Shown here: positions 1 to 64,000 of the stretch, piece after piece
Position numbering within the stretch: the first letter of the stretch is position 1
How the letters are laid out: each line of letters begins with the position of its first letter
Notes under the pieces: model-generated
Database searches by the model: none
Told to the model about the DNA's origin: nothing
The model's input: the letters and a program-made list of their open reading frames with translations, nothing else
Source: Planctomycetaceae bacterium
GTDB taxonomy: Bacteria; Planctomycetota; Planctomycetia; Planctomycetales; Planctomycetaceae
Assembly: GCA_014762625.1 (NCBI GenBank)
Contig: JABURQ010000208.1
Location: 309 to 64,308 of the forward strand
Direction: 5' to 3'
Length of the DNA: 64,000 bases
Program-made: the position numbers and the translations under genes

Positions 1-173
1 GTGTCCCCGAATCTTCGGATCTGGAAATCTTGGATTGGCGGTTGGAGTGTCCGGTTTTCCGATTCGAGAAGGTCGGTCAACTTCTCCCATCATGCGAAAT
101 TGTTTAATCTGTCAGAAGAGGCAGTCGATTGGCTGCCGATGTTGCCCTACGACTCTCACACCTACAGGATTGA

Positions 174-1292
174 GTGATGACCCAACGGATTTACAACTTT
201 TCTGCCGGCCCCGCCGTCCTTCCTGAAGCTGTCATTCAGGAAGCGAAGGACAATATGCTCTCCCTCGGTGACACCGGAGTCGGCGTCATGGAACACTCGC
301 ACCGTGGCCCCGCATTGACGGCGGTGTTTGAAGAAGCGGAAGCCCTCTGCCGGCAGATTGCCAACATCCCCGACAATTACCACGTGCTATTCCTGCAAGG
401 GGGAGCGTCGTCTCAGTTCGCGATGATTCCGCAAAACTTCCTCGCCGACGATCAGACCGCCGACTATCTGGTTACGGGTTCCTGGTCGAAGAAGGCGGTC
501 AAGGAAGCCAAGCTGTTCGGGAACGTGCATACTGTCTGCAGCAGCGAGGACACGACCTTCAATTACATTCCCAAGGATCGAAATTACAGCGACAACCCGC
601 GGTACGTACACTTTACGTCGAACAATACGATCTACGGCACACAGTTCGCCACCGAACCGGAAAGTCCGAACGGCGCTCCACTGATCTGCGACGCGTCGAG
701 TGATATTTTCTCGCGACCGATCGACGTCACGAAGTACGGCCTGATTTACGCCGGAGCGCAGAAGAATCTCGGTCCGAGCGGTGTGACGCTGGTCATCATT
801 CGGGACGACCTCGTCCAGCAGGGGAAGGAGGGACTTCCCTCCATGCACATGTACCGCACCCACGCGGATGCGAAGTCGTGCTTCAACACGCCGCCTGCTT
901 TCGGCATCTACATGATGAAACTGGTCTTTCAGTGGATTCTCGATCGGGGCGGGCTCGAAGGAGTCGCCGAAACGAACGCTCGTAAAGCGGGGAAACTGTA
1001 CGACTATCTCGACGGCAGCCATCTGTTCAAACCGACCGCCGAGAAAGAAAGTCGTTCGCAGATGAACGTGACGTTCGTGACGGGAGACGCCGACCTCGAC
1101 AAGGAATTCATTGCCTTCGCCCAAAAACGGGACCTGGACGCGTTGAAAGGTCACCGCAGCATTGGGGGGATGCGTGCGAGTATTTACAACGCGTTCCCGG
1201 AAGCGGGAGTCGATCATCTGATCGACGTGATGAAAGAATTCGAAGCCACACACGCCTCCGCGATCGCCAGTGACAGTTCGGAACAGGCATAA
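174..1292 (+). CDS. serC: Phosphoserine aminotransferase
   Basis: 372-aa ORF. The N-terminus [20 protein letters not shown] plus the HRGP and LFLQGGAS segments are typical of SerC, and the length is right for the family. Confidence 0.9.
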
Positions 1293-1293
1293 C

Positions 1294-2067
1294 ATGAGCG
1301 ATGAGGAACAATCTTCCCCGGAAGAAACTCGCGACCTGGCCCACGCCGATGTCGGGATCGTGACGGCGATCCCCATGGAGTTGAACCCTTTTATCGGGCA
1401 GTTGGAAAAACGCCGATCGTACACGGGGGGGAAATTCAAATTTATCGGCGGCACTTTCGAAGACAAGGTAAAAGTCGTCGTCGTTCAGCAAGCGGTCGGT
1501 TTCGCCAAAGCGCGAACCGCCACCCAGGCTTTGATCGACGCTCATACGCCGGACTGGGTTCTTTCCGCCGGTTACAGCGGCGCCCTGCAACCGGAGATGG
1601 GAGTCGGCGATATCGTTGTCGGCAATTCGATCTGCGATCAGCACGGCCACACGATCAAAATCGACATGAACATGGAACCGAATCCGAAGACGGGACTCAG
1701 AGTCGGACGACTGCTTACCGCCGACGAACTGGTCCTCAAAGTGGATGACAAGAGGAAGCTGGGGGAAGAGCATCAAGCCATCGCCGTCGATCTAGAGTCG
1801 CTGGCGGTCGCTCAGGTCTGCAAAGAGTCGCAAACGCGATTCATGGCGATTCGATCGCTCAGTGATGATATGAGCGAAGACCTGCCGAAAGAGATTCTGA
1901 GCTTGATGGGCGAAACGGGGACGATGCGTCTCGGGGCCGCCGTCGGGGCGATCTGGAATCGGGCGTCCAGTATGAAGGATATGTGGCATCTGAGGGAAAA
2001 GGGGATGCATGCTTCGCGGCGTCTGGCGGCGTTCCTGAATATGTTGCTGCCGAAACTGGTCGAATAA
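1294..2067 (+). CDS. Nucleoside phosphorylase superfamily protein (MTA/SAH nucleosidase or futalosine hydrolase-like)
   Basis: The ATG at 1294 lies 2 nt after the serC stop. GIVTAIPMEL, SAGYSGAL and GDIVVGNSI resemble the PNP_UDP_1 fold. Substrate cannot be resolved from sequence. Confidence 0.6.
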   Translation: MSDEEQSSPEETRDLAHADVGIVTAIPMELNPFIGQLEKRRSYTGGKFKFIGGTFEDKVKVVVVQQAVGFAKARTATQALIDAHTPDWVLSAGYSGALQPEMGVGDIVVGNSICDQHGHTIKIDMNMEPNPKTGLRVGRLLTADELVLKVDDKRKLGEEHQAIAVDLESLAVAQVCKESQTRFMAIRSLSDDMSEDLPKEILSLMGETGTMRLGAAVGAIWNRASSMKDMWHLREKGMHASRRLAAFLNMLLPKLVE

Positions 2068-2147
2068 GGAAATGGCATAACGAAATCAGCAGGATGATGA
2101 GTTATGATCGTGATTCAGCCCATCTCAAAACCCAAGGGAGATTTTTG

Positions 2148-2693
2148 ATGAAATTCCTCTATTGCCTCGCCGTTACTTGCTCCGTGTTTGTCTTCTGCTC
2201 CTGTGAAGAGATCGATCCTCCGGAAAATACGACGGTCCAACAGCAACAGCCGACACCGGTCAACGCTCCCCCCGGCAATGCGGCTCCCGAGGAAGATAAA
2301 TCGGGAATCCTCGGGAAAACGACGGCGGAGATTGTCGATGCGAAAAAGGCAATGTCCGAGAACCCCAATTTGAAGGTCATGGAAACCACAAGCCTGGGAG
2401 GTGACCCGCTCACTCAGGGCGCCAATGCCGCGATTTACATTCCGTCACGCATTTTGATGCTGAATATGCAGAACACGCTGAAGCAGTTCCGGGCTCTCAA
2501 CGACCGTTGGCCGAACTACGCCGAATTCATGGATATCGTCAAGCAGAACAACATCCAGTTCAACATGCTGAAACGCTGGCAGATGTACGGATACGACTCC
2601 GAGAAAGGAGAAATGCTGATTCTTCAGGATGAAGCCAAAAAGAAAGCCGCCTACGAGAAAGCGGGCATCGATTACGAGCCCGGCAAGCTGTAG
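2148..2693 (+). CDS. Secreted protein or possible lipoprotein, function unknown
   Basis: Internal ATG at 2148 preceded by GGGAG. Signal-like N-terminus MKFLYCLAVTCSVFVFCSC. No recognisable domain. Confidence 0.5.
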   Translation: MKFLYCLAVTCSVFVFCSCEEIDPPENTTVQQQQPTPVNAPPGNAAPEEDKSGILGKTTAEIVDAKKAMSENPNLKVMETTSLGGDPLTQGANAAIYIPSRILMLNMQNTLKQFRALNDRWPNYAEFMDIVKQNNIQFNMLKRWQMYGYDSEKGEMLILQDEAKKKAAYEKAGIDYEPGKL

Positions 2694-2729
2694 AGAGTGT
2701 GTGAGTGTCGAATGCAGTCAGAACGGGAG

Positions 2730-4130
2730 TCAGCACTCCGTGACGTTCACGGCTAGGCCTCCACGTGACGTCTCTTTGTAGCGGGATGACATATCGGCTC
2801 CGGTCTGTTTCATCACTCGGATAACGCGATCGAGCGAGACGAAGTGTTTGCCGTTGCCGCGGAGAGCGAGTCGGCAGGCGTTGATCGCTTTGACGGCTCC
2901 CATTGCATTCCGTTCGATGCAAGGAACCTGGACTAAACCTTTAATCGGATCGCACGTGAGCCCCAGATTATGTTCCATACCGATTTCCGCCGCTTCCTCG
3001 ACCTGTGAGGGAGTACCTCCCAACACTTCAGCCAGCGCTCCCGCCGCCATCGAGCAGGCGACTCCCACCTCTCCCTGGCAACCGACTTCGGCACCGGAGA
3101 TCGAGGCGTTAATTTTATACAGAGCTCCAATGGCTCCCGCCGTCAGCAGGAACTGCTCGATTTTGTGAGGCGTGCAATCACAGAAACGATCGAGGTAATG
3201 AAGGACCGCAGGAATGATCCCCGCCGCTCCATTTGTCGGAGCGGTGACGACACGACCGCCGGCGGCATTTTCTTCATTCACCGCCAGAGCATACAGATCG
3301 ACCCAGTCAAGGATATTGAGCGGGTCGTTCTGCCAGGAACCGTCCCGGTCATTGAGTTTCTGATAGAGACGCGGAGCCCGACGTTCGAGGTTAAGACCGC
3401 CCGGCAGGATACCTTCTCTGCGGCAGCCGCGCGTCACGCACTGCTGCATCGTGTGCCAGATGTGTTGTAATTTCTCGCGAACTTCCTGTTGGGGACGCAG
3501 GGTGGATTCATTTTCCAACGCAATATCACTGATGGAGCAATTTTGTTGGTTCGTAAAATCCAGGAGTTCTTTAGCCGATGTGAAGGGGTAGGGGACGAGA
3601 GTGGAGTGCTCCGTCGATCCAATGGGTTCGTCCTCGGTGACAACAAAACCGCCGCCAATCGAAAAGTAAGTGGCGGTGTGGAGAGGAGTCTTAGCGGTAC
3701 GATCGGCGAAGGCTGTGAACCGGAGCCCGTTGGGGTGAGTCTTCAGGAATGTCGTTCGATGGAACAGCAGGTCTTCGGATTCCTCGAATACAATTTCCCG
3801 CTCAGATCGGAGTCGCAATGTTTTTTGTGAACGAATTGCGGACACCTTTTCGTGGATGGTTTCCGGATCGACCCGATCGGGTGTTTCGCCCATGAGTCCC
3901 AGCAGAATTGCCGTATCGGTGCCGTGACCGATTCCGGTGAGGGCGAGTGAGCCGTACAGGTCAACGATGATGCGTCCCGTTTGTTCGAAATATCCGGCTG
4001 TGGTTAACTCCTCGAGAAAACGTGCCGCGGCATACATCGGTCCCACGGAATGCGAACTCGACGGTCCGATCCCGATCTTAAACAGATCGAAAACGCTGAC
4101 ATATGGCTGGGAGACATTGGAATTCATCAC
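2730..4130 (-). CDS. sdaA: L-serine ammonia-lyase (single-chain Fe-S L-serine dehydratase)
   Basis: 466 aa. The N-terminal [22 protein letters not shown] signature and the fused alpha/beta architecture fit the family. Confidence 0.9.
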
Positions 4131-4239
4131 GCCTGTTTCGTCGCGAATAAGAGTGAGTCATGCATGCAGGGAGTTTGTTCCTTCAGATTACCCAATCGTT
4201 GCGGCAAGTCTAACCTCTCGATCAGAAAATCCGCTAGTC

Positions 4240-4776
4240 TCAATTGGTTGCGATGACGTCATACATAGCGCCGGATTCGGAGAGACGACTTTGAAAAAGG
4301 GAGATCTGGTGGACTTCAAAGCTCGGAAGAGAAAATTTCTGATGTGCTTGAATGTGGGCTTCAATAAAATCCAGGTTAGCAGATGCTTTAATTCGAGCCA
4401 GGGTGATGTGAGGATGGAAACGACGTGATTCCGGCTTAAAACCGATGGCTTCAGTGAGTCGATGACCGAGGTTGCTGTGAAGGTCTGAAAGTTGCCGGCT
4501 CTCATCGATTCCCGTCCAGAGGACACGCGGCGGTTTTCCATGGGGAAAGGTGCCGAGACCTCGGAGAGAGAGCGGGAAGGATTGAAATTGGGTCGATTTA
4601 ACCACCGAGATGACGGAATCGAATTGTTCGTCCGAGAGTTCGCCCAGATAGTGGAGCGTGAGATGAATGTGCTCGGGGCTGACGCGTTTGATTCCCTTTC
4701 CACCGGGAGGGCGGAGTTCCGCTAGTGAGGTTCGAGTTGATTCGGGAGGGACAATGGCCAGGAAATAACGGGACAT
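4240..4776 (-). CDS. thpR: RNA 2',3'-cyclic phosphodiesterase (2H phosphoesterase, LigT/ThpR)
   Basis: Two H-x-T/S-x motifs (HLTLHYLG and HPHITLARI). I chose the start at MSRYFLAIVPP (178 aa) rather than the 243-aa ORF extension. Confidence 0.75.
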   Translation of the reverse strand: MSRYFLAIVPPESTRTSLAELRPPGGKGIKRVSPEHIHLTLHYLGELSDEQFDSVISVVKSTQFQSFPLSLRGLGTFPHGKPPRVLWTGIDESRQLSDLHSNLGHRLTEAIGFKPESRRFHPHITLARIKASANLDFIEAHIQAHQKFSLPSFEVHQISLFQSRLSESGAMYDVIATN

Positions 4777-4899
4777 GACGTTTGGTGATGAGCGAGTAAA
4801 GGACCGGGCCGACATTGTGCGAGTGGGGTCCTGTGCAGGTAGAGGGTGTAGGATCTCTTCAAGAATTGGCAAAGAGCAGTTTGAATCAGTAATTGATGT

Positions 4900-4933
4900 A
4901 AAAAACGACCTTCCCCGAAATCGAGGAAGGTCG
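4900..4933 (-). terminator. Rho-independent terminator downstream of glnII
   Basis: The minus-strand RNA reads CGACCUUCC-(10 nt)-GGAAGGUCG, a perfect 9-bp stem, followed by UUUUUU. It lies 67 nt after the glnII stop. Confidence 0.65.
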
Positions 4934-4999
4934 CCTGGAGGTATGAGACCTGCTTCCCTGCAAGTCGCCATGCTAGTACTTTCATTGTGTCGCTGAGGC

Positions 5000-6001
5000 T
5001 CAGACAGTCACACCTTTGACGGTGTTGACGACGCGTGCGGCGACGCGGTAAGGATCGGCGTTCGAAGCCGGACGACGGTCTTCGAGGTAGCCTTTCCAGC
5101 CGTCCTGAGCGGTGGCGATCGGAATGCGGATGGAAGCGCCGCGGTCCGAAACACCGTAGCTGAATTTTTCAATCGACTGCGTTTCGTGCAAGCCGGTCAG
5201 ACGTTGTTCGTTGTCCGAACCGTACTCACCAATGTGAGCATCGTGGACCGCACCGAATGCTTCACAGATCGCTTTGATCATGTCTTCGCCACCTTTATCG
5301 CGAATATCGGTATTCGAGAAGTTGGTGTGCATACCGCTTCCGTTCCAGTCGCCTTTGATTGGTTTCGGATGCAATTCGATGTGCAAGCCGTAGTTTTCAG
5401 CAACTCGTGCAAGCAGGTAACGAGCAATCCAGAGGTGGTCGGCGGCTTCTTTGCCTTTGCCAAACAATTGGAATTCCCACTGACCCTTCATCACTTCGGC
5501 GTTGATACCGGTGACTTTGAGTCCGGCAGCGAGGCACTGATCGAGGTGTTCTTCGACCAGCTCGCGACCGACACAGTTTTCAATTCCGACCGAACAGTAG
5601 TAAGGACCTTGCGGACCGGGATAGCCATCTTTGGGGAAGCCCAGAGGAGCGTTTCCGTCCATGATGGTGTATTCCTGCTCGAAACCGAACCAGAAATCAT
5701 CATCATCTTCAAATTTCGCCCGAGTGTTCGAGACATGCGGATTGCCTTCGGCATCCAGAACTTCGCACATCACGAGGAACCCATTGTTACGTGCCGTATC
5801 CGGAACGATACAAACGGGCTTCAAGAGACAATCCGAAGAACCCCCTTCGGCCTGCTCGGTGGAACTTCCATCGAATGACCACATGGGGCAATCATCGGCA
5901 GAAGCAGGGGCACTGCTGACAATCTTGGTCTTGCTTCGCAAATGCGGTTCAGGCTTGTAGCCGTCGAGCCAAATATACTCGAGCTTGTAACTTTCACTCA
6001 T
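5000..6001 (-). CDS. glnII: Glutamine synthetase type II (eukaryote-like GSII)
   Basis: 333 aa. The N-terminus KLEYIWLDG...LRSKTK and the overall length are typical of GSII, not GSI. An AGGAG Shine-Dalgarno precedes the ATG. Confidence 0.85.
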   Translation of the reverse strand: MSESYKLEYIWLDGYKPEPHLRSKTKIVSSAPASADDCPMWSFDGSSTEQAEGGSSDCLLKPVCIVPDTARNNGFLVMCEVLDAEGNPHVSNTRAKFEDDDDFWFGFEQEYTIMDGNAPLGFPKDGYPGPQGPYYCSVGIENCVGRELVEEHLDQCLAAGLKVTGINAEVMKGQWEFQLFGKGKEAADHLWIARYLLARVAENYGLHIELHPKPIKGDWNGSGMHTNFSNTDIRDKGGEDMIKAICEAFGAVHDAHIGEYGSDNEQRLTGLHETQSIEKFSYGVSDRGASIRIPIATAQDGWKGYLEDRRPASNADPYRVAARVVNTVKGVTV

Positions 6002-6168
6002 CGTCTAGGGTCTCCTGGTGTTAACTCTCAACCTGGCACGTCTTGATACGGTCTCACGCTGATCGCATCAATGAATCAATGTTTCGCGACGTGTGTTTAT
6101 GAAATTTGACGACCGAATCGCGAGGTATCATCGATTGAATGGTCGTATGGGGTTGTACTTATAAATAC

Positions 6169-6184
6169 AGCAAGCACTGAGCCA
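6169..6184 (-). promoter_or_regulatory. Putative sigma-54 (-24/-12) promoter for glnII
   Basis: The minus strand reads TGGCTCA-GTGC-TTGCT, with exact TGGCACG-N4-TTGCW spacing and the invariant GG and GC conserved. It is about 165 nt upstream of the glnII ATG, and rpoN is encoded in this window. Confidence 0.45.
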
Positions 6185-6272
6185 GAATCTCGAACTCTGA
6201 AAGAGAATCGCCATAAGTTCCGATTTCATAGTAGAATATCGCAATGAAAAATTTTCAAGTCCTGATTCTGAG

Positions 6273-6306
6273 AAGCAGGTGTGCTTGAGAAGCAGGCAGT
6301 CTGCTT
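6273..6306. promoter_or_regulatory. Two dyad-symmetric sites; candidate enhancer (bEBP/NtrC-type UAS) and/or pdxJ 3' hairpins
   Basis: AAGCA-GGTG-TGCTT (6273-6286) and AAGCAG-GCAGT-CTGCTT (6290-6306) are embedded in an 11-bp direct repeat TGAGAAGCAGG (6269-6279 and 6286-6296). Their centres fall at about -121 and -140 relative to the predicted sigma-54 start. Confidence 0.35.
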
Positions 6307-7021
6307 AATCAGTGATCAGCTTCTTCATTTCACGGACGGCATTCTCCATTCCCACCATCACTGCTCGGGCCACAATGCTGTGTCCTATGTTGAGCTCTTC
6401 GACCGAGGGAATCGCAGCGATCGGTGTGACGTTACGGTACGTTAGCCCATGTCCCATGTGCAATTGTAATCCCAAACTGGTCGTAACCTCTCCAGCTTGC
6501 CGTAAAATATGTAGCTCGTTGGCTTGATCATTTGGAGTTTCTGCGTCGGCATAACGCCCCGTGTGGAGTTCGATAGCGTGAACGCCGAGCTGTTTTGAAG
6601 CCTCGATTTGCGCTTCGTCGGGATCGATGAAGAGAGAGACCTCAATACCGACAGCCATGAGTTGATCCACGCATGTTTTGACGCGGTCGCGATTGGCAAT
6701 GACGTCTAGCCCGCCTTCCGTGGTAACCTCTTCTCGTTTCTCGGGTACCAGGGTCACTTTCGCCGGTTTCACGTCCAGCGCGATGTCGGTGATTTCCTGC
6801 TCCGCGGCCATTTCGAGATTCATGCGAACCTGCACCGTCTCTTTCATGACTCGGAGATCGCGGTCCTGTATGTGACGTCGATCCTCGCGCAGGTGAAGTG
6901 TGATGCCGTCAGCACCGCCGATCTCTGCAAGAACCGCTGCCCAGACTGGATCAGGTTCTATGGTTCGGCGCGCCTGTCGGACGGTCGCGACGTGATCGAT
7001 ATTGACGCCCAGAAGAGCCAT
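6305..7021 (-). CDS. pdxJ: Pyridoxine 5'-phosphate synthase
   Basis: 238 aa. The N-terminus [18 protein letters not shown] and HLREDRRHI are hallmark PdxJ segments. Confidence 0.9.
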
Positions 7022-7132
7022 ATGATGAGTACGCCTTGTGATGCAGGGAATGATTCTGACAACATACTACGAGAGTGACAAAACGGTTACAATTGCGGTT
7101 CACATTCGTCACAGAGATAGGGAAATACCACG

Positions 7133-7369
7133 ATGCAGGTGGATCGAAATCAAATTCTGATGGGCTACGCGATTGCTCTGGTTTGTTTGGTCGGTCTGAT
7201 CTACTCCCGTTGGTTTCTCAACAGCACCCGGAAGGGACGTTGGCTGATGATCAAATTTGGCCCTGTTTATGGAATGTGGGTTTTGCGGGGCCTGTTTGCG
7301 GCAGGTATCGCGTTAGGGATCGCTCTGGCTCAGGACTGGATCCGTTCCCTGGAATTGCTGGGGCTATGA
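7133..7369 (+). CDS. Small predicted membrane protein (hypothetical)
   Basis: 78-aa ORF with two hydrophobic helices. It fills the pdxJ-mtd gap and overlaps the mtd stop by 6 nt. There is no homology evidence. Confidence 0.3.
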   Translation: MQVDRNQILMGYAIALVCLVGLIYSRWFLNSTRKGRWLMIKFGPVYGMWVLRGLFAAGIALGIALAQDWIRSLELLGL

Positions 7370-8230
7370 CTTCAACAGTGATTCCCCAATGCCGTATATT
7401 TCTTCGGTGCTGAAAACCTGATCGTTGGCCAAAAACAATTGCTCGACGGCGGCTTTGTGAATCTTCATTTTGAGACCGCCGACTCCGATCGCTCCATAAC
7501 AGAGGCAATCAAGTTTTTCGAAGGCTTTGTCCATCACTTCGATTCCTCCGAGACCTGTCGGGGGGACAGCATTCAGGTCCACAGCCACTTTCAAAGACAT
7601 GATCTGCTGCAGGTGATCTGCTTCGATGAATTGAACCCCCGCAGCCCCTGCCGCAATCAGCAGAGAACTTCCTTCCAATTCGGAGGCCAACTCAGCGCTC
7701 GGCTTCAATTCGCACGGCTCCAGCGTTGCTCCGGGAGACTTCTCCTGAATCAGGCGACAGGTCGATTCCGCTCGACTCAAAGAGCGCGAATAAAGTTTTA
7801 CGGTGGCTCCGCGAGCTGCCAGTAATTCCGCGGCCCGTTGTCCGACTGGTCCGGTTCCTCCCAAAATAGCCGCAGTCGTATTGTCGAAATCGAGATGTTG
7901 GCCGGCGGATAGGACCGCAGCCGCGGCAGTGGTGTTGGACCCATTGGAATCCATCATGACGGAGACACTGACGGGGCCGAAGAAGGTGTCAGTGACTGTT
8001 TCCAGCAATTCCTCTCCCTCATGCACGTTGCTACCGCCGATGAAGATGGCGGTGTTTTGCAGCTGCTTTGGTCCGCGTGTGAACATCGCCCCATGAACCA
8101 ATCCGGTGACGTTTTCGGGAGTGATGCCGCTGTACGAGAACAGTTCATCCACCCCCGCATCGACGGCGACCACGCGATCGAACGTGCTGGGATGTGTATC
8201 GGTATCGAGTTGGATCAGAATCTTTTTCAT
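7364..8230 (-). CDS. NAD(P)-dependent methylene-tetrahydromethanopterin dehydrogenase (MtdA/MtdB/MtdC family)
   Basis: From MKKILIQLDTDTHPSTFDRVV the protein is 288 aa. FDTD, AIFIGG and MMDSNGSNTTAAA match the Mtd family closely. The first 13 codons of the ORF were trimmed. Confidence 0.85.
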   Translation of the reverse strand: MKKILIQLDTDTHPSTFDRVVAVDAGVDELFSYSGITPENVTGLVHGAMFTRGPKQLQNTAIFIGGSNVHEGEELLETVTDTFFGPVSVSVMMDSNGSNTTAAAAVLSAGQHLDFDNTTAAILGGTGPVGQRAAELLAARGATVKLYSRSLSRAESTCRLIQEKSPGATLEPCELKPSAELASELEGSSLLIAAGAAGVQFIEADHLQQIMSLKVAVDLNAVPPTGLGGIEVMDKAFEKLDCLCYGAIGVGGLKMKIHKAAVEQLFLANDQVFSTEEIYGIGESLLKS

Positions 8231-8247
8231 GATGGTCTCTCGGTGAT

Positions 8248-8285
8248 CAACAAAAACACCCCCGCCCATTGTGGACGGAGGTGTT
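8248..8285 (-). terminator. Strong intrinsic terminator/attenuator between fae and mtd
   Basis: The minus-strand RNA reads AACACCUCCGUCC-ACAAU-GGGCGGGGGUGUU (13 bp including 2 G.U pairs) followed by UUUGUUGAU. It ends about 18 nt before the mtd ATG. Confidence 0.65.
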
Positions 8286-8313
8286 GAACATTCTCAAACG
8301 GTTGGCCAGCCGA

Positions 8314-8811
<498 letters not shown>

Positions 8812-8996
8812 GGATGATTCTCCTCGAATTGTGTTGCGACAAAAGGGTGTGTAGACAACTTTGTGGTCTGTAACGTGACGGTGTATCCAGGAGCCAATCC
8901 GCACGTCTGTATTCGTAAGTGCCTGTGATACCAGTTCAAACGGTCGATTTCCAGTCTCTCTCTGGAAAATGGTGGGAGTCTGGAGAATTCGAGAGA

Positions 8997-9289
8997 TCAC
9001 TCCCAGCGAGCCGATAATCTGCGCAAGTCGGAGAGCGTGATACCGGCGATGAGAAACTTCTTGAGAGGAGTTGTCTGGCCGGAAATGATTGAAATCTGTG
9101 ATTTTGGCAAGTTGAGTTCCTGCGCCATCAACTTGACGATTGCCTGATTCGCTTTCCCCTTTTCGGGAGCTTGCGTGACGGCGACTTCAGCATGCCGTCA
9201 TGAGTGCCCGTGATGGCGTTGCGGGCGGCTCCGGCCCGAGCCTTGACAGTAACGAGGATTCCATCGGGAGTATCTTCGAGATCAATCAC
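8997..9289 (-). pseudogene. yggU: DUF167 (YggU-family) gene interrupted by a 1-nt frameshift
   Basis: The GTG start overlaps the yggS stop (GTGA). The first frame gives [36 protein letters not shown] second frame then gives [46 protein letters not shown]...RWE*. The span is 293 nt, which is not a multiple of 3, and one G is missing at about 9184/9185 (AAG-GTC). Confidence 0.7.
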
Positions 9290-9984
9290 GCCAAACCTTC
9301 AAATAATGCGCTTCCGACTCGAATATGAGTCGCTCCTTCTTCAATACCCACTTCGAAGTCGCCGCTCATCCCGATCGAGAGAGATGTGAACGGTTTCTGG
9401 TCGGCGTGGCTCGAATTGAGTCGCTGTTGAATCTCTCGGAGTTCACGAAAATACGGACGGGCCATTTCCGGGTCTTCCGCATAGGGAGCCATTCCCATCA
9501 ATCCGAGCACTTTTACGTGAGGAGATGTTTCAAGCGTTGGTAAAAGTTTTGAGAGATTTTCCGGCGTAAAGCCATGTTTGGCTTCTTCACGGGAAATATT
9601 GACTTCGATGAATACACGCGCGAGGATATCCAATTCACCCGCCAAGCGGTCAATACGTTTCATCAGTTTGAGCGAATCGACGCTATGAATGATGGCCTCC
9701 GTCTCCAGAACCGGGCGAACTTTGTTCCGTTGCAGGTGGCCGATCATATGCCAGATGACAGACTTCGGCAGTTGTTCGCAACGTTCCGCGAGTTGTTGCG
9801 GGCGACTTTCACCCAGATGAAGTTGGCCGAGATCGATGAGAGCCTTGACCCAGTCCAGATCTGCGTATTTCGTGACCGCCACCAATTGAATCTCAGCGGG
9901 ATCCCGGTCGCACCGTTCGCACGCCGACGAGATCCTCTGTTTCACACGTGCCAGGTTTTCAGAAATCGTATGGGAAATCGGCAT
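9286..9984 (-). CDS. yggS: YggS-family pyridoxal-phosphate homeostasis protein
   Basis: 232 aa. LVAVTKY (the PLP lysine), GHLQRNK and SIGMSGD are the canonical YggS/PROSC motifs. Confidence 0.85.
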   Translation of the reverse strand: MPISHTISENLARVKQRISSACERCDRDPAEIQLVAVTKYADLDWVKALIDLGQLHLGESRPQQLAERCEQLPKSVIWHMIGHLQRNKVRPVLETEAIIHSVDSLKLMKRIDRLAGELDILARVFIEVNISREEAKHGFTPENLSKLLPTLETSPHVKVLGLMGMAPYAEDPEMARPYFRELREIQQRLNSSHADQKPFTSLSIGMSGDFEVGIEEGATHIRVGSALFEGLA

Positions 9985-10101
9985 GTCGGAAGAAATCGTT
10001 CAGAGGTACAGAAATTGAACATTCATTATAGGAGCTATGAGAGGAAAGCCTACTCATCAAATAACCTCTGAAGAAATTAGGGAACAGCTATGAGAGTCAG
10101 G

Positions 10102-11430
10102 TTAGCGGAGTTGATCTTCATTCTCACTCAGGAAAGGCTGAATGAACGGCTTGGGAAGTTGTTTCCGGGTGGCGACTAGAATCTCCCGAATCGCTCGACA
10201 ATCATCGGTGCTGAGGTGATCCCACTTTTCATCGGTCTCCTTCTCGGAAAGAACCGCGTTCATGCGTTGCCCGAGACGGGTCAGGACTGGAGTCGGAAGC
10301 TTTACGAAGGAATCGGTGTAGATGAGATAGCTGCACGGATACTTGAGGAGTCGTGTTTGGAGATCAAGTTGATACAGCGATCGGCCCTGCCTGTCCGTGG
10401 GGCCGCGCGTTGAAAATTCTTCGGCAAAACCACTCGTTCCCGAGATGGGGCTGAGCTGCGGTGCCTCCTCCGAACAGAGCAGATATTCGAGAAGATCCTC
10501 GGTCGCGGACCGAATTCGACGCGTTGTACTCTCCCATTGATGATCGGGATCTTCGCCGAGCTCTTCATTCAATGTCTCTTGATAGTGGAGGGCTTGTCGG
10601 GTGGTGAAATTGGCGCGTGTGATCAGGTTATGGCCTTTGACCTGATGAGCTAAAACCGTGAGAGCAACCAGGTCGCTATGTGGAGTCGGATAATGTTCCG
10701 TGCGAAAAAAGTCATCGAGAGTAGTGACGTTTTGACCTTTCGAGTTATCGACGGGACGTGGAACGCTTCGGTCGCGGATGATCAGGTTCCCGAGATGTTT
10801 CGTTTTCCCGTGAGTACCGGTCACATACCAGCCTCCCCAGCGTTTCTCCCAGGCGGTCGTTTGATCGACAACATAGCTACCGGCGGAGAACATCGGTTGT
10901 CCGCCCGCGTTTACAAACAGCGAACGAATCAGGTGTCCGGGGACATTGTCGGTGCGGGAAGAAGAGTGACAGATGAGACAGTTATCGGTCTGACGAACAA
11001 ATTGGGGATGATCGGTTTCGGATTGTTCCAGCGTGTAGAAGACTGTCCCCAATTCCGGATCAGCGACCGAAATTTCCATCACGTCGCCAAGCTGACAGTA
11101 GCCGACGTATAACTCGTCATTGAAGAAGATGGCGCGCGGAGTCCGCGGGCGAATTCGGGCAATTTGAAGGCTTGTTTTCGAATAAACAAGTGATTGAGAC
11201 TTGGGAGAAATTTCCAGTGTTTTCAGCAGCGAGTCCAAATAGCCTCTTTCCGGATGATAATCAAGTTTGACTTCACCGGCAGTGAGACGATTCTGGAGTT
11301 CCGTGACGGCGTTGTTCGGTGTCGCCTTGCTGTAATGAATGGGAGCTCGCTCGAAGTCGTCGGCGTCGAGCGTGGCGAGACTCATCAAAAAAATGATCGG
11401 GACGAATAATGTCAGGCAGGTCAGATGCAT
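10102..11430 (-). CDS. Secreted protein with a single CxxCH haem-c motif, function unknown
   Basis: Start chosen at MHLTCLTLFVPIIFLMSLATLDA, which looks like a signal peptide. There is one CLICH motif and no other recognisable domain. Confidence 0.5.
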   Translation of the reverse strand: MHLTCLTLFVPIIFLMSLATLDADDFERAPIHYSKATPNNAVTELQNRLTAGEVKLDYHPERGYLDSLLKTLEISPKSQSLVYSKTSLQIARIRPRTPRAIFFNDELYVGYCQLGDVMEISVADPELGTVFYTLEQSETDHPQFVRQTDNCLICHSSSRTDNVPGHLIRSLFVNAGGQPMFSAGSYVVDQTTAWEKRWGGWYVTGTHGKTKHLGNLIIRDRSVPRPVDNSKGQNVTTLDDFFRTEHYPTPHSDLVALTVLAHQVKGHNLITRANFTTRQALHYQETLNEELGEDPDHQWESTTRRIRSATEDLLEYLLCSEEAPQLSPISGTSGFAEEFSTRGPTDRQGRSLYQLDLQTRLLKYPCSYLIYTDSFVKLPTPVLTRLGQRMNAVLSEKETDEKWDHLSTDDCRAIREILVATRKQLPKPFIQPFLSENEDQLR

Positions 11431-11790
11431 GGGAGATCCCTTCGGGAAAGAGACCGGGACGATATTTAAAACTATCATATCATTCTCATAAGTGGACATC
11501 AAGGTCCAGTATTGAGGTGGAGGCTATTCTGGATGTATTCAAAATACGACATTGGGGGGAATTGGCATCACTGGAGGCAGCTCTATGGTTGTAAAAGAAC
11601 TCATTGGATAGGGTGTTTCCTGTCGATTCGTCTCGGGGGATTCCTGAATCGCTAGGAATTGTGAAATAAATACTTGCCCAATTTAACAGATGACATAGCT
11701 TCTAGCGCGACCCGTCTCCAGGATCTTGCCTACTCCGGCAGAATCGATGTGCGATATCCATCCTTCGACAAATCGATTCGGGAGTTTTCC

Positions 11791-13263
11791 ATGTGCAAGA
11801 GAATATCTGCACGAGTTGTGATGACATTAATCATCAGTGGGTTGTTGTTCGTTGCTGAGACATCGCACGCTGCGTCAATCGGCTTGGTCGCCGACAATGC
11901 TTATAAAGGCGTCACTGTCTTTGATGCCGACTCGAATGAGATTCTTGGCTCAGTCCCGATTCCGAGGGAGTCACCCTACCCGGGAATCACTGGCGATTGT
12001 GTCGTCGCTCCCGATCAGCAATATGGATACGTGAGTGACTTTCAGTTTCGGGTCTGGGTGATCGATCTGCAGGCGAATCCTCCCCAGATGGCCTCGGGAA
12101 TCAATCCCATTCCGATCGGCAACAATGCCGAAGACTTGGTGATGTCACCCGATGGAAAGTTTCTCATTGCTTGCGACGGCGGGTATGACCAGCCGGTGGT
12201 TCTGGTTGATGTCAGTAGTCGCGAACAGATCAGTCAATACGATCTAGGAGGAAGCTGTAACGCCGTCGATATCTGTCCCGATGGTTCGATCCTGGCGGCA
12301 TCGGCTGAATTGGGCCAAATACATCGTCTCGAAATTGATGAATCGGGATTTGTTCCTACTTTGGTTCACAGCGGTTATATCCTCAATTACGGGGCGAATA
12401 ACGTCTATTGCTCTCCTGATGGACAATTCGGTGTCGCTGTTCGAGTGAGCGGTGAAGTGATCACATTTTCTACTGCAGACATGCTCCCCATCGACGCGGC
12501 CTACGTGGTTGGAGAGGCCGGCATGTCCGGTCAGATCAGTCGGGACGGGACCAAAGTCTTCGTTCGTTCGGTCAATTTAGGGAATCTGACCGGCTATGTG
12601 ACAGTTTACGACCTCGATCTCACGACAGGATTGTTAAGCAATGAGCCTTCTTTGATCTTTCCCGTTGGTGGAGCTCCTCCTAACGTTTCGTCAGGAAATA
12701 TCTATGTATATTTCGGCATCGATCAACTCGCATTGAATACCGATGAGTCGTTGGTTTACATTCCCGAGCGGGATCGAATCTCAATTTATGATGCGTCAAC
12801 CGGAAATTCTGTCGATGAAATCGGGAACGATTATCTTTACATTCACACCGCCACCGGGATCAGCATCCAGGGACAGGCGCCGGCTCAAGTGGATATTATT
12901 GACGTTCTGGTTGATGTGAAGCCGGGATCGGACACGAATTCTGTTAACTTACGTGGAAAAGGGCGGCTTTCGCTCTCCATTTTCGGTTCCGAGTTATTCG
13001 GGGTCTCGCAGGTAGACTCCACCTCGATTCGTGTCGGTGATCCATTCCTGTCTGCCGGTGTCGGGATCGTCAAAATGTCGTTGGAAGACGTGAATGGTGA
13101 TGGTATTGAAGATTTGCTGATGATGGTTGATCTTGGAGAAATGGTGGAGAGTCATGCTCTCGATTCAGCGTCAACGATGATTCTCGTAACAGGAATCACA
13201 ACAGACGATATCCCGATTCTGGGAGGTGACGTCGTGCGTATCGTCGGGAAACCTCCCAAATAG
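11791..13263 (+). CDS. Secreted beta-propeller repeat protein (YncE/lactonase-like) with a C-terminal Ca-binding-like beta-sandwich
   Basis: ATG at 11791 after GGGAG, with signal peptide MCKRISARVVMTLIISGLLFVAETSHA. The body has repetitive blade-like segments, and the C-terminus carries DVNGDGIEDL. Confidence 0.55.
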   Translation: MCKRISARVVMTLIISGLLFVAETSHAASIGLVADNAYKGVTVFDADSNEILGSVPIPRESPYPGITGDCVVAPDQQYGYVSDFQFRVWVIDLQANPPQMASGINPIPIGNNAEDLVMSPDGKFLIACDGGYDQPVVLVDVSSREQISQYDLGGSCNAVDICPDGSILAASAELGQIHRLEIDESGFVPTLVHSGYILNYGANNVYCSPDGQFGVAVRVSGEVITFSTADMLPIDAAYVVGEAGMSGQISRDGTKVFVRSVNLGNLTGYVTVYDLDLTTGLLSNEPSLIFPVGGAPPNVSSGNIYVYFGIDQLALNTDESLVYIPERDRISIYDASTGNSVDEIGNDYLYIHTATGISIQGQAPAQVDIIDVLVDVKPGSDTNSVNLRGKGRLSLSIFGSELFGVSQVDSTSIRVGDPFLSAGVGIVKMSLEDVNGDGIEDLLMMVDLGEMVESHALDSASTMILVTGITTDDIPILGGDVVRIVGKPPK

Positions 13264-13428
13264 GATTCTCTCAATGCTACAGGTTCTTCGGCTTCGTGCT
13301 TACCTGTCCCCCGGTTGTTTGTTCCATCAACTGGGTTTTTTGTGGTACTCAGTTTTGCGACACTGCGGTAGAGCCGATATGGTGAGAGTGGGTCGATGAA
13401 ACTCACACTTCTCTAAAAAGTCGCTCTC

Positions 13429-14958
13429 ATGAAATATTTGCTCTCGCTCTGGACCTGTCTTGTTCTGACTTCGTTCGTGTCGGCTGCGGAACGTCCCAAC
13501 ATCGTGATTGTCATGGCGGACGATATGGGCTATTCGGACCTTGGTTGCTACGGCAGCGAAATCGAAACGCCGAATCTGGATCGACTGGCGGCGAATGGAT
13601 TGCGATTCACGCAATTTTATAACACCTCCCGTTGTTGCCCGACGCGCGCGGCTCTATTGACGGGAGTGTATCAGCACCAGGCGGGGATCGGCCACATGAC
13701 GGGCAATAAAGGTGTGCCCAGTTATCAAGGATATTTGAATGACCGGTGCTTGACGATCGCGGAAGCTTTGAAGCCCGCCGGGTATCGAACATTGACGACG
13801 GGGAAATGGCACGTCGGATCGAAACCCGGACATTGGCCCTTGGATCGCGGTTTCGATCGTTATTTCGGAACCCCTTCGGGGGGAGGCGTCTACTTCAAGA
13901 AGTCCCTCGAAATTCGGAAGAATGTTTTTTTTACGCTGGGTAATGAAAGGATCGAAACGCCCGAGGATCTCTATGTGACAGAAACGTTCACCGATTATGC
14001 GATTCAGTTTGTAGAAGAAGCCGTGAAGGAGGAGCAACCATTCTTTCTGTATCTCGCGCATATTGCGCCTCATTGGCCGTTGCAGGCGCGTCCGGAAGAA
14101 ATTGCCAAGTACAAAGGGCGTTACGATGTGGGATGGGATGTAATTAGGCAGCAACGCTACGAGAAACAAAAGAAGTTGGGAATCGTTCCCGAGAAATGGA
14201 AGCTATCCCCGCGCGATCCCGATGCCGTCGCCTGGAATTCTCTGACTGTTGCAAAGAAACAGGACCTTTCTCATCGAATGAGTGTTTACGCGGCCCAGAT
14301 AGATACGATCGACAGAAATGTTGGACGACTCGTGGAAGCTTTGCAGAAGAACCACATTTTGGACAATACGTTGTTGATGTTTCTGTCTGATAACGGCTGC
14401 TCGGCGGAAGGAGGGCCGGGAGGGTTCAGTCGCGGACGGGAGGGTGAACCAATTGGCTCTCCATTGTCTTATGCGTCGGTTGGTCTGGAATGGGCCAATG
14501 TCAACGACACTCCCTATCGGCAATACAAAATGAACACGCATGAAGGAGGAATTGCCTCGCCGCTGATTGTCCATTGGCCAAACGGTCTGGATCGTCAGGG
14601 AGAGCTTGAGTGGCAAGTCGGCCATGTGATGGATTTGATGCCGACTTGTCTGGATGTCGCCGGGGCTCAGTACCCCGACACGTATGGAGGAAAAAAGACA
14701 ATCCCACTCGCGGGTGAGAGCTTGATCCCTGCCATGAGAGGGAAACCAGATAAAGCTCGGACATTGTTCTGGGAGCATGAGGGGAACCGGTCCATTCGGG
14801 AAGGAGACTGGAAGCTGGTCTCGAATCGTCGGGGAAACTGGGAACTGTATCACCTGAGAGAAGACCGAACGGAATTAAACGATCTCGCTGTCAAACATCC
14901 CTCTCGCGCGGAAGAACTGCAAAAAAATGGAAGAACTGGGCTGACTCTGTGGGGGTGA
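13429..14958 (+). CDS. Arylsulfatase (formylglycine-dependent sulfatase family); 3' end apparently frameshifted
   Basis: Signal peptide, then PNIVIVMADDMGYSDLGCYG and the CCPTRAALLTG (C-x-P-x-R) active-site motif. The conserved C-terminal tail continues in another frame to 14993 (see the finding at 14911-14993). Confidence 0.85.
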   Translation: MKYLLSLWTCLVLTSFVSAAERPNIVIVMADDMGYSDLGCYGSEIETPNLDRLAANGLRFTQFYNTSRCCPTRAALLTGVYQHQAGIGHMTGNKGVPSYQGYLNDRCLTIAEALKPAGYRTLTTGKWHVGSKPGHWPLDRGFDRYFGTPSGGGVYFKKSLEIRKNVFFTLGNERIETPEDLYVTETFTDYAIQFVEEAVKEEQPFFLYLAHIAPHWPLQARPEEIAKYKGRYDVGWDVIRQQRYEKQKKLGIVPEKWKLSPRDPDAVAWNSLTVAKKQDLSHRMSVYAAQIDTIDRNVGRLVEALQKNHILDNTLLMFLSDNGCSAEGGPGGFSRGREGEPIGSPLSYASVGLEWANVNDTPYRQYKMNTHEGGIASPLIVHWPNGLDRQGELEWQVGHVMDLMPTCLDVAGAQYPDTYGGKKTIPLAGESLIPAMRGKPDKARTLFWEHEGNRSIREGDWKLVSNRRGNWELYHLREDRTELNDLAVKHPSRAEELQKNGRTGLTLWG

Positions 14959-15206
14959 TGTCGTGGCCGATTCAAAAGCTTCGGGCTAAATGAACGACGA
15001 CATACTGAGACTGTGGAGTTTGATTGGGACCATCACCCACTTCACAATCGTCACAACCCGAATGACTGGCAAGACTGACATAAAAATGGCGACTGAACTT
15101 TGATGCCCTTAGCTAGGGCGAACGGCGGCGGATTTCAAGGACGATAAAACGGGTAGGAGGAAATCTCACCTGTTCGGAAGTCTCGAAACTCCGTGAAGAG
15201 CGTCCC

Positions 15207-16316
15207 ATGAAAAAACTTTCCCTATCTCTATTGGCCTGTATTTGTTTATCGAGCGTTCTGGTGGGATGCTCGGCCGGATGGTCGTTATCGAATGTTCAAA
15301 AACGGTTCAGCGACGGCGGAAAGGCTCGTACTGCAACGGTATCGATTGAAGAGCTTCAAGACAGGGCGATGCAGCTCGAACAGATACAAGAGTACGAAAT
15401 GGCGGAAGAGTTGTACGCAGAAATTCTGAAGCAGGATCACGACAATCAAATGGCTCAGAAGCGACTGACTGCAGTACAACATCTCAAGCGTGGCATGTCG
15501 CCGGAACCGGTCCAGCGACCGATCCGTGAAGTGATGAAACCCGAGCAGAAGCCGTATCAGTCGACGACCATACCTCTCGCAGAGTTGCCCCGTATTATTC
15601 CGGAAAAAGAAGAGCAGACGGTTGCAGTGCCTGACTTTCAGGAGCCTGCCGTAGCTGTGATAAACGAGGAAAGTACTATCAGCCAGAGTCCAATCAACGA
15701 ATCTGACGAACTCCCTGAATGGATTGTGAGACCTGACGCTGAAGTAGAGCTCAAGGACCAACATAAGTTGGTTCAGTCTGATGTTGACTCACCGTCCCCA
15801 AACGCCGCCATGATTGAAAAATATCCTAGGAATAATGAGGTGGGAACGGAGTCGCATTTCACTCATGAAGTCGGCACATCTCATATTGCAAATTCTCAAT
15901 TTCCTGACAACTCTTTAGAAGAAAATGAGGGGGCCGGAGTAATCACTCTCACAAGTGGACATGCTCGTTCTCTCAGTGAATTGCAATCGTTTCTTACTCA
16001 GAATCCAGGTGATCAGCGGGCAATTGACGAATTGATCGATTCTGTAGCGAACGCGAATCGCGAAGAATTATGGTTAATTTCCAGCCTGCTGGATGTTCTT
16101 ATGAGGCAATCGGAATCGCGTGGGCTGATCCTGTCGCGACTCTCGGCTGATCTTAAATCAGATAATCCGCTGGTCCGTGAGAGAGCGATCATTATTGCTG
16201 GAGGTTTCGGGAGTCAAGCGAAGGAACTGGAACCGCTTCTGCGTGACAGTCTGGAAGACAAATCCGATCAAGTGAGACAAGCGGCACAATTAGCGATCCG
16301 CCAGATGTGGCTTTAA
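15207..16316 (+). CDS. Lipoprotein with TPR-like N-terminal region and HEAT-like C-terminal repeats
   Basis: Lipobox LVGC follows a signal sequence. The C-terminus (NPLVRERAIIIAGG...DKSDQVRQAAQLAIRQM) is HEAT-like. Function unknown. Confidence 0.5.
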   Translation: MKKLSLSLLACICLSSVLVGCSAGWSLSNVQKRFSDGGKARTATVSIEELQDRAMQLEQIQEYEMAEELYAEILKQDHDNQMAQKRLTAVQHLKRGMSPEPVQRPIREVMKPEQKPYQSTTIPLAELPRIIPEKEEQTVAVPDFQEPAVAVINEESTISQSPINESDELPEWIVRPDAEVELKDQHKLVQSDVDSPSPNAAMIEKYPRNNEVGTESHFTHEVGTSHIANSQFPDNSLEENEGAGVITLTSGHARSLSELQSFLTQNPGDQRAIDELIDSVANANREELWLISSLLDVLMRQSESRGLILSRLSADLKSDNPLVRERAIIIAGGFGSQAKELEPLLRDSLEDKSDQVRQAAQLAIRQMWL

Positions 16317-16392
16317 GCTCGTCATCAAAGCCGACGGGAAAGATGATGCTGTGTGCCGTTGAATGTAATGTCTCTAAACGGCCTGAGGAAAG

Positions 16393-16465
16393 TATCCCCG
16401 GCAGGATTCGAACCTGCAGCCTTTGGCTCCGGAAACCAACGCTCTATCCATTGAGCTACGGGGAC
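16393..16465 (-). tRNA. tRNA-Arg (anticodon CCG)
   Basis: A 73-nt cloverleaf folded by hand: acceptor GTCCCCG/CGGGGAT, D arm GCTC-AATGGATA-GAGC, anticodon arm TTGGT-TTCCGGA-GCCAA, T arm GCAGG-TTCGAAT-CCTGC. Confidence 0.9.
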
Positions 16466-16631
16466 AGGATGCTTTGTCTGCGTCGACAATCAGGCATCTC
16501 GTTGTCTCAGATACAATCTGATGCCCGATAGCATACTGAAATTGATTCGTCAGTTTCAATCAAGATTGGTAGTCGCGGACGAGTCATTTAATTCAATCTT
16601 CTTGACATGATCTCACAACCCCGAAAATGTG

Positions 16632-17339
16632 CTAGACATTGGCTTTGGCGTCAGAGACAGGACGAAAACGATAACCAATGCCTCGTACGGTTTCGATCAG
16701 CCCGGAGTCATTCCCCAATTTTTGCCGGAGCGCTCGAATGTGAACGTCTATCGTTCGTTCCAGTGCATTGGCGTCCTCACCTCGGGATGTGTCCATCAGT
16801 TCGTGACGAGAGAAAGGTCGCCCCGGTTGTCTCACGAATGTCCAGAGGAGTCGAAACTCGGTGGGGGTTAGCAGAAGTTCTTCATCTCGGCACCGGGCGA
16901 CATGATTGACACGATCCACTTCAACGCTGTGGGCTGCAATAATTTCATGCTCGGAGTCGGCATCTTTTCCTCTGCGGAGTAAGGCTTTGATGCGATGCAC
17001 GAGAGGTTTGACCTTGAAAGGTTTGGTGACGTAATCATCCGCTCCCATGTTAAAACCGACAATTTCGTCAACATCTTCGCTGCGGGCTGTCAGCATCAGA
17101 ACACGAATATTCTGTGTTCGAGAATCGCTCCTGATCTGCCGACAGACCTCCAGTCCATCCATAATGGGGAGCATCAGATCAAGCACGATCAAGTCCGGTT
17201 GGTTTAATTGGGCTCTCTGCAGACCTTCTTTGCCGTCACTAGCCGAGATGACTTCGTAGCCCTCTTTGGATAAGTTGTAGGTGAGGACTTCGATGAGATC
17301 CCGTTCGTCTTCTACAATCAGAATTTTTTGTTTGGCCAT
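16632..17339 (-). CDS. phoB: OmpR/PhoB-family response regulator (probable PhoB)
   Basis: Receiver domain (ILIVEDE...DLIVLDLMLP) plus a winged-helix C-terminus (VRGIGYRF). It lies directly downstream of pstSCAB-phoU. Confidence 0.75.
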   Translation of the reverse strand: MAKQKILIVEDERDLIEVLTYNLSKEGYEVISASDGKEGLQRAQLNQPDLIVLDLMLPIMDGLEVCRQIRSDSRTQNIRVLMLTARSEDVDEIVGFNMGADDYVTKPFKVKPLVHRIKALLRRGKDADSEHEIIAAHSVEVDRVNHVARCRDEELLLTPTEFRLLWTFVRQPGRPFSRHELMDTSRGEDANALERTIDVHIRALRQKLGNDSGLIETVRGIGYRFRPVSDAKANV

Positions 17340-17384
17340 GAGTAATAAGTCCTGTGACAAAATCTGAGAGTGCGTCAGACAAAG

Positions 17385-18056
17385 TTAAGTGGTGGATTTG
17401 AGATTCATACGGTGGCGGATGATCTCACCCTCAACGAGGTACACGACATCCTCCGCGATATTCGTGGCGTGATCGGCGATCCGTTCGATATGCCGAGATG
17501 ACGAAAAGAGATGGAGACCCGCTTCGACCTGGCTAGAGGTTTGTTTCATCAAGTTCGTCAAATCGTCGATAATTCCGCGATTCATCTCGTCGATGGAGGT
17601 GTCTTCCTCGATGACACGTTGGGCGAGTTGGCTATCCAGTTCGACGTACGAATCAATGCTTTGATGTAGCATTTCCAGAGATCGCTTTGCCATTTCCTGA
17701 AGTCGAGGGGGGACCGCCATGCTCTCGATATTCATCAAACTGCAAGCACGCTCGGAGATGTTCACTGCCAGGTCGGCGACTCGCTCCAATTCCCCGGCGA
17801 TTTTCATCACGGTCGTAATACGACGAAGGTCGATGGCGACAGGTTGGTGCAACGCGAGAATCTTCAGGCAGTCTTCCTCGATTTTGACGTCCATACTGTC
17901 AATTTCTTTATCACGCTCGATGAGTTCATTGTTAAGCTCGGATCGTGGTTGAGAGAGTCCCTGGACTGCAATATGTATCATTTCCTCAACATTCGCGCAC
18001 ATTGATAAAATGTCGCGATGGAGATTTTCAAGATCTCGAATCAAATGAATGGACAT
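17385..18056 (-). CDS. phoU: Phosphate signalling complex protein PhoU
   Basis: 223 aa with a duplicated PhoU repeat carrying E(R)xADxxxNI motifs (ELERVADLAVNI and HIERIADHATNI). Confidence 0.9.
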   Translation of the reverse strand: MSIHLIRDLENLHRDILSMCANVEEMIHIAVQGLSQPRSELNNELIERDKEIDSMDVKIEEDCLKILALHQPVAIDLRRITTVMKIAGELERVADLAVNISERACSLMNIESMAVPPRLQEMAKRSLEMLHQSIDSYVELDSQLAQRVIEEDTSIDEMNRGIIDDLTNLMKQTSSQVEAGLHLFSSSRHIERIADHATNIAEDVVYLVEGEIIRHRMNLKSTT

Positions 18057-18095
18057 AGGAAAGTCTCCGGTTAAGCAGCCTCAGAAAAACAGCGA

Positions 18096-19013
18096 TTATC
18101 CGAATCGACCGGTAATGTAGTCCTCTGTTTGCTTCTCGCTTGGGTTGGTAAATAGTTCTTGCGTCTGGCCGACTTCGATGAGACGTCCTTGATAGAAGAA
18201 CGCCGTATACTGGCTGACCCTCGCGGCTTGTTGCATGTTGTGCGTGACAATGACGATCGTATACTGCTTACGGAGTTCGAAGATTAGATCCTCGATCCGG
18301 GCCGTGGAGGCGGGGTCGAGGGCAGAAGCCGGTTCATCCATCAGAATGACTTCCGGATTGGTTGCCAGCGTACGAGCGATACACAAACGCTGCTGTTGTC
18401 CTCCGGAAAGAGCCATGGCAGAGTCGTTCAGTCGATCTTTGACTTCATCCCACAAGGCGGCTTGTTTGAGGGAGACTTCGACAATATCTTTCAATTTCTT
18501 TCGGCTGGTCGTACCCGCAATTCGAGGGCCGAAGGCAATATTGTCAAAAATTGATTTCGGAAATGGGGTCGATTTTTGAAAGACCATGCCCACTCTGCTA
18601 CGTAATGCAACGACATCGATTGCCGGGGCGTAGATGTCTTGATCTTCGAGGCGGATCGATCCCTCTAGACGAGTCCCTTCGATGATATCGTTCATCCGGT
18701 TCAAGGTGCGGAGAAAGGTTGATTTTCCGCACCCTGAGGGTCCGATCAAAGCCATGACCGATTTTTCAGGGACCGACAAACTCACATCGAACAGGGCCTG
18801 TACGTCTCCGTAATAAAAGTTGACATGATTGACATCAATCATGGTCCGTGCGTTTTCATCGGTTGGTTGCGCTCTATTGAGATTGCTACCGCTGACTAAT
18901 GACTGTCTTTTTTCAGAAGAGGCGCTGGAAGTTGTCGAGGTGATTTCACCGGTATCAGGCTGTTCCACTGGAGTTCCTGCCGAATCGGGATCAGGTTTCG
19001 ATGGTTCATTCAT
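18096..19013 (-). CDS. pstB: Phosphate ABC transporter ATP-binding protein
   Basis: Walker [10 protein letters not shown], signature LSGGQQQRL, Walker B ILMDEP. It has an extra low-complexity N-terminus of about 50 aa. Confidence 0.9.
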
Positions 19014-19017
19014 GATC

Positions 19018-20025
19018 TCACCACTGAATCTTGTTCTGGAATCTCATGCGAATGTAAACGGCTGTGGCGTTCATGAGAAGCAACACTCCCAGCAGGATGA
19101 CAATTCCCGCCGAAGCGACATACTCCTGAAACTCAATTTTTGCGAACTTCACCCAGTTGTAAATCTGCATCGGCATGCATGTGTATTTGCTGAATGGGAC
19201 TTCAAGGAGACTGGCGGGGTTAGCAATCACATCACCGATCCCCTCGATGCCACCTGGTGTGAAGGTGATGAAAGAGGCGGCTCCAACCATCAGGAGTGGA
19301 GCGGTCTCACCAATCGCCCTGGACAATGACAAAATGACTCCGGTTGCGATACCCGGAATGGCGGCGGGAAGAACCTGACTGCGAACCGTTTGCCACTCCG
19401 TTGCCCCCAAAGCAAGCGAGGCATGCCGGAGGGAAGGTGGTACCGAGCGGAGAGATTCCTGTGAAGAAATAATGACGACCGGCAATATGAGCAAGCTGAG
19501 CGTTAAAGCCCCGGAAATCAAGGTTGTCCCGAAAGGGAGCGGGATTGAGAGTTGGGTGACAAACAGGGAAATGGTGAGCACGGTATCTTCCTCTGCACGA
19601 AACATATCAAACATGCGTACAAAGACCGTGAGGCCCAGAATTCCGTAAACGATTGAAGGAACTCCCGCGAGGTTCGCCAAATTGACTTGAATGAACGTCG
19701 TGAATTTGTTTTTCCTGGCATACTCTTCGAGATACAAAGCAGCTCCTACGCCAATCGGAATCGAGAACAACGCCGTGAGGATGATCAACCAGAACGATCC
19801 CCAAAAAGCCGCGTTAATTCCCGCATCCTCGGGTTTTCGCGAATGATGATTCCGCAGAAAGTCGAGATCGACCCAGCCCCAGGATTTATAAATGACGCTT
19901 AACAGTAATACGGCCAGGATGATCAAAGAGGTCAACACGGCCGTCAGGCAGAACAATTCAAACAGTTTGCTGTTTCGATGTCGTGTGGAAAGTCTGCTGT
20001 CGAATTCGCTCGGAGTCTGATTCAT
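19018..20025 (-). CDS. pstA: Phosphate ABC transporter permease PstA
   Basis: Multi-TM permease with the EAA-type loop ([15 protein letters not shown]). The start MNQTPSEF forms an ATGA overlap with the pstC stop. Confidence 0.85.
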
Positions 20026-21008
20026 TGATAGACCTCCCGGAACCGTTTCAAGACCCACTGGGAGAGAATGTTCATCGCAAGGGTGGCAAAAAACAAGGTA
20101 ATCGCAACGGCGTAAAGGCTTTTATATTCAATGGAGCCGACTGGTGTGTCTCCGGAACTGACATTCACAATGTAAGCGGTCATCGTTTGAGAAGACTCAA
20201 ACGGATTAAGAGACGTGGTCGTCAACAAACCCGCGGCAATCGTGACGGCCATGGTTTCACCAATCGCTCGCGAGATGGCCAGAAGAAAGGAAGCGATGAT
20301 CCCGGAAAGGGCTGCCGGGAGGACAATTTTTGTTGAGACGTCGAATCTGGTGCCGCCCAATGCAAATCCGGCTTCGCGCAAACTTCGTGGAACCGATCGC
20401 AAAACATCTTCACTCAATGAGGAGACCATAGGGATAATCATAATTCCAACCACGATACCTGCACTGGCGGCGTTGAAAATTTTGACCTCAAATCCGAGCA
20501 GGTCCGAAAAAAACGGTTGGAGCAAATAGGGCGTCACAAAGATGAGGGCGAAATATCCGTAAACGACAGTCGGGATCCCCGCCAGGACTTCCAGTGTCGG
20601 TTTGATAGCATTTCGCATCCGGGGAGATGCATACTCAGAGAGATAAATCGCTCCAGCAAGACCGATGGGAAGTCCGATTAAGGCGGCGATGCCTGTGATT
20701 TTCAACGTACCCAGAGCCAGTGGCAGGATTCCAAAATGACGATCGTTTTTGTACTGCGGGGTCCACTCCGTATCTGTGAGAAAATCACCGATCGAAACTT
20801 CTTGGAAGAATGCAGTGGTCTCGCTGTCGAATGAGTAGACCGCATTCGAAAAGAGAACATACAAAATACCGAGAGTTGTCAGGACGGAGAGAAACGCACA
20901 CGAAAACAACGACAACATAATCAGTTGTTCGCGCGTACGTGCCCACGTCCGCCGAAACTCAAGCGATCGATCCTTCGAAGGTAGAGTGGATTGCTTTGCG
21001 GACGACAA
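20022..21008 (-). CDS. pstC: Phosphate ABC transporter permease PstC
   Basis: 328-aa multi-TM permease with the [13 protein letters not shown] loop, positioned between pstS and pstA. Confidence 0.85.
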
Positions 21009-21036
21009 GGGATCGCCTTATTCTGAGGAAACAGGA

Positions 21037-21069
21037 GTGTTCTCTCTGGTGTGTGACCAAAGAGAACAC
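21037..21069 (-). other. Intercistronic stem-loop between pstS and pstC
   Basis: GTGTTCTCT...AGAGAACAC is a perfect 9-bp stem. It extends inward by TGGT/ACCA around a 5-nt loop, giving 13 bp with one mismatch. Confidence 0.55.
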
Positions 21070-21107
21070 AACCTGATTGATAACATGAAACGCTTGAAAG
21101 AGTCTGC

Positions 21108-22121
21108 CTATTCTTCGGCATGCTCTTCGTCGGTCGACTCCTCGCCACCATTTTTGGCGGCATCAACTCGGGCTTTCATTTCCTCCACCACACTCTCTTT
21201 AAGAGAGACGTAGCCCACCTCTTTCACGTACTGCTGTCCGCTTTCGAGGTAAAAGTCCACGAATGCGGCCACTTCGGGGCGTTCCAGAGCTTTGTGGCTG
21301 ACGTAGATGAAGAGCGGACGCGACAGCGGAGTGTATTCTCCACTTTCGACGGTTTCGTCAGTGGGGACCACTGCATCTTCAAGCTTGTCGGTCGGAGAGA
21401 CACCAATGGCCTTGAGTTTGTCTTTGTTTTCAATGTAGTAGGCGTAGCCGAAGTATCCTAGGGCGTACTTACTTTCCGCAATTCCGACGACCAGGATGTT
21501 GTCGTCTGCTGAGGCGGTGTAATCGCTACGGCTTCCCCCTTCTCCACAGATCTCTTCGACAAAATAATCGTATGTTCCGGAATCGGTATCCGGTCCGTAC
21601 AGATCGATCTCATGATCGGGCCATTCCGGGTTCAGGTCCTTCCACTTCTTGACTTTGCTTCCCTTCTCCCAGATCGATTTGAGTTGCCCGACTGTGAGAG
21701 CGTCACACCAGTCGTTTTCCGGATTGACCATCACGGTGAGGCCGTCGATCGCTACGGACAGTTCCGTGAATTCGATACCCGCTTCCTTGCAAGCTTCGGC
21801 TTCCTCAGGTTTAACAGGACGAGATGCGTCGCTGATGGCGGTCTCACCGCGAGCAAATGATTTAAAACCGCCGCCGGTACCGGAGGAATTCACGATCACA
21901 CTGACTTCGGGGTGGAGTTTCTGGAATTCTTCGGCCACTGCTGAACTGACCGGATAAACTGTGCTGGAGCCATCGATGGCAATTTCGCCGCTGAGTCCAT
22001 CCCCGTCGGCACCTCCGCCGGCGTTCTCTTTGGAAGTCTCCACGTTACAGCCCATGCAACCCATCATGGTGAGTCCCAGGGTGATACAGAGGATCGTCAT
22101 TGTTGATGCTACACTTTTCAT
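21108..22121 (-). CDS. pstS: Phosphate ABC transporter substrate-binding lipoprotein
   Basis: Signal/lipobox (LTMMGCMGC), GSSTVYP and SGTGGG motifs of PstS-type PBP, and an acidic C-terminal tail. Confidence 0.85.
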   Translation of the reverse strand: MKSVASTMTILCITLGLTMMGCMGCNVETSKENAGGGADGDGLSGEIAIDGSSTVYPVSSAVAEEFQKLHPEVSVIVNSSGTGGGFKSFARGETAISDASRPVKPEEAEACKEAGIEFTELSVAIDGLTVMVNPENDWCDALTVGQLKSIWEKGSKVKKWKDLNPEWPDHEIDLYGPDTDSGTYDYFVEEICGEGGSRSDYTASADDNILVVGIAESKYALGYFGYAYYIENKDKLKAIGVSPTDKLEDAVVPTDETVESGEYTPLSRPLFIYVSHKALERPEVAAFVDFYLESGQQYVKEVGYVSLKESVVEEMKARVDAAKNGGEESTDEEHAEE

Positions 22122-22214
22122 GGTCGGAAGAGTCCTGTTTTAAAGGCTGGTGTGGAAATGAGAGAGCCGAACCGTGCTCCCTGGTGTTAGACGAATGAAA
22201 AGCATAGGGGGGAT

Positions 22215-22256
22215 ATGTTAAGATCGGCTGCTTCATAATGTTAAGTAATTATGAAG
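22215..22256. promoter_or_regulatory. Repeat cluster in the pstS/HIT divergent intergenic region (candidate Pho-box-like operator)
   Basis: ATGTTAAG occurs twice (22215-22222 and 22238-22245), reading CTTAACAT on the pstS strand. A perfect 9-bp inverted repeat CTTCATAAT/ATTATGAAG sits at 22231-22239 and 22248-22256. Confidence 0.3.
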
Positions 22257-22398
22257 ATCTCAACGCGAAAGACGTTTCCCTAGTACCTATGAAATCAGCA
22301 AAGCCAGACCACGTTGACTGTTACGAGATGTTATACTCTGAGAATCGAGGCAATTCGAGTCACACGATTTAGTCACTTCATCACTTTCCGGGAATCAT

Positions 22399-22737
22399 TT
22401 GATGACAATTTTCACGAAAATCATTCAGCGAGAAATCCCGGCGGACATCGTCTATGAGGATGATTTGTGCCTGGCTTTTCGCGATATCAACGCCCAGGCG
22501 CCCACGCACGTGCTGATTATCCCCAAAGAGCCGATTTCCTCTCTGGATGCTTTGCAATCGGAGCATCAGGAATTGATGGGTCATTTACTGCTGAAGGTCT
22601 CCGAGGTTGCTGCTGAACTCGGGTTATCCAATGGCTATCGCATCACCGTGAATTGCGGTGAAGAGGGAGGACAGTCGGTGGATCATTTGCACATTCATCT
22701 GATGGGTGGACGAAAATTGAACTGGCCACCTGGATAG
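22399..22737 (+). CDS. HIT-family (histidine triad) nucleotide hydrolase
   Basis: 112 aa with the HLHIHLMGG histidine-triad motif. Confidence 0.85.
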   Translation: MMTIFTKIIQREIPADIVYEDDLCLAFRDINAQAPTHVLIIPKEPISSLDALQSEHQELMGHLLLKVSEVAAELGLSNGYRITVNCGEEGGQSVDHLHIHLMGGRKLNWPPG

Positions 22738-23034
22738 TCGTCAACTGGTGCCAGATACTCCTGAACTGTGGAGGGATCGTTTCTTTCGTTGGTTCGCAAG
22801 GCGAGACGAAATCGATCATCGGACTGGACTCAAATCCAAAAGAATCACCAGAACAGTGATGTGGCCCGGCAAGTCGCTCGTGTATATTCAAAACAATCCA
22901 CAGGAAGTGCTCAGCGATTCTATTCAAGACCAGATAGACAATCCTTTGAGGTATTTCAGAACTGCTTTGTCTTTATCTGCTGGGATAGTCTCCTGGATCG
23001 AAAAAGTCTGACTGTTGTCAATGAGGTCAAAAAA

Positions 23035-24402
23035 ATGAGTTCCGTTGAGATTTCCAAGATTGAAACGCAGTATGCCGAAAAGTATCCGCTGTCTCAGCAA
23101 CAGGCGATGGTTGCACGGGATGTGTTCCCGAATGGAGTGACGCACGACTCACGACATCATGAGCCGTTTCCGGTTTGTGTGTCTGAAGTCCACGGATGCA
23201 CAAAAAACACGCTAGAAGGTCATCAGTTGATCGATTTCTGGATGGGGCATGGAGCGTTATTGCTGGGACACGGACATCCCGATGTGGTCCAGGCAGTCCA
23301 ACAACAGGTGGAAAGAGGGACGCATTATTCGGCCTCTCACGAACTGGAGGAGCAGTGGGGACGGATGGTCCTGGAAATGATTCCTTCTGCCGAGAAATTG
23401 CGTTTTACCAGCAGCGGCACGGAAGCGACCCTGATGGCATTGCGAATTGCACGTATTGCTACAGGGCGGTCGAAAGTGCTGAAACTGGCAGGACACTTTC
23501 ATGGCTGGCACGACCAGTTAATTCTTGCGGCGGACAGCGTCCCCGCTGATGGTGACTGGCGACAACCGGGAATTACCGCAGGGGTCCATGGAGATTTGGT
23601 CGTCGTCCCTCCGAATGAAATTAATGCGGTGGAACAAGCGATTCTTGAGCATCAACCCGCCTGTGTGATTCTAGAGCCCACGGGTGGTCGTTGGGGCGTC
23701 GTCCCGATTCGAGACGAGTACCTCAGAGCGCTGCGCGAAGTTACGTCGAAGTCAGAGACTTTGCTAATCTTCGACGAAGTGATCACCGGATTTCGCGTGA
23801 GCCCAGGAGGCGCACAACAAGAGTACGGAGTCACCCCCGATCTGACGACTCTGGCGAAGGTACTGGCGGGAGGTTTGCCGGGAGGTTGCCTCACCGGTCG
23901 AGCCGATCTCCTGGATTACCTCGAATATGATCATCCCAGTGGACTCAAAATGAAGCATCCCGGTACATTCAACGGAAATCCGCTTTCCGCGTCGGCGGGG
24001 ATTGCTGCGCTCAAGGCCATCAAAAACGGAGAAGCGTGTCGTCAGGCCAACGAAGCTTCAGCGTATTTCCGCCAGGGATTGAATGAAATGTTCGCTGACA
24101 AAAACGTGAACTGGGTGGCGTACGGCGATTTTTCACTGACCAAAATCCTGCCCAATTACGAGGGTGATCCTCCGCGGGACGATCAATTTCTGCCCTATAA
24201 GAATGATGAAGACAGGATCAATCGACCCGTCTCGCCTCAACTCACGCGAGCATTTCGATCGGCTTCACTTCTGCATGGAGTTGATTTGATGGGGTGGGGA
24301 GCGATCATGTCATGTCAGCACACAGAAGAAATTCTGCAGACTGCCATTCAAGGTCTTGCTGAGGCGATTGACCTGTTAAAAACGGAGAGTTTGGTCCCCT
24401 GA
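23035..24402 (+). CDS. Class-III PLP aminotransferase (glutamate-1-semialdehyde aminomutase-like paralogue)
   Basis: Start at MSSVEISKIE (455 aa). FDEVITGFRVSPGGAQQEYGVTPDLTTLAKVLAGGLPGG contains the PLP lysine context of HemL-like enzymes. The N-terminal region diverges from bona fide HemL. Confidence 0.75.
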   Translation: MSSVEISKIETQYAEKYPLSQQQAMVARDVFPNGVTHDSRHHEPFPVCVSEVHGCTKNTLEGHQLIDFWMGHGALLLGHGHPDVVQAVQQQVERGTHYSASHELEEQWGRMVLEMIPSAEKLRFTSSGTEATLMALRIARIATGRSKVLKLAGHFHGWHDQLILAADSVPADGDWRQPGITAGVHGDLVVVPPNEINAVEQAILEHQPACVILEPTGGRWGVVPIRDEYLRALREVTSKSETLLIFDEVITGFRVSPGGAQQEYGVTPDLTTLAKVLAGGLPGGCLTGRADLLDYLEYDHPSGLKMKHPGTFNGNPLSASAGIAALKAIKNGEACRQANEASAYFRQGLNEMFADKNVNWVAYGDFSLTKILPNYEGDPPRDDQFLPYKNDEDRINRPVSPQLTRAFRSASLLHGVDLMGWGAIMSCQHTEEILQTAIQGLAEAIDLLKTESLVP

Positions 24403-24478
24403 TCCGATTCCTGCGTATTTTAGGAAAATGCACTTTGATAGCGAAAAGTCGATGACGACGTGAGACAGGTGATTTTCC

Positions 24479-25939
24479 ATGATGCGCTCCTTTGAATGCC
24501 CTCGATGTGGGGTAACCATCCAAGACTCGGGACAGTCCTATCCCGAGGCCTGTCCAATCTGCCACGCTCAGCTTGATGTCGCGGAGGCTGTCCACCTGCT
24601 CGATTTGGATGCTGAGTATCAGCTCAACGCCCCTCCTCAGGGGATGAAGGCGGAAGTGATCGAGGCGACACAGGACCGATTGATGCTATCGATCCCGGAA
24701 GGGGGCAAGAGAGCCAGATCACTGGGCTGTTTTGGCATGCTCTGGTTGCTGATTACCGGAGCGGTGACGTCCGTATTCGCCTTCGCCGGCATGGAAGAGC
24801 TCGCCAGGGAAGAGGAGTGGGGGCCTTATTTTGTCTTTGGGATATTGAGTCTGTTTTGGCTGGTCGGTCTGGGCATGTTGTACTTTGCCGTCAAACTGAA
24901 ATATACACGCGGGTATCTGTTTCTATCTCGAGAACGAGCCGTCCATCAGAGCATCTTTTTCAGTCGCAAAACGAATACGGAAATCATACTGAATGCGAAC
25001 AGTCACGCTCGGCTGGTCGAGTCCTATCAAGAAAATGAGTCACCCGTTTATCGCATTAAAATAGACACTGACGGCAAGGACATTCATTTTGGCACGGGGC
25101 TCCCACACGAATTGAAAGAGTGGTATGTTGAGACCATCAACAGGTTTCTGGCATGGGCCTACGGGGAGGCAGTCGATTCGACGGTTCCCCAGAGAGACGT
25201 CTTTGGAAACGTCGACCGCGGGAGCCTATGTCCCATGTGCGGTGCGATGGTGGACGAGCATCAGGGGGAACGGTGTCAATCGTGTGGTGCTCGTTGGGAA
25301 TGGGGCGGTGACAAGATTGAATCAGCCCGCCTCGCGGACGAAATTTCCCCGGATGCATTGTCGCCCTCCAGTCTTTGTTCAGTCTCGCGAACAAAACAGG
25401 GGGCGTGGGAACTCACGTACGCCATTCGACATCTCGCCGACAACAGCAGTGGGATTGGTGCGTTCCTGATTTTCGGTCTCCTGTGGGAAGGATTTATCAG
25501 CTTTTTTACAGTGATGATTGTTTCTTCGGGGGATATGTTCGGATTTCTGGCACTCCTGTTCACGATCCCTTTCCATCTGATTGGAATCTTACTGCTAACG
25601 GTGTCCGTCTTTGCGATGTTTGGTAAATTCCGGTTGACGTTGACATCCGACCGAAGTTCCGCGAAATGGGGCATTGGTCCACTCGGTTACACGATGCGTT
25701 TTGCCACGTCTTCGATTACGGACGTGTACGTTAAGCATGGTGGTGCGTTGTCTTCCTTCAAAAACACGACAAACAATCCCCCGGGTACATCCACATCGGA
25801 AGGCGTCTCCTGTATCCTGTTAGCCGCCGGAAAGCGGATCCCGGTGACCAGCGATGCCTCGTATTCGGAATCCCGAGAAATTGCCGGTGTGATACATTAC
25901 TGTCTCCGTGATCTGGGGCACCGTCTGCAGGATGAGTGA
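24479..25939 (+). CDS. Membrane protein with an internal tandem duplication: (zinc ribbon, 2 TM helices, beta-rich domain) x2
   Basis: CPRCG...CPIC near the N-terminus and CPMCG...CQSCG at about residue 250, each followed by two hydrophobic helices and a domain of about 80-100 aa. No family recognised. Confidence 0.5.
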   Translation: MMRSFECPRCGVTIQDSGQSYPEACPICHAQLDVAEAVHLLDLDAEYQLNAPPQGMKAEVIEATQDRLMLSIPEGGKRARSLGCFGMLWLLITGAVTSVFAFAGMEELAREEEWGPYFVFGILSLFWLVGLGMLYFAVKLKYTRGYLFLSRERAVHQSIFFSRKTNTEIILNANSHARLVESYQENESPVYRIKIDTDGKDIHFGTGLPHELKEWYVETINRFLAWAYGEAVDSTVPQRDVFGNVDRGSLCPMCGAMVDEHQGERCQSCGARWEWGGDKIESARLADEISPDALSPSSLCSVSRTKQGAWELTYAIRHLADNSSGIGAFLIFGLLWEGFISFFTVMIVSSGDMFGFLALLFTIPFHLIGILLLTVSVFAMFGKFRLTLTSDRSSAKWGIGPLGYTMRFATSSITDVYVKHGGALSSFKNTTNNPPGTSTSEGVSCILLAAGKRIPVTSDASYSESREIAGVIHYCLRDLGHRLQDE

Positions 25940-27335
25940 GACAAAGCCGGAGACCAAAGCGGACATCATCAACGGTCCGTTAGCGCGGGTGATCTTCTAT
26001 CTTGCGCTTCCGATTTTACTGGAAAACTTCCTGGCCTTCCTGGTCGGTTTTTACGATGTCATTCTCGCGGGGCGTATTTCCGAACATGCGACAAAAGCCA
26101 TCGGGATTACCTCCTACGTTGGCTGGTTGGCATCGATGTTGTTTGGTCTCGTGGGGACGGGAACCACTGCGCTTATCTCCCGGCACTATGGGGAACGACG
26201 GTATTCCGATGCCAATATATTTCTCAACCGATCTCTCGCTCTGGCGGGAGTGATCGGTGTGTTAATTGCCGGGACCTTCTACACGGCGGCTCCTATGGTG
26301 GCGCACTTGCTGAATATGCAGGGAGAGGCTTACGAGATCGCTGTCCGCTATTTACGCTTCGATTCGTTCGGTCATCTCTTTTCCGGCATGACATTCATCG
26401 GTGCGGCGGCTTTGCGCGGTGCGGGAAATATGCGTCTTCCAATGCTGATTCTCGGCTTCATGAATCTGGTCAATATTCTTGTATCCACGGTCTTGGTATT
26501 CGGAGTGGGAACCAATGTTGGTTTATCTCATCAATGGTTCTCCGGTTGGGGAGTGGATGGGATTGTCGCCGGTACGGTCTCCGCAAAAATCTGTGGGAGC
26601 CTGGTCATGGTGGCTTGCCTCATCCGCGGAAGTGGTTCCCTGAAATGGGACAGCTCCAAGTTTGGTTTGATGGACGATTACGTCCGCCGAATTCTGAGAA
26701 TCGGCAGTCTGGCGGTCATCGACAATGGAATTGTCTGGATCGGTCAGTTTTTCTTTTTGATGATTATCTCCCAACTCGACGCCGATCCGACGGAATCCTA
26801 TGTCTTCGCCGCACACGTGATTGGAATTCGAGTGGAAGCGATCTCATTCCTGCCGGCATTCGCCTGGGGATTGGCAGCGTCCACGGCTGTGGGGCAGTCA
26901 TTAGGAGCGATGAAACCGGAGCGTGCTCGACGCGCGGGCGTGGAAGCACTGCGACAATGTTCCGTGTTCATGGTTATTCTGACGTTAGTATTTTACTTTG
27001 GCGCCGAGGAGATTTACCGCTGGATGAGTGATGAGCCGAAGGTCTGGAAAGTTGGCGTTCCTGCGTTTCGATTTCTGGCAATGTTTCAATTGCCGTTGGC
27101 TGCAGCGATCATTTTCAGTACGTCTCTCCGCGGAGCCGGTGATACTCGTTCTCCCATGATCATTTCATTCATTGGGGTGACTTGCGTTCGGTTGCCGGTT
27201 GCGTATTTATGTGGAGTGACTTTGGGTTGGGGACTGCTTGGGGCATGGGTTGGCATGTTTTCGGACGTCTGTCTGAAAGCAGTTTTGTTCTCCTATCGTT
27301 ATTTGACCGGTACATGGACCGATCTGAAAATTTAA
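25932..27335 (+). CDS. MATE-family efflux transporter
   Basis: About 467 aa with 12 predicted TM segments. The N-terminus (GPLARVIFYLALPILLENF) is typical of NorM/DinF-like MATE pumps. Its ATG overlaps the upstream stop (ATGAGTGA). Confidence 0.85.
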   Translation: MSETKPETKADIINGPLARVIFYLALPILLENFLAFLVGFYDVILAGRISEHATKAIGITSYVGWLASMLFGLVGTGTTALISRHYGERRYSDANIFLNRSLALAGVIGVLIAGTFYTAAPMVAHLLNMQGEAYEIAVRYLRFDSFGHLFSGMTFIGAAALRGAGNMRLPMLILGFMNLVNILVSTVLVFGVGTNVGLSHQWFSGWGVDGIVAGTVSAKICGSLVMVACLIRGSGSLKWDSSKFGLMDDYVRRILRIGSLAVIDNGIVWIGQFFFLMIISQLDADPTESYVFAAHVIGIRVEAISFLPAFAWGLAASTAVGQSLGAMKPERARRAGVEALRQCSVFMVILTLVFYFGAEEIYRWMSDEPKVWKVGVPAFRFLAMFQLPLAAAIIFSTSLRGAGDTRSPMIISFIGVTCVRLPVAYLCGVTLGWGLLGAWVGMFSDVCLKAVLFSYRYLTGTWTDLKI

Positions 27336-27399
27336 TGTTGCCTGAAGAACGCTCCGTCCGCTTGATTTCGTGCCCCAAACCTTCATAATTGGCTGAGTA

Positions 27400-27514
27400 G
27401 GGATCGAAACGCTACCTCCAATTACGGTGGGGCCTTGTGAACCGGGTCAGGTCGTAACTGAAGCAGCCCTAAGCAATCCGTCTCAGGTGTATGCGGGGGT
27501 AGCGTTTCGCTCCC
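27400..27514 (+). ncRNA. ffs: Small bacterial SRP RNA (4.5S-type, ffs)
   Basis: A long terminal helix GGGATCGAAACGCTACC / GGTAGCGTTTCGCTCCC encloses the conserved domain IV core ACCGGGTCAGGTCGTAACTGAAGCAGCC (compare E. coli CCAGGUCAGGUCCGGAAGGAAGCAGCC). It occupies the classic position upstream of dnaX. Confidence 0.75.
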
Positions 27515-27642
27515 TTTTCTCATGCGCCTCAAGGTTCGCCTAAAATCGAAGAATCAGGGGCGAAATGTCCCCGCTAATGTTTGTATTCGGCTATCATGAC
27601 AACACAGAAAACTTGTCCTCACTCAAGATACGGTGATTCGCG

Positions 27643-29364
27643 ATGACGGAGACGTCGCACTACACAGTTCTCGCTCGACGCTTTCGACCACAATCTTTTG
27701 GAGACGTCGTCGGGCAGCAACATATCGCTCAGGCTCTCAAAAACGCGATTCTGGGAAGTCGAGTGGCCCATGCCTACTTGTTCACCGGCGCTCGGGGTGT
27801 TGGTAAAACTTCCACTGCGCGTATACTCGCCAAGGCTTTGAACTGTCCCCACGCGGTGGACGCGGTTCCTTGTAATGAATGTGAAATATGCACCAGCATC
27901 TCATCTGGGAATGATGTTGACGTGTTGGAAATCGATGGTGCTTCGAATCGACGGATTGATGACATCCGCGATATTCGAGCGAATGTTAGTGTCAAATCGA
28001 TGAGATCTAAGTATAAGGTCTACATCATCGATGAGGTCCATATGCTGACGACGGAAGCGTTCAACGCGCTGCTGAAAACGCTCGAAGAACCGCCTCCGAA
28101 TGTCAAATTCGTCTTCTGTACGACTGAGCCGCAAAAAGTTCCCGATACCATCCTTTCGCGTTGTCAGCGGTTCGATTTTTCATCCATCGAAACAAGTAGC
28201 ATTACTGAACGCCTGCGACAAATTGCGGAAGCGGAAGGGTATACGGTCGAGGATGAAGCGTTGGATTTGGTCGCCAGACGGGCAGCCGGATCGATGCGAG
28301 ACAGCCAATCACTCTTTGACCAGCTTCTGGCCTTCGGCGATAGTAATCTCACCGCCGATGACGTTCATCGTTTATTGGGAACGGCGGGAGACGAGCAATT
28401 AACAACCGCCTATGACGCAATCGTGTTTCGCGATCCTGCGAAATTGCTGGAATGTCTGGATGACACACTCAATTCCGGCGTGCAGTTAAGCGAGTTTTTC
28501 AATCAGATCCTCGGATATACACGAGATTTGATGGTCGTGGCGGCAGGAGCAGGAAAGGTCTCATTGCAATCGGTTTTTAACTCCCAACGACCTGTTTTGC
28601 AGGAGCAGGCGGAACGTTGGGGGATGGAGACCATTGTCACCGCGATGCAGATTCTGGCGGAAGCGAAAACGCAGATGGGGCGGTCGATCAATGCTCGTCC
28701 AATCGCAGAGTTAGCGTTGATCCGTCTTTGTCATCTTGGAGATTTAAAAACTTTGGCAGTAGCGATGAAAGCTCTCGAGCAGGGTCAGCCTCTGATGGTT
28801 AGGGGGGGGCAAACAGGCGCCACTCCGCCATCTCCCGAGAGAACAAACGACACTCAAAAAAAAAGTGAGAATCAACCACAGAATGCCGTAAAAGCAGGAC
28901 AAACAGGCCGTCAGGAAAGCACGGTGATCGATTTGAATGATCGAAACAGACGGGAATTTCTGTCGCAAGTGATTGCGAAAGTGGAAGATAAGGTTAAGCT
29001 GCACCTTTCGTCCAGTTCGGAAAGTGCAATTTCCGGGCCAAACCAACTGGAAATTCTCTTTCCAGTGAAGTATGATTTGTCGAGACGATACTGCGAGAAG
29101 CCGGAAAATCTCCGTTTAATCGAGAATACGGCTTCCGACCTCGCTGGACGTCCCATACAAATTCGTATCAAAGTTGATCAACAAGCGGTTAGTGAGGAGA
29201 GCTATGAGCCAAATGAGCCGCCTCCTGCCGAACGCCCCAGGCCAGTTCCCGCGGATCTCGATTCTGTATCGGACTCGTTGGTACATCAGGCCGTTGATCT
29301 CTTTAAAGCGAATTTAGTCAAGGTTCAGCCGTTAGGTAAACCTTCAACAAATCAGGAAGGATAG
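27643..29364 (+). CDS. dnaX: DNA polymerase III subunit gamma/tau
   Basis: Walker A GARGVGKTS, zinc module CNECEIC, DEVHML, and the SRCQRFDF sensor motif. 573 aa. Confidence 0.92.
   Translation: MTETSHYTVLARRFRPQSFGDVVGQQHIAQALKNAILGSRVAHAYLFTGARGVGKTSTARILAKALNCPHAVDAVPCNECEICTSISSGNDVDVLEIDGASNRRIDDIRDIRANVSVKSMRSKYKVYIIDEVHMLTTEAFNALLKTLEEPPPNVKFVFCTTEPQKVPDTILSRCQRFDFSSIETSSITERLRQIAEAEGYTVEDEALDLVARRAAGSMRDSQSLFDQLLAFGDSNLTADDVHRLLGTAGDEQLTTAYDAIVFRDPAKLLECLDDTLNSGVQLSEFFNQILGYTRDLMVVAAGAGKVSLQSVFNSQRPVLQEQAERWGMETIVTAMQILAEAKTQMGRSINARPIAELALIRLCHLGDLKTLAVAMKALEQGQPLMVRGGQTGATPPSPERTNDTQKKSENQPQNAVKAGQTGRQESTVIDLNDRNRREFLSQVIAKVEDKVKLHLSSSSESAISGPNQLEILFPVKYDLSRRYCEKPENLRLIENTASDLAGRPIQIRIKVDQQAVSEESYEPNEPPPAERPRPVPADLDSVSDSLVHQAVDLFKANLVKVQPLGKPSTNQEG
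28855..28891 (+). other. A9 slippery run in dnaX with stops in both shifted frames (candidate gamma-producing recoding site)
   Basis: CAA AAA AAA AGT GAG lies at codons 405-409. The -1 frame reads AAG TGA (stop at 28866-28868). The +1 frame stops at 28889-28891. Confidence 0.45.
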
Positions 29365-29367
29365 ATT

Positions 29368-29724
29368 GTGTTCAAATCGCTTGGAAACATCGCCAATCTC
29401 ATGAAACAAGCCCAGGAAATGAAATCTCGCATGGGTGAGTTGGAGGGCAAGTTGGCGGAAATTCGCGTCAAAGGAAGTGCCGGTGGTAGCATGGTGGAAG
29501 TAGAAGCCAACGGCCAGCAGAAGGTTTTCTCTGTCCGGATTGATGATTCGCTCCTCGATGATCGGGAGATGCTCGAAGATCTCGTGACTGCTGCTACGAA
29601 CGATGCGTTACAAAAAGCCAAACAGGCGGCCGCCGAGCAAATGAGCGAAATCACCGGCGGGATGGATATGCCGGGGATGGAAGAGATCATGAAAAATTTC
29701 AATCCCAATACCTCCGGTGCCTGA
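29368..29724 (+). CDS. ybaB: YbaB/EbfC-family nucleoid-associated protein
   Basis: 118 aa with a GTG start 8 nt after GGAAGGA. MKQAQEM...GGGMVEV-type core. Conserved dnaX-ybaB-recR synteny. Confidence 0.85.
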   Translation: MFKSLGNIANLMKQAQEMKSRMGELEGKLAEIRVKGSAGGSMVEVEANGQQKVFSVRIDDSLLDDREMLEDLVTAATNDALQKAKQAAAEQMSEITGGMDMPGMEEIMKNFNPNTSGA

Positions 29725-29784
29725 GACACGGCATCGTCTTCCACAAATTTTCAAGATGCTTACGAAAGAATCACGGAATGGACC

Positions 29785-30414
29785 ATGAATCAGCGCAAGG
29801 ATCGCTTTGAAGAATCACACCCGTTCGGCAGCGCGTTCGCGCGTTTGATCGATCGGTTTTCCCGCTTGCCGGGAATTGGGAAAAAATCGGCAGAACGACT
29901 CGCCAGTCACATATTGATGTCCCATCAGGATGAAGCGGACGAATTAGTCCAGGCAATCCAGGATGTGAAACGTCTGGTGAAACGCTGTTCGGTTTGTTTC
30001 AACCTCAGTGAAGAAGAACAATGCCCGATCTGTCGCGATCCCCGTCGCGATCACTCGCAAATCTGTGTGGTGGAGCAACCGCGGGATGTCACTGCGATGG
30101 AAGGTGCGGGGGTGTTTGCAGGCGTGTACCACGTCTTACACGGTCGAATCTCGCCACTTGATGGAGTGGGGCCTGAAAACTTAACACTGGACGCTCTTTT
30201 GAAGAGAGTTCGACAAGATGAAGTCGAAGAGGTTGTAATGGCGACCAACCCCAACACAGAAGGAGATGGCACAGCATTATTTATCACCAATCTGTTGCAA
30301 AATGAACCTGTGAAAATTACACGCCTCGCCAGAGGAATCGCGACCGGAAGCGTTCTTGAATTTGCCAACCGCGAGATGCTGGCAGATGCCATGCGTGGGC
30401 GACAGAATATTTAA
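29785..30414 (+). CDS. recR: Recombination protein RecR
   Basis: 209 aa. It has a helix-hairpin-helix ([13 protein letters not shown]), a C4 zinc finger ([16 protein letters not shown]) and a Toprim segment. Confidence 0.9.
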
Positions 30415-30482
30415 TTTTCAATTTTAGACTGAAACCACTTTATCCATTGGGCCCCGGTCGGGGATCATCGAAAGAAACGATC

Positions 30483-31961
30483 ATGCATTTGAATCTGTCC
30501 TCACAGATGACGATGAAGCAGGAGCACGTAATGTCTCCGAACATGATCAAGTCGATGGAGATCCTGCAACTGAATTCGATGGGACTGCTGGAGAAGGTCG
30601 ATCAGGAACTCGAAGACAATCCTCTGCTCGAAAACGAGAATTCCGACGACGAGTTTCAAGACGATGAGGCTCTCAACGAGAATCTCGACACAGACGACTC
30701 ATCGACTGACGAAAAAGAGTTGGTCGTCGAAGATAATGAAAATAACGAGGATGACTTCGAACGCCTTGTGGAGATGGCGTCCGAATGGCCCGATGACAAC
30801 GTAACGACGGCCGGAGGGACATCCTCAAATGCTATCAGTGATATGCGGGAGCGGCAGGATGACATGATGGCCAATGCGGTTGACCATCCGCAGTCGATCC
30901 AGGAATCGCTCGTTGAACAACTCAGTTTTTTCGACCTCTCGGATACAATTCGTCAATTCGCGGAATACATCATCTATAACCTCGATGATGACGGACGCCT
31001 GGTGGCGAGTTTGTCGGAAATGACGCAGGTCTTTCCTGTGGAGATCAGTAACGAACAAGCGGAATTAGCACTTAGAACGGTCCAAAAATTAGATCCTCCG
31101 GGAATTGCGGCTCGCGATTTGAAAGAATGCTGGCTGTTGCAAGTTCCCCCCGATCATCCGATGCGAGACATCCTGATTACTTTGATCTCTTCCCATCTCG
31201 ATGATCTGGCTCACCGCAGATTACCGCAAATCCAGCGTAAGACAGGCTATTCGGTTGAAACGATCAAAGCCGCACTCGAAGAAATGAAAACCTTCAATGC
31301 GTTTCCGGGACGCTCGCAAGAGGCGGAACCGGTTCAGAAAGTGACCGCCGATATGGTGGTCGAGAAGGATGACGACGGAAAATATGTGGTTCGCCTTCTG
31401 GACGAATACGTCCCTTCGTTGCGAATCAGCCCTAAGTATGCAGAGATGCTGAAGAACGGCGTCGATGATGGAACGCGCGAATTTATCAAGAATAAACTTG
31501 AATCAGCCAAATGGTTGATTGAAGCAATCGAGCAGCGTTTCAGTACGATGATAAAAGTGGCGCAGACCATCGTTGATTTTCAAACGGATTTCCTTGAGAA
31601 CGGCCCCGAACACATTGTGCCGCTCAAAATGCAACAGGTGGCCGATGTGGTGGGCGTTCATGTCACCACCGTCTCGCGGGCTGTCAATGACAAGTGGATC
31701 CAGACTCCTCGCGGTCTATTCGCACTGAAGCGATTCTTCGGCGGAGGGACTCAAACCGCAGATGGTGAGGAGGTGGCTCTCGACATCGTGAGGCTGAAAC
31801 TCAAGGAAATTATTGAGAATGAAGACAAGGATTCACCACTTAGCGACGATGCACTCGTGAAAGAGCTCAAGAAGCAGGGTTATCCACTGGCCCGAAGAAC
31901 CGTGACGAAGTATCGCAAGATGATGAATATTCCGTCATCACGTCACCGCAAATCATTTTGA
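30483..31961 (+). CDS. rpoN: RNA polymerase sigma-54 factor
   Basis: Region I (MKQEHVMSPNMIKSMEILQL), an acidic region II, and a C-terminal HTH plus RpoN box (ARRTVTKYRKMMNIPSSRHRK). Confidence 0.9.
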   Translation: MHLNLSSQMTMKQEHVMSPNMIKSMEILQLNSMGLLEKVDQELEDNPLLENENSDDEFQDDEALNENLDTDDSSTDEKELVVEDNENNEDDFERLVEMASEWPDDNVTTAGGTSSNAISDMRERQDDMMANAVDHPQSIQESLVEQLSFFDLSDTIRQFAEYIIYNLDDDGRLVASLSEMTQVFPVEISNEQAELALRTVQKLDPPGIAARDLKECWLLQVPPDHPMRDILITLISSHLDDLAHRRLPQIQRKTGYSVETIKAALEEMKTFNAFPGRSQEAEPVQKVTADMVVEKDDDGKYVVRLLDEYVPSLRISPKYAEMLKNGVDDGTREFIKNKLESAKWLIEAIEQRFSTMIKVAQTIVDFQTDFLENGPEHIVPLKMQQVADVVGVHVTTVSRAVNDKWIQTPRGLFALKRFFGGGTQTADGEEVALDIVRLKLKEIIENEDKDSPLSDDALVKELKKQGYPLARRTVTKYRKMMNIPSSRHRKSF

Positions 31962-33757
31962 AATGAGCTTGCTGACGCACCATACCGATACAAGGTCGTG
32001 GTCGGGAATTGCTTCCAGAGCTGAAATTGCCCGGGCGAATACATCTCATCCAGGTTGAGCGACGCCAGTGTAGACTCAATGGTTTGGGGTGATGTCTTGG
32101 AAAGAATCAGAACGGCTGTCTGGGCATTGAGAGAACCGTGATCTTCGGGACGTTCAAAGTGATACATCCCAAGCTCTGAATGGCGTGCATAATATTTGAT
32201 CGGAGCGGAACAGGGAGTGACGGCTATCACAGGAGTCTCTTCCGGAAGCTGGTCAGACAGAAAATGAACAATCTCTCTTGCCTCCGGGACCGCACCGGTC
32301 TCTTGAGAACTTTCTACGGAATTATTGACGAGCATATGAATCGGGGGCCAAAGACAGATTGCTGATGATGCAATTCCCCAGCCAAAGATTTGGCTATATG
32401 GTAAGGGTGATCTCTCCCAGAACTGTTGTAATCCGGCACCGGTAAATATGGCTGCGAGAGGAATCAGAAATAGCCAGATACGTTCCGGGGGAACAACTCG
32501 CTGAGCTGTTAACAGCGTGACTGGAATCAGCACACTGGCCATGGCTGTCAGGAGAGAGAAACGAGTACGTCTACGGCACATGACGATACCCGCGAGAGTT
32601 GCCAGGAAAGCGATTCCAGCGACCGTCAGACCAATGTCGCGGCTCAGGAATTTGATTGTGAAGAATGCAGATTCGCTCAAGCGTTTCCCAAACTCATGCC
32701 ATGAGAGCGACCCTACATAGGGATTCGCAATCAGCGCCCGTGGGCCTTCCACCAGTAGGATTGGTAAGTACAGAAGCAGTGTGAAGATGATGATTCCGAT
32801 TCCACATATGAGGAGCCGTTGAAACCTCTTGACGACTCGAAAAGTCTGATTCGGAGATCTCTGGGGGGCCAAAACTGCCCAGGTGAAAATCATCGACAAG
32901 GGATACAGCATCACCGGAATGACCCAGAGTCCGTATGCTCCTGAGAGAATGAGTCCGATGATTGCCGCGCGATTTCCTGTCTCGCGTATTTTGTCAGCAC
33001 AAAGCCAGGCGAACAACGTAAAGAGACCGACGAGAGTATAGCCGCGCGCATTGGTCGAATATTCGATGAGCGGTGAAGACGTTGCGACAACCGCTGCGGC
33101 AAAGACGGCGCCTGCTGATGCAGATGAAAACTGCCGGGCTAGCAGATAAGCGAACGGAATCATCAATACGCCCGCCAGAAAAGCCGGCAGTCGGATGATG
33201 GGTTCCGAGTCTCCCATTAATTGCGTCGTGAGATGTACAAACAGGTTATGGCCGACATGGTTGTTAGGCTCCGTGTATTTTGCCACGGTCACAAACCACG
33301 GTTGCGAAGAGTATTCCAGAAACGAATGAGCTTCATCGTACCTCATTGGTTGCTGGAGATAGAGGAGTCGCAGTCCGGTTCCTACCAGGATGAGAACCGT
33401 CAAAGATAATTTTCTCTCACGAAATTGTATTCCCCATTTTCGAAACAGAATCTTGCTATCTCTGAATGACTGCTCTATGGAAGCAATGAGATTCCGTTCC
33501 CATCTGGAGCGAGTGCATTGCAGAACAGCAGTCATTCCAACGAGGCTCATCCCGATCGCTAGAAATGCCCATTGAAGACGTTTGTGAAGAGATTCTGTGT
33601 AGGGGGTCGCGGAGCCGTCTCCTGCGAGCGAGTCGAGACTTTGCCTGATTGTGAGGTAAGGGGTCGAACATACTCCAATGCAGATCAATCCGACCAATAG
33701 CAGGATCGTAAGTGAGATAGTGATCCTCGGATTCCGGTGATGTCGGATGTAACTCAC
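31943..33757 (-). CDS. Polytopic membrane protein, GT-C fold glycosyltransferase-like (family 39/83-like)
   Basis: 604 aa with more than 10 TM segments and an RYDEAHSF loop after TM1, similar to the DE-type first-loop motif of PMT/ArnT enzymes. GTG start. Confidence 0.5.
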   Translation of the reverse strand: MSYIRHHRNPRITISLTILLLVGLICIGVCSTPYLTIRQSLDSLAGDGSATPYTESLHKRLQWAFLAIGMSLVGMTAVLQCTRSRWERNLIASIEQSFRDSKILFRKWGIQFRERKLSLTVLILVGTGLRLLYLQQPMRYDEAHSFLEYSSQPWFVTVAKYTEPNNHVGHNLFVHLTTQLMGDSEPIIRLPAFLAGVLMIPFAYLLARQFSSASAGAVFAAAVVATSSPLIEYSTNARGYTLVGLFTLFAWLCADKIRETGNRAAIIGLILSGAYGLWVIPVMLYPLSMIFTWAVLAPQRSPNQTFRVVKRFQRLLICGIGIIIFTLLLYLPILLVEGPRALIANPYVGSLSWHEFGKRLSESAFFTIKFLSRDIGLTVAGIAFLATLAGIVMCRRRTRFSLLTAMASVLIPVTLLTAQRVVPPERIWLFLIPLAAIFTGAGLQQFWERSPLPYSQIFGWGIASSAICLWPPIHMLVNNSVESSQETGAVPEAREIVHFLSDQLPEETPVIAVTPCSAPIKYYARHSELGMYHFERPEDHGSLNAQTAVLILSKTSPQTIESTLASLNLDEMYSPGQFQLWKQFPTTTLYRYGASASSFQNDLR

Positions 33758-33963
33758 GCGTTCTTCAACCTCTGAGTAGGCGGTAGGAGATTGGATACCA
33801 GTTTAGCACAAATCTCGGGAATCTGAGCCCCTATGATTGCGTGTGTTCTGGTTCTGATATTTGCGTGAAAATAACGACATCATTCATTTCCGACGAGTTC
33901 TGTTGATCAGAATGCCCATGATGTGCTATGTATCCCGCTTGGAATTGAATCCGAGCCGGCACT

Positions 33964-35766
33964 ATGACTCAAGAAAACGATTTCTCCTCTTCTCGACGAC
34001 ACTTGATTCTCATCGTTCTGACGGGACTGTTGTTGGGACTTCCCGGCTTGGGCTCTAGTCTGTTGTGGGATCAGGATGAAGGCTTCTATGCCAGTGTCTC
34101 TCGAGAAATGCACGAACGGTCCGACTGGATTGTGCCAACGTTTAATCAAGAATTGTTTGCTCATAAGCCTCCCGTCATGTATTGGGGGATGATGTTGGGG
34201 ATTCGAGCTTTCGGACTTTCCGAATGGTCGGTTCGTATCGTTTCGGTTTTGATGGGAATCGGGACTTCCCTGATTACTTATCTGATCGGGCGAAAGCTAT
34301 TCCCCGGCCGAGACGGAGCGACAGCCTCTTTTTACGGTGCGCTGGTGTTACTTTCGTCCATCTATTTTTCCGTCGTCTCGCGCTCGGCAACCGCCGACGC
34401 CCATTTGACATTCTTCATCGCTGTCAGCATCTGGTGCTGGTTGTCTGCGAGAGGACGGCGGATTGTAAATACTCCGAATAGAAAATCGCCAATCGTTATG
34501 TGGATTGGATGTTATTCGGCGATGGGATTGGCTGTGTTGACTAAAGGGCCGATTGGGTTTCTCTTCCCGATGACCATCATCGGCTGGGTGACGTGGCGAC
34601 AGGTGGCTCAAGATGATGCTGGCTTAAAAGAGGCTGATTCGTGGCGCCGACGCTGGCTTGGCTTTCTGCACCCGCAGTATTTTTTCAGAGCGTTATGGGA
34701 GATGAAGGCTGTTCCGGGCCTTGTCCTGATTCTCATCGTCTCCGCTCCCTGGTATTGGGCTGTGGAAGTTCAATCGGGAGGCAAGTTTTTCGCCGAGTTT
34801 TTTGGCGTTCATCATTGGCAACGATTCTCTCAATCAATGGATAATCATTCCGGGCCCTGGTTTTATTACATCGCGGCTTGCGTGGTTGGATTTTATCCCT
34901 GGAGTACTTTCGCCATTCCTGTGGGAGTACATCTTTTCAAGAGCGGCTCCTACGAAAGCCGCTCGTTCCGATTTCTTTACACCTGGATCGCCGTGTATTT
35001 TATCGTGTTTTCCATGGCGAATACCAAATTGCCAAATTATGTGCTACCCGCCTACCCTGCAATAGCCTTGTTGATCGGCTCATTTGTGGCCTCCTGGAGC
35101 CGTAAGGAAGTATTCTCCTCACGTTGGATTGCCGTAGGATGGATCGTGTTGTCATTGGTTGGTTTCGTCTTTCTCATACCTCGTTTTCTCCTGGGAGGTC
35201 TGGAGCTTCCGGAGAAAATTGCGGTCGAGCAACTACGAGTACTGTTGGATGCGTTGGTATGGTTGGCTGTCCCGCTGATGGTGACAGGATTGTTCGGATG
35301 GTTTTGTTACCAGCGAAATTTAATGAAGATGGCTCGTCAGCTTTTCGGGACTGCGGCCGTCATCTGGATTCTGGTTTTCTGGCTGCGAGTTGTTCCGGTT
35401 GTGGATCGCTATCAGGGTTCTCAACGACTTGTGAAAGTTGTTCACCAAGTGAGCGACAATGAGAGGCCTCAGGTCGTGAGTTATCGCTGTTTTCGTCCCA
35501 GTTTAGTCTATTATCTGGGCGGTCGTGTGGAGTTTGCTGGTGAGTCGCGTCAACTTCGTCGAACATGCCGACAGTCGGATGAAACGTATGTCATCATGAC
35601 CAAGAATGACTATGAAGACTCCCTGTTTGATGCGAGGTGCGCCGTTGAGACGATCGACTCCCGAGCTCAATTCCCCTGGCAAGCTGATTTGCGGTTGCTG
35701 AAAGTAACACGGAAAACGTCTGTCGCAGATCGACTCACGAAGAGCTCTCCTATTGAAACTCGATGA
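33964..35766 (+). CDS. ArnT/PMT-like glycosyltransferase family 39 protein
   Basis: 600 aa. LWDQDEGFYASVSREM...FAHKPPVMYW is the characteristic first periplasmic loop, with many TM segments. Confidence 0.7.
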   Translation: MTQENDFSSSRRHLILIVLTGLLLGLPGLGSSLLWDQDEGFYASVSREMHERSDWIVPTFNQELFAHKPPVMYWGMMLGIRAFGLSEWSVRIVSVLMGIGTSLITYLIGRKLFPGRDGATASFYGALVLLSSIYFSVVSRSATADAHLTFFIAVSIWCWLSARGRRIVNTPNRKSPIVMWIGCYSAMGLAVLTKGPIGFLFPMTIIGWVTWRQVAQDDAGLKEADSWRRRWLGFLHPQYFFRALWEMKAVPGLVLILIVSAPWYWAVEVQSGGKFFAEFFGVHHWQRFSQSMDNHSGPWFYYIAACVVGFYPWSTFAIPVGVHLFKSGSYESRSFRFLYTWIAVYFIVFSMANTKLPNYVLPAYPAIALLIGSFVASWSRKEVFSSRWIAVGWIVLSLVGFVFLIPRFLLGGLELPEKIAVEQLRVLLDALVWLAVPLMVTGLFGWFCYQRNLMKMARQLFGTAAVIWILVFWLRVVPVVDRYQGSQRLVKVVHQVSDNERPQVVSYRCFRPSLVYYLGGRVEFAGESRQLRRTCRQSDETYVIMTKNDYEDSLFDARCAVETIDSRAQFPWQADLRLLKVTRKTSVADRLTKSSPIETR

Positions 35767-35803
35767 CAGAATCTGTTTGACGGGCGATAAGACATCGGCT
35801 TCT

Positions 35804-36391
35804 TTACATGTGTCCCCAACTGTGTGCCAACACACGGCCAGTATGACTGCTCAGCAAATCCGGCATTGATATCTTCCAGCCTTTGGAAGCGAACGATGGC
35901 CAGTTCCAGAATTCAACGGCAACATGGCAGAATCCAATGTCAGGCACAGTGACCCACTGATCGCAAGGAATATCCATTGCGCATGAAGGGCAAGTGATAT
36001 TGTCAAGGCGATCATCGTTGATGAAAGAACTGACACAATCATAGATCGCATCCATGACGACGTGTTGGTCGGAAAATCGTTCGTCGCATTCTGGACATCC
36101 TGATTCTTCAAAGACCGGAAACCCGAAAAAGTTCACATAGCGATCGGTGTGCAGCTTCACACCGATCGTACGCAACATATCCCAGTAACGAAGCTCTTGC
36201 TCCCCATAGTCGTATAATTCTCGAAGACGTGGACCGGGTGGATAGCCGACACCGGTCAGCACACATTCCGATTGTGCTTCGGGAAGAATGATGCGTTCTG
36301 ATATGAGCGTGTCGATGATTGATTGCCCAATCGAAGGCGCACCCGCAAGTTCAGCATCATGATCGATCAGTAATTGGTAACTTTCCGACAT
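35804..36391 (-). CDS. Hypothetical protein with a split CxxC...CxxC zinc-ribbon-like motif
   Basis: Start taken at MSESYQLLIDH (195 aa). It has CPEC and CPSC pairs. The longer ORF extension is low-complexity and runs into the tRNA. Confidence 0.4.
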   Translation of the reverse strand: MSESYQLLIDHDAELAGAPSIGQSIIDTLISERIILPEAQSECVLTGVGYPPGPRLRELYDYGEQELRYWDMLRTIGVKLHTDRYVNFFGFPVFEESGCPECDERFSDQHVVMDAIYDCVSSFINDDRLDNITCPSCAMDIPCDQWVTVPDIGFCHVAVEFWNWPSFASKGWKISMPDLLSSHTGRVLAHSWGHM

Positions 36392-36608
36392 GGAGAAACC
36401 ACTACGAAAACCGAATGGTAGACGGTCAGCTGTTAAGTATTTGCATCTCTGGTCAGTTTCCGTTCCGGAAAAGCGATTTCCAAAGCGGCCGATCTTTCTG
36501 TCAGCAGAACGGGACCGATATGATACCATGCTGGCTTGTGTACTATGATTTCCCGCAGTTGACCCAGTCTCGACGCTTATGGCGGGCGGATATGAAGAGG
36601 CTTTGAAA

Positions 36609-36679
36609 TTACCCCACAAGGATTCGAACCTTGACTGACAGAACCAGAATCTGTAGTGCTACCGTTACACCATGGGGCA
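36609..36679 (-). tRNA. tRNA-Gln (anticodon CTG)
   Basis: A 71-nt cloverleaf folded by hand: acceptor TGCCCCA/TGGGGTA, anticodon arm ACAGA-TTCTGGT-TCTGT, T arm CAAGG-TTCGAAT-CCTTG. Confidence 0.9.
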
Positions 36680-36765
36680 ATGTACGAAACAGACACGGTC
36701 TAAGCCGCATTTGTTCGTTTGCGTCACTATTTTAGAAGAATCCTCGATGGAGGCCAAGTCGTCCG

Positions 36766-37584
36766 ATGAATAATTTCCCACGTTTACTGCATCCTCTCTG
36801 CTTGATGGTTTTGTGTTTGTCCACGATTTTCGCGCAAGATGAAGGAACTCGTACTGACTGGCTGCAACAGCAACCAGAACTCCAGAAACAAAGGCGACAA
36901 CAACTCGAGCAATTGACTCAAATGATCGAGGAGAATCCCGAACGGCTCGATCTTTATTCCAGACGTGGGGACTTGTCGTTCTTTCTAGGCGACTCCGAAC
37001 AAGCGGTCTCCGATTACGACAAAATGGTTGAATTATCGCCGTCTATTGATGCGAGCCATTGGCGACGGGGGATCGCCCTTTTTTACACCGGCAAGTACAA
37101 GGAGGCGGCTGCTCAGTTTGATCGTTATCACTCCTTTGACGACGTGGATCGTGAGAATGGCATCTGGCGTTATTTATCGCATTACAAAGCGTTCGGGAAA
37201 GAGAAGGCGCGAGCGGAATTGCTCAAATATGAGAAGGACGATCGCGAGCCCTTTCCCTCGGTCTACAAACTGTTTGCAGGGAAAATCGCTCCCGAGCAGA
37301 TTCTGAAAGAGATCGAAACGGCAGAGATCAGTGAGCCCCAACGCGAGTCTCGCATATTCTACGCCTCGTTGTACATCGGGATGAACTATGTCGTGGAAGA
37401 GAAGCCGGAACTGGCGAAAAAAACGTTGAAGAAGATGCTGGGGAATACCTGGGGGCCGAAAGCAGGTTACGGACCTAATTTTATGTGGGAAGTGGGGCGA
37501 TTACAGTACGAGTTGCTTCAGTCTCAAACGAGTAAAGACGAATCCGGTATGGGGATAAGTAACTCAAAATCAACCAGCGAGTAG
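36766..37584 (+). CDS. Secreted TPR-repeat protein
   Basis: Signal peptide (LCLMVLCLSTIFAQDEG) and TPR-like repeats (YSRRGDLSFFLGDSEQAVSDYDKMVEL...). Confidence 0.55.
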   Translation: MNNFPRLLHPLCLMVLCLSTIFAQDEGTRTDWLQQQPELQKQRRQQLEQLTQMIEENPERLDLYSRRGDLSFFLGDSEQAVSDYDKMVELSPSIDASHWRRGIALFYTGKYKEAAAQFDRYHSFDDVDRENGIWRYLSHYKAFGKEKARAELLKYEKDDREPFPSVYKLFAGKIAPEQILKEIETAEISEPQRESRIFYASLYIGMNYVVEEKPELAKKTLKKMLGNTWGPKAGYGPNFMWEVGRLQYELLQSQTSKDESGMGISNSKSTSE

Positions 37585-38462
37585 GCGATTCTTCCGTCCT
37601 TCTGGAGTAACTCACCATTTTTGCGAGTCCGAACAATATAATGGCGGGGTTTGTTGTCCAGAACATAAAACCCTTTACGTTCGAGGGAATTCTGAACGTC
37701 TTCTGTCATCTGAAATAGTTGTTTTTCCGTTAGTTTGCCGGCCAGGAATGCCAATTCAGCGTCGTCCCCTTTTTCCCAACTGAACAGCACGATGTACTGC
37801 CGATGAATGTTCAGCTGGAGTCGCTGGTGTTCGGGAAACTGCTTCTGGTCCAATTCCAGTAATCGCGCGTAGTGATTGAATCGAAGCTGAGTGCGTCCCA
37901 ATTGCCACAGCTTGTGCTCTCGAGGAGGCGAATAAATGGCCAACGGTCGACCGGTCATGATGCGGGGTGTCCCGTTTTCGGAAGGCATCCGAATCTTTTT
38001 GATCTGACCGAATTCGTAAAAAGGGCTGTTGAATCGCGAGTTATCGACAAGGTGATGCGGTATATTGCCGGGATAAGTGACGGTGATATGTAACGGTACG
38101 TCCTGGGCGAAACGGGAAAATTTGACGACCAGGTCAATTACACGACCGTCATCACCGACCGTCCCAACGCGATAGACGGCTCCCGTACCACGTGTGAGAC
38201 GTGTTCCGAAATTGACGTATTGTTTGTCGGTGTACCATTTTTCCGGGGCCAAGTGATCCCTCCAGGGCCATCCGTAACGGGTCAACCACATCAGACCGCC
38301 GTCCTCGAATTCCTGCTCGATGTAGGGAACATCGTAGACAAGTCGTGAGACTTCGGAGGGGGCGTCATCGAACTGAGAAAAATCGGGCGACATGCGGGGA
38401 ATCTTTCCGGGACCGCTGAACTCACAGGGTGAGTTAGGTATGATATTTCCATCATACTCCAT
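37524..38462 (-). CDS. Hypothetical protein with protein-kinase-like (LPS kinase/RIO-like) motif pattern
   Basis: VVKF (beta3 Lys-like), [11 protein letters not shown] (catalytic-loop-like D-x-K-P) and LVDFE (DFG-like) occur in the correct order. The start at MEYDG avoids overlap with purE. Confidence 0.4.
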
Positions 38463-38504
38463 CCGGCTCCAGGAGGGGACGGAGCAGACTACCCGGAGAA
38501 CGTT

Positions 38505-38999
38505 ATGGCGGAAAATTCGACACCTCTGGTCGGCGTGATCATGGGGAGCAAATCCGATTGGGAAACCATGCAGGAGGCGGAATCGATTCTCAAGCAATTT
38601 GAGGTTCCGCACGAATGTGAAGTTGTGTCAGCTCATCGAACTCCCGACCGGATGTACGAATATGCGAAATCTGCTGCGGACCGAGGAATCGAGGTGATCA
38701 TCGCCGGGGCAGGAGGTGCCGCCCATCTTCCCGGTATGGTTGCCTCACAAACGGTGTTACCGGTTTTGGGAGTTCCCGTGAAAAGCCGGGCTCTCAACGG
38801 ACTTGATTCGCTGTTGTCAATCGTCCAGATGCCGGGGGGCGTTCCCGTCGGGACATTGGCCATTGGAGCGTCCGGAGCGAAAAATGCGGCGTTACTGGCG
38901 ATTCGGATTCTCGCCACCTCACGCCCTCAATTGCGGTCACAACTCGAAGCGTTCCAGAATCAACAAACCCAAAAGGTGATTGCTGAGGGATTGGGATGA
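38505..38999 (+). CDS. purE: 5-(carboxyamino)imidazole ribonucleotide mutase
   Basis: 164 aa. [20 protein letters not shown] and [10 protein letters not shown] are canonical class-I PurE motifs. Confidence 0.9.
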
Positions 39000-40129
39000 G
39001 TGATGCGATACTTCCGGGGGCCACGCTCGGGATGTTGGGGTCGGGGCAGTTGGGGCGCATGTTTGCGATTGCCGCACGACGCATGGGCTACCGCATACAC
39101 GTTCTCTCTCCCGATCAGGACTCTCCGACCGGTCAGGTCGCAGATCGCGAATATGTTGCCGAGTATGAAGATCTCGAAGCTGTCAGGGAGTTCGCCCAAG
39201 GTGTCTCCGTTGTCAGTTTTGAGTTCGAGAATGTCCCCGCCAGTACGACGGAAACCGTTGGGGAAATTGTTCCGGTTCGACCAGGTGGTCATGTACTGCA
39301 CGTGACCCAGAACCGCAATCGTGAAAAAACGACTTTAAGCGAGGCCGGCCTACCGGTTACGCCGTTTGCCCCCGTTCGCTCGGAAGAAGAATTGCGAGTG
39401 GCTGTCGAAGCGCTAAAAACTCCCGGTGTTTTAAAGACGGCGGGGGGAGGATACGACGGCAAGGGGCAGCGAATCATACAGGCAGCCTCCGAGGCATTGC
39501 CTATGTGGGAGGATCTCGGGCGGCAAGAAGCCACCTATGAGGCGTTCATCGATTTTCAAGGAGAATGTTCATTGGTGGCGGCACGGGGTGTCACTGGCGA
39601 ATTTGTCGCTTATCCGCTGTTTGAGAATGAACACGCCAATCATATTTTGGATGTGACTCTTTGCCCGGCCCGTGTTCCTCAGCAGGTCCGCGAAGATGCG
39701 GAGCAGATTGCCCGTGCCATCTTCGAGATTCTCGATGTGGTCGGGGTGTTGTGTGTTGAGTATTTCTGGACCCAGGATGATCGTTTACTGATCAATGAGC
39801 TCGCACCTCGACCACATAACTCAGGACATCTGACTGTTGATGCGCATTTGACCTGTCAATTCGAACAACAGGTGAGGGCCGTCTGCGGACTCCCGCTTGG
39901 CTCGGTTCGACAGCATCGCCCTTCGGCGATGGTCAATTTGCTCGGTGATCTGTGGGAAGGGGGAGAGCCGGACTGGAAATCGGTTGCGGCACACAGTACG
40001 ACTAAGCTTCATTTGTACGGGAAACATGAAGCTCGCATTGGTCGAAAAATGGGACATCTGACTGCTCTGGCGGATGATATTGAATCCGCCCGATCGAATG
40101 CTCTTGCGGCACGCGAGACGTTGAAATGA
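38996..40129 (+). CDS. purK: 5-(carboxyamino)imidazole ribonucleotide synthase
   Basis: 377 aa with an ATP-grasp fold ([17 protein letters not shown]). It overlaps the purE stop by 4 nt. Confidence 0.9.
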
Positions 40130-40134
40130 TTGAG

Positions 40135-41541
40135 TCAATTCGTTTGGTGCGAAGCCCAGCGATGAATTGACTCCACAAACTGTTCCCCCCGGTCACGAAA
40201 ATCGAGAAACCAATCGTAGCTCGCACAGCCGGGGCTCATCAGGACAATGTCACCTGGCGAGGATTGGCTGATTGCCCAATGAAAGGCATCAGCGAATGAT
40301 TCATGGACCGCACAATTGACGTTGTTGGGGGCTGCGAGTTCGTTCATCTCCTCGCATAGACGCTCTCCCGTTTGTCCCATGAGCGAGATCGCCTTGGTTT
40401 TCTCGGACATTTTTTGTGACATCGGCAGTAGGTCGATCTGCTTGTCGTAACCTCCCGCTAATAGCACAATTGGTTCATCAAAAGATTCGATGGCGGCGAT
40501 TGTGGATTCGGGAGTGGTGGAGATCGAATCGTTGAAAAAACGACGTCCCGCATATTCACCGACGAATTCGAGACGGTGGGGGAGCGGCGTAAAGCTTTTA
40601 AGTGATCGATCGAATGAATCCCCCGAGACGCCCGCCTTCAAAGCGGCCGCACAGGCCGCCACAATATTGCGGCGGTTGTGGTCTCCCGGTAAACGGCTGA
40701 GGTTGGAAAGCTCCCAACGCAGTTCATTATCTTTGGTTCGGTAGATGAGTTGTTTGCCACAATCAGATTGGAAGAGTCCGCGAGCTCCGGTATCTTTCAA
40801 ACCAAACCAGACGGGGTCTGAGTGGACGGGCCAGTTTGAGACCTGAGGGTCATCGAGAGGTAGCACGGCATGTCCAGTCGAACATTGCCAACGCAAGACT
40901 GTTTGCTTGGCCCGTCGATACTCTTCCAGCGAACCGTGCCAGTCGAGATGATTGGGAGTGAAATTGGTAATGACGGCGATCTTGGGGCTGCAAAACATCT
41001 GATCCAACGCCGCCAGTTGAAAGCTGGATAGCTCGAGTACAACCCAGTCATTGGGCGCGATCTCATCCAATGAATTCAGAAGACTTCCGCCGATATTCCC
41101 TCCCAGGTGAGATTTCAAACCTGCATTTTTCAGGAGATGATGCGTCAATGCGGCCGTTGTGGATTTGCCGTTACTGCCTGTAATGCCGATAACGTGCGCC
41201 GGGTTGAACTGAAGAAACAAACCAATCTCTGAGGAAAGCGGGACACCGGCTTGTTCTGCGAGTTGAAGCCACTCGCTATCTCTCCGGACCGCAGGATTCA
41301 CAATGAGCAGATCGGTTTCCGTGAAATCGCTTTCATGGTGCCCGCCGAGATGGATCGCCTCAATATCGAGATCGGAGATTAGATCGAGTGAGTCAGCGAG
41401 ATCGTCAGCGGGTTTGATGTCGGTGACAGTGACGTGAGCTCCCTGTGCAACGAGGAAACGAATCACTCCTGTGCCTCCGCCGAATCGACCGAGACCCATC
41501 ACTGTGACTCGAATTCCTGAGAGCTGTTGTCGGTTAAACAT
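40135..41541 (-). CDS. murD: UDP-N-acetylmuramoylalanine--D-glutamate ligase
   Basis: Start at MFNRQQLSGIRVTVMGLGRFGGG. The ITGSNGKSTT P-loop, the Mur ligase middle and C-terminal domains, and DxFxNFEERG-like DFRDRGEQF are present. Confidence 0.85.
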   Translation of the reverse strand: MFNRQQLSGIRVTVMGLGRFGGGTGVIRFLVAQGAHVTVTDIKPADDLADSLDLISDLDIEAIHLGGHHESDFTETDLLIVNPAVRRDSEWLQLAEQAGVPLSSEIGLFLQFNPAHVIGITGSNGKSTTAALTHHLLKNAGLKSHLGGNIGGSLLNSLDEIAPNDWVVLELSSFQLAALDQMFCSPKIAVITNFTPNHLDWHGSLEEYRRAKQTVLRWQCSTGHAVLPLDDPQVSNWPVHSDPVWFGLKDTGARGLFQSDCGKQLIYRTKDNELRWELSNLSRLPGDHNRRNIVAACAAALKAGVSGDSFDRSLKSFTPLPHRLEFVGEYAGRRFFNDSISTTPESTIAAIESFDEPIVLLAGGYDKQIDLLPMSQKMSEKTKAISLMGQTGERLCEEMNELAAPNNVNCAVHESFADAFHWAISQSSPGDIVLMSPGCASYDWFLDFRDRGEQFVESIHRWASHQTN

Positions 41542-41725
41542 AGGGAATTGTTCCTGGGTTACTTTATTGATATCAGGAATTCCGTGGGAAGTCCAAGAGC
41601 GGAACTTACAGATTGTGAAAGTCGGGGATTGCTTGTCGAGAAATGGCTGCGTAGTCTGTCTAGTCGAGCTCGACAATTGGGTAATATGATATCAATTTTC
41701 GTAAGACGGAGATGGAGACTGAGGA

Positions 41726-43699
41726 ATGAATATGCTGCTTGCGGAAGTGGATCCGGGACAATGGATGGGTTTGCATCCAGTCGACTGGGTTGTTCTGGTC
41801 GGGTACTTCGTCGTGATTCTAGGAATCGGGTTGTATTCTTACCTCAAAGTATCGGATATGTCCGACTATTTTATGGGAGGGCGGCGTTTCGGCAAAGTAT
41901 TCATGATGTTCTTCGCGTTTGGAGCGGGAACGAGCAGTGAGCAGGCGGTCAGTGTGGCGGCGGGGTCGTTTCGTTTCGGGCTGGCGGGAATCTGGTATCA
42001 GTTTCTGTGGCTGATCGCGACGCCATTCTACTGGATCATCGCACCGGTTTTCCGACGCATGCGAGCCCTGACCACCAGTGACTTTTTCGAGGCCCGATAC
42101 AATACGTCCACAGCGACGCTCTATTCATTTCTCGGTATCCTCATGGCGATTGTGTTCATTGCCGGCGGTTTGTTTGGGGCAGGAGCAATGATTGAAGGTT
42201 TGGCGGGAGGCATCAATCCGGAAACCAACCAGCCATTCTTTCCCGCTGAGTACGCCATTGCCGCGATGACGGTGATGTTCGTTATTTACGGTTTCGCGGG
42301 AGGGCTGGGTGCCGCGATTATCACCGACTTTCTGCAAGGTGTCCTCACGATCATTTTTTCATTTCTATTACTGCCGTTTGCATTAGCAGTGGCGGCCAAT
42401 GTGGCGGGAACGGATGGTGGATTTGAATCTCTGCATCAAGGAGTCCCGAATTTTAGCGGCGAAGAAATGCTGAGTTTGACGATCGATGAAGAGTTCGCGA
42501 AAAAAACCGGGAAGGAACCGATTACACCATTCTTTGTCATGATGCTTTCTCTCTCCGGTTTGATCGGGATTGTCGTCCAACCGCACATTATGGGCGTCTG
42601 CGGTGCCGGAAAAACCGAGATGGAGGGACGGGTTGGTTTTACGTTTGGAAACTTTATTAAACGCTTTTGCACGATTGCCTGGTCTTTTACGGGGTTGGCG
42701 TGCATTGTCATTTACATGACCCCCGAAAACGGGATGATTACGGGGGAAATGCTCGCCGATTTGAATTCCGATCCCGATGCCTATCGAGAATTTGCCGATC
42801 AGGTGTTCGGTCGCGCCGCGCATGATATTCTCCCCACGATATCACATGGTCTCGTAGGGCTGCTGATGGCGGCTTTACTGGCAGCGGTGATGAGTACCTG
42901 CGACGCGCAAATGGTGGTTGGTTCGGGTTTGTTTACAGAAAATATCTATCGTCGCTTTCTCGTCAAAAACGCCAGTAAGACACATTATCTTTGGGCCGGG
43001 CGAATCGCCAGTCTCGGCATTGTTGCACTCGCGCTGGCTATGCTGACCCAGTTCGATAATGTGATTCAGGTATTGACCCGATATATTCAGGCACTCCCTG
43101 CGTTTATGGGAGTCTCTTTCTGGTTTGGCCTGATGTGGCGTCGCTATACTCCCGCGGCTGTTTGGACTTCTACATTGGTGACGGCTGGTGTGTGGTATCT
43201 GACTCAAACTCATAAACCACTGGAGTGGATGGCGGGAGCAGGAGCTTCCGAGTTGATGCAACAGAATATCGATTATTATCCAGCGATGGTCCGCCATTGG
43301 ATGTATGCTCTCGCGCCGTCGATAATGAATGTCAAACTGGATGACGCTGGTCAAGTCTTGGCGCTTGATATGAGAGTCCCGTATCAAATGTTGATGTACC
43401 TATCGAGTGGGGCGCTCGCAGGAGTGCTCGTGAGTTTTGTTACAAAACCAACCGGGAAGGAGAAACTAGATCATTTCTACACGTTGATTCGAACTCCAGT
43501 CACACCGGGAGAAGAGGTCGATGCGCCTTGTACTCTTCCCGCAAATCCAGCCCCTATGGAAACAGGCAAGTTGTTCAATCATCCAGATTGGGAAATTCCC
43601 GCACCAAGCAAGGTAGGGATGGTTGGTTTCATCGGTTCGTGGGTGATGGTGGGAGTGGTGATCGGCCTGCTGTACTTCCTGCGTTCGTTGGGAGGGTAA
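41726..43699 (+). CDS. Sodium:solute symporter (SSS) family transporter
   Basis: 657 aa with about 13-14 TM segments. It has an SSS-type N-terminal region (DYFMGGRRFG), and the substrate is unknown. Confidence 0.8.
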   Translation: MNMLLAEVDPGQWMGLHPVDWVVLVGYFVVILGIGLYSYLKVSDMSDYFMGGRRFGKVFMMFFAFGAGTSSEQAVSVAAGSFRFGLAGIWYQFLWLIATPFYWIIAPVFRRMRALTTSDFFEARYNTSTATLYSFLGILMAIVFIAGGLFGAGAMIEGLAGGINPETNQPFFPAEYAIAAMTVMFVIYGFAGGLGAAIITDFLQGVLTIIFSFLLLPFALAVAANVAGTDGGFESLHQGVPNFSGEEMLSLTIDEEFAKKTGKEPITPFFVMMLSLSGLIGIVVQPHIMGVCGAGKTEMEGRVGFTFGNFIKRFCTIAWSFTGLACIVIYMTPENGMITGEMLADLNSDPDAYREFADQVFGRAAHDILPTISHGLVGLLMAALLAAVMSTCDAQMVVGSGLFTENIYRRFLVKNASKTHYLWAGRIASLGIVALALAMLTQFDNVIQVLTRYIQALPAFMGVSFWFGLMWRRYTPAAVWTSTLVTAGVWYLTQTHKPLEWMAGAGASELMQQNIDYYPAMVRHWMYALAPSIMNVKLDDAGQVLALDMRVPYQMLMYLSSGALAGVLVSFVTKPTGKEKLDHFYTLIRTPVTPGEEVDAPCTLPANPAPMETGKLFNHPDWEIPAPSKVGMVGFIGSWVMVGVVIGLLYFLRSLGG

Positions 43700-43708
43700 C
43701 CCGAGACG

Positions 43709-45493
43709 TTACGCTCGTAGGAGTTCAACTGTAAATATCGTTCCTTCACCTTGTACGCTCTCGACCTGAATCGAACCTCCGAAGACTTGAGCCAGGTGCT
43801 TGACGATGGAAAGTCCGAGACCGGTACCTCCCATCTCTCGTGAGCGGGCTTTATCGACGCGATAGAAGCGTTCAAAAATTCGCCCCAAGTGCTCCGGCGG
43901 GATCCCTAATCCGGTATCGCTGATGGACAGGAAGACCCGGTTGTTATCAACCGTCCACCGCACTTCGACACGACCGCGTTCCAAAGTGTATTTCAAAGCA
44001 TTATCGAGCAGATTGTCAAATATGGTACGAAGTCCGTCCGTATCGGCATGCACCATCACCGGTTCAGCTTCGTCAGCCGGAATCACATGGAGTGTGATTT
44101 GTTTACTTTCCGCGATCGCCTGATGGTCTTGCACACTCTCATACGCAATGTCGTTCAGGTTGATCGCCTTCATGTCGAACATCTCCTGACCGCTTTCTAC
44201 CTGCGCGATTTTGATGACGTCGACAATCAACATGTGCAATCGTTCGGCCTGCTCGTCAATACGTTCGAGAAATTTACGATTAATGGAAGAGTCCTCTAGA
44301 CCACCTTCCAACAACGTGTCGGTATATGCCTGAATGGAGGCGAGCGGTGTTTTTAATTCATGCGAAACGTTCGAGACGAATTCCCGGCGAACATTTTCGA
44401 GGCGTCGAAGTTCGGTCATATCGTGAAACACCATGACGACACCGCTCGCCGGCTCTCCAGGGAGCCGGGAGGCAATGACGGATAGAACGATATCTTTCCG
44501 TGGAATTTCAATTTCGACGGATAATAAACGCCGGCGATGAAGAACTTCATCGACCACATCCAAGACTCCAGGATGACGAACGGCCTCGACGAGTTGTCGA
44601 TTGATGTAGTCTCGGTTGTTGATTTCGAAAATATTGAGGGCGGCCCGATTCGCAAAGAGGATACGCTGATTTTCATCAACGGCAATCACCCCTTCGATCA
44701 TCGCCCCCAGCACCGTGCGTAGTCGTTCGCTTCCTTCCTGGATATCCAGTTTCTGATCATTCAGTCGAGCAATCCGATTTTTAAGTTGACTACTCATCTG
44801 ATTGAAACTGTCCGCGAGGGATTCGAGTTCATCCCGGCTTTCCACATTCAGTTCCTGATCGAATATTCCTTCCGTCACTCGTTCTGCACCAGTTTTGAGC
44901 ATCTCCAGTGAGCGAACAATACGAGAGACGAGCAGGTATGTCACTAAGATTGCGATTATCGATGTTGTGATGATAATCGTCAGGATCAGGCGCTGGGCGG
45001 TCTCTAAGTCAGTTTCGTAGCTGGAGCTAGGAAGTGAGGATAAAACATACCCTTGGGGATCATCAGCATTTCCGATCTGGTTTTTGTACAGAATCAAATC
45101 CTTGCCAAATTCTTTGGATGTTTCCGTTGATGTTCCCAAGCCAGTTACTGCCAGAAAATTTTGGGCTTCCTGAGAAAGAGCCTGGTCCGGGATGATTTCC
45201 GATTCTGAATCGACGATCAGTTTTTTTTGGGAATTATAGATGCGTATTCGAACTTTCAGGGCAGATTGCATCTGCCGCAGCTCTTTGTAAAAGGATTCAT
45301 CCGATAAGTTTGGATAAATGTGTTGAACATGAACGGCAGTCATCACAGCAACGCTCTGTAAACGTTGTCGCACTTGTTGGGTCACCAGTGTTTCAAGCCG
45401 GGTTGAGAAAAGAGAGAACAGCAACAGTGATGAAAGGGCAATGAGCGCAAAGAAGATCGTAAAGAATCGCCGGAACAATCGTGAACGCCACAT
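43709..45493 (-). CDS. Sensor histidine kinase (TM-HAMP-PAS-HisKA-HATPase; PhoR-like)
   Basis: H-box FVSNVSHELKTPL, N-box DNALKYT, and G-boxes DTGLGIP and GGTGLGLSIV. No cognate regulator is adjacent. Confidence 0.85.
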   Translation of the reverse strand: MWRSRLFRRFFTIFFALIALSSLLLFSLFSTRLETLVTQQVRQRLQSVAVMTAVHVQHIYPNLSDESFYKELRQMQSALKVRIRIYNSQKKLIVDSESEIIPDQALSQEAQNFLAVTGLGTSTETSKEFGKDLILYKNQIGNADDPQGYVLSSLPSSSYETDLETAQRLILTIIITTSIIAILVTYLLVSRIVRSLEMLKTGAERVTEGIFDQELNVESRDELESLADSFNQMSSQLKNRIARLNDQKLDIQEGSERLRTVLGAMIEGVIAVDENQRILFANRAALNIFEINNRDYINRQLVEAVRHPGVLDVVDEVLHRRRLLSVEIEIPRKDIVLSVIASRLPGEPASGVVMVFHDMTELRRLENVRREFVSNVSHELKTPLASIQAYTDTLLEGGLEDSSINRKFLERIDEQAERLHMLIVDVIKIAQVESGQEMFDMKAINLNDIAYESVQDHQAIAESKQITLHVIPADEAEPVMVHADTDGLRTIFDNLLDNALKYTLERGRVEVRWTVDNNRVFLSISDTGLGIPPEHLGRIFERFYRVDKARSREMGGTGLGLSIVKHLAQVFGGSIQVESVQGEGTIFTVELLRA

Positions 45494-45652
45494 GCTGGAA
45501 ATTCCGTCAGATAGAGGAGGATTGTTCGAGGATCAGAAAGCGATGCAGGATAGGAGACTGGTTAGGCATATCTCCGTATTTTTCCCATTCGGCCTTGACC
45601 ACACAACCGCAGAGGGGGAGCATCTTGTGACTCATCACAAAATGAAGGAAAC

Positions 45653-46771
45653 ATGATGACCGATCCTCGAATCACTCATTTGGCGGAATTACTGATCGAC
45701 CACAGTTGTCAGTTGGAATCTGGACAAAAACTGTTGATTGAAGCTTTCGATCTTCCGAGCCCTGAACTGGTCTCCCGGCTAGTAGCAATCGCCTCGCGAC
45801 GAGGGGCGATACCAGTCGTCAATCTGAAATCAAACGAGGTGCTTCGGGCTCAATATCAGAACGCCACGGAATCGTCAATGACCTTGTTGGGTGAACTCGA
45901 GAGTCACGTGATGTCTCAGGTGGATGCCTATATTGGCGTGCGGGGAGCCAATAACAGTAACGAGTTCGCCGATGTACCAACCGATCAGATGACGCTGTTC
46001 CAGAAACATTGGTGGAAGCCGGTGCATGTGGGGATTCGCGTGCCGCAAACTCGATGGGTGGTTTTACGATATCCTACAGCGTCGATGGCTCAGGCAGCAA
46101 ACATGAGTACCTCTGCTTTTGAGGATTATTTTTTTGAGGTGTGTACCGCCGACTATGCAATCATGGCGGAGAATCAGAAACCTCTCGCTGAGTTGATGGA
46201 TAAGACTAAAGAGGTTCGGATCACCGCGCCGGGAACCGATCTCTCGTTTTCGATTGAAGGTATGCCCGCCATACCTTGTGCCGGCGAATGTAATATACCC
46301 GATGGAGAGGTATTTACCGCACCCGTTCGGGAGAGTGTGAATGGGACCATTCAGTACAACACAGGTTCCCGGTATCAGGGGACTGTGTTCGAGAATATAC
46401 GGTTTGAGTTTCAGGAAGGAAAAATCGTAGACGCGAAATGTCGCGGTAAGACGGAGACTTTGAATGGGATTCTCGACGCGGATGATGGAGCACGCTTTGT
46501 TGGAGAATGGTCACTGGGATGTAACAATGCCGTGAAACACCCCATGCTGGATACGCTCTTCGATGAAAAAATTGGAGGTTCCTTTCATCTGACACCAGGG
46601 AATGCTTACGACGAAGCGGATAACGGCAATCGTTCTCAAGTTCACTGGGATCTCGTTTTGATCCAAACTCCTGAGTATGGCGGAGGAGAGATTTACTTTG
46701 ATGGAGTGTTAATCCGCAAAGATGGGAAATTTCTACCGGAAAAGCTCCAAGCATTGAATGCCGGGTTGTAA
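45653..46771 (+). CDS. Aminopeptidase, peptidase family M29 (AmpS/PepS-like)
   Basis: 372 aa. The N-terminal LAELLIDHSCQLESGQKLLIEA pattern and the C-terminal GG.FH.T.G...SQVHWDLV pattern are typical of M29. Confidence 0.8.
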   Translation: MMTDPRITHLAELLIDHSCQLESGQKLLIEAFDLPSPELVSRLVAIASRRGAIPVVNLKSNEVLRAQYQNATESSMTLLGELESHVMSQVDAYIGVRGANNSNEFADVPTDQMTLFQKHWWKPVHVGIRVPQTRWVVLRYPTASMAQAANMSTSAFEDYFFEVCTADYAIMAENQKPLAELMDKTKEVRITAPGTDLSFSIEGMPAIPCAGECNIPDGEVFTAPVRESVNGTIQYNTGSRYQGTVFENIRFEFQEGKIVDAKCRGKTETLNGILDADDGARFVGEWSLGCNNAVKHPMLDTLFDEKIGGSFHLTPGNAYDEADNGNRSQVHWDLVLIQTPEYGGGEIYFDGVLIRKDGKFLPEKLQALNAGL

Positions 46772-46812
46772 AATTGAGTAAGAGAGTTGTGTTGGGCGAA
46801 AGGAGGTTCGAT

Positions 46813-47016
46813 ATGTCTTATCTCGTAAACGGTCAAATTGTGGAGCGAGTTTCTGAGCCGCGTTTTCGGATCGTTGTGCGTATGGATCAAGCCGGAAAAG
46901 CCGAAGCTGGAGATATCGAATGGGTTGACGACCCTCCTATGGATGTCTATTTGTTGACCGGCTACCTCCAACAGGCACTTGATGCATGGAATCGCGAGCA
47001 GACGATCACAGAATGA
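46813..47016 (+). CDS. Small hypothetical protein (67 aa)
   Basis: The ATG lies 7 nt after a perfect AGGAGG. It is 40 nt downstream of the aminopeptidase, and no family is recognised. Confidence 0.4.
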   Translation: MSYLVNGQIVERVSEPRFRIVVRMDQAGKAEAGDIEWVDDPPMDVYLLTGYLQQALDAWNREQTITE

Positions 47017-47170
47017 CGGGAATGCCGAAAGAAATTTTTCGATAGGAGTCTTGCCAAAAAGGAAGATACAGCTTTAGTTTAGCCTCTCCGAATCGAAGTT
47101 TTCAGAATTACGCTATCCCGCCGAAAAAGAAGAACATCCGCATCAATGAATTGTGATTTTCTGAGTTCTT

Positions 47171-48259
47171 TTAACGGGTGATGGAAACACACGAAAATTC
47201 CGCCAGCGCCGCTGCCATGACGTTTTGCGGACAGGACCAGACGAGGAAGAATTGTGCTTCTCGAACTGCTCGGGAGGCAGGGTGAGTTTCCAGAAAGCCT
47301 GCCCCCTTGGAGGCCGTCAACCAGGCCTGTGCCGCCCTTAATACCAGAGAGTTTGATTTTTTTCTTAGGGTCTCGCGCTCTTCCCCGTTGGTGGGATGTT
47401 CCGGGGCGGAAATCATCTGTCGCAGAGTTGATTTGAGAGATTCCAGGTCGGAAGAAAGTTCCATTGCTGTCGGAGTTAGATCCGGGCGTTTCTCGGCTTC
47501 TGTCTGAATGCCCCGGATTGAATTTTGAGCGGCTCCCAGAGCAAGAGCGGAAGTGGTGACTCCGCCGGTACTCCCCGCGGCAAGGACGTTCTCGCAGGGG
47601 CCGACCAGCAGCATGTCGGAGGTGACACGCACATCGTCTAGAGTGACGGAAGTCGTACACGATTCATTCAATGCCAGGAGGCGAGGTGCAGGCTGAATAT
47701 TAATACCTGGCAGATTCGTGGGCAGGGCAATGAGAACTTGCTGGCCATCGGGCTGAATGCCTCCGGTGACAATGATGTCGGCAGCCTCCACTCCAGTCGT
47801 CCAGGGGATTTCTCCCTGCAGGAGCCAACCGGATTCGTTCGGTATGGCCTTAAGAACCGGATCTTTCGTGTGCTGACGCGACGTGGTCAGATGAGAAATT
47901 CCGACCGTTGCAAAAATATCGTTATGCGCCAGCTTATGAGCGAGTTCAGATTTAAGCGATTCGTTGTCAGAGCTCAGGATTCGGGAGACGGCCGCATTTC
48001 GTTGGGTCAGAATGAATGTGGTCGTCAAACACGCCGCCGCCAGTTCAATGTACGCAATTGAGGTGACCTGAGCCGGCTGTGGGTTACCTCCAAAATGCTC
48101 CGGTATAAACCAGGCAGTAATACCACTGTCACACATCGTCTGCCAAGACTCTTCGGGCCAGCCACCTCTCACTTCGAGAGAGGCGGAAAGCTCTCGTAGT
48201 CGCGTCAGATGGGAATGAAAATCAGTATCGAACAGGTTGTCTGTGGCTAGGTCATTCAT
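47171..48259 (-). CDS. Acyl-CoA dehydrogenase-fold protein
   Basis: 362 aa with an ACAD-like three-domain pattern (WFIPEHFGG, ILTQRNAA, GEIPWTTG). It starts 32 nt after the htpG stop. Confidence 0.6.
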   Translation of the reverse strand: MNDLATDNLFDTDFHSHLTRLRELSASLEVRGGWPEESWQTMCDSGITAWFIPEHFGGNPQPAQVTSIAYIELAAACLTTTFILTQRNAAVSRILSSDNESLKSELAHKLAHNDIFATVGISHLTTSRQHTKDPVLKAIPNESGWLLQGEIPWTTGVEAADIIVTGGIQPDGQQVLIALPTNLPGINIQPAPRLLALNESCTTSVTLDDVRVTSDMLLVGPCENVLAAGSTGGVTTSALALGAAQNSIRGIQTEAEKRPDLTPTAMELSSDLESLKSTLRQMISAPEHPTNGEERETLRKKSNSLVLRAAQAWLTASKGAGFLETHPASRAVREAQFFLVWSCPQNVMAAALAEFSCVSITR

Positions 48260-48291
48260 AGCGTGTCATTCGTCAGTGACGATCGTGAATC

Positions 48292-50190
48292 TCAGGTCAC
48301 AATCGACGTTTTGCCGTCAGCCAATTCCTGCATCATGCTCAGGACCCGTTGCGGCATGTCATCGTCATCGGGGGAGATCCCTTCTTGTAACAGAGCCTGA
48401 TCCAGAAGCGTCGACGCACAGTTCGAGATGAACTGATGATTTTGTTCATTACTGACAAGAGTCGATAACCGTTGGATCAGAGGGGCTTGAGGATTCAGCT
48501 CGAGAATCCTTTCCGCCATCGGAAAGCCTTCGTGTTGCATGCTGAGCACTTTTTGAAGTTGCGTACTCATTTTGCCGTCCTTATTGACGAGACAACAGGG
48601 ACTTTCCGTCAATCGATCAGATTGACGGACTTCGGCGACACGCCCATCAAGAGCCTTCTCGAAAAACTCCAATAACGCTTCAAAGCCAGCGGGAACACTT
48701 TCCTTATCGTCTTTGTCATCCGAGGCGCTGTCATCGGAACTTGAATCGGGAAGTTTTACGTCTGCGGAATCGATGGAGACAATCTCTTTTCCGTCAAACT
48801 TTTCAAGCTGACTCAGGACAATTTCATTGACCGGATCGACCAGCAACAGCACTTCCAGATCCTGTTTGCGAAATGCTTCCAGATGAGGATTGCGCTCGAG
48901 TCGTTCTTTCGATTGGCCGCTCAGAAAGTAGATTTGCTCCTGGTCTTCCGCCATGCGATTGCAGTATTCGGTGAGCGAGGTCAAGCCGGACTCGTTTTCC
49001 GATTTCGCAGAGGGGAAGAGCAGCAGTTTGCTCAGACGGTCGCGGTTGCCGAAGTCAGACGAGATACCTTCCCTCAGAATGCTACCAAATTCCTGATAAA
49101 AAGCATGGTAGTCTTGAGTCTGCTCGGCTTGCATGTCTGTCAGATGGTCGAGAGCTTTCTTGGTGATCACCTTCCGGATTTTCATGAAGACGGTATTGTC
49201 TTGAAGCGCTTCTCGGGAAACATTGAGAGGCAAATCTGCGGAATCGACCAGACCATACAAAAACCGGAGATACTCAGGAAGCAGCTTATCGCAATCGTTC
49301 TGGACGAGAATCCGCTTCGCGCACAGATAGAGCCCGTGATCGATTTTTCCGAATCCCAGTTTTTCAAAATTCGATTCGGGACAGAACAGGATCGATTTGA
49401 ATTCAAACGGCGTTTCGCTGGCAAGATGTAAATACCACCGCGGCTTCTCTCCTCCCGTACCATGTGTCAGATATTTGTAGAATTCATGATATTGTTCTTC
49501 TTTTAGGTGAGATTTCGGTTCAACCCAGATGGGGGGTTGGGTATTGACCTGCTCGCCGTCGAGTTTAATTGGGTGTGCGACAAATGTGGAATAGGTTTGC
49601 AAAATGTGTTGCAGGCGTTCGGGACGAGAAAACTCGGTAGCTTCCTCTTTGAGGTGCAAGACAATCTGTGTACCTCGTTCGAGCCCTGCGCGAGGTTCGA
49701 TGGTGAATTGGCCTGTGCCTTCTGATTCCCAGCACCAACCGGAATCCTCGGAAAAACTTCGCGTCAGGACTTCGACGGTATCAGCCAGCATGAATGCAGA
49801 ATAAAAACCGACGCCGAACTGCCCAATCAGAGAGACGTCTGGTTGCTTTTCCTGGCTGAGTTTGGAAAGGAATTCTTTCGACCCACTATGGGCGATGGTC
49901 CCGAGATTTTTGACGAGTTCGTCACGCGTCATTCCAACTCCGGTATCGGCGATGGTGAGCGTTTTGACTTCCTCGTCAGGAGTGATGGCAATCTCCAGCG
50001 TCTCATTTTCGTCGGTATCGCCATTCGCAACAAGTTGAAATCGCATCTTATCAAGGGCGTCGGAGGCATTAGAGACAAGCTCCCGAATTGTGATTTCGCG
50101 ATTTTGATAAAGTGAGTGCGAGAGTAGGGTAAGGAGTTCCTTGATCTCTGCTTGAAAAGTAAACTGTTCGGTTTGATTTGTTTCGGTCAT
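48292..50190 (-). CDS. htpG: Molecular chaperone HtpG (Hsp90)
   Basis: 632 aa. FQAEIKELLTLLSHSLYQNREITIRELVSNASDALDK and GQFGVGFYSAFM are the Hsp90 N-domain signatures. Confidence 0.95.
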   Translation of the reverse strand: MTETNQTEQFTFQAEIKELLTLLSHSLYQNREITIRELVSNASDALDKMRFQLVANGDTDENETLEIAITPDEEVKTLTIADTGVGMTRDELVKNLGTIAHSGSKEFLSKLSQEKQPDVSLIGQFGVGFYSAFMLADTVEVLTRSFSEDSGWCWESEGTGQFTIEPRAGLERGTQIVLHLKEEATEFSRPERLQHILQTYSTFVAHPIKLDGEQVNTQPPIWVEPKSHLKEEQYHEFYKYLTHGTGGEKPRWYLHLASETPFEFKSILFCPESNFEKLGFGKIDHGLYLCAKRILVQNDCDKLLPEYLRFLYGLVDSADLPLNVSREALQDNTVFMKIRKVITKKALDHLTDMQAEQTQDYHAFYQEFGSILREGISSDFGNRDRLSKLLLFPSAKSENESGLTSLTEYCNRMAEDQEQIYFLSGQSKERLERNPHLEAFRKQDLEVLLLVDPVNEIVLSQLEKFDGKEIVSIDSADVKLPDSSSDDSASDDKDDKESVPAGFEALLEFFEKALDGRVAEVRQSDRLTESPCCLVNKDGKMSTQLQKVLSMQHEGFPMAERILELNPQAPLIQRLSTLVSNEQNHQFISNCASTLLDQALLQEGISPDDDDMPQRVLSMMQELADGKTSIVT

Positions 50191-50505
50191 TTATTGATCT
50201 CCTAACATCTGTAGAAACTCGGTCATTTCAGAGACCGCATGTCGATCGCCTGCCTGTTTCGCAGCCTCGATCCCAGAAGTGACAGTCTGAATTGCTTCGT
50301 CTGTCGAGCCCTCTTCGGCAAGGATTTGCCCAAGTTGGAAATGGGCGGCGTGATAGTCTGGAAAACGATGGATGACATCACGGAAACGCTTGATCGCTTC
50401 AGGACGTTCATCGGCGGATAGATATTCCTGAGCAAGGGCATAATTGAGAAACGGATCATTGGGGTCCGATTGCAACATTTGCCTTAACTTCTCTTTGCGC
50501 GCCAT
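50191..50505 (-). CDS. Small TPR-repeat protein translationally abutting htpG
   Basis: 104 aa with about 2.5 TPR units. Its TAA stop is immediately followed by the htpG ATG (TAAATG), and the htpG Shine-Dalgarno AGGAG lies inside its last codons. Confidence 0.6.
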   Translation of the reverse strand: MARKEKLRQMLQSDPNDPFLNYALAQEYLSADERPEAIKRFRDVIHRFPDYHAAHFQLGQILAEEGSTDEAIQTVTSGIEAAKQAGDRHAVSEMTEFLQMLGDQ

Positions 50506-50725
50506 GAAATATCCTTTGGGTGTTAATCAAATGCTTCCGCTAAACCAAAAGCAATAAAGGGTAAATGGCTTATTTTTCGGAATTGAACGGAAACGTGCAA
50601 GCGAAGCAGGCCGTGAACTACCCTAAAAGTCATGACTATTAAACGACTTGAGATCTATTCGTTTGGGATTTTGATGGTTAAAGGGATCCGGTTAAGTGTG
50701 GCGTCATGAATTACCTGTCCTGCCA

Positions 50726-50756
50726 TTATGGGGGGATAGGCAATCTGTTTCGAGGG
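50726..50756 (-). promoter_or_regulatory. Sigma-32-like heat-shock promoter motif upstream of the TPR-htpG operon
   Basis: The minus strand reads CCCTCGAA-(14 nt)-CCCCATAAT, against the consensus CCCTTGAA-N13-15-CCCCATNT. It is about 220 nt upstream of the TPR start. Confidence 0.3.
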
Positions 50757-50880
50757 TTTTCATGGGTCTCAAGAGATCCATCAGGCGTGTCCGATTTATG
50801 CCTTTAAGGACTGCAATGACATTCAGGCATGGATGCCGAAACAAATAACATCGAGACATTCGCGAAAGCAGCACGCAATA

Positions 50881-52251
50881 ATGATGAAGCGAATCCCACT
50901 CATCGGCATCAAGGCACTGGTGGTTTGTTCGATTGCAACTGTGCTCTCTGCAGCCAGTGCACGACGTGAAACTCCGCTTGTGAAAGCCGTACGCAATTCA
51001 AAAACGGCCGTCGTCAATATCCATAGTGAGAAAACATCCTACTCTAGCGACACAGTATTCCAAAGCTCAAAAGGTCGCAAGGTGAACGGGATGGGGACCG
51101 GTGTGGTTATCGATGAACGGGGCTACATTGTGACGAATCACCACGTTGTCGATGGCGTGGATCTGTTGCGTGTGACATTGGTTGATGGAAGTACTTACGA
51201 GGCGAGTGTCGTCTCTTATGATCGGAAACATGATCTTGCCATCATTAAGATTAAACCTAGCGAACCTCTGACAGTGATGAGTATAGGGACTTCTTCTGAT
51301 TTGATGTTGGGGGAAACCGTCTTTGCGGTTGGGAATGCCTTTGGGTATGAGCATACCGTTACATCTGGGATTGTCAGTTCATTGTCAAGAGATGTCGAAG
51401 TCAACGATACGCAATCCTATTATAATCTGATCCAGACTGACGCGAGCATCAATCCTGGTAATAGCGGCGGACCGTTGCTGAATCTGGATGGTGAGGTTGT
51501 GGGTATCAATGTGGCAATTCGCGCCGGTGCTCAACGGATCGGATTTGCAATACCGATAGATCAGGCGAGAGAAGTGATCGCCGAGTTGATCAGTGTCAAT
51601 GAAATCAATCAAACGCATCATGGGTTGGTTTCACAGGATATCAAGACTCCTAACGAGAAAAAACTTATCGTTCAGGGGGCTGAAACGGACAGCCCGGCTG
51701 AAAAAGCAGGGTTTAAAGAGGGAGATGTGATTCTTTCCGTTGGGGATGTGAGCGTTGCCGATCGAGTAGATTTTGAGCGTGCTCTACTCGATAAAAAACC
51801 GGGCGACATGATTGAGGTTAAATATAAACGTGAAGAAGAGGAAATCGTTACGAATCTGGAAGTCGGGAAGTACGATCCTTCTCAGGTGGTGAGAGTGAAT
51901 GGTGATCAAGTCATTTCGCGACGGTCTGACAAAAAAACCTCCACGACTCTGGCAGAAAGAATCTGGGACGAACTTGGGGTAAGAGTCACACCGTTACCAG
52001 ATAACCAAACAGTCACCCAGGGGACTATTTACGAAGGTGGTATGCGGGTGACATCCATTCGTGCAGGCGGGCCTGCTTCCCGAGGGGGTATTCAACCTGG
52101 TGATGTGATCGTTGGTTTGCATCGTTGGGCAACAGTGACGACCGAAAATATTGAATATGTTCTCGACCAAAGAGATACGCTGAAAGATGATTCCCTGAAA
52201 TTCTTCATTCTCAGAGGCCGACAACCTTTGCATGGTAAGCTTGAATTCTAA
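50881..52251 (+). CDS. HtrA/DegP-family serine protease with PDZ domains
   Basis: Signal sequence from MMKRIPLIG, the catalytic triad context (TNHHVV, D, GNSGGPL), and two PDZ-like C-terminal domains. Confidence 0.85.
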   Translation: MMKRIPLIGIKALVVCSIATVLSAASARRETPLVKAVRNSKTAVVNIHSEKTSYSSDTVFQSSKGRKVNGMGTGVVIDERGYIVTNHHVVDGVDLLRVTLVDGSTYEASVVSYDRKHDLAIIKIKPSEPLTVMSIGTSSDLMLGETVFAVGNAFGYEHTVTSGIVSSLSRDVEVNDTQSYYNLIQTDASINPGNSGGPLLNLDGEVVGINVAIRAGAQRIGFAIPIDQAREVIAELISVNEINQTHHGLVSQDIKTPNEKKLIVQGAETDSPAEKAGFKEGDVILSVGDVSVADRVDFERALLDKKPGDMIEVKYKREEEEIVTNLEVGKYDPSQVVRVNGDQVISRRSDKKTSTTLAERIWDELGVRVTPLPDNQTVTQGTIYEGGMRVTSIRAGGPASRGGIQPGDVIVGLHRWATVTTENIEYVLDQRDTLKDDSLKFFILRGRQPLHGKLEF

Positions 52252-52337
52252 ATCTCTTATTCTGTTGGGGTGAATATGACGTCGGTTGTTCATAGATTGT
52301 ATTCCAACTGACACTGGGGGGCTCGTAAAAGAACGAT

Positions 52338-53252
52338 ATGTCCCACGAATTCGAATTCATTCACAGTCTCCAACAGAATCTCAATTACATTCGTGCTGAT
52401 ATTGATTTGGGTATCGGTGATGATTGTGCGGTCTGGAAAGTTGGTGACCAGAAGGTACTCCTGGCATCTGATCTACTGGTCGAGGGCGTTCACTTCAATC
52501 TTAATGATATTTCTTATGAACAGGTTGGACGGAAGGCTCTCGCCGTCAATCTCAGTGATATCGCTGCTATGGCGGGGACGCCATGTACCGCCCTAGTCTC
52601 ACTTGCCATTCCTACTGAGACTTCAAAAAAACAAGTTGAAGAGCTCATGAGAGGCATGCTCTCTCTAGGCCATCATTATGGAACCGACATCGTTGGAGGA
52701 GATACGACTTCGCATAACGGACCGTTGATGGTTAATGTTGCAATGACAGGTTTGATATCACGTGAACCTGTAAAGCGTTCCGGGGCCAAGCAAGGAGATA
52801 TCATTTTCGTCACAGGACCACTTGGTGGGTCGATTACTCAACATCACTGGTCGTTTACACCTAGGATTCATGAAGCCGCAGAACTTTCTGAGCTCGCTTG
52901 CCTCAATTCGATGATCGACCTCTCAGACGGTTTAGCATCCGATATTCGTCACATCGTTCATGCAAGCAATGTTGGTTGCGTACTGGATGCTCAGAAAATT
53001 CCGATATCGGATTCCGTTGAGCAGTCACTGTCCTTTGAACAACGTTTGTTTCATGCGCTCAGTGATGGTGAAGATTTCGAACTGTTGATGACTGTATCAG
53101 AGGATGAAGCAAAAAAGTTACGTTCTCAGACCAGAATCAAGCTTTTTGAGGTTGGTGTTATGCAAGGTGATCCCAATTCAATTCTTATGCGTTACTCAGA
53201 TGATACCCTGAAGGAGGTTTCGGATTCCGGATGGAAACACAAGTTTCAGTGA
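52338..53252 (+). CDS. thiL: Thiamine-monophosphate kinase
   Basis: 304 aa with an AIR-synthase-like fold. GDDCAVW, LLASDLLVEGVHF and NLSDIAAMG match ThiL. Confidence 0.85.
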   Translation: MSHEFEFIHSLQQNLNYIRADIDLGIGDDCAVWKVGDQKVLLASDLLVEGVHFNLNDISYEQVGRKALAVNLSDIAAMAGTPCTALVSLAIPTETSKKQVEELMRGMLSLGHHYGTDIVGGDTTSHNGPLMVNVAMTGLISREPVKRSGAKQGDIIFVTGPLGGSITQHHWSFTPRIHEAAELSELACLNSMIDLSDGLASDIRHIVHASNVGCVLDAQKIPISDSVEQSLSFEQRLFHALSDGEDFELLMTVSEDEAKKLRSQTRIKLFEVGVMQGDPNSILMRYSDDTLKEVSDSGWKHKFQ

Positions 53253-53253
53253 A

Positions 53254-54621
53254 TCACATTGAACTGGTTGACTTCTTGGCCATTTGATGAGCTTCACTTC
53301 TTTCGCGCATCATCGGTTCCATCTCTTTGAAAATTTCATCGACACCATCTTTGAAGACATCCCCAATCAAAATGTCGACCATGTTGGATTTGTATTGCGG
53401 ATACTTTTTCAGAAACTCTCCAAAACTGAAACCTGGTGTGTAGAAGGCGTAGACCAGACGACGAAAGTTTTCCACGCCTCGATTGTAGGTCTCTCGCCAA
53501 CCTCCCAACTGCTCGGCAGATAAGTCATCGTTTCGAAAACCTCCGACGATCGCATCGGCAGCAAATTCTCCAGACTTAAGTGCCAGGAAAACACCTGTGG
53601 AGTAACAGGGATCGATGAAACCTCCAGCATCACCGACGAGAACCCATCCCGGACCGGCGGGGCAAGTCGCTTTATAGGAATAATCTTTCGTGACGAAGAA
53701 CTTTTCGCACTGTTCGGCGTTCATGATGCGTCTTTTCAAAGCGGGACAACGTTCCACTTCCTGTGCGAATACTTCTTCCGTAGTTCCCCGTGATTTATCA
53801 AACAGGTACTGCATGTCGCCCGTGCATCCGATGCTCACAACATCATCGCTCAGGGGAATGTACCAGAACCAGGACTTCTTACCTTCCGTTTGCAAGATGA
53901 TGGTGGCCCCTGCATCTCGTCCTGAGTCTCGTAATGCACCTTTGTAATATGTCCATATCGACCCTTTTTTCAGACAGGGATCGGTATCTTTCAGGCCAAG
54001 CCGGTTGACGAGAAATGCGGATTGGCCGGTTGAGTCAACCACAACCCGTGATGAAATTTCACGGTGGGGAACGTCTGATTCCGTAGCGAGTTTGGCTTTG
54101 ACTCCCGTCGCTTGATCGCCATCGAACAAGACTTCAGTCACGGAAGCATCTGACCGAAAAACAGTTCCTTTTTTTACGGCCTGATCGGTGAGCATCTTGT
54201 CGAATGTTCCGCGCTCCACCTGCCAGGTAACGGAGCATTCGTGAGGGTTGTAATCTTCGAAATAAAAAGGGGCAGACTCTTTGTGTCCCTCTGAGACGAA
54301 TTGGACGGAGTGTTTTCTGGGAAAGTTGCTTTTTTTCAGTTCATCAAGCAGGCCAATTCGTTTCAGCGTCCAATAGGTTTCAGGGATGAGTGATTCCCCA
54401 ACGTGAAAGCGTGGAAATTCGGAACGATCGAGAAGCAGGACGGAATATCCTGCTTCAGCGATGATCGAAGCCGCCACGGATCCTCCCGGACCTGCTCCCA
54501 TCACGATGACATCGTATTGATCTTTGAGTTCAGGCTGAGGGCCGTAATCGATATCCGCCGTTGTAATCATGAGACATCCGTATTTGATTAAGTACCTAAG
54601 CGCAGCTTCCTTTTGGCCCAT
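53254..54621 (-). CDS. FAD-dependent enzyme with flavin-dependent-halogenase motif set (alternatively geranylgeranyl-reductase-like)
   Basis: GAGPGG (GxGxxG), FPRFHVGESLIP, FPRK (candidate catalytic Lys) and SWFWYIPLSDD (WxWxIP). An alternative start at 54570 (MITTADID) is possible. Confidence 0.55.
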   Translation of the reverse strand: MGQKEAALRYLIKYGCLMITTADIDYGPQPELKDQYDVIVMGAGPGGSVAASIIAEAGYSVLLLDRSEFPRFHVGESLIPETYWTLKRIGLLDELKKSNFPRKHSVQFVSEGHKESAPFYFEDYNPHECSVTWQVERGTFDKMLTDQAVKKGTVFRSDASVTEVLFDGDQATGVKAKLATESDVPHREISSRVVVDSTGQSAFLVNRLGLKDTDPCLKKGSIWTYYKGALRDSGRDAGATIILQTEGKKSWFWYIPLSDDVVSIGCTGDMQYLFDKSRGTTEEVFAQEVERCPALKRRIMNAEQCEKFFVTKDYSYKATCPAGPGWVLVGDAGGFIDPCYSTGVFLALKSGEFAADAIVGGFRNDDLSAEQLGGWRETYNRGVENFRRLVYAFYTPGFSFGEFLKKYPQYKSNMVDILIGDVFKDGVDEIFKEMEPMMRERSEAHQMAKKSTSSM

Positions 54622-54653
54622 TCACCGTAGAATGTGCGAACTATTCACAATTT

Positions 54654-55190
54654 CTAGGTAAGTGGTCGAGAAATTTCCAACAAATCGACAGCCGGTTGAT
54701 GGTTACAGAAAATTGTCGCCAACCGACCGTAGGTTTCCGCGCCTTCCTCCATCTGTAGATGTTTGGCAAGTCCGGGGCCTGCTTCGATTCTGATGATTGC
54801 GCCTAAGTCAATATGCCTGAGCACGTTATGGTTAATCAGCACGCGTCCCAGCGGAATTTCCTCGCTGATGATCTCCTCTCGTACCTGGGGAGTAACGTAT
54901 TCAAAATTGAAACGGACGATTCCAAATTGGACGACCTCATTCGTCCCTTCCTTGGCCAGAATGATTTTCCGACAGTAGAAATCGTCGATCTCTTTGCGGT
55001 CAAGGACTTTCACCTCCACCGGGGAGTTGTGATAATCCTCCATCGTTACCGTCATATGATGTTCGTGAACGAGCATCCTTTTGTAAGGTTCGGGAGTCAG
55101 TGATGCCGGGCAATGCTCGGCTTTAGCAATCAACGGCTGTTCTTCCGGGAACAGGTCCGTCATAGCCTTCAGTTCAACCAGGGGATTCAC
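54654..55190 (-). CDS. Chorismate-lyase-fold protein (UbiC/DUF98-like)
   Basis: 178 aa. [37 protein letters not shown] and YGRLATIF...DLLEI line up by eye with the UbiC blocks (MTKRFE, REILL..DG, PLGRYL, GRRS...LLTE). Confidence 0.55.
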
Positions 55191-55250
55191 GAATTCATCG
55201 TCCTCAGGGGCAGGTCAGGTGAGTGGTGGGAAGGAGAGCGTCGCGACTAA

Positions 55251-56573
55251 TCAGGTGTATCGAACTGCTCGGTGCTGCTCCTCAAAATATTCGGGAAGCA
55301 AACTATCAGCTTGGAGCAATCCTCGGCGGGTCAGGTTGATCTGATCGCCTTCAACTGTCAAATACCCAGCCTTTTGTTGATTGGCAAGCGGAACCGAAAA
55401 CTCATCGAGGACATCCACTCCAAATTTCTGGCGAAAATCGGCGGCGTCGATGTGACCTTCCTTGAGTTGCAAAACAAATTCCCGGATCAAGATCTGGTGA
55501 GAGGTCGGTACCATCGCCCGATTGATGGGCAGTTCACCATTTTGGACGGTCGACATGTAATCTTCGATCTGGTCCAGATTCTGGTAGTGAACTCCCTGGA
55601 AGTGTCCGAAAGATGAGACACCGGTCGCCAGAAGATCTGATCCTCTAAAGAGATTGTCGCGGTAAACAAATTTGTCGGTCTCAAGGTCTTTAACCAGTTC
55701 ATTTCCGCTGGAGGGCTTATATCCTGCCTCAGCGAGTGTATCCATGGCTTCCGAGACCCACCGTCGCTTTGTGGGCCAGTCGGCGATCGGTGAAGTGATC
55801 CCTAGTTCCTTGATTTCCTTGGAAATTATAGTGTTGTGTGGAAGTTCCATTTGATAAATGGTGATGTTATCAGGATTGAGTTCTCTGGCCTTCGCGACGC
55901 ATTTCGCCCAGTTCTCATCGCTTTCTCCGATCATCCCGGCAATCAGGTCGATGTTAACCTGGGGAAAGCCGACGTCCTGGATCCACTCATAGGCTTTGAG
56001 GACCTCGGGAGAAAGATGGGCGCGACCATTTGCTTCAAGAATCGTATCATCGAAGTTTTCGATACCGAGTGAAACCCGGGTCACACCGATATCTTTAAGC
56101 GTTTTGACTTTGTCCAGACTTAGCGTGCCCGGTTCGCATTCGAAGGTGACCTCTTCCGCTTCGTCCCAAGTGACATATTCACTCATCCGTTCCCGAAGTG
56201 ATAACAGTTGCTTGGAGCTGAGATAAGAGGGAGTGCCTCCGCCGAAATAGACGAATTTGAGTTTGCGTCCGGAGACTCCTGCCTGCTCGGAAAGAATTTT
56301 GTTTTCCGCGATTAAAGCCTGGACATATTCCTCAATGGTCTTGGCGTTTTGTTGAATGTAAACGCGGAAATAACAGAACTTACACCGTTTGCGGCAAAAG
56401 GGAATGTGAATGTAAAGTCCCAACGGTCGTGTATCTTTCGGAGGATTCGCGAGGGCATCGATCGCCGCCGGAACCTGATCTTTTGACCATTGCGAAAATG
56501 GTGGGTAGTTGGAAATGAAATAGCTACCGACTTCCGTAGTAGTTGAAGTATCGGTCGCCATGGATGAACTCAC
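55251..56573 (-). CDS. HemN-like radical SAM enzyme (coproporphyrinogen-III oxidase family; possible class C methyltransferase)
   Basis: [17 protein letters not shown] (CxxxCxxC), YFGGGTPS, and a HemN-type C-terminal domain. 440 aa. Confidence 0.8.
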
Positions 56574-56670
56574 TTTCGTTATTTGTATGATTTACTTTTA
56601 GAGTCTGTCTTCAAATTCCATTTTGGCTACGAATGGCGAGCCAGTCACCCGCTTTTCGTTGGCCTGCATC

Positions 56671-56700
56671 GTCGAATCTAGGGGATTCGACTGTTTCGAC
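56671..56700. promoter_or_regulatory. Perfect palindrome plus an extra half-site upstream of the radical SAM operon
   Basis: GTCGAATC-TAGGG-GATTCGAC (56671-56691) is followed by a third half-site GTTTCGAC (56693-56700). It is about 100-125 nt upstream of the radical SAM ATG. Confidence 0.35.
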
Positions 56701-56761
56701 CGCCTTAATCGGGCAACAGTTCGCTCATTCTCGCCTCGAAAAGCGAATTAGAAAACACGCT

Positions 56762-57952
56762 CTAAGGTGATTTTTGACCAAAACAGTATATCTTGCCGCG
56801 GTTACCTTCAGCTCCCACGACCAGGACTTTTTCACCGATCGCGGGGCCCGCGGTAATATCGCGTCCCGCATTATGCTTGAAGATTTCTTTACCGCTTTTC
56901 AGATCTACACCATACAGGTTTCCATCCGAAGATCCAAAAAAGACTCGATCATCGACAATTGCGGGTGAGCTGTCGATTCCCGCCCGCGTGCGGAATTTCC
57001 AGATCTCTTGACCAGTCAGTCGGTCGAGACAGTGCAGCTCTTTATCTCGGCCCCCGACAACCAGAAATTTTTCCGTGATGGCAGCGGAACTGTGATATGG
57101 AAATTCCTCATCTCCATCCTGGTAGGTCCAGATAAATTCAGTTTTCTTCCAGTTGAGAGCGACCACTTTGCTGGTGTAAGTGCCGACGTACAACGTGTCG
57201 TCCCACAAAGCCGGGGAGGCAATCAGAAATGAGTTCAGGGGGACATCGGCGATCTGTTTCCCTTCGTCGAGGGAAATGACTCTCAAGTGTTCGTCGCAAC
57301 CTGAGATAAAGGTGTGTCCGTCGGCAATGGCCGGAGCGCAGTTCACGCGATCCTGAGTCTGAAATTTCCAGACCAGATTGCCATCCGACAATTTGACACA
57401 GTAGAGGTAACTGTCATGAGAACCAAAGATGATTCGATCACCTGCGAGATTTGCCCCACCTGCAATTTCTGCTTCGGATTCGAAGGTCCAGACCTTCTTC
57501 CCCGTTTTGCGATCCACGGCATGCAGAACGCCATCTTCATCGCCACAGATCACCAGTTGTTCGGTGACCAGCGGAGCCGCTTTGAAGCCGGGGGCGAAGT
57601 CTTTGGGGTTGTTACTTTCGATCGAGCGGTGCTTCCAGATGAGGCTCCCGTTTATTCTGTTCAGACAGAGCAAATAACCGTCAATCACGGGGACGTAAAC
57701 GTGGTCGCCGACGATTGCTGCCGTGCCGCTCACACCAAATTCGGTTTCGTACGTCCAGAGAAGCTCTAATTTTTGAGCGAGTTCGGTATCGGCAGTGCCG
57801 CGTTGCTGCTGACCGTTTCGGAAAGACACCCAGCTTGTTTGACTGGGACCGGTGACGCTCACAGCCTGCTTCGTCGTCGAGTCATCCGCCAGTGAGGATG
57901 AGTGAAGTACGGCGGTGAGGAAACAGACAATCAGCAACCTGGTGAGAATCAT
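56762..57952 (-). CDS. Secreted PQQ-like/BamB-like beta-propeller repeat protein
   Basis: Signal peptide, then repeated blade motifs (G.LY.....G.L.A.D..TG...W). The start MILTRLL forms an ATGA overlap with the ADH stop; an alternative start lies at 57964. Confidence 0.7.
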   Translation of the reverse strand: MILTRLLIVCFLTAVLHSSSLADDSTTKQAVSVTGPSQTSWVSFRNGQQQRGTADTELAQKLELLWTYETEFGVSGTAAIVGDHVYVPVIDGYLLCLNRINGSLIWKHRSIESNNPKDFAPGFKAAPLVTEQLVICGDEDGVLHAVDRKTGKKVWTFESEAEIAGGANLAGDRIIFGSHDSYLYCVKLSDGNLVWKFQTQDRVNCAPAIADGHTFISGCDEHLRVISLDEGKQIADVPLNSFLIASPALWDDTLYVGTYTSKVVALNWKKTEFIWTYQDGDEEFPYHSSAAITEKFLVVGGRDKELHCLDRLTGQEIWKFRTRAGIDSSPAIVDDRVFFGSSDGNLYGVDLKSGKEIFKHNAGRDITAGPAIGEKVLVVGAEGNRGKIYCFGQKSP

Positions 57953-59130
57953 TCGATCGCGCATCGGTAGAGCTCCTCAAAATCAGGGGCGGTGATTTCA
58001 CGGGGATTAAACTGTGCGGTCCATTGCTGAGCTGCTTCTCGAGCCAATTTAGGAATCAAGTCTTCATCGACGTGGCAGGATTTCAATGTCGTCGGACTTC
58101 CGCTGGAATCAATGAGTTGCACGATATAATCGGCCAACTTAAGCGAAGCTTCGGGATCATCTTTATCGCATACTTCCGCAATTTCTGCCAATTCTCCGTA
58201 CCATTTCCCGGCTACAGGAGCGTTAAAACGGATGACGTGTGGGAGCATAACACCGACTGCAATCCCGTGAGTTGTGCCAAAATGAGCGGAGAGAGGATTG
58301 GCACAGGAGTGAGCGGCTCCCAGCATCGAATTTTCGATGGCAGCTCCTGCGTAGTACGCCCCAAGCTGCATGCGTCCTCGTGCCTCAACATCGTCTGATT
58401 TTTTGAAGATTTCAGCGAAACCCGAATGGAGAAGCTTCCAGGATTCAGCCGCGAACAAGCAGGAGATCGGAGTGCGACGGTTGGTCACGTAACTTTCCAC
58501 CGCATGTGTGATCGCGTCGATTCCCGTATTCGCCGTGACAGAAACCGGCATACTCACTGTCAGTTTCGGATCGAGGATAGCCACTTTGCAGGCTGCTTTT
58601 TTGTCTCCGCACGCCATTTTCATGTGGGTATCGGCGTTGGCGATGAGCGCAAAAGATTGTGCTTCGCTCCCCGTCCCTGCGGTCGTGGGGATGGCGATCA
58701 GTGGTAGCATCGGTTTTTTAGCCTTACCGACTCCCCAGTAGTCCTCCATGCGGCCGCCATTCGTGTACAGAAAATTGATTCCCTTAGCACAATCGAGGCT
58801 GCTTCCTCCTCCAAATCCGATGATTTGATCGATCCCAATTTCATGCGCCAAGGCGAGTCCCTTATCGACATCATCCGTGGTTGGATTGGGACGAACTTCA
58901 TCGAAGATCGTGACTGAGATTCCCCGATCTTCGATCAGCTCTCTGGCATGATCGACTTGGCCCGTTGCTCGAAGTCCTTTGTCGGTGACGATCAGAGCAT
59001 TTGTCCCGCCAACTTCATGGCTGATTTTACCGATCAGTCCTAACGTCCCCGCTCCGTAAATGAGACGTGTTTTGGGTTGATAGTCGAACACCGGAGCGAG
59101 GGTGAATTGTGTGTCGGTAGGCGCACTCAT
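57949..59130 (-). CDS. Iron-containing (group III) alcohol dehydrogenase
   Basis: 393 aa. GFGGGSSLDCAKG, IAIPTTAGTGSE and His-rich metal-site segments (HAVESY, HGIAVG) are present. Confidence 0.85.
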   Translation of the reverse strand: MSAPTDTQFTLAPVFDYQPKTRLIYGAGTLGLIGKISHEVGGTNALIVTDKGLRATGQVDHARELIEDRGISVTIFDEVRPNPTTDDVDKGLALAHEIGIDQIIGFGGGSSLDCAKGINFLYTNGGRMEDYWGVGKAKKPMLPLIAIPTTAGTGSEAQSFALIANADTHMKMACGDKKAACKVAILDPKLTVSMPVSVTANTGIDAITHAVESYVTNRRTPISCLFAAESWKLLHSGFAEIFKKSDDVEARGRMQLGAYYAGAAIENSMLGAAHSCANPLSAHFGTTHGIAVGVMLPHVIRFNAPVAGKWYGELAEIAEVCDKDDPEASLKLADYIVQLIDSSGSPTTLKSCHVDEDLIPKLAREAAQQWTAQFNPREITAPDFEELYRCAIE

Positions 59131-59817
59131 TCAGACGTCCATTCTTTTGCGTTCGACAATGTCTGGGGCCGGTGGGCGATCATCGAGGCTGGAGCCCGGG
59201 GGATTCGACTGGAGCGGGCTGATCTCACAGTGAAATCAACAGAACCCGTAATTTCGGGAAATTCACCATCCGAGACACAAAAGGTGACTGCTGACAAGAA
59301 CTTAATTGTACTCATCCCATCTCCACGGATCAAATACCGGATTGCCGAATTCATCAGGAATAAACACCTGACGGACGAGTCGGTTCCGCTCTAAAGTCCT
59401 TGCCAGCAATAATATAGGTGATCCGCAGCAGGCATCAGAAGTGCTTATTGCTCTAGTTCCGAAGTTCATCCCCATTTTGGAAGTGAAAAAGAATTTTCTT
59501 GCGAAAGCGATCATGGATTCTTAACCTTGAGAAACTAATCACGGTCATTCGACCCGTCGATCAGAGATCGCGAGTTGTCGTTCAGACTTCTCTTTAAATC
59601 ATAGATTCTCGTCTTACAAGCTATCACAAAACGACCCTGTCGAGTTCGAACGCACGATCTGCTCGACAATCTACCAGACTGTTCTGGGAAGAGATTCCAC
59701 GTGCGATAGTGATTCGTCTCATAAAAGTGATTTGAGTAGTACCGCATCTTGTTCATCGGAAGTTTGAAAGAGGCCAACCCGAACAAAGCTATATCCCCAA
59801 GGAATAGGAGAATCGTT

Positions 59818-60801
59818 ATGTCAAAGCCGCGCTTAGCTGATGATATTATGGTTAAAAAACTTCACACGCTCCAACCAGAGCAAAATGTGTTACTGGGGAT
59901 TCGCCAGTTACTCCGATGCCAAATCTCGGGAGCCCCTGTGATCGATCAATACGGGGTTTATCAGGGAGTCTTCTCTGAAAAATGTTGTATGAATATTCTC
60001 TCCAAAGCTGCTCGGCTGGCGACCGAACGAGGACAAGCTGAACAGATTCGGCGCGTTCGCGCGAAGGATATCATGCAAACTCGATTGGTCACCTTGGATC
60101 CTGAAATGGACGTTTTTGATGCGATCGGATTTCTGTTGAGAAATCGGATTTCGGGAGCCCCTGTGATTGATGGAAATGGAGAATTTGTGGGTGTGTTTTC
60201 TGAGAAGGGGAGCATGGATGTTGTCATCGAATCTGCCTATTCCCAACTTCCGACAACACGCGTCCTTTCGTTTATGGACGCCGACCGTGGTCGTGTTATC
60301 CACGAGCATACGGATCTGCTGACCGTGGCACGCATCTTTCTAGAGACTCCCTATCGTCGGCTCGTTGTGTTACGCGATGAGAAAGTGGTAGGTCAAATCA
60401 GTCGGCGAGATGTATTGAATACCCAGATACGGCTCTCCGAATCGGTCTGGAATGAAAACACGGTCATGGATCGGCCAGCCCATATGGTGGAAACCCTGAA
60501 TCTGACGGAAGCCACGCTCAACAAGCGTCCTCCTCGCGTCTTCGAGTACATGGACACATCCGCTCGAACCATCGTCGAAGAAGATGATCTCCTAAAAATT
60601 GCCCAATTATTCCGTTCGACTCCATACCGACGGCTCCCGGTATTGAACGGCGGATATCTGACCGGACAGGTCAGTCGCCGAGATTTGTTGCGAGCAGCTC
60701 ACCATCAGATGGCCGTTGCCTCACCGACAGATTCCCATCTTTTGTATCTGAGTTCCCTCATGGAGCGTGGTGACTCTCCCATTTACAGTCGTAACCGCTG
60801 A
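59818..60801 (+). CDS. Stand-alone protein with four CBS domains (two Bateman modules)
   Basis: The ATG follows AGGAG. ISGAPVID and GVFSEK elements are repeated, and two C-terminal repeats carry YRRLPV/YRRLVV and GQISRRD/GQVSRRD. Confidence 0.75.
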   Translation: MSKPRLADDIMVKKLHTLQPEQNVLLGIRQLLRCQISGAPVIDQYGVYQGVFSEKCCMNILSKAARLATERGQAEQIRRVRAKDIMQTRLVTLDPEMDVFDAIGFLLRNRISGAPVIDGNGEFVGVFSEKGSMDVVIESAYSQLPTTRVLSFMDADRGRVIHEHTDLLTVARIFLETPYRRLVVLRDEKVVGQISRRDVLNTQIRLSESVWNENTVMDRPAHMVETLNLTEATLNKRPPRVFEYMDTSARTIVEEDDLLKIAQLFRSTPYRRLPVLNGGYLTGQVSRRDLLRAAHHQMAVASPTDSHLLYLSSLMERGDSPIYSRNR

Positions 60802-60963
60802 CCCTTCTATCTCTTTCTACGTAAATAATAGTGCAGCCAGACTTTCCTGGAGGAAACTTCGGGGAGAACGGGAACCCACCTTGCGGCCTTTCGACGAGAG
60901 GTCTATCCTCTGTATTACCAGACAGATAGGTCTCATCTTCCCTGCAAGGAATGAAGGAACGGA

Positions 60964-62721
60964 ATGGCTCATCAGGCGCTAGAGAAGTGGGTCGAGCAGA
61001 TTGCCCAGATCACACAGCCAAAGACATTACATTGGTGTGACGGTTCGGAGGAGGAAATCGAGTCGCTTTACGAGCTGATGACTTCCGATGGAACTCTCAC
61101 AAAGCTGAATGAGTCAAAACACCCCAATAGTTATCTCGCACGAAGTGACGTCAACGATGTGGCACGTGTCGAAGGGCGTACGTTTATCTGCTCCGCCCTA
61201 AAAGAAGACGCCGGTCCGACCAATAATTGGATGGCACCGGAAGAAATGCATGCGGTCATTGATCCATTGTTTGAAGGGTGTATGGACGGGCGCGTGATGT
61301 ACGTCATTCCTTATCTGATGGGGCCTGCGGGATCACCACTCTCTAAAGTTGGAATTGAAATTACTGACAGCCCTTACGTTGTCGCCAATATGCGGATCAT
61401 GACTCGCATGGGAAAAGTCGCCCTTGATGAGCTCGGCGAGGATGGAGATTTCGTTAAGGGGCTGCATTCCACCGGGGATCTGGCTCCCGATCAACGCTAC
61501 ATTTCACATTTTCCCGACGAGAATTTGATCATGAGTTACTCGTCGAATTATGGTGGTAATGCTTTGCTGGGCAAGAAATGTTTTGCATTGCGATTGGCCA
61601 GTGTTCTCGGAAAGCGTGAAGGCTGGCTCGCCGAGCATATGCTGATTCTGGGAATCACTTCACCGGAAGGGAAAAAGAGACATATCTGCGCCGCGTTTCC
61701 TTCGGCTTGTGGCAAAACAAACCTCGCGATGTTGGTCCCACCCCAGGAATTTCTTGATGCGGGTTGGAAAGTAGAAACAATCGGAGATGATATTGCCTGG
61801 CTGAAGTTCGGACCGGACGGAAAGCTTTATGCCATCAATCCTGAGTTTGGTTTTTTCGGAGTGGCTCCCGGCACCAGCATGGAGACGAATCCCAACGCTT
61901 TGCTTTCGTGCCGGGCAAATACCTTGTTCACAAACGTTGCTCTGTGTCCCGATAACACTGTCTGGTGGGAGGGATTGACCGAGGAGCCGCCTGTATCGGC
62001 GATCGATTGGAAGGGGAATCCCTGGACTCCGGAATCTGGGGATAAAGCCGCTCATCCTAACAGTCGTTTTACGGCTCCGGCGAAGCAGTGTCCGAGTATC
62101 TCGGGTGATTTCGATAGCCCTGCTGGAGTTCCCGTGGATGCCATTGTATTCGGCGGGCGCCGTTCAACCACAACACCGCTCGTCTACGAAGCTTTCAACT
62201 GGCAGCATGGAACTTACCTTGGGGCGACGATGACCAGTGAGAAGACAGCCGCCGCCGCTGGGAAAGTGGGGGAACTTCGGCACGACCCAATGGCCATGCT
62301 TCCATTCTGCGGCTATCACATGGCTGATTACTGGCAGCACTGGCTCGATATCGGGGAGAAAGGGGGCGACAAAATGCCTCGCATCTTCCATGTCAACTGG
62401 TTTCGTAAAGACAGTGAAGGGCGGTTTGTCTGGCCAGGCTTCCGAGATAATATGCATGTCCTGAAGTGGATTGTCGATCGATGCGACGGAATAGGGAAAG
62501 CAAAAGAAACTCCGATTGGTCTCATGCCTGATCCCGACTCACTCGACCTGGAGCAACTGGAGCTCGAGCCGGAAGATGTCGAGTTGTTGTTCTCGGTTGA
62601 TAAGGAAGAATGGAAAGAGGAAGTTGCGGAACAGGCCGAATATTTCAAAAATTTTGGTGACAAACTTCCTGGCGGTATTCAAGACGAGCTCGATGCCCTC
62701 AAGTCACGGATTGATAACTGA
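60964..62721 (+). CDS. pckG: Phosphoenolpyruvate carboxykinase (GTP)
   Basis: 585 aa. It has the [13 protein letters not shown] kinase-1a P-loop, GDDIAWL, and FGGRR, which are typical of GTP-PEPCK. Confidence 0.9.
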
Positions 62722-62742
62722 TTCCCGAGAAAGGAATGCACA

Positions 62743-63678
62743 ATGCTCTGGCGTCTCCTGCATGTTATGATGGCTTTGGGGGTCATCGCCACAGCCGATG
62801 TATTGATTGCGCAAGATCAAGAGGTCAAATCGCCGGGAGTCAATGCAACGCGAGCGTTCGGTTATTTGAACGACATCTGTGATATTGGTCCCCGGATTAG
62901 CGGCAGCGGAGGAATGAAAAAACAGCAAGAAGTGATTATCAATCACTTCAAAGAACTCGGTGCGACCATCACTGAGCAGGAATTTGATGCTCCCCATCCT
63001 CTCAGTGGCCAACCTGTGCGTTTGAAAAACTTGATCGTCAGTTGGCATCCAGAAAAAAAAGAACGGATTCTCCTTTGCTGCCACTACGACACTCGCCCGT
63101 TTCCGGATCAGGATCGCAGGAACCCGCGTGGTCGTTTTATTGGTGCCAATGACGGGGCAAGCGGCGTTGCGCTCTTCATGGAAATGGGGCATCACATGAA
63201 TGACCTCGACCTGTCGTACGGTGTCGATATGGTTTTCTTCGATGGAGAAGAACTGGTCTTTCGCCGCGGCGACAAATACTTTCTGGGCTCGGAACATTTT
63301 GCCACACAGTACCGCGACAATAAGCCGGACCATACGTATAAGTTTGGAGTTCTTGTCGATATGATTGCCGGGAAACCATTACGCCTGTATTACGAACGAA
63401 ACAGCCTCAAATACGCCCCGAAAGTGACTCAGAGCGTCTGGATGGCTGCTGAAAAGGTGGGAAATCGCGCGTTCATCAAAAGAGCGCGACATGAAGTTCT
63501 CGACGATCATATTCCCCTGAATGAGATTGCCGACATTCCAACCACCGATTTGATTGACTTCGATTATCAATATTGGCATACGACGGGGGATGCTCCCCGA
63601 AACTGCTCCTCTCGTAGTCTGCAAAGTGTCGCCGAGGTCCTTCTCTACTGGATTCAGGCCACACCCGGACTGAAATAG
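62743..63678 (+). CDS. M28-family metallopeptidase / glutaminyl-peptide cyclotransferase-like protein
   Basis: Signal peptide, then CCHYDTRPF, GANDGASGVA and FFDGEE metal-ligand contexts of the M28/QC fold. Confidence 0.7.
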   Translation: MLWRLLHVMMALGVIATADVLIAQDQEVKSPGVNATRAFGYLNDICDIGPRISGSGGMKKQQEVIINHFKELGATITEQEFDAPHPLSGQPVRLKNLIVSWHPEKKERILLCCHYDTRPFPDQDRRNPRGRFIGANDGASGVALFMEMGHHMNDLDLSYGVDMVFFDGEELVFRRGDKYFLGSEHFATQYRDNKPDHTYKFGVLVDMIAGKPLRLYYERNSLKYAPKVTQSVWMAAEKVGNRAFIKRARHEVLDDHIPLNEIADIPTTDLIDFDYQYWHTTGDAPRNCSSRSLQSVAEVLLYWIQATPGLK

Positions 63679-63685
63679 CTCTCTT

Positions 63686-64000
63686 TCAATCGGGAGCTGC
63701 GAAGATACGTTCAGATTCTGCCACCATTGTTTCGAGACTGTAATGCTCGCGGACACCTCGGTGACCGGCCTGTGCGTATTCGACTCGCTGATCGTGATTG
63801 GTTGCCAATTGGAGCCAGGCGGACGCCAGCTCTTCTGGATTCTCGGGGGAGACGAGCATTCCTCCGTGAGTATGCTCAATCATTTCCGGAAAGGCTCCGT
63901 GGGCGGGTTGCACAACCGGAACTCCGTTCGCCCATGCCTCCATGACTGGGAGACCTTTGGGTTCATGGTAAGTAGTCGGCATTGAGAAAACATCGAACCG
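63686..64000 (-). CDS. Glycosyltransferase (GT-B, group 1/GT4-like), C-terminal part only; continues past the window end
   Basis: EPKGLPVMEAWANGVPVV is the E-x7-E region of GT4 enzymes. The frame is open to position 64000. Confidence 0.6.
   Translation of the reverse strand, partial: RFDVFSMPTTYHEPKGLPVMEAWANGVPVVQPAHGAFPEMIEHTHGGMLVSPENPEELASAWLQLATNHDQRVEYAQAGHRGVREHYSLETMVAESERIFAAPD

What the first reader, a model, noticed from the sequence alone, without database searches (positions are those of the whole stretch)
28855..28891. A9 run in dnaX at the gamma/tau boundary with immediate stops in both shifted frames
At codons 405-409 of the 573-codon dnaX the sequence is CAA AAA AAA AGT GAG, with nine consecutive A residues at 28856-28864.
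- A -1 shift, or one extra A in the mRNA, reads AAA AAG TGA and terminates at once.
- A +1 shift, or one A fewer, terminates 8 codons later at 28889-28891.
The site sits just after the clamp-loader core. E. coli uses A AAA AAG followed by UGA at the equivalent place to make gamma by -1 ribosomal frameshifting, and Thermus thermophilus uses transcriptional slippage on an A9 run. Even the downstream context (A-run followed by AGUGA) resembles the E. coli site. I am not aware of this being described for planctomycete dnaX.
Basis: partly seen in the sequence, partly recalled or inferred. Interest (0 to 1): 0.62.

Follow-up and report, generated by a model that had tools for sequence, protein, structure and literature searches.

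The report
Conserved poly-A slippage site in dnaX
A run of nine A's in the middle of the DNA-replication gene dnaX is kept in nearly all planctomycete relatives, with stop codons just after it in both shifted frames, so it most likely lets RNA polymerase slip and make a short (gamma-like) as well as the long (tau) clamp-loader protein, as already shown for Thermus thermophilus.

Summary
dnaX is window 27643-29364 (573 codons) and the A9 run lies at 28856-28864 (codons 405-408). The -1 frame stops at 28866-28868 and the +1 frame at 28889-28891. It is the only A/T run of 9 or more in the 64 kb window.

It is not chance. Of 82 non-redundant, mostly Planctomycetaceae dnaX loci, 75 carry an A9 or A10 run (rarely A12 or A13) at the same place, as do 18 of 19 Gemmataceae loci. 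The surrounding linker is otherwise not alignable. There is no other A/T run of 9 or more in 303 kb of flanking DNA. Stops lie within 30 nt in the -1 frame in 95 of 97 genes and in the +1 frame in 89 of 97 (null about 0.3 each).

None of the E. coli frameshift stimulators is present: no in-frame A_AAA_AAG, no Shine-Dalgarno-like element, no downstream hairpin and no Rfam hit.

The best reading is Thermus-type programmed transcriptional slippage. A9 or A12 transcripts would give tau (63 kDa). A10 would give a 408-aa product, and A8 or A11 would give 415/416-aa products (about 45 kDa), all lacking the tau C-terminal domain.

No RNA or protein evidence could be obtained. I class it as a new member of a known kind. 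I found no paper describing it for planctomycetes.

The parts
27643..29364 (+). dnaX ORF (573 codons plus stop); the zero frame encodes the full-length tau-like DnaX, 63.1 kDa
   Evidence: ORF list; Pfam DNA_pol3_delta2 at 6.6e-46, DNAX_ATPase_lid, DNA_pol3_gamma3; mass computed
27643..28773 (+). Clamp-loader core (ATPase, lid and domain III, aa 1-377), shared by the long and the predicted short products
   Evidence: Pfam domain III match ends at aa 377
28774..28911 (+). Low-complexity, fast-evolving linker that holds the A-run
   Evidence: The linker is not alignable among relatives of 71-85% identity except for the A-run
28856..28864 (+). A9 homopolymer, the proposed RNA polymerase slippage site (template T9)
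   Evidence: Sequence. It is the only A/T run of 9 or more in the window. It is conserved as A9 or A10 in 75 of 82 mostly Planctomycetaceae loci and as A9 in 18 of 19 Gemmataceae loci. It is A10 through the substitution G28865A in about 96%-identical environmental strains.
28866..28868 (+). TGA stop in the -1 frame. It is read after one extra A (A10 mRNA) and gives a 408-aa, 44.8-kDa product ending QKKK.
   Evidence: a -1-frame stop lies within 30 nt in 95 of 97 relatives against a null of 0.30
28889..28891 (+). TAA stop in the +1 frame. It is read after one A fewer or two extra (A8 or A11 mRNA) and gives 415/416-aa products ending VRINHRMP.
   Evidence: a +1-frame stop lies within 30 nt in 89 of 97 relatives against a null of 0.32
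28912..29361 (+). Tau-specific C-terminal region (DnaX_C-like), absent from the predicted short products
   Evidence: Conserved among relatives (alignment A2). PF20964 DnaX_C is hit by 4 of 28 aligned orthologues, best E-value 4.8e-5. The window's own copy gives no Pfam hit.

Best explanation
The A9 run is a programmed transcriptional-slippage (realignment) site of the Thermus thermophilus dnaX type. While RNA polymerase copies the T9 template stretch, the short rA:dT hybrid can realign, so a fraction of dnaX mRNAs carry one or more extra A's, or one fewer. Transcripts with 9 or 12 A's are translated normally into full-length tau (573/574 aa, 63 kDa). Transcripts with 10 A's put the ribosome in the frame that stops at once (TGA 28866-28868; 408 aa, 44.8 kDa). 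Transcripts with 8 or 11 A's stop at TAA 28889-28891 (415/416 aa, about 45.7 kDa). The short products keep the whole clamp-loader core (domains I-III) but lack the tau C-terminal domain, so they correspond to gamma.

Shown here: the sequence features, their position after domain III, and their strong, specific conservation. Inferred: that RNA polymerase actually slips here, that a short protein accumulates, and that it acts as gamma.
For: 1. Position. The run lies 28 codons after the end of domain III and before the conserved C-terminal domain.
2. Conservation. 75 of 82 non-redundant, mostly Planctomycetaceae loci have A9 (27), A10 (46), A12 (1) or A13 (1) at the equivalent place. 18 of 19 Gemmataceae loci (59-71% GC) have A9. 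The run is also present in Pirellulales and Phycisphaerae loci.
3. Island of identity. The three closest relatives (71-85% aa identity) keep the run while the flanking linker is unalignable.
4. Such runs are otherwise avoided. There are no other A/T runs of 9 or more in 303 kb flanking these genes. Outside the run, Lys codons are AAA 466 to AAG 530.
5. Both shifted frames are closed nearby. A -1 stop lies within 30 nt in 95 of 97 genes and a +1 stop in 89 of 97. The nulls are 0.30 and 0.32, the naive binomial P values are 1e-47 and 1e-34, and 95 distinct downstream contexts are involved. Closure of the +1 frame is expected for slippage and not for -1 frameshifting.
6. Run length. The run in the tau-linker region is essentially always 9 or longer, never a bare heptamer. 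One Gemmataceae locus has A8.
7. Frame-preserving change. About 96%-identical environmental strains have A10 by the substitution G28865A, with no indel, which creates A10-TGA.
8. No ribosomal-frameshift stimulators.
9. Precedent. T. thermophilus dnaX uses an A9 run with stops in both frames to make gamma by transcriptional slippage, as summarised in PMC1088944 and PMC5009743. Poly-A dnaX sites were predicted in Chlorobi, Bacteroidetes and Verrucomicrobia in PMC3711429.
Against: There is no direct evidence. The only RNA data that hold this sequence are low-depth oligo-dT sediment metatranscriptome contigs. They stop at the run and do not span it, and internal oligo-dT priming is a confound. No proteomic data are available. 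Every A9 or longer run also contains an in-phase A_AAA_AAA heptamer, so some ribosomal -1 frameshifting cannot be excluded. The -1 stop is on average closer than the +1 stop (median 3 against 11 nt). Seven Planctomycetaceae loci have no run at all, so the device is dispensable or replaceable. The slippage propensity of planctomycete RNA polymerase is unknown. The binomial P values ignore shared ancestry.
Confidence: 0.72

Rival explanations
1. Ribosomal recoding is the main route. This would be E. coli-type -1 programmed frameshifting on the in-phase A_AAA_AAA heptamer (28857-28863), or ribosome sliding on the poly-A tract, ending at TGA 28866-28868 on an unedited A9 mRNA.
For: An in-phase A_AAA_AAA heptamer exists here and in every run of A9 or longer. 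The -1-frame stop is very close (1 nt here; median 3 nt in relatives). E. coli dnaX makes gamma this way at the equivalent place (PMC5009743).
Against: The in-frame heptamer is A_AAA_AAA, not the highly shift-prone A_AAA_AAG. Rfam finds no DnaX frameshift element at E up to 10. The 50 nt downstream fold weakly: -4.3 kcal/mol against -10.2 +/- 3.7 for other windows of the same ORF, and a mean z of +0.55 over 74 relatives. Shine-Dalgarno-like 4-mers upstream occur in 14% of loci against 11% of controls. Seven A's would be enough, yet the run is held at 9-10. The +1 frame is also closed in 89 of 97 genes. From general knowledge, two or three AAA codons are fewer than the tracts reported to cause ribosome sliding.
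Confidence: 0.12
2. The run is conserved for another reason, and any truncated DnaX is a tolerated by-product without a gamma function. Possible reasons are a required Lys-Lys(-Lys) patch in the linker, a transcription or translation pause site, or an RNA-processing site.
For: The encoded motif is always two or three lysines (QKKS, QKKN, EKKK and so on). Seven Planctomycetaceae loci do without it. No function of gamma has been shown in this phylum.
Against: A lysine patch would use AAG about as often as AAA (466 to 530 elsewhere) and would not need flanking A's to bring the count to 9-10. It would not explain the nearby stops in both shifted frames. Nor would it explain the frame-independent placement of the run, which starts at codon phase 0, 1 or 2.
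Confidence: 0.08
3. The run is a DNA-level contingency locus, with phase variation by replication slippage at the homopolymer, or a sequencing or assembly artefact.
For: Homopolymers of 9-10 are prone to replication slippage. A few MAG loci show odd lengths or split ORFs: L157 has A12 with two ORFs, L178 has A10 with two ORFs, and L149 has A13.
Against: dnaX/tau is essential, so an off state would be lethal. 97 independent assemblies keep tau in frame. Four DNA metagenome assemblies of a near-identical strain span the run without an indel. The split-ORF loci match the two-ORF dnaX architecture already described (PMC3711429).
Confidence: 0.03
4. The A9 run and the nearby out-of-frame stops occur by chance in a compositionally biased linker.
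For: Within the single window, A8 runs occur as often as expected by chance (5 against 4.7). About 10-12% of positions in dnaX have stops in both shifted frames within 33 nt.
Against: Conservation across about 100 genomes of 47-71% GC, with no such run in 303 kb of flanks.
Confidence: 0.01

Closest known systems
Thermus thermophilus dnaX A9 transcriptional-slippage site (Larsen et al. 2000, as summarised in PMC1088944 and PMC5009743)
   Same: It is the same gene. An A9 run lies in a single tau ORF downstream of the clamp-loader core, with stop codons close by in both non-zero frames. No obvious flanking stimulator is needed. The predicted outcome is tau from faithful or +3 transcripts and gamma from all other transcripts.
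   Different: The phylum differs (Planctomycetota against Deinococcota). The run sits at 71% of the ORF rather than nearer the end. Many relatives use A10, and a few have tandem A9/A10 runs. mRNA heterogeneity and the two proteins are demonstrated in Thermus but not here.
Two-ORF poly-A dnaX genes of Chlorobi, Bacteroidetes and Coraliomargarita (Antonov et al. 2013, PMC3711429, Fig. S3)
   Same: A poly-A tract (mostly A10) lies at the gamma/tau junction of dnaX and is predicted to work by transcriptional realignment. Coraliomargarita belongs to the same PVC superphylum.
   Different: In those genes the zero frame ends just after the run, so gamma is the standard product and tau needs the shift. 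In the window tau is the zero-frame product. Only L157 and L178 among the relatives look like the two-ORF form.
E. coli dnaX -1 programmed ribosomal frameshift cassette (A_AAA_AAG, upstream SD-like element, downstream stem-loop)
   Same: The site is at the same place in the same gene, the A-rich slippery sequence is followed by a -1-frame UGA, and the biological output is the same (gamma lacking the tau C-terminal domains).
   Different: There is no in-frame A_AAA_AAG, no SD-like stimulator, no downstream hairpin and no Rfam match. The run is longer than needed for frameshifting, and the +1 frame is also closed.
Caulobacter crescentus DnaX processing by ClpXP (bioRxiv 10.1101/2022.11.10.516041)
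   Same: It produces a shortened DnaX lacking the C-terminus from a single tau ORF.
   Different: It is post-translational proteolysis with no slippery nucleotide motif. It could be what the seven run-less Planctomycetaceae use, but that is speculation.

Membership tests
Thermus-type dnaX programmed transcriptional slippage site | Lies within dnaX, after clamp-loader domain III and before the tau-specific C-terminal domain(s) | tested here: met
   Domain III ends at aa 377 and the run is at aa 405-408. A DnaX_C-like conserved C-terminus lies downstream.
Thermus-type dnaX programmed transcriptional slippage site | Homopolymeric A (or T) run of about 9 or more, long enough for RNA polymerase realignment | tested here: met
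   A9 at 28856-28864; relatives have A9 or A10
Thermus-type dnaX programmed transcriptional slippage site | Tau encoded by one uninterrupted ORF, with stop codons close to the run in both non-zero frames | tested here: met
   Stops lie 1 nt (-1 frame) and 24 nt (+1 frame) after the run; 95 of 97 and 89 of 97 relatives have them within 30 nt
Thermus-type dnaX programmed transcriptional slippage site | Purifying selection on the run itself in relatives | tested here: met
   75 of 82 and 18 of 19 loci carry it; flanks are not conserved; there are no other such runs in 303 kb
Thermus-type dnaX programmed transcriptional slippage site | mRNA population heterogeneous in the number of A's while the DNA is homogeneous | tested here: inconclusive
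   DNA metagenome contigs span the run without an indel. RNA contigs (depth about 2, oligo-dT libraries) end at the run and do not span it. The run in relative L097 has no RNA coverage.
Thermus-type dnaX programmed transcriptional slippage site | Two DnaX proteins (tau and gamma) made in vivo, gamma ending in the shifted-frame residues | not testable with these tools
   No proteomic resource is available. Predicted products are 573 aa and 408/415/416 aa.
E. coli-type dnaX -1 ribosomal frameshift cassette | In-frame A_AAA_AAG heptamer | tested here: not met
   The zero frame reads CAA AAA AAA AGT, so the in-phase heptamer is A_AAA_AAA. AAG occurs only in the -1 frame.
E. coli-type dnaX -1 ribosomal frameshift cassette | Shine-Dalgarno-like stimulator about 10 nt upstream | tested here: not met
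   No GGAG, GAGG or AGGA in the 18 nt upstream in the window; present in 14% of relatives against 11% of controls
E. coli-type dnaX -1 ribosomal frameshift cassette | Stable stem-loop a few nt downstream of the slippery site | tested here: not met
   The downstream 50 nt fold at -4.3 kcal/mol against an ORF mean of -10.2 +/- 3.7; mean z is +0.55 over 74 relatives. No Rfam hit at E up to 10.
E. coli-type dnaX -1 ribosomal frameshift cassette | Stop codon in the -1 frame immediately after the site | tested here: met
   TGA at 28866-28868
Two-ORF poly-A dnaX (Antonov 2013) | The zero frame terminates just after the poly-A, and tau continues in another frame | tested here: not met
   The window's zero frame runs on for 500 nt to 29364. 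Only L157 and L178 show the split layout.

The most novel reading that the evidence does not exclude
The single-ORF A9/A10 slippage site is ancestral and nearly universal in Planctomycetia. It recurs in Phycisphaerae, Bacteroidota, Ignavibacteriota, Fibrobacterota and Desulfobacterota. If so, stimulator-free RNA-polymerase slippage, rather than E. coli-style ribosomal frameshifting, would be the commonest way bacteria make gamma. Run length (A9 or A10, interconverted by point substitution) and tandem runs (Gimesia-like A9-TTG-A10) would act as an evolvable dial for the gamma:tau ratio.
Probability: 0.4. Interest if true: 0.55.

Novelty: new member of a known kind. Interest (0 to 1): 0.4.

Why it matters
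Why bacteria keep two DnaX forms is an old open question. Independent inventions of gamma (frameshifting, slippage, proteolysis) are the main argument that it matters. A slippage site held across about 100 planctomycete genomes, with GC content from 47 to 71%, adds a whole phylum to that argument. It does so in organisms for which genetic tools exist, according to a review abstract. A synonymous AAG recoding would therefore give a clean tau-only mutant.

It also matters for annotation. Single-ORF sites of this type are invisible to frameshift finders, so the short product goes unannotated. Split dnaX calls in MAGs (L157, L178) may be real two-ORF genes rather than assembly errors.

Tried and rejected
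1. Rfam scan of 27000-30500 at E up to 10 found no DnaX frameshift element, only SRP RNA upstream.
2. RNA evidence was not obtainable. No run holds the window at high share. Four oligo-dT sediment metatranscriptomes hold a 96%-identical relative only as depth-2 contigs that do not cross the run. A try with the cultured Schlesneria sp. T3-172 locus (L097) gave no coverage at its run.
The nearest relative is a Planctomycetaceae MAG at 79-85% identity.
4. Searches for a conserved hairpin downstream of the run, or abutting it upstream (terminator-like stimulator), were negative apart from a slight GC-driven stability excess upstream.
5. Shine-Dalgarno-like enrichment was not found.
6. A profile search of the C-terminal domain against PDB sequences gave only marginal hits to uS3 and the DnaA N-domain (E about 0.01-0.3), and I did not use them. 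Pfam DnaX_C hits in 4 of 28 relatives were used instead.
7. Larsen et al. 2000 (PMC26496) is not held in the library, so Thermus details are taken from PMC1088944, PMC5009743 and PMC3711429.
8. The Gemmata-directed scan did not return G. obscuriglobus, so no well-studied species with RNA-seq was available.

Full report
**1. Observation**

The window carries a 573-codon ORF at 27643-29364 (+). Its product has the DnaX signature: DNA_pol3_delta2 (6.6e-46), the DnaX ATPase lid, and gamma/tau domain III at aa 236-377. The neighbourhood is the classical one:
- SRP RNA at 27411-27506, just upstream.
- ybaB (29368-29724), recR (29785-30414) and rpoN (30447-31961) downstream.

Codon 405 starts at 28855 and the DNA reads CAA AAA AAA AGT GAG. 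Nine A's lie at 28856-28864. The -1 frame reads AAA AAA AAG TGA, with the stop at 28866-28868. The +1 frame stops at TAA 28889-28891 after eight sense codons. Every coordinate in the finding is correct. The run is the only A/T run of 9 or more in the 64 kb window. Taken alone that is not remarkable, because A8 runs occur as often as in shuffles (5 against 4.7).

**2. Conservation in relatives**

I fetched dnaX loci from one genome per species.
- The three closest relatives (71-85% amino-acid identity; L081/L083, L082, L074) have A10, A9 and A10 at the same place. Stops follow within 3-13 nt in both shifted frames. The surrounding linker, both protein and DNA, is essentially unalignable.
- A scan seeded with planctomycete domain III returned 80 mostly Planctomycetaceae loci. 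After removing duplicates and adding the window and earlier loci, 75 of 82 carry a run of 9 or more A's in the tau linker: 46 A10, 27 A9, one A12 and one A13.
- A Gemmata-seeded scan gave 19 Gemmataceae loci of 59-71% GC. Eighteen have A9 (one of them is the query locus itself), one has A8, and one A10 locus is split into two ORFs.
- Pirellulales and Phycisphaerae examples exist (L007, L009, L051, L029). So do isolated cases in Desulfobacterota, Ignavibacteriota, Fibrobacterota and Bacteroidota (L012, L019, L035, L038, L075).
- Outside dnaX, the 303 kb of flanking DNA in these loci contain no A/T run of 9 or more. Lys codons elsewhere in the genes are AAA 466 to AAG 530. The all-A spelling is therefore selected, not compositional.
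- Metagenome contigs of a strain about 96% identical to the window span the site without an indel. They carry G28865A, which turns A9-GTGA into A10-TGA while keeping tau in frame.

**3. Shifted-frame stops**

Over 97 planctomycete genes with the run, a -1-frame stop lies within 30 nt in 95. A +1-frame stop lies within 30 nt in 89. For positions in the same ORFs in general, the frequencies are 0.30 and 0.32. The naive binomial P values are 1e-47 and 1e-34, and 95 distinct downstream 15-mers are involved, so this is not one inherited sequence. These P values ignore phylogeny, but the effect is very large.

**4. Mechanism**

Two mechanisms are known to make gamma at this point in dnaX.

The E. 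coli cassette needs an in-frame A_AAA_AAG, a Shine-Dalgarno-like element upstream and a stem-loop downstream (PMC3711429 Fig. 1; PMC5009743). None of these is present here:
- The in-phase heptamer is A_AAA_AAA.
- Rfam finds nothing at E up to 10.
- The 50 nt after the run fold at -4.3 kcal/mol, against -10.2 +/- 3.7 for other windows of the ORF. Over 74 relatives the downstream region is, if anything, less structured than the rest of the gene (mean z +0.55).
- Shine-Dalgarno-like 4-mers upstream are not enriched (14% against 11%).
- No hairpin consistently abuts the run upstream.

The Thermus thermophilus mechanism needs only an A9 run and nearby stops in both non-zero frames (PMC1088944; PMC5009743). 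That is exactly what is conserved here. Three features favour slippage over -1 ribosomal frameshifting:
- The run is held at 9-10 rather than the 7 that frameshifting needs.
- The +1 frame is closed as well as the -1 frame.
- The run starts at any codon phase.

Because every run of A9 or longer contains an in-phase A_AAA_AAA, a minor ribosomal contribution cannot be excluded.

**5. Predicted products**

| A's in mRNA | Length | Mass | C-terminal end |
|---|---|---|---|
| A9 | 573 aa | 63.1 kDa | full-length tau |
| A12 | 574 aa | 63.2 kDa | full-length tau with one extra Lys |
| A10 | 408 aa | 44.8 kDa | ...QKKK |
| A8 | 415 aa | 45.7 kDa | ...VRINHRMP |
| A11 | 416 aa | 45.8 kDa | ...VRINHRMP |

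The short forms retain domains I-III. They lose the conserved C-terminal domain, which four of 28 aligned orthologues match to Pfam DnaX_C (best E-value 4.8e-5).

**6. What is not shown**

No RNA or protein data could be brought to bear. The only RNA runs holding this sequence are oligo-dT sediment metatranscriptomes kept as depth-2 contigs. One contig ends exactly at the run and the next starts 20 nt later, so none spans it. That pattern is equally expected from low depth or from internal oligo-dT priming. A second try on a cultured Schlesneria locus had no coverage at its run. Seven Planctomycetaceae loci lack any run, so the device can be lost or replaced.

**7. Comparison with the literature**

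- Transcriptional slippage on A9 in T. thermophilus dnaX is experimentally established (summaries).
- Antonov et al. 2013 predicted poly-A realignment sites in dnaX of Chlorobi, Flavobacterium, Cytophaga, Capnocytophaga and the verrucomicrobium Coraliomargarita. Those are the two-ORF kind, the only kind their frameshift finder could see.
- Baranov et al. 2005 explicitly left truncation-type cases out of their survey.
- Full-text searches combining dnaX, slippage or realignment, and planctomycete names found no paper describing this site in Planctomycetota.

I therefore class it as a new member of a known kind: well supported by comparative genomics, unsurprising to recoding specialists, and not yet confirmed by experiment.

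**8. Verdict**

The interpretation as a gamma/tau recoding site is supported, with the Thermus-type transcriptional mechanism favoured (confidence 0.72) over E. coli-type ribosomal frameshifting (0.12). Interest is 0.4.

Noticed in passing
window 28802-28809: A G8 run (codons for R-G-G) lies 47 nt upstream of the A9 run. In about 96%-identical environmental strains it is broken by G-to-C substitutions at 28802, 28803 and 28808, so unlike the A-run it is not conserved.
   Followed up: partly
L108, L119 (Gimesia sp. MAG), L126; about 640-700 nt after each locus's match start: These loci have tandem slippery runs: CAAAAAAAAATTGAAAAAAAAAATGA (A9, three bases, then A10; A9 plus A9 in L126). Each run has its own immediate -1-frame stop. 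This could raise or tune the fraction of truncated product.
   Followed up: no
L157 (A12) and L178 (A10): In these two MAG loci the frame carrying the clamp-loader core stops 5-8 nt after the run, and another frame stays open for 553-763 nt. This is the two-ORF dnaX layout of Antonov 2013, or a homopolymer assembly error. L149 has A13.
   Followed up: no
L085, L091, L093, L103 (related to each other), L102, L136, L154: Seven Planctomycetaceae dnaX loci have no A-run of 7 or more, and no other long homopolymer, in the linker. Four of them share a conserved ...SLKTA... linker motif, which suggests one loss in a clade. How, or whether, they make a short DnaX is unknown.
   Followed up: partly
L012, L019, L035, L038, L075: Single-ORF A9-A11 runs occur at aa 374-426 of dnaX, with both shifted frames closed within 26 nt. 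They are found in Desulfobacteraceae, Ignavibacteriota, Fibrobacteria and Bacteroidota MAGs. The Thermus-type layout therefore seems scattered over several phyla.
   Followed up: partly
window 27411-27506 (+): A bacterial small SRP RNA (ffs; 41.5 bits, gathering score 40) lies 136 nt upstream of the dnaX start. The order is ffs-dnaX-ybaB-recR-rpoN, with a MatE transporter gene upstream at 25908-27335.
   Followed up: yes
L074/L160, about 530 nt after the match start: This MAG's dnaX, with 81% amino-acid identity over the segment matched (residues 7-371), changes frame near aa 177 of the core ATPase. It then continues in another frame through the A10 run. It is probably an assembly error rather than a recoding site.
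   Followed up: no
window 28810-28819 and 28897-28908: Short imperfect direct repeats CAAACAGGCG and ACAAACAGGCC (encoding GQTG) lie on either side of the A-run, in the linker. Their significance is unknown and they are probably low-complexity coding sequence.
   Followed up: no
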